Shown here one piece after another: positions 1 through 20,000 of a DNA stretch of 20,000 bases. Origin of the DNA: Chiloscyllium plagiosum (taxonomy: Eukaryota); the NCBI RefSeq assembly GCF_004010195.1, contig NC_057718.1, positions 102,818,932 to 102,838,931 on the forward strand, in the 5' to 3' direction. Position 1 is the stretch's first letter. Each line of letters begins with the position of its first letter. Below the pieces are notes generated by a model that did no database searches, was not told where the DNA came from, and saw nothing but the letters and a program-made list of their open reading frames with translations. Position numbers and translations under genes: made by a program.

Positions 1-442
1 CTTATATGATGGCACTTCATTTAAAGAAATTATATCTTTAAGATAGCCACATTTTAGATTTTTGACTTTGACTCTTGCACTGGCTAGACAACACATGTCT
101 CATCTTAGCACTGCACTATCAACATTTTAAGAAGATTCATGCAATGAAACATCCACAGCCCTTGACAGGATCAATTTCAATTTAACATTTGGCAAGTTCC
201 AGCTGATCATATCATGGCCTCGTTGTAGTCAATCCTACCTTTTTATTAGGTTTTAAAGAGAAACATGTCCTTTCTGTTTGGGATAGATGGAAGAGGGCAG
301 CAGGGAGGAGGTGGATGTTAACTGGATGGATCTTTGGGTTTGTGATAAAGCTGGTGATAGAAGCTATTTGTCTGTCGCTGCAGCTACTGTTTGCATAGTG
401 CAGCCCCTAAATTTGATGCAATCACTGCATTTGGTCTAAAGG

Positions 443-780
443 CTCTGTGGTAATGTTGCTAAGCTGGTAACTTGGAGGTGCAGGCTAACGGTCCCAAGGC
501 ATTGGTTCAAATGTCAATTCTACACCAACTGGTAGAATATAAACTCTGGAATTGGAAGCTAGTAATGATTACAATGCAATAAATCATTTCAATAGACTGA
601 GTTCACTTTGGGGAAAGTTCTTCTTACCTAGTCTGGCCTACATATTGACTCCACACCCACTGTGGTTAACTCTTAACTCCCCTCTGAAATGACTTAGTGG
701 GATCGTCAGCCCAAGGGGCAATTAGGGTTGGGCAACAAGTGCCATGTCAGAGATACCCACATCCTGTGAATGAATAAAAA
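443..780 (+). mobile_element. tRNA-headed shark SINE with CR1-like LINE tail (degenerate)
   Basis: A/B-box-like head (TGTGGTAATG...GGTTCAAAT), core CTTACCTAGTCTGGCCTACAT..GACTCCACACCCAC..GTGGTTAACTCTTAAC, tail GGGCAATTAGGGTTGGGCAAC...CCCACATCCTGTGAATGAATAAAAA. Three more copies occur in the window. Confidence 0.7.
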
Positions 781-910
781 CAAGTTCAGGTCAATCTGTA
801 AATTTAAAAAAGCTGATGATTATTAAAATGATAGGTTACACATTCCAGGAAAGGATGAATTAAAAAATAAATAACAATCCAGCTAAATACTAATAAACAG
901 ACCTTAGAGT

Positions 911-1007
911 TCTGGCAAATGGGATGAGACTAATTTAGGATATCTGGTCACAATGCATGAGTTGGAATGAAGGGTCTGCTTCAGTGTTGTAGTACTCGAT
1001 GACTCTA
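911..1007 (+). mobile_element. CR1-clade LINE 3' end fragment
   Basis: GTTGGAATGAAGGGTCTGCTTCAGTGTTGTA followed by a TCTATGACTCTA tail; homologous to 8000-8070. Confidence 0.75.
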
Positions 1008-1712
1008 ATTGGAAAAAATGAAACCCTCCACGTCTGCAGATTTAGGACCTCCACCAACATCACCCCATCCCCCCACCACATTGCCTTCCAAGCATTTTCA
1101 GAATAATTTTGCTGGGATATTTTTCCCAGCAGTGTTCATTTTGCCCGCCTGCAATGCTTTTTCGGGCTGACAATGTAATGCTGTGGTTGCGCCGGCGTTT
1201 TATTAAGTGCCTCATTGTGAGTGTTTTGATGAGCACAGATGTGGTGTGGCTGGAATGTGGATCTCAAGCCATACAGTCAAGACAGCTGGTGCAGTGCACT
1301 ATCACATTTCCAATGGTATTTAAAACTAGTTATCCCTCTGTTAGCCCCTTCGACAATCCAACTGCATTCAGGTGTTTTAACTTCACATTGACAAGCATGC
1401 ACGTGTGTCTAAAAAAATATTTAAAACTCTGCTCCACAAACAGATTAATGTGGATAATCCCATTTGAGACAGCCTTGAGTGTTTACAGGAAGCAGATTAT
1501 TTTTCAGCCCTGAGCACTGACCTGGGATCCACATTCAGTTGAATATTTCATATTGTCGACAACCTCTGTTTTGTTGTAGTCGTCCAGTTAAAAAGATTGT
1601 GCAAGTCCATAGCTTTTTGTCTCTGCTGTTTATTCTTCTGGACCCTGTAGCTTTAAAGGATGTTATAGATTATACTCTGAGAGTGGAGCCTTAAGTTCAC
1701 AACGTATTGCAG

Positions 1713-1744
1713 TCAAGGTCACTTTGGACAGAGGTCAAAGGTCA
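1713..1744 (+). promoter_or_regulatory. Nuclear-receptor sites: TCAAGGTCA (NR5A/ERR type) and perfect DR1 AGGTCA-A-AGGTCA
   Basis: Exact consensus matches at 1713-1721 and 1732-1744 within repeat-free sequence; function not demonstrated. Confidence 0.45.
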
Positions 1745-2554
1745 ATAGCACGATGACCATTCTGTGTTGGCCAAGCATTGGGTCACATCTAGCACTGGCT
1801 GTTTTGGTGAACTGTTTGAAGTTTGTTCTTTGTTTGTTTGTTGGAGATTACCTCTCGATTCATGGATGATGCCCTCTCAGGATGGCAGGTACATGTCATG
1901 TTCTTTGTGTGAGTGAACAGGTCAATTCTTGACCCACAGATTGATGGACACAGAGGGTAAGATGTTCCACATGGCAATGGGACCCAGAGAACAGGATTTG
2001 CTTCCCTTTCCTTCCTTGTCTGTCACCCTTGAAGCATCCCGTTAGTCAGAGCCTGCCAACCTGTGAATGACTCTTTTATTCCCACTCTCTGCTTTCTTCC
2101 TGCTAACCAACCCTCAATTCATACAGTTTAATATATAATGGTTCCTCCCTTTCTCACAGATAACTACGGACATCCAACCCCGAATGGATAGTAATCGTAA
2201 TGACTGCTGCTTGATTGTAAATAAATATCTCTACATTTCATCTGCATCATTGCATGTCACACGCTAATCCTCAGGCCTATAATTATAATAAAATTACTTT
2301 GCTGTATAACTGATGTTTTGGTCTGCTGGGAGGAATGCCAACAATGGAGAGATTGCATCAAATGTCTATTCTAATTGTTACTTGAAATATCCCATTCTTC
2401 TGGTTCAGCTGCGTTGGAAGATGATACCTACCTCCAGCAATTGGCAGCTCAACTCCAAACCATTTGCTCAGGCCTGATTTCCCCATGGAAGGAAATGGTG
2501 GGATCAGAGAAAAAGCTAAGATTCCCTGCTTGGCATTGAGTGCAAGTCAGAGGT

Positions 2555-3100
2555 CAGGAATTCTGCAGCAAGTTATCTCCTGACTCCCCAAAGCTTGTCC
2601 ACCATCTACAAGGTACAAGTCAGGAGTGTGATGGAATATTCCCACTTGCCTGGATGGGTGCAGCTCCAACAACACACAAGAAGCTCAATACTGTCCCGGA
2701 CAAAGCAGCCCACTTGATTGGCACCACATCCATCAAAATTCACCCCTTCCACCATTGGTGTACAGTGACAGCTGTGTGTACCATCTACAAGATGCATTGT
2801 AGCAACTTGCTGTGGTTTCTTACAAACCTGTACCATCTAAAAAGACAATAGCAGCAGATGCATGGGAATGCCACCCCCTGCAAGTTCCCCTCTGAGACAC
2901 TCACTGTCCAGATTTGGAAATATATTGCCGTTCCTTCACCATCACAGCATCAGCATCCAGGAACAACTTCCCTAACAGGTCTGTGCCGTGCTGCATGGAC
3001 AGCAGTGGCTCGAGAAAGCAGCTCACCACCAACTCCTCAAGGTTAAATGGGGAGGGGCAGTAAATGTGTTCATGGCACCTATGTGATAGTCCACAAAAGC
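2555..3100 (+). mobile_element. CR1-group non-LTR retrotransposon, ORF2 C-terminus and 3' end (frameshifted)
   Basis: Translates across a frameshift as TIYKVQVRSVMEY / PLAWMGAAPTTHKKLNTVPDKAAHLIG..AVCTIYKMHCSN, typical of the post-RT region of CR1/L2-group ORF2. Confidence 0.8.
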
Positions 3101-3239
3101 AGAAGAACAACTTCTATTGATGTCGTATCTTCTCCCTGATAAATGTCCCAAGTCATGACCAAGCAGAAGCCTTACCCTGAGCCACTTAGTTGGAGAGATG
3201 ACCATTTGTTGGGAGTGGGAATCACAAGATTCTTTGGAG

Positions 3240-3498
3240 ATTTGGAGAGCCCTAGGCAATTTGATTGGAGTATGTAATACACTGAGGGATCTCGACAACG
3301 TGGGTATGGAAGAATCTAGAAGCAGGAGCAAGCAAAAACAGAAAGTGCTGAAGAAACTCAGCAGATCTGGCAGCACCTGTGGAGACAGAAGCAGCGTTAA
3401 TGTTTCAAATCCAGTGATCCTTCTTCAGAACTGGAATCTGTAATTAGTGTTGACTGTTTCAAATTAAAAGATTGCCCATTTAAGACAGAGATGAGGAG
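3240..3498 (+). mobile_element. Old CR1 ORF2 fragment interrupted by a PLE remnant
   Basis: GNLIGVCNTLRDLDNVGME resembles CR1 GDLIEVYKILRGLDRVD; resumes at about 3455 with AAATTAAAAGATTGCCCATTTAAGACAGAGATGAGGA. Confidence 0.55.
3329..3435 (-). mobile_element. Penelope-like element remnant (family B) with hammerhead motif
   Basis: Minus strand reads AGTT-CTGAAGA-AGGATCACTGGATTT-GAAA-CATT-AAC, then GCTGCCAGATCTGCTGAGTTTCTTCAGCACTTTCTG, shared with copies at 5518, 6795 and 16149. Confidence 0.7.
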
Positions 3499-3799
3499 TT
3501 TAGGAAGTTCAGAACACTAACCCAGTCATTTAACTACTTTGCACATTACATTGTTCTTAATGACTGGTATTCATCACACCTTAAAGTGTCTAAGGGGTTC
3601 ATGCCGTGCAAAGAACGTTCCACAACTCTGCATTTGGATGGACCTATGTTTGGCCAAGGATATTTGATAACTCAAGGGTTATTACACAGTTTGTTAAGGT
3701 ACTGAGCTGGGGAGATTCTAGATTCAGTCTGTGTGGGATAAACTAGGATGTCTCAAAAGTGATGAAGTGAAAATGATTTGGATCTGAGATACATTACTG

Positions 3800-4384
3800 A
3801 CTCATTCCACTTTAGAAATAGAACCAGTCTGACTCAAGATTGGGATAAAGACAGACTTTAACTTCATGCCTTTAATGCATTGTCTGAGCTGAGATGGCAC
3901 CTATTGCTAGAAAACCTGAGTTTATCTTGAGAATGTGACTTAAAAGAAGTTCTGGGATTTCCATATTAAAGAACTGAAACCTGCAACCAATTTTAAAAGA
4001 TGAAAGACTTAATCTAAGTTTATCACTTCAGATGCTTGACACGGTAATCTTTTGCTACAAATTCTGTGTCTTATGATCCTGCTTCAGGTCAGGGTGAATT
4101 GGCCATGCTAAACTGCCCATAGTGTTCTGTACATTAGTCAGGGGTAAATGTAAGGGAATGGGTCTGGGTGTGTTACTCTTCGGAGGGTCGGTTTGGACTT
4201 GTTGGGCCGAAGGTCCTGTTTCCATACTGTAAGGAATCTAATCTAATCTAATCTAGCCACTTGATGAAGAAGCAGCGCTCCAAAAGCTAGTGCTTCTAAA
4301 TAAACCTGTTAGACTATAACCTGGTGTTGAGTGATTTATAACTTTGTCCATCCCAGTCTAACACCAGCACCTCCACTTCATGAC
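3800..4384 (+). mobile_element. Penelope-like element 3' region (family C), interrupted by a SINE fragment
   Basis: 4256-4384 matches the right arm at 15054-15172 (TTGATGAAGAAGCAGCGCTCCAAAAGCTAGTGCTTC..CCTGGTGTTG..CCCAGTC). Assignment of the upstream part (3800-4085) rests on recalled consensus only. Confidence 0.6.
4086..4255 (+). mobile_element. HE1-type V-SINE, 5'-truncated
   Basis: GTGAATTGGCCATGCTAAACTGCCC...GGACTTGTTGGGCCGAAGGTCCTGTTTCCATACTGTA with an (AATCT)4 tail; homologous to 4450-4764. Confidence 0.85.
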
Positions 4385-4449
4385 TCATTACTGCTATTAT
4401 TCCCTTTGTTACTGGAGGTGGCCTTCTCTTGTCAACAGAGAGTCACCTG

Positions 4450-4764
4450 TTTTTTTTTTAGATTACTTACAGTGTGGAAACAGGCCCTTCGGCCCAACAA
4501 GTCCACACCGACCCGCCGAAGCGCAACCCACCCATACCCCTACATTTACCCCTTACCTAACACTACGGGCAATTTAGCATGGTCAATTCACCTGACCTGC
4601 ACATCTTTGGACTGTGGGAGGAAACCGGAGCACCCGGAGGAAACCCACGCAGACATGGGGAGAACGTGCAAACTCCACACAGTCAGTCGCCTGAGGCGGG
4701 AAATGAACCCGGGTCTCTGGCGCTGTGAGGCAGCAGTGCTAACCACTGTGCCACCGTGCTGCCC
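4450..4764 (-). mobile_element. HE1-type V-SINE, full length, young
   Basis: Minus strand has a tRNA head with A box TGGCACAGTGG and B box GGTTCATTTCC, V-domain GTGGGTTTCCTCCGGGTGCTCCGGTTTCCTCCCAC, CR1-like tail GGGCCGAAGGGCCTGTTTCCACACTGTA and poly-A; many CpGs retained. Confidence 0.92.
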
Positions 4765-5256
4765 ACTGCATTCTGACATGGTTATGGAGCCTGATGGATG
4801 ACCTGTTTGCTTTTTCATAGATGAGGATAAACGGGTGAATGGGATGTGAGTGAGGGAGTTGGTAAAGTACACAAGAAACATCAGTGTGTGAGTTGGTTGT
4901 GGTGGAGGTTGCCTGCATTTTGCTAACCCTGCATTTTCGGCCTTGCCCATTGGTTACCAGTGCCTTGTCAGGACAAGATGGATGAAGATGTGGTTAACTT
5001 CAATGGATCATCTGCATAGCCCTCTAAGCGAGTGCTGACTTGTCATTCTCTCGATTTAATTGTTATTTATAAATCAGCAACTCCATATTACATCATTATA
5101 AAATCTGAGTGTCCAGGACTTGACACCATTTTAAGAGGTAACACCTGTTTGGGTACTTCAATGCATCAAGGGGAAGTCAAAGTAACTTTCAAGACTTCCT
5201 GGGGATTCTAATTCTTTCATGTCATGTGAGTGTTGAAGGCAAGACCAACATTTGAT

Positions 5257-5448
5257 GCTGGAAAAGCACAGGAGGTCAGGCAACATCTGAGGAACTGGAG
5301 AATCGAACTTTCGAGCATTGATGTTTCGTCAATGAAGGGCTTATGCCCAAAACATGATTCTCCTGCTCCTCGGATGCTGCCTGACCTGCTGTGCTTTTCC
5401 AGCACCACACTCTCGACTCTGATCTCCAGCATCTGTCCTCACTTTCTC
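5257..5448 (+). mobile_element. Palindromic Penelope-like insertion (family A)
   Basis: Inverted arms about 5257-5318 and 5343-5403; decayed hammerhead ATGA-A-GGGC-TTAT-GCCC-AAAA; flanked by a 14-bp TSD, CCAACATTTGATGC (5245-5258) and CCAGCATTTGATGC (5449-5462). Confidence 0.8.
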
Positions 5449-5517
5449 CCAGCATTTGATGCCCATTAGTAACTACCCTCAGGAAGTGCTCTGAATATGA
5501 AAAGAACTGCTCCCGTC

Positions 5518-5625
5518 TTTCTGGTGTGAGGAAGGGCCACTCGACCCGAAACGTTAACTCTGATTTCTCCGCACCGATGCTGCCAGACCTGCTGAGCTTT
5601 TCCAGCAACTTCCTGTTTTTGTTCC
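5518..5625 (+). mobile_element. Penelope-like element remnant (family B) with hammerhead motif
   Basis: GTGAGGA-AGGGCCACTCGACCC-GAAACGTT-AACTCTG, then GATGCTGCCAGACCTGCTGAGCTTTTCCAGC. Confidence 0.75.
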
Positions 5626-5900
5626 CGACTTTCTGTGGTGGGATGACATGACTCAAATGGACCGCTAGGCCGCATTGCTGTGGGTCTGGAAACACACGTT
5701 GGTCAGACTGGGAAAGGACGGCAGATTTCCTTCTCCAAAGAAGGAAAGGCAACTAAATAACAGCATACAGCAATTTTACATACACCACTCTTGAAATAGC
5801 TTTACATTGCATACTTTCTAATTAATCAAATTTTCAAAGTCGCCAAGGTAGAATTGGATCCCATTGCTGGAGAGCAAACACAGGTCTCCAGGTTAAGTGA

Positions 5901-6006
5901 CTGGACCACTGCATCACTGGACCACTGCATCACTGGACCACTGCATCACTGGACCACTGTATCACTGGACCACTGTATCACTGGACCACTGTATCACTGG
6001 ATCACT
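5901..6006. repeat. 16-bp minisatellite CTGGACCACTGYATCA, about 6.6 copies
   Basis: Three units ending GCATCA, then three ending GTATCA, then a partial CTGGATCACT. Confidence 0.97.
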
Positions 6007-6794
6007 TCACCACTATTGCCCCACTGTGTCCTAGCATTCCTCAAAGGAGAGAGTGGTGGCACCAGGCTAAGACATAAATTGTCTTTTAGCTGAACTTATC
6101 TTGGACTGGGATCACTGAGCACAATTTTGCCCGTGTGCTACTAGACAGTAATATTTACGCCTCCACTTTTAAACCAGATATTCAAAGATTTCCTGGACTT
6201 TGAAGCTTTTAACAACAGGTTAACAAAAATAATGAAATCCCCATGGTAGTCACAGACAAGTGCTTAAAGGTAAAGTATCATATTCAATGCCCTGTAGGTT
6301 ATAATCCTGACCTCTTCCTCAGAAAAATATCTTGCAGTGTATCATCTGACAATCTCCCATTATTGTACCTTAAAGGTTCTCTGTAATTTTCCTGAAACTT
6401 AAGCAGGGGTACAACAAAGCACTTTTATTGGTCTGTTGATAATTTTTACAGCTTTTTTTTCTTACAGTATAACTGTCGTCTTATGTTACTGAATTTATTT
6501 AAAATACCTTGAGCTATAGGACAAAGCTTATATAAGTGGAAAAGAATGCTGTGTGCATACTTCATCCTGACACTGTCACAATACATTCTTTGTGAGCATA
6601 CAACAGGTATGCTGTTTCTTTAAAGTCACAAGTGATTAGATTCCTCTGGTAGATCTTTTATCTTCTTTTATCTAGTTAACCCTCAGTCCTATACTATTTA
6701 CCATGGAAATGGAGCTTTAGCTTGCTACATCTGATAAGCTCATGTCTAACTCAGCATAGCTGGAAGATGCAGTGCCATTCTGCTTTTGCTAGTT

Positions 6795-6962
6795 AAAGCA
6801 AAATGCTGTGGATGCTGGCAAAAAAGTGCTGGGGAAACTCAGCAGGTGTGGCAGAATTGGTAGAGACAGAAACGGAGTTAACGCTTTGAGTTCAGTGTGA
6901 CTCTTCTCTCTCTGCAGTTGCGGCTGCACCTGCTGAGTTTCTCCAGCATTCTCTATTTTTAT
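6795..6962. mobile_element. Palindromic Penelope-like remnant (family B)
   Basis: GTGCTGGGGAAACTCAGCAGGTG (about 6826-6848) is inverted against CACCTGCTGAGTTTCTCCAGCAT (about 6927-6949). Confidence 0.7.
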
Positions 6963-7149
6963 ATTAAATTGGAGGCGTTGGGGGGAGTGAATGGCCAATG
7001 ATGGCAGGGGATATGGATGAGTGGATAGGCAGTTAATATGGTGGGTATCACATTATTGATGCCATCTTTGGGGTAGGATTGGGGTGGGAATGGGGTCACG
7101 GTAAGGGTGAGTTTGGGGTTGTGGAGGTGGATGGAGTGGAGGAAATAAT

Positions 7150-7437
7150 GTTATTGAAATAGAGACTTAGGCTACTGCTCTGGTTCGACTCCCAACATAA
7201 CAGCGGATGGAGTGTAATCTCAATTAATGCAAGGTGAGTTCGTTTATTTTCCAAAAATCGCGTGGTTTACTAATTTCGTTGAGGAAAGGGTGCTTGCAGT
7301 CCTCACCTGATCTGCCCTAAATGGGACTCCAGAAAATCAGCAAAGTTGTTACCTCTGAAATGATCAAACAATTCATTCAGTTCAAGGACAATTAGGGATA
7401 GCTGAGCATGGTCTAGCAAACTCATCAGATCAAGAAC
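7150..7437 (+). mobile_element. tRNA-headed shark SINE (same family as 443-780), highly decayed
   Basis: B box GGTTCGACTCC; core GTCCTCACCTGATCTGCCCTA..GACTCCAGA; CCTCTGAAATG..CAGTTCAAGGACAATTAGGGAT. Confidence 0.6.
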
Positions 7438-7567
7438 GGTTAGGGAAGGCCATATTCCATGAAAAGAATGGTGGTGTTTAGGTTATTTCATAAATAGTTT
7501 GGATGGCCAGTCATCAGTAAAATTCAAATGGCTCATAAGGAAGAAACTTGATTGGACTGGTTTATGT

Positions 7568-8070
7568 CTTGAAAGGGTTCAGAAAAGATGTACGAGAATG
7601 TTGCCAGGGTTGGAGGATTTGAGCTATAGGGAGAGGCTGAACAGGGTGGGGCTGTTTTCCCTGGAGCGTCGGAGGCTGAGGGGTGACCTTATAGAGGTTT
7701 ACAAAATTATGAGGGGCATGGATCGGATAAATAGGCAAAGTCTTTTCCCTGGGATTGGGGAGTCCAGAAATAGATGGCATAGGTTTAGGGTGAGAGGGGA
7801 AAGATATAAAAGAGACCTAAGGGGCAAGTTTTTTATGCAGACGGTGGCACGTGTATGGAATGAGCTGCCAGAGGAAGTGGTGGAGGCTGGTACAATTGCA
7901 ACATTTAAAAGGCATTTGGATGGGTATATGAATAGGAAGAGTTTGGAGGGATATGGGTTGGGAGCTGGCAGGTGGGACTATATTGGGTTGGGAGATCTGG
8001 TTGGCATGGACGGGTTGGACCGAAGGGTCTGTTTCCATGCTGTACATCTCTATGACTCTATGACTCTATG
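7568..8070 (+). mobile_element. CR1-clade (HER1-like) LINE, 5'-truncated ORF2 C-terminus plus 3' UTR
   Basis: Open frame LERVQKRCTRMLPGLEDLSYRERLNRVGLFSLERRRLRGDLIEVYKIMRG...WNELPEEVVEAGTIATFKRHLD; ends in an octamer (TCTATGAC)n tail. Confidence 0.95.
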
Positions 8071-8206
8071 AATGGATTTCACTTAGTCCCCCTATTCACC
8101 TAGCGTCTCTTTTGTTGCATACATTTCCTGATACCAGTTCAAGTATGAGGAGTCATATTTATCAGTCTTAAAATCTAACTGCTTGGGTCCAATGGATAGA
8201 GTTATG

Positions 8207-8275
8207 GAATCCCTACAGTGTGGAAACAGGCCCTTCGGCCCAATAAGTCCACACTGACCCTCCAAAGAGTAACCC
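8207..8275 (-). mobile_element. HE1-type SINE 3' fragment
   Basis: TACAGTGTGGAAACAGGCCCTTCGGCCCAATAAGTCCACAC is nearly identical to 4468-4508. Confidence 0.85.
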
Positions 8276-8297
8276 TGTATTTACCTCTGTTATCCTG

Positions 8298-8396
8298 TAA
8301 ACAAAAAACAGAAATTGCCAGGAAGGTTCAGCAGGCCTACAATACCTATGGAGAGAATCAGAGCTAACCTTCAGGTTGTGCGACCTTTCATCAAAA
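8298..8396 (-). mobile_element. Penelope-like remnant (family B), decayed hammerhead
   Basis: Minus strand TTGATGA-AAGGTCGCACAACCT-GAAGGTTAGCTCTG...CCTGCTGAACCTTCCTGGCAATTTCTG. Confidence 0.6.
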
Positions 8397-8524
8397 TAAT
8401 TGAATATTGATTTAATCCTGATTTCTTTGCCTGCCATCCTTGTCCCAACAATATGATGCGCCAATACATACTCTTCCACCTTCTTCTCTCTGAATCATAG
8501 ACCGTTATCACACTAGACTAGACT

Positions 8525-9085
8525 AGTCATTTGCAAGGCCTTGGTAAGATGACATCTTGAATTCCATGTGTAGATTTGGTCTTTATATTCAAGGAAGAAG
8601 ATACTTCCATTGGAGGCAGTACCACTATTCGATTGGTCCCTGGGAGGAGACAGGGTTATCTTCTGATGAGAAGCTGAGTAAATTGGGTGGATGCTCTCTG
8701 TAGCTTGGAGGCATGAGAGATGATTTAGCTGCAGCATGCAGGATTCTGAAGAAACTTGGTGGAATCCACACTGAGAGGCTTTTGCACCTAATCAGGGATA
8801 TCAGAAAACAAGGGTGCAGTCTCAGGTTACAGCTGAGATATGGAGAAATTGCTTCACTCAGAAGGTTGTGAATCTTTAGAATTCACTGCCCCAGATGATT
8901 GAAGATCCTCCACTTTTAAATACATTTAAGCTAAGAGAGACAGATATTTGTTCCCTTGTGGTGTCAAGGGTTACGGGGAGTGTGTGAGGAAAACACGGAT
9001 GAAACTCAAGTTCACCCATGATTGTATCAGCCAGTAGAATAGACTCAATAGGTCGAATGGTCTATTTCTGTGCCTATTTGTTATT
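8525..9085 (+). mobile_element. Old CR1 LINE 3' fragment
   Basis: Decayed KALVR.HLE..V..WS.Y.RK.IL.LEAV motif; TTCACTCAGAAGGTTGTGAATCTT (FTQKVVNL); 3' UTR GGTCGAATGGTCTATTTCTG. Confidence 0.8.
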
Positions 9086-9174
9086 TTATTTTGTTCTTGT
9101 TTACCTGGCCATGAATTCACCATCAATCTTTGCCTTCTCTGCTCTGTAAGTACGGCAATTTGTGAAAAGTCACA

Positions 9175-9445
9175 TTGTGTCAATCTTTTCATTTTTGCAC
9201 TCATCTGGACAACTTACAAGAATGTCAATTCAAGAGGAAAAACATCATTTACACTTCATGACAGGACAGTGCTGATTAGTAGAGGCATTGCCATGGCAAA
9301 TGCAACAATTAATGATGATTGACAATTAATTGCCAGTCTTTGTTTAAATTTTAAACCAAGCAGCTTGACTCTGATTGGTCAGGGTGCTGCCCTGGGAAAT
9401 GAACAAGTAAATAGCTGTCACCAGTCTTGAAAAGTTGAAACAGAT
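9175..9445 (-). mobile_element. Penelope-like element 3' region (family D)
   Basis: Homologous to 11490-11720 and 14758-15330 (TTTAAATTTTAAACCA.GCAG.TTGACTC.GATTG); minus-strand hammerhead remnant GTC-CAGATGA-GTGCAAAAAT-GAAA. Confidence 0.6.
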
Positions 9446-10304
9446 GGCAGAATTTCTGCTTGGATGATTTCCGCAAAAAAGCTAGCATCTAAAATCAGAG
9501 ATCCAGATTTATGATCATTCCAACTTTTCAATAGGAAAATCTCCCATCACCTTCCTTAAAGCACTCTGAGAGCTTTATACCCAGCACAGAGTCTTCCAAA
9601 ATATGTGACAGTCTTATTTCTGTTCGATATTGCAAAGTAAGCCCACATTAGGTAAGAGAATAACTAGGGTTGGGTGGATCTCTGTGAGTTACAGCTTTCA
9701 GTTTCATTGACAAGAGAAATCAATTGAAGCAAGATTGAATGACTGGTGAGTGGAGACAGGATCTTGAAAGGCTGAGGGTGTTCCAGTTACAGCAGGAAAT
9801 AACCAGCCATTCTGTGACAGGGGATACTGCACATTGGGCAGATGAACACAGGAATAGAAAACATGCCTGAAACAGGCTCAGGCTGAAATCACCCCAACCC
9901 TGATTAATTAGCCAGGAAAATATTCATAACCAAATTCTCCATGTCATTGTGTTCAGCCCTGTGCCTTAAATTGTCCACAAAAATACAGCAGTAACAATCA
10001 GAATTAATTATTTCCACCGGTTGACCTTGTGTCCAATCAAGTGGTTATCATATGATAAAGCTGTTCGGGCTGAGACAGTTCCTAACATTAACCTGTATAT
10101 TTGTGGCTGCAATTCCAATCTTAGGAATAATGCAGCTACTGCGCCATGAGCTATCATATATATATTTACCTACACTATTGGCAGTAGTCCAGTACTCACT
10201 GCTTTTGGAAATATATTTTAATTCTTAACTACTATTCATAGTAATTAGGTTGTAATTTATTTGGAACAATTAAACAGCAATGATTCAGAGATAATGATCG
10301 CTTA

Positions 10305-10693
10305 GTTATCTACATTTTAAGTTCAGGATGTTCCAAAATTCCGTACAGTATTTAAAGTGTGGTCACAGCTGTATGCCAGCAGGCAAATTGCACACAGGAA
10401 GCTTCCACAAACAGGAATAGGATGGTGACCAGATACTCTGTTCTTATGATGTTGATTGAGAGATAAATATTAGCCAGGACACTGGAGATGACACCACGGC
10501 TTGTCTTCATGTCACAGGATCTTTTACATCCACGAGAGAGAACAGCTTAATATCTATTCCAAAAGGCAGTAGCTTTAACATGTACCGTCACTCTCTGCTC
10601 TTTGATGGGCCGTTATCTGTCATTTCTGTGCTGAGTCACAGGCTGAGACCTGAACCCACAACCTCCTGTGACTGAGCATTATGAAATGAGCTA
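10305..10693 (-). mobile_element. DeuSINE (SacSINE1/AmnSINE1-like Deu domain)
   Basis: Minus strand GTGGATGTAAAAGATCC...GTGTCCTGGCTAATATTTATCTCTCAATCAACATCA...ATCTGGTCA...TGTTTGTGGAAGCTTCCTGTGTGCAATTTG matches the recalled Deu-domain consensus; B-box-like GGGTTCAGGTC near 10647-10657. Confidence 0.8.
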
Positions 10694-10711
10694 CAAATCA
10701 CTCACATAAAC

Positions 10712-10805
10712 TGATAGATGCATAGATGGATAGACATATGAATAGATGTAAAGACAGAAGGATAGATCTAAAGACAGTCAGGTTGATAGAACGATAGATG
10801 GATAG
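10712..10805. repeat. Degenerate (GATA/TAGA)n microsatellite
   Basis: Repeated ATAGATG, GATAGA and AAGACAG units. Confidence 0.7.
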
Positions 10806-11119
10806 TATTCCAAGATATTATTTAAGTGATAAACAAGCAGTAAATTTGTCATCGATTAAAGTCTGTAATGAGTTTTTATGTATCCATTCTATATTTATGT
10901 AGAAGTGTACTTGCAAAGTATGTCCTCATATTAATATTGATTTTTTTTTACTAGACATGTTCATATTATTTATCTCTTTGACTTTCAGGAATGTATGCAG
11001 AATGATCAATGTTATAAATAAAATCCAATAGTTGTAGAGTTTTCTCCAGCAGAGATTAGTGGAAAGGTGGGAGAAATGAGTAAAAACACACATGTTCAAG
11101 TGAGACAGACAGACTAACA

Positions 11120-11375
11120 GTTTTCCATTATTGACCTACTTAAGCTCTTTGTGATTTTGGACACCATCATCCAATTTTCTCTGAGCCTTCTACCTTTAAG
11201 GAGAACAATCCCAGCTTGTTCAGTCTGTGCACAGAGGCATAGCCCCTCATCCCTGGAAGCTTTATGGAAGTTCCAGAGGACCCTCTCCAAACACCCTCCA
11301 TTTCCTTGATGATGCATCAAGCCCAGAAGTAGACTCTAGTGGGCTGGGTTGGTATTTGATACAGGTTGAACATGA
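11120..11375 (-). mobile_element. Old CR1 ORF2 fragment
   Basis: Minus strand gives CLERV..NF and LKGRRLRENWMMVSKITKSL, matching CR1 LERRRLRGDLIEVFKIMKG. Confidence 0.75.
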
Positions 11376-11489
11376 ATTTATGGTTATGAACTAGAGACAG
11401 GATTCAATTTTTCAAAGCAAAATTGGAATTTTTGATTATTAACAGTCATATGGTTGCAAAAAAACTTGAGTATAGACCCAATTTGTTGA

Positions 11490-11720
11490 AAATTCTCATC
11501 TTGAATTCATCAGGACCTTTTGCAAGAAACTCAGTGGAAAAGACAACTTTAATTCTGTGTGACAGGACTGTAATGATTGGTTGGAAAGTGATTAGTAGAG
11601 GTGTTGTCATTTGAGAATGCACCAGTTCTCAGGGAAATGCCATGATAAATCAGACTCACCTGCTTGGTTTAAAGCTTAAATAAAACCTGGCAGTCAACTG
11701 TCAATTATCATTAACTGGTA
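11490..11720. mobile_element. Penelope-like family D copy with internal inversion
   Basis: 11490-11627 is colinear with 9185-9310; 11628-11719 is the reverse complement of the sequence that follows in the 9300-9397 copy. Confidence 0.65.
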
Positions 11721-12664
11721 GAGAAGACACTTTGATTAATCAGGAGTGGATTGCAACAATTTTGGGGGTTTTAAAATAAAGAGGTTTGTGGACACCACTG
11801 AACCAATTATAATTAGATTTAAGGCACACAGTACACCTCCATAGTGACTGGCAAAGGATGTTTGCAATGATCAGTGGCCATTTCACAACTCATTGCACAT
11901 GACACGGAGCCAGCCAAGTTGCGCAAAATTAGTAAGGCTCACAGAAATCCATCAATGTCTCTTAAAATTCAATTCACTGTAATCCGCCACTCCAAAATAT
12001 AATTATGCTCATTTATGAGATATTTAAGACCTCCAGAATCAATCGAGTCTACCCAATCGGGGACACACTTAGTCCTATCCATGGCTCGTAATAAGATAAC
12101 AACTGTTCTTTACCAGGGATTGATATTATCGCATTGCATTTCAAATCATCAATCCCTCTCATGTGATTGATCCTGTCAACAAAAGGATTAGAAAATAGAG
12201 GACAACTGATATGAGATGAATTATTTTCGATTTAAGGTCATTATGTGGAATTTTAGATACCACTACTCAAGAATGTAATTGGATCTAATATTGATTGATT
12301 TTTGAATTACTTTGAACAATTGCTGCTTAAGTGTATAATTTTATGGTCCTGCAGAAAGTATTTTGTATGCCCGCACGCCCAAGAAGAATGAGCTAGAGAG
12401 GAATCATTAAAGTTTTGTAAAGTTACGGAGCAAAAACTCATTGTATCCCACCACAGTGGGGAGGTGATGGCTGAAAACCATAAAGTTGAATTATGATCAT
12501 GAATAACTTGAAGCAACACAGGTCATATTAAACTGACAAAGTTTATATACACATATATAATAGAGAACATAATTTAAACAAGCTTTGAATTTTGATGCAA
12601 CTGCCTCAAATGGAAACCTTTCACAAGGGGAATATATTTTTTAAAGGGTTCTGAAGTTTTTTTC

Positions 12665-12900
12665 TTCAAACTTGAACGGGGACATCGTTAGCAAGGCCTT
12701 AATTATTTTTGGCCATCTTTAATCATTCTTGACCTGAATGACTGACAAAGTCAGAGGGCAGTGAAGAATCAACCACATCGCTGTGGGTCTAGAGTTACAA
12801 GTAGGTCAGGCCAGAGTAAGGACAGCAGATTTCCTTCCCAATTATTAACAGTTGCAATGGTCATTGTTGAAACTAACACAACTGAATTTAAATTCCACTA
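12665..12900 (-). mobile_element. tRNA-headed shark SINE (same family as 443-780), partial
   Basis: TCAGAGGGCAGTGAAGAATCAACCACATCGCTGTGGGTCTAGAGTTACAAGTAGGTCAGGCCAG..AAGGACAGCAGATTTCCTTCCC is the reverse complement of the core at 610-690. Confidence 0.75.
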
Positions 12901-12911
12901 AATTTTGTGGG

Positions 12912-13051
12912 TGTTGTTCTTAGGGCTAAAAGGGATCAAGGGGTGTGGGGAGAAAGCAGGAACAGGGGACTGAGCTGGATGATGGGATTGAATGGTGGAG
13001 CAGGTTTGTCGGGCCGAATGGCCTACTCCGCCTGTTTTCTATGTTTCTATG
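12912..13051 (+). mobile_element. CR1 LINE 3' end
   Basis: GGGATCAAGGG..GGGGAGAAAGCAGG...GAATGGTGGAGCAGG..GGGCCGAATGGCCTACTCC followed by a (TTCTATGT)2 tail. Confidence 0.85.
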
Positions 13052-13204
13052 GATTGGATTGAGTGAAAGCTATCTTCTGTAATGGGACAAGGAATTCCTT
13101 TGTTGCCTGGATCATCCATTTCCCAATTACTCTCCATCCATTATTGTCCTGAAATCTTGTCCCTTGAGTTGCCTGACAAGTCTGAACAAAAGCAGTGTAT
13201 GCTT

Positions 13205-13493
13205 GGGCCAACATGGTGGCTCAGTGGTTAGCACTGCTGTCTTGCAGTGCCAAAGACCTGGGTTTGATTCCACCCTCAAATGGCTGCCTCTGTGGAGTTT
13301 GCACATTCTCCCTCTGTCTGTGTGAGTTTCCTCCAGATGCTCTGGTTTCCAAAGATGTGGAGGTTAGGGTGGATAGGTCATGCTAAATTGTGCAGCATAG
13401 GTGGGTTAGCCATGGGGTGAGGCTGGGTGGGATGCCTTTTTGAGGGTTGGTACTGAACAGCTTATTTTTGTAGGGTACGCATTCTATGATTCT
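13205..13493 (+). mobile_element. HE1-type V-SINE, older copy
   Basis: A box TGGCTCAGTGG, B box GGTTTGATTCC, decayed V-domain, ATTCTATGATTCT tail. Confidence 0.85.
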
Positions 13494-13811
13494 TGAGATA
13501 ATTCTCAGTGCATCCACTCAACAAATTCTCTTGTGGTTTCATGGGCACAATCTGTGGATCCAAAAGGGGAAATGAATAATTTCAGATACTTTGCTTATTG
13601 TGTCAGAAACCCATCAGTCTAAAGCAAAGCCTGATCCAAGGTGAAAGTCACGTTGTTTTGTGAGGATTATGTGCAATTATTAAGGTTGGGATTCAAACCT
13701 CGTCTGTGTTGTAGCTTAATAACAAATAAGAATTAAGAATTAACTTGTTGGTTGCAGGATTGATGTCGACAAGAGGATCCTGAGTTTTAAAGAAAAGCGG
13801 AAACATTGCAA

Positions 13812-14148
13812 CATAAACAGCGAAGTATTTCAGAGGCTGGGAATCCAAAATGGAAACAGATGAGGCTGGAAATTGTCCACAAGCCGGACATAGTGAGAAA
13901 AAGAGCTGGCGTCTTTCTGTTCTAATGAGAGCTCATCAAACCTTTAGCCTTCATCAGTTTCCTAATGAAGGGCTTTTGCCCAAAATGTCAATTTTCCTGC
14001 TTCTCAGATGCTGCCTGACCTGCACCAGCACCACTCTAATCTAGACTCTGATTTCCAGCATCTGCAGTCCTCACTTTTGCCTAACCTTTAGCCCTGTTTC
14101 CTTCTCCAGCTATGCTGCTTCACTGTGGAATACTTCCAACATTTTCTG
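13812..14148. mobile_element. Old palindromic Penelope-like remnant (family B), host to a younger insertion
   Basis: GTTCTAATGAGAGCTCATCAAACC..TTAGCCCTGTTTCCTTCTCCAGCTATGCTGC resembles the family B hammerhead region; decayed left arm at 13812-13905. Confidence 0.5.
13950..14082 (+). mobile_element. Penelope-like insertion (family A)
   Basis: CTAATGA-A-GGGC-TTTT-GCCC-AAAATGTC...CAGCATCTGCAGTCCTCACTTT; perfect 11-bp TSD AACCTTTAGCC at 13939-13949 and 14083-14093. Confidence 0.8.
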
Positions 14149-14759
14149 CCATAATGTCATCCCTGTTGGTGGAAGACTCAGTTTCAATATGACAAATATG
14201 CAATCAAATTGAAAAATTCACTTAAATAATGATTCTGCTCTGAATACGACCTGCATTCATATCAAAACTGATGGTGGGCTGTTGGCAGTTTCTGTTTGAC
14301 TTGTAATGTTTTTATAACTTGCTTTCACATTGAATAGTGGTAGGTCTTTATTATCATGGCTATTTATAGTCCATTTGAATATGCTGTATGTGCCAGGCTT
14401 CGTGATTGTAATGACTGTGAAATTGTCAGAGTTCACGGTCATTACTCTGTGAAATTATCAGTAACTTTGGCTTCCACACATTTGCTGTTAAAGAGGGAAA
14501 CTCAGAAATTACTGTCAGTGATTCCCTCTCGGCCTTAGGTTATGTTGTTGAAGCTAAGATTTTAGAAATTGCTTGGTTAAGCAGCAACTTTCACTTTTTA
14601 TGTTATTCATCTGTCTGAAAATATTTGCTTTAGAAAGCTGTAACTTGTTTGATGTGTAACTCACTCTTCATTAACTCACTCTTCATTTTTGTACTAATAC
14701 ATTATTAGTCAGACTGGTGGAACACTCAAGTTGAGTTTTTCTGTAAAAGGGACTAATCC

Positions 14760-14793
14760 TGTCAAACTTTTTCATCTTGTACTCTTCAGGACA
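14760..14793 (-). ncRNA. Minimal type I hammerhead ribozyme motif (PLE-associated)
   Basis: Minus strand TGTC-CTGAAGA-GTACAAGAT-GAAA-AAGTT-T-GACA: stem I TGTC/GACA, intact CUGANGA and GAAA boxes, very short stem II; activity unproven. Confidence 0.5.
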
Positions 14794-14949
14794 ATTTGCA
14801 AGAATGCCAATTCAAGGGGAAAGTCACCGTTTACACTGCATTAGAGGACTGTACTAATTAGTTGGCATGTGGACTATGATTTGTAGAGGTTTTGTCATGA
14901 CGAATGTACATATTATTGCTGATTGACAGTTAAATGCCTGGCTTAACTT

Positions 14950-15172
14950 AGTTACAAATCACACAACACCAGGTTATAGTCCAACAGGTTTAATTGGAAG
15001 CACTAGCTCTCAGAGCGCCGCTCCTTCATCAGGTGGTTGTCTCCAATCAGGTGGATGAAGGAGCGGCGCTCTGAAAGCTAGTGCTTCCAATGAAACCTTT
15101 TGGACTACAACCTGGTGTTGTCTGATTTGTAACTTTGTACACCCCAGTCCAACACCAACACCTCCAAATTAT
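14950..15172. mobile_element. Palindromic Penelope-like insertion (family C)
   Basis: 81-bp inverted arms at 14950-15030 and 15054-15134 with 5 mismatches; each arm has a hammerhead motif with stem II GGAGC-GGC-GCTCT. Confidence 0.85.
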
Positions 15173-16148
15173 GGCTTTATTTAAATTTTAAACCAGGCAG
15201 TTTGACTCCGATTGCTCTGAGAAACGGTCCAGCGAATGGCTGTCATCTATTTTGGTGAGTTAAAACAAGTGCATCATGTTCTTGCAAAAACAAAGAACTT
15301 TTTGGACCCAAAAATAACTAATATTATACTTGCAGAATGCCAAATTTCTCCATTATAGTCAGAAATGTTCAAAATTGTTTGTTAAGCAATAATCCATCTA
15401 TTAATCCCAAGAGTAAAAATCAACCTTTATTTTGTTCTGTTAAAAATGGTTAACAACTGATGTGTAATCCATACCTTATATTTCCCAGTCTGCTGTCTGT
15501 GAGAATCCTTCAATGTGATTGGCTGCTGAGCATTTGTGATGAAATCAATGTCACTGGGGTTCCCTACAGCTAGAGATGGAATGAAATTAACATTGACCTT
15601 GGTGAAATCCTTACCACAGAGATCATTAGATTCACAGGCAACCTCCATCAGAGTCAGCAATGACCATAGTTACTTTGTGCTGACATCAAAATTCAGGTCA
15701 TTTTATACTTAGATTTGATCATCCACCTCTTGTTTAAAATTGTCATGGTGTAGAGTTTCCACTCGATTGTCAGAACGTCACAAAGAATGGCAGAATTTTC
15801 AGCACAAATTAAGTTTAGCGCAAACTGAGTTTCTGTGACCTTTGTTGCTGGTTTAGAAACCAGTTAACTTAGAGCTGCTGACATTAACGTAGCTAGCCGC
15901 ACCCAAGCACACTTTACTCACCTGAGCTGGTTTCTGTTCATTGTGCCTGTTTGTTGGCCCTTTCTCTTGGCACAAAGACACCAACAAGCACAAGACTGCC
16001 TCACTTAAATATATCAATTAAACCCACAAAAGGCAACTATTTTGCAAAAATGATTTCATTTCAAACTGCTGTCAGATTGAAGTGTTTTATGCAAAGTGTA
16101 AATTTTTGTCCTCAGTTCCTTGGTCCTTTCACGAGTGAGAAGGGTGTG

Positions 16149-16367
16149 TCAGCAGGTCTGGCAACATCTGGGGAGAGAGAAAACAGAGTTGTTTCGATAT
16201 GATTGTTCTTCAAAATACTCTTCTTCAGGGGATCTGAAGAAGACTCATATCAGACTCAAAACATTAACTCTGTTTCACTCTCCACAGTTGCTGCCAGACC
16301 TGCTGAGCTTCTCCAGATATCTCTGTCTTTGTCTCAGCTTTGCAACATCCACAGTATTTTGCCTTTA
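16149..16367. mobile_element. Palindromic Penelope-like remnant (family B)
   Basis: TCAGCAGGTCTGGCAAC..GAGAGAAAACAGAGTT is inverted against AACTCTGTTTCACTCTC..TGCCAGACCTGCTGA; centre TCTTCTTCAG-GGGAT-CTGAAGAAGA. Confidence 0.8.
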
Positions 16368-16389
16368 TTATGGGAACATTTTTGCTTTA

Positions 16390-16520
16390 TTTACTCTGGA
16401 AACACCTCTCAAGATTTTGAGCGCTTCGATCAGATGTCCCCTCGACATTCTCTTTTCCAAGGAGAACAGTCCCATCTTTCACCTCTTTTCACCCCTCTAC
16501 CTGAAATCTTTCTCCCCTCC
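16390..16520 (-). mobile_element. Old CR1 ORF2 fragment
   Basis: Minus strand GLFSLEKRMSRGHLIEALKILRG. Confidence 0.7.
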
Positions 16521-16658
16521 TTTAAGACCCACGTCAGTGACCAGGTTTTACCTCTCTCTCCTCAATATCTTCGTCCGATATACAGTGCTGAACATTATTT
16601 GATCACCATCCCTGTGAATGCACCGTTTGCAAATGGACGGTCTCCCAAAACTAACATA

Positions 16659-16856
16659 AGGAGAGAGTGAGGGCTACAGATGCTGGAGAGTCAGAGTTGA
16701 GAGTGTGGTGCTGGAAAAGCACAGTAGGTCAGGCAGCATCTGAGGAGCAGGAGAGTTGACGTTTCGGGCATAAGCCCTTGTTCATTTCAAAACATTGACT
16801 CTCCTGCTCCTCGGATGCTGCCTGACTTGCTGTGCTTTTCCAGCACCACACTTTTC
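16659..16856 (-). mobile_element. Palindromic Penelope-like insertion (family A)
   Basis: Arms about 16702-16766 and 16788-16852; minus strand GGGC-TTAT-GCCC-GAAACGTC; 19-bp TSD at 16644-16662 and 16860-16878. Confidence 0.85.
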
Positions 16857-16943
16857 CACCCCAAAACTGTTATAAGGAAACTTTTGTTTGCTCTCTGAGT
16901 GCGTCATCGATCTGTGGACTTCTTTTCCGCATTAAGTACTTGG

Positions 16944-17170
16944 TGAAATAACTCCACAGAGGCTGGTATCCCGTCACCAAGTCACTGTTTATTTACATGA
17001 GGAGGGTCCTTGACACTGATCCAGCTCCCTCAGAGCCAGCTCTCAGACTGAGCAGAACCTCTGACACGCCTGTTTATATCTGTCAGCCAGGGCTCCCTGA
17101 TTGGACCAGATTAACAGCCCCAATCAGATTCCATGAGGTCCACCTGGCTGACCTCATTCCAAGCACTATG
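16944..17170 (-). mobile_element. Probable solo LTR of an LTR retrotransposon
   Basis: On the minus strand, in order: two CCAAT boxes (17097-17127), TATAAA (17073-17078), AATAAA (16988-16993), terminal CA at 16944. Near-TSD CTTGG/CTGGG. It cleanly splits a CR1 fragment; the 5' TG is not preserved. Confidence 0.7.
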
Positions 17171-17596
17171 CTGGGTTGTTGTGTTTGCTCAAAGCAGAGT
17201 TTGATAGATTTTTGACAGACAAGGGAGTCAAAGGTCATGGGGATGGGGGAGGCAGACAAGTCAATGGATTGCAATGAGATCAGCCATGACCAAGACAAAC
17301 AGGTTTGAGAGACAGATGGTCTGCTGCTGAAGTGCTATGGAATGCCTTGCGATATCCTCCATGCCTAATCCATATCAAAATATATGATGTTGCAACTTTA
17401 ACTTTTTTCCAATCTATCTAACGACGGAAGAAAACCTTATGGAAGTGTCACATTGGGAACTAACTGGATACAAAGGGGTGTGGTTTGGATCATAAACCTC
17501 TCACTGATGACTGTGACGTTCCTTGAGCCTGCAGAAACTGTGTATTGAGTTTCATAGTTCCTCGCTCCACAGTTACTGAAAAGATTGTATGGACTG

Positions 17597-17610
17597 CCAG
17601 GAGATGGCAG
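17597..17610 (+). promoter_or_regulatory. CTCF-like core motif
   Basis: CCAGGAGATGGCAG versus consensus CCASYAGRKGGCRS (one mismatch), in repeat-free DNA. Confidence 0.4.
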
Positions 17611-18261
17611 TGTTGTACAGCACAGCAGGGTTGTGACAGAGAGACAGATTACCTGGGATTTAGTAGCACGAGTCCTGCTAAGGCTCCTGTTATAAAATGA
17701 GGGCATGTGATTTTCATTGCAGTTCAGCTCCAGGTTTCCAGGGTAAAATAGAGCAGGAAATTGGAAGGGGATCTGTTCCATTCATTCTCCTCCAAGTGTG
17801 CACAGATTCCTGGCTGGAAACCACCTGGGGACTGGGTGCTTCTTCCTGAGCTCAGGTGAAAGCTCAAAAGCTGTGTAAATGTCACTTCAAAGACTATTAA
17901 AGTCTCCAACAAATGACACTGAATACTGCTGCCTTCCCATGTAATACACCCTGATGTTGTCCAGGTGTAGAGGTAGAGGCAGGTTTACCCAATTTGGGAG
18001 AGATTACATCAGTGCTGCAGGTTTGGCATTGTGCCCAGGTACTGGCACCTTTGCACCTTCCTCTTTGGATCCAGGTATACCCATCCTAATTTGAAGGAGA
18101 GTTTACTGATTGCAGAGGCTGTAAGCTGGGGAGTGAACCCAGGCTCGATTGGGAATGCCTGTCTAACTTTACCCTGGCTATTCTTTCCCTGAGTCTCTCC
18201 CATCAGTACATCACACTTCCAGTGGCAATGCACAAAAGAAGGTAGACCAGGGTGATTAAGA

Positions 18262-18591
18262 GGGGCAGCACAGTGTCTCAGTGGTTAGCGCTGCTGCCTC
18301 ACAGTGCCAGGGACCCGAGTTCAGTCCCAGCCTCAGACAACTGTCTCTGTGGAGTTTGTACATTCTCCCCGTGTCTGTGTGGGTTTCCTCCGGGTGCTCC
18401 GGTTTCCTCCCACAATTCAAAGATGCACATTAGCCATACTAAATTCCCCCATAGTGTGCAGGGGATGAGCAGGTTCGGTAAATATAGGGTTATAGGGGTA
18501 GGGGTGGTGGGTCTGGTTAGGATGCTCTTTGCAGGGTCGGCATGGATTTGATGGGCTGAATGGCCTGCTTCCACACTGTAAGGATTCTATG
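18262..18591 (+). mobile_element. HE1-type V-SINE, near full length
   Basis: tRNA head GGGGCAGCACAGTGTCTCAGTGGTTAGC, intact V-domain GTGGGTTTCCTCCGGGTGCTCCGGTTTCCTCCCAC, tail GGCCTGCTTCCACACTGTAAGGATTCTATG. Confidence 0.9.
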
Positions 18592-18814
18592 AAGAGCCTT
18601 CAATAGTTCCACCACATGGCACTAACCATGTCTGTCAGCTGTGGCACACTCCTTTAGCCACAGCTTACCAATTACTCAGATGAAGAAACATGTCCAATTG
18701 CTCCATCTAAACATGCTCCTTAAAATCATGACGCCTCCTGGAGATGAACTGCAAAATTACAACTGTCCTGTGGGTTTGGCACGTTGAAATTTTCTAAATC
18801 TTTGGTTAGGATCC

Positions 18815-19400
18815 ATTTCAAGTTTTGCTTTCAATTCTGTTGTCACATTAAAGGAAGGATGTGGAGGTTTCAGAAAGGGTGCAGAGGAGGTTTACCAGGA
18901 TGCTGCCAGGATTAGAGGGTATGGGCTATAAGGAGAGACTAGAAAAACTCAGGTTGTTTTCTCTGGAGTAGCGGAGGCTGAGGGGAGACTTCAAGTCTAT
19001 AAAATTGTGAGATGCATTGATAGGGCTGACAGTCAGAATCTTTGTCCCAGAGTTGAAATGTCTAATACTAGGGGGCATGCATTTAAGGTGAGAGGGGAAA
19101 GTTCAAAGGGGAGAGGGGGCAAGTTCAAAGGGGAGAGGGGGTAAGTTCAAAGGGGATGAGAGGGGCAAATTATTTAAACAGAGCGCAAAAGGAGTGTGGA
19201 ACGCACTGCCTGGGGTGGTGGTGGAGTCAGATATGATAGGGGCATTTAAGGCACTTTTAGATAAGCACATGAATATATAAGGAATGGAGGGATACGGGCC
19301 AAGGGCAGGTAGAAGACATCAGTTTAATTTCGTGTCACATTCAGCACATCGTGGGCTAAAGGGCCTTTTCCTGTGCTGTACTGTTCTGTTCTGTGTTCTA
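18815..19400 (+). mobile_element. CR1 LINE 3' fragment (ORF2 C-terminus plus UTR), disrupted
   Basis: [45 protein letters not shown]...WNALPGVVVES; tail GGGCCTTTTCCTGTGCTGTACTGTTCTGTTCTGTGTTCTA. Confidence 0.92.
19090..19154. repeat. 21-22-bp tandem triplication inside CR1
   Basis: GAGAGGGG(G)NAAGTTCAAAGGG at 19090-19110, 19111-19132 and 19133-19154. Confidence 0.9.
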
Positions 19401-19738
19401 CATCAGTGATTGGTTGTTTTCCAGTAGACCCAAAGTTGTTGTAATCTTTGTTCCCCAATCATAAAAAAAACTTCCCTCATCTTGATCGATGGACCCTGAT
19501 GGAGGTATGAGGTGAACTGACTGAATTTTCACGTCTGACCTTAAAGTATGTGCGGACTCAAGTTCTCTCGATGCAAAATGTGCTTGCGATTAGCTCCACA
19601 TGGAATTTGGGAATGGGTTGCTGTTAAGTGATCATTTTCAAGTCTGATTAATCTAAAGTCATGCAGTACAGGGGTGAGGACTCCATTGCGCAATGTTTAA
19701 ACAATGTGTAGGCCTGTGCTCAGCGATTTATTAATGTT

Positions 19739-20000
19739 ATAGAACATAGAACATAGAAGAATACAGCACAGTACAGGCCCTTCGGCCCTCGATGTTGCGC
19801 CGGTCCAAGCCCACCTAACCTACACTAGCCCACTATCCTCCATATGCCTATCCAATGCCCGCTTAAATGCCCATAAAGAGGGAGAGTCCACCACTGCAAC
19901 TGGCAGGGCATTCCATGAACTCACGACCCGCTGAGTAAAGAACCTACCCCTAACATCTGCCCTTTACCTACCACCCCTTAATTTAAAGCTATGCCCACTC
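19739..20000 (-). mobile_element. Young CR1 LINE 3' end, continuing beyond the window
   Basis: Minus strand GHSFKLRGGR*RADVRGRFFTQRVVSSWNALPVAVVDSPSLWAFKRALDRHME; (TTCTATG)n tail; CpGs retained. Confidence 0.92.

Follow-up and report, generated by a model that had tools for sequence, protein, structure and literature searches.

The window, a 20,000-nucleotide stretch of the genome of Chiloscyllium plagiosum, holds 14 minimal type I hammerhead cores in 13 insertions. This bears out the initial annotation, which had counted about 14 short repeats with a hammerhead layout, and the stems and palindromes that it assigned to families A–D agree with the window copies. When each core is placed at the coordinate of its C3 or equivalent, family A cores lie at +5329, +13962, and −16785; family B at −3428, +5526, −6912, +16234, and −8394; family C at +4261, −15032, and +15052; and family D at −9207, −11513, and −14789. 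In the common module, a minimal type I hammerhead is followed by an arm of 60–90 nt and then by an optional tail. By the intervals drawn in our analysis, hammerhead-bearing Penelope-like element (PLE) ends take up about 12–13% of the window.

The insertions are designated by family letter. B1 (3329..3432, minus strand) is a family B monomer with C3 at 3428 and every conserved core letter present; it has a G10.1-U11.1 wobble, and its stem III palindrome is broken. The family C copy C1 (4062..4382, plus strand) carries a tail and a core at 4261 (C3T, G12A), and is interrupted by a SINE at 4086–4254. The upstream consensus built from RNA reads of family C agrees with positions 4062–4073, and the 5′ end may reach further. 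A1 (5253..5448) is a family A fold-back, with a tailless left arm at 5253–5318 (minus) and a right arm from 5329 (plus) that has a decayed core and a 41-nt tail; a 14-bp target duplication flanks it (5245–5258/5449–5462). B2 (5526..5619, plus), a family B monomer without a tail, retains GAAACGTT intact, has C3G, and lies within a target duplication of 13–16 bp (5508–5523/5620–5635). In the family B fold-back B3 (6793..6962), the left arm (minus) bears a core remnant at 6912 and a 34-nt tail, and the right arm (6904–6960, plus) begins just 3′ of the cut site. B5 (8290..8396, minus; core 8394) is a strongly decayed family B monomer. D1 (9165..9430, minus; core 9207, U4A) extends about 220 nt 5′ of its core and has a weak 8-bp flanking repeat (9163/9428). 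In a second family D copy, D2 (11465..11717, minus; core 11513, A14G), the 5′ part at 11623–11717 is inverted relative to 11484–11622.

Further along, A3 (13950..14082, plus) is a tailed family A unit with its core at 13962 (G5A, G12A), preceded by an inverted copy of 8–11 nt of its own box 1 and flanked by an exact 11-bp target duplication (13939–13949/14083–14093). D3 (14735..15270, minus) retains all conserved letters in its core at 14789, with a stem II of only 2 bp and a stem I of 5 bp, and is interrupted by C2 (14950..15171), a family C fold-back nested within it. The left arm of C2 (14950–15040, minus) has no tail, and its core at 15032 carries A14G, with the cut site after 15004; the right arm, from 15052 (plus), ends in a 37-nt tail. 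The arms match at 76/81 positions, and the 12-bp flanking repeat (14939–14950/15172–15183) is weak by itself. The family B fold-back B4 (16149..16365) has a left arm at 16149–16212 (minus) and a right arm from about 16229 (plus) with a core at 16234 (G12A), extending 59 nt past the paired part. Finally, the family A fold-back A4 (16663..16859) has a left arm (minus) from 16779 with stem II and GAAACGTC intact and a 39-nt tail, a right arm at 16783–16852 (plus), and a 19-bp target duplication with three mismatches (16644–16662/16860–16878).

Thus 5 of the 13 insertions carry a shorter, head-to-head inverted arm (arm identity 84–94%), and the paired cores sit on opposite strands. The initial annotation did not contain these five fold-backs with a one-sided tail. 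In all five the tail is on one arm only (41, 34, 37, 59, and 39 nt in A1, B3, C2, B4, and A4, respectively), while published PLE tails are 30–40 bp at one end (PMC3846280; PMC8557442), with a length of 31 bp also on record. There are mini-inversions in A3 and B4 and a 5′ inversion in D2, and the three family D copies in the window have neither fold-back nor tail. Target duplications of 11–19 bp were found at 4 of the 10 insertions tested: those of A1, A3, A4, and B2 score 10–11, none of 150 random flank pairs scores above 8, and the flanks of B1, B3, B4, C2, D1, and D2 stay within chance. The five fold-backs are predicted to fold into extended hairpins with energies from −81 to −139 kcal/mol, and three of them have flanking duplications, as would be expected of MITE-like DNA transposons in which the hammerhead boxes had arisen by chance or were merely carried along. 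We give this reading almost no weight, as one-sided tails and variable junctions largely refute it: the arms are asymmetric, eight insertions are not palindromic, duplication length runs from 11 to 19 bp, and the hammerhead layout is common to three unrelated lineages.

The cores themselves belong, as had been proposed, to the PLE class of minimal type I hammerheads (min-HHRs), whose traits recur from copy to copy. The CUGANGA and GAAA boxes and the UH are all present in the family consensus; family A has GAAACGTC at 16758–16765, box 1 of family C is seen in the copy with its core at 15032, and families B and D each have one window copy with all core letters. In families A, B, and C, stems I and II pair in register, G10.1-C11.1 is found, and an extra base lies between positions 9 and 10.1. 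Family D lacks this base, its stem II has 2 bp, and all three copies have T at 11.1, where we infer C11.1 from CpG decay. Stem I sequences differ among the lineages, yet they pair in register (B 3–4 bp, C 3 bp, D 4–5 bp, A 2 bp). The stem III palindrome, ACGT in A and B and AGCT in C, is intact in single copies, and in family D it is degenerate in all three. The four families that had been called distinct reduce to three lineages (A/B, C, and D): A and B are sisters sharing a 3′ block (alignment score 45, shuffle maximum 24), and C and D are unrelated to A/B and to each other.

A hammerhead descriptor search, which had been proposed as a check, finds intact cores above chance. With the descriptor CTGANGA, stem II of at least 2 bp, GAAA, 2 or 4 nt, UH, and stem I of at least 2 bp, two matches without mismatch occur in the window (B at −3428, D at −14789), against none in 40 of 40 dinucleotide shuffles. 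Allowing one mismatch and a stem II of at least 3 bp gives 5 matches, four of them repeat cores, against 0.82 ± 0.83 in shuffles; with two mismatches the excess over shuffles is gone or weak (3 vs. 1.9; 7 vs. 3.1, null maximum 8; 3 vs. 0.95). A covariance model trained on 15 non-window motifs from metagenomes ranks five A/B cores at the top (E 2e-7 to 0.04) and gives a family C core E 0.72, in a test that is partly circular because the window supplied the pattern used to fetch the training motifs. Family D cores were not detected by this model, and pair counts on its 15 motifs are biased, the rows having been selected for pairing. Among 28 Rfam matches up to E 10 there was no hammerhead family; the microRNA-type hairpin matches, all below gathering score, are due to the fold-backs.

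That the repeats are PLE-derived remnants, as initially claimed, is supported by fold-backs, one-sided tails, target duplications, and hammerheads. Membership is argued from structure, since no RT or GIY-YIG ORF is linked to any family. Neither domain was found with Pfam in the 149 of 165 window frames of at least 46 aa that were scanned, nor in 33 + 150 frames from the hammerhead-bearing metagenome loci listed. Protein searches with family A translations, as well as DNA searches, likewise returned no linked ORF (weak negatives). The only match of the representative-protein search, a repetitive stick-insect protein, was rejected. The family motifs have no match in viral and prokaryote collections; nine viral loci matching a looser motif have little or no stem II, lie within open reading frames, and were treated as chance. 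A metagenome scan gave at least 117 loci. Among the 117 listed, none has blastn similarity to the window, and 14 have a self-inverted surround, most of 150–260 bp; in 13 of these 14, stem II is hammerhead-like.

Min-HHRs were described in the pseudo-LTRs (pLTRs) of metazoan PLEs by Cervera and de la Pena (2014; PMC4209133). As here, they have a type I fold, CUGANGA and GAAA boxes, an extra base before stem II, a short helix I, a palindromic 15.2/16.2, and G10.1-C11.1 (here in A, B, and C); they form many sequence families per genome, mostly as dispersed, single, truncated copies, some in close opposite-strand pairs. Stem II is 2–5 bp here vs. 7–8 bp in the Schistosoma families, and the density looks far above the 4,000–9,000 motifs of coelacanth and Xenopus, although the descriptors differ. 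Cartilaginous fish are not named in the available text of that paper or in two of its supplement files. PLE insertion units with an inverted pLTR, a tail, and a target duplication are also known (Arkhipova et al., 2013, PMC3846280; Craig et al., 2021, PMC8557442). They share the head-to-head inverted, 5′-truncated copy, the tail on one end, the short target duplication, and palindromes at the junction; unlike them, the units here are only 100–270 bp with no ORF, and their duplications reach 19 bp, vs. 8–10 bp in rotifer. Poseidon of Anolis carolinensis offers an in vitro parallel for the insertion route proposed here (Frangieh et al., 2024, PMC11167929): both target strands are nicked and extended, reverse transcription starts at two adjacent internal sites bounding the tail, and the main template is uncut RNA, with no RNA-seq ends at the cut site. 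The Poseidon ORF begins at stem II, whereas no matching ORF start was found in protein searches with family A translations.

It is thus very probable that the repeats are dead-on-arrival pLTR end modules from three lineages (A/B, C, and D) of endonuclease-positive (EN+) Penelope-like retroelements in a cartilaginous-fish genome. By analogy with published PLE biochemistry, the element protein would nick both strands of AT-rich DNA, and reverse transcription would begin at two adjacent internal RNA sites, the end and the start of the tail. Extension from both nicks would then produce two cDNAs, joined to each other by their 5′ ends close to the hammerhead, giving a fold-back with a tail on one arm. 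Because the copies extend across the cut site, their template would be RNA that had not been cleaved. Folding of the hammerhead in the parent element would be dimeric, by way of the 4–6 nt palindrome.

Against this explanation stand the missing RT or GIY-YIG link, the six insertions whose flanks stay within chance, and the features of family D (neither fold-back nor tail, a 2-bp stem II, and a putative C11.1). The 5′ ends of the insertions also cluster at the upstream edge of the hammerhead, a pattern not expected from simple random 5′ truncation. An alternative, which we hold to be unlikely, is that the copies come from short non-autonomous masters: hammerhead-headed RNAs of 120–135 nt with their own transcription, using PLE protein in trans, and either SINE-like or monomer progeny of non-LTR retrozymes. 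Indeed, 8 of 14 cores begin no more than about 10 nt from C3, with a target duplication or the inverted arm as their boundary, and two more probably do so. In three runs, the loose-end consensus of family A seems to fade out some 5 nt upstream of C3, and a 2026 preprint traces retrozymes to pLTRs and includes dispersed monomers in its counts (Li, Clavereau and Pollet, bioRxiv 10.64898/2026.07.22.740005). These non-LTR retrozymes, present in one chondrichthyan, resemble the repeats here in being non-coding, pLTR-derived, dispersed as monomers, and equipped with a type I hammerhead, but their definition requires head-to-tail tandem units, two or more of which have a complete hammerhead. The window has no tandem array of units (none of five Tandem Repeats Finder rows lies over the repeats), so the repeats are not retrozymes as defined, and the earlier term “retrozyme-like” is not supported in its published sense. 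Moreover, C1, all three D copies, and the family C RNA reads extend upstream of the core, and the copies reach 5′ beyond the cut site, which unit-length cleavage products would not. The junction is different in each fold-back, which excludes a fixed palindromic master.

Whichever RNA served as template, most copies are dead, in accordance with the initial annotation: 12 of 14 cores deviate at a conserved position or are without box 1. The cause it gave, CpG decay or core mutation, is right in part, the C11.1-G12 CpG having decayed in 12 of 14, but A −16785 and B −6912 are without box 1 because the arm begins inside it. The CpG has become CA (G12A) in five cores and TG in seven, and is kept in two. 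This 5:7 ratio of the lethal G12A to the harmless change does not differ from even (p 0.77), which fits neutral decay. The hammerheads in the window copies are thus likely decaying neutrally, with no likely function.

In public DNA runs, the families occur genome-wide and in abundance. Repeat density is therefore a property of the genome, and the “unusually high” local density suggested earlier is not peculiar to the window. Loose-end consensus from 816, 772, and 136 contigs in three runs shows the CTGATGA box intact ahead of stem II in family A, and in two DNA runs A14 of family C is intact in 99% of depth. One raw, poly(A)-primed RNA run of the same species contains 1,423 family C reads (577 and 846 by poly-T loose ends) with poly(A) 27–30 nt behind the cut site, which they traverse uncut. 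The signal maps on C2 to 14955..14994 (minus), with the hexamer ATTAAA at 14994–14989 (AATAAA at 4299 in C1), addition at positions matching 14977 and 14974, and a GU-rich stretch behind. Read ends do not pile up at the cut site in this run, which could not retain the 30-nt 3′ product. Since the upstream letters of the reads are not those of the window locus, whose unique flanks have an RNA depth of 0–0.7, the reads come from other loci and are uninformative on the window copies. Such a poly(A) hexamer is no general feature behind hammerheads: 50 metagenome motifs have 6 in sense and 8 in antisense. In the searchable literature, outside Repbase, Dfam, and most subscription journals, no report of a poly(A) site within the pLTR of a PLE was found, nor any publication on shark PLE hammerheads; “polyadenyl” is absent from the available text of PMC2377424, and that of PMC11167929 makes no mention for Poseidon of such a site between ribozyme and tail.

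The use of this site in same-species RNA, and the retention of all conserved core letters in B1 and D3, might suggest that some copies were exapted as host RNA elements, either as active intronic ribozymes or as poly(A) sites ending host transcripts. This is very improbable: G12A is not depleted (5 of 12 CpG losses), in B1 and D3 the closing pair is G-U, the palindrome is broken, and no intact same-strand partner lies nearby, and the poly(A) reads derive from other loci. Within the pLTR end-module reading, a tentative and rather doubtful extension is that the family C pLTR is laid out like a retroviral R-U5, with short stumps as copies of the mRNA 5′ end. The order would be the hammerhead, the poly(A) site 27–30 nt past the cut, and finally a pair of start sites for reverse transcription. 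If polyadenylated in the 3′ pLTR, an mRNA would keep start sites only in its 5′ pLTR, and the enzyme would mostly copy the first 120–135 nt of its own mRNA, from tail to cap. The abundant hammerhead-headed stumps would then not be truncated 3′ ends, longer copies would come only from read-through RNA, and by cleaving, the hammerhead may serve as a switch to strip off the poly(A) tail.

These repeats add shark-type examples to the hammerhead/PLE class described in 2014, and for the most part are of an ordinary, known kind. The point worth keeping is the family C poly(A) site between the ribozyme and the tail. Its position implies that the RNA behind the integrated copies had been neither cleaved nor polyadenylated at that point, and it suggests a testable explanation for the abundance of short PLE end-pieces.

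Alignment of the window repeats yields 14 hammerhead cores spread over 13 insertions, in line with the "about 14" dispersed repeats of the initial annotation. A zero-mismatch hammerhead descriptor finds two sites in the window, both inside repeats, whereas 40 shuffles yield none. Allowing one mismatch, with a 3-bp stem II, gives five sites vs. 0.82 in the shuffles; at two mismatches the window has little or no excess left. Because most single copies are too decayed to serve as stand-alone proof, the case is built on families. The four proposed initially reduce to three lineages with different stems in the same frame: families C and D match neither A/B nor one another, but A and B share a 3' block behind the ribozyme (alignment score 45, shuffle maximum 24). 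In the order A, B, C and D, stem I measures 2, 3-4, 3 and 4-5 bp, and stem II 4, 5, 5 and 2 bp. Stem III is ACGT in A and B, AGCT in C, and a degenerate 6-mer in D, which is the weakest hammerhead case of the lineages. With 197 nt between them, an A core at 5329 and a B core at 5526 share the (+) strand; since the ACGT palindrome occurs in both families, a mixed A/B dimer is conceivable, although the core of each copy is broken. Upstream of the family D hammerhead (9178-9401, and other copies), CCAAT-like boxes and an AT-rich stretch look promoter-like by eye.

Five of the insertions have a head-to-head fold-back structure, their 3' ends facing outward and their arms 84-94% identical. In all five, one arm outruns the other by 34-59 nt, an asymmetry that rules out MITEs. 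Ten insertions (all except B5, C1 and D3) were compared with 150 random flank pairs. The target duplications of A1 (14 bp), A3 (11), A4 (19) and B2 (13-16) outscore all 150, and the other six (B1, B3, B4, C2, D1 and D2) have none above the random pairs. C2 has a 12-bp flanking repeat located exactly at both points where family D resumes, and the 5' part of D2 is inverted without duplication. An inverted pseudo-LTR (pLTR), a one-sided tail and a short duplication are described among the hallmarks of endonuclease-positive Penelope-like elements (PLEs), and the window insertions share them (PMC3846280, PMC8557442). Close hammerhead pairs on opposite strands appear in a 2014 account (PMC4209133). 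In agreement with the PLE origin proposed initially, the repeats are very probably pLTR remnants with minimal hammerheads, a known kind, whose PLE membership rests on structure: fold-backs, one-sided tails and target duplications.

Read by eye from the alignments, 17 of 18 arms retain sequence to either side of the cut site, and only the B3 right arm begins ~8 nt behind it; the template was thus uncut RNA. An Anolis protein is described as nicking and extending both strands independently of the ribozyme, with two internal start sites bounding the tail (PMC11167929). Priming would then proceed from both nicks, one per start site, and the two cDNAs would be joined near the hammerhead, leaving a fold-back with a one-sided tail. 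This presumably resembles L1 twin priming. The 5' edge lies within ~10 nt of C3 in 8/14 cores (10/14 with two uncertain ones), as a short non-autonomous master RNA giving rise to hammerhead-headed copies would predict, but such a start is equally expected if transcription begins immediately ahead of the ribozyme, with the enzyme copying its own mRNA's 5' pLTR, and we consider the master RNA unlikely. In Drosophila Penelope, the start site is placed 46 bp upstream of an intron, and the end of that intron maps to helix I (PMC2377424, PMC4209133). Retrozymes, as defined in a recent preprint, require tandem units (Li, Clavereau and Pollet 2026, bioRxiv 10.64898/2026.07.22.740005); the window has none of these repeats in tandem, and the suggestion of retrozyme-like families is abandoned. 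Once inserted, the hammerhead motif decays. The C11.1-G12 CpG is kept in two of the 14 cores, CA in five and TG in seven. By established hammerhead chemistry, G12A abolishes a catalytic base, whereas a wobble pair still forms after C11.1U; CA is therefore the form that selection for cleavage would be expected to deplete. In this small sample, CA:TG is even (5:7, p 0.77; 5:4 without family D).

Four public sequencing runs were compared with 13850-16950 at 82% likeness. Two DNA runs place 214,123 and 181,144 contigs there, with a summed depth (not equal to copy number) that over family A reaches 4.7 and 6.5 million and over unique flanks is mostly 9-50; the hammerhead families are plainly genome-wide. 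Among the best-supported rows listed, box 1 (CTGATGA) is intact upstream of family A stem II in the loose-end consensus of three runs (816, 772 and 136 contigs), and A14 accounts for 99% of depth at 15009 in both DNA runs, making the A14G of the C copy there a private change. From 14077 onward, at the family A 3' end, the loose-end consensus of two RNA-type runs goes on CTCCTAG. Judged from sequence, this tail end looks like a putative splice acceptor (branch point, pyrimidine tract, AG); in family B, a comparable pyrimidine tract and CAG occur mid-arm.

Roughly 2% of a single-cell run, poly(A)-primed and from the same species, was read. Poly-T loose ends gather at positions matching 14974 (846 reads) and 14977 (577). 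In element sense, they correspond to poly(A) additions 30 and 27 nt past the cut site and 15 and 12 nt past A(A/T)TAAA, and a GU-rich stretch follows, although source loci may hold genomic A-runs and host and element transcripts are indistinguishable. Family C reads pass through the ribozyme and reach its upstream flank (371 and 665 loose ends), with A14 intact in 2,123/2,248. They form no read-end pile at the ribozyme in this poly(A)-primed run, where a cleaved 3' product would be too short to appear. The upstream letters of the reads differ from the window locus, and the reads therefore originate from family C copies elsewhere, perhaps few in number. Since the poly(A) site lies upstream of both insertion 3' ends, polyadenylated RNA cannot have served as template for the 3' end of these insertions. 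Families A, B and D display no such signal, and we found no paper placing a poly(A) site after the hammerhead and ahead of the tail.

The window DNA is repeat-rich. One SINE family, which we take to resemble elasmobranch HE1, has copies at 4086-4254 (+), which interrupts C1 of family C, 4459-4764 (-), 8204-8275 (-), 13205-13390 (+) and 18262-18589 (+). Tblastn with homologues places CR1-type LINE 3' fragments at 908-1007 (+), 7445-8068 (+), 8523-8936 (+), 11194-11385 (-), 16371-16478 (-), 18846-19400 (+) and 19747-20000 (-). For 7463-8068, the top species-named match comes from a skate (Leucoraja erinacea, 58% protein identity), with bird LINE proteins ranking below (34-48%), in keeping with a cartilaginous fish. 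A tandem array of 7.2 copies of a 16-bp unit (94% matches) occupies 5900-6014, and 2160-2225 (+) is a short exon-like stretch behind a pyrimidine tract and CAG, with a stop at its end and no host gene identified. Of the 165 window stop-to-stop frames with 46 aa or more, 149 were run against Pfam, none of them with a match at a curated cut-off. The linked RT and GIY-YIG frames envisaged initially did not emerge: window and metagenome-locus frames, family A protein searches and DNA scans, all weak negatives, tied neither to any family.

A metagenome motif scan returned at least 117 loci with at least 120 matches. Stem II is at least 3 bp, in AT-rich DNA, in 53 of the 120 matches listed, and the surround is self-inverted at 14 of the 117 loci listed. 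Ten contigs (L005, L010, L012, L014, L028, L037, L053, L069, L084 and L109), AT-rich and apparently animal, hold a minimal hammerhead within a 150-260 bp fold-back (~440 bp in L014). A poly(A) hexamer behind the motif is not a general trait (6 sense and 8 antisense among 50). The hammerhead fold-back layout is not limited to sharks.
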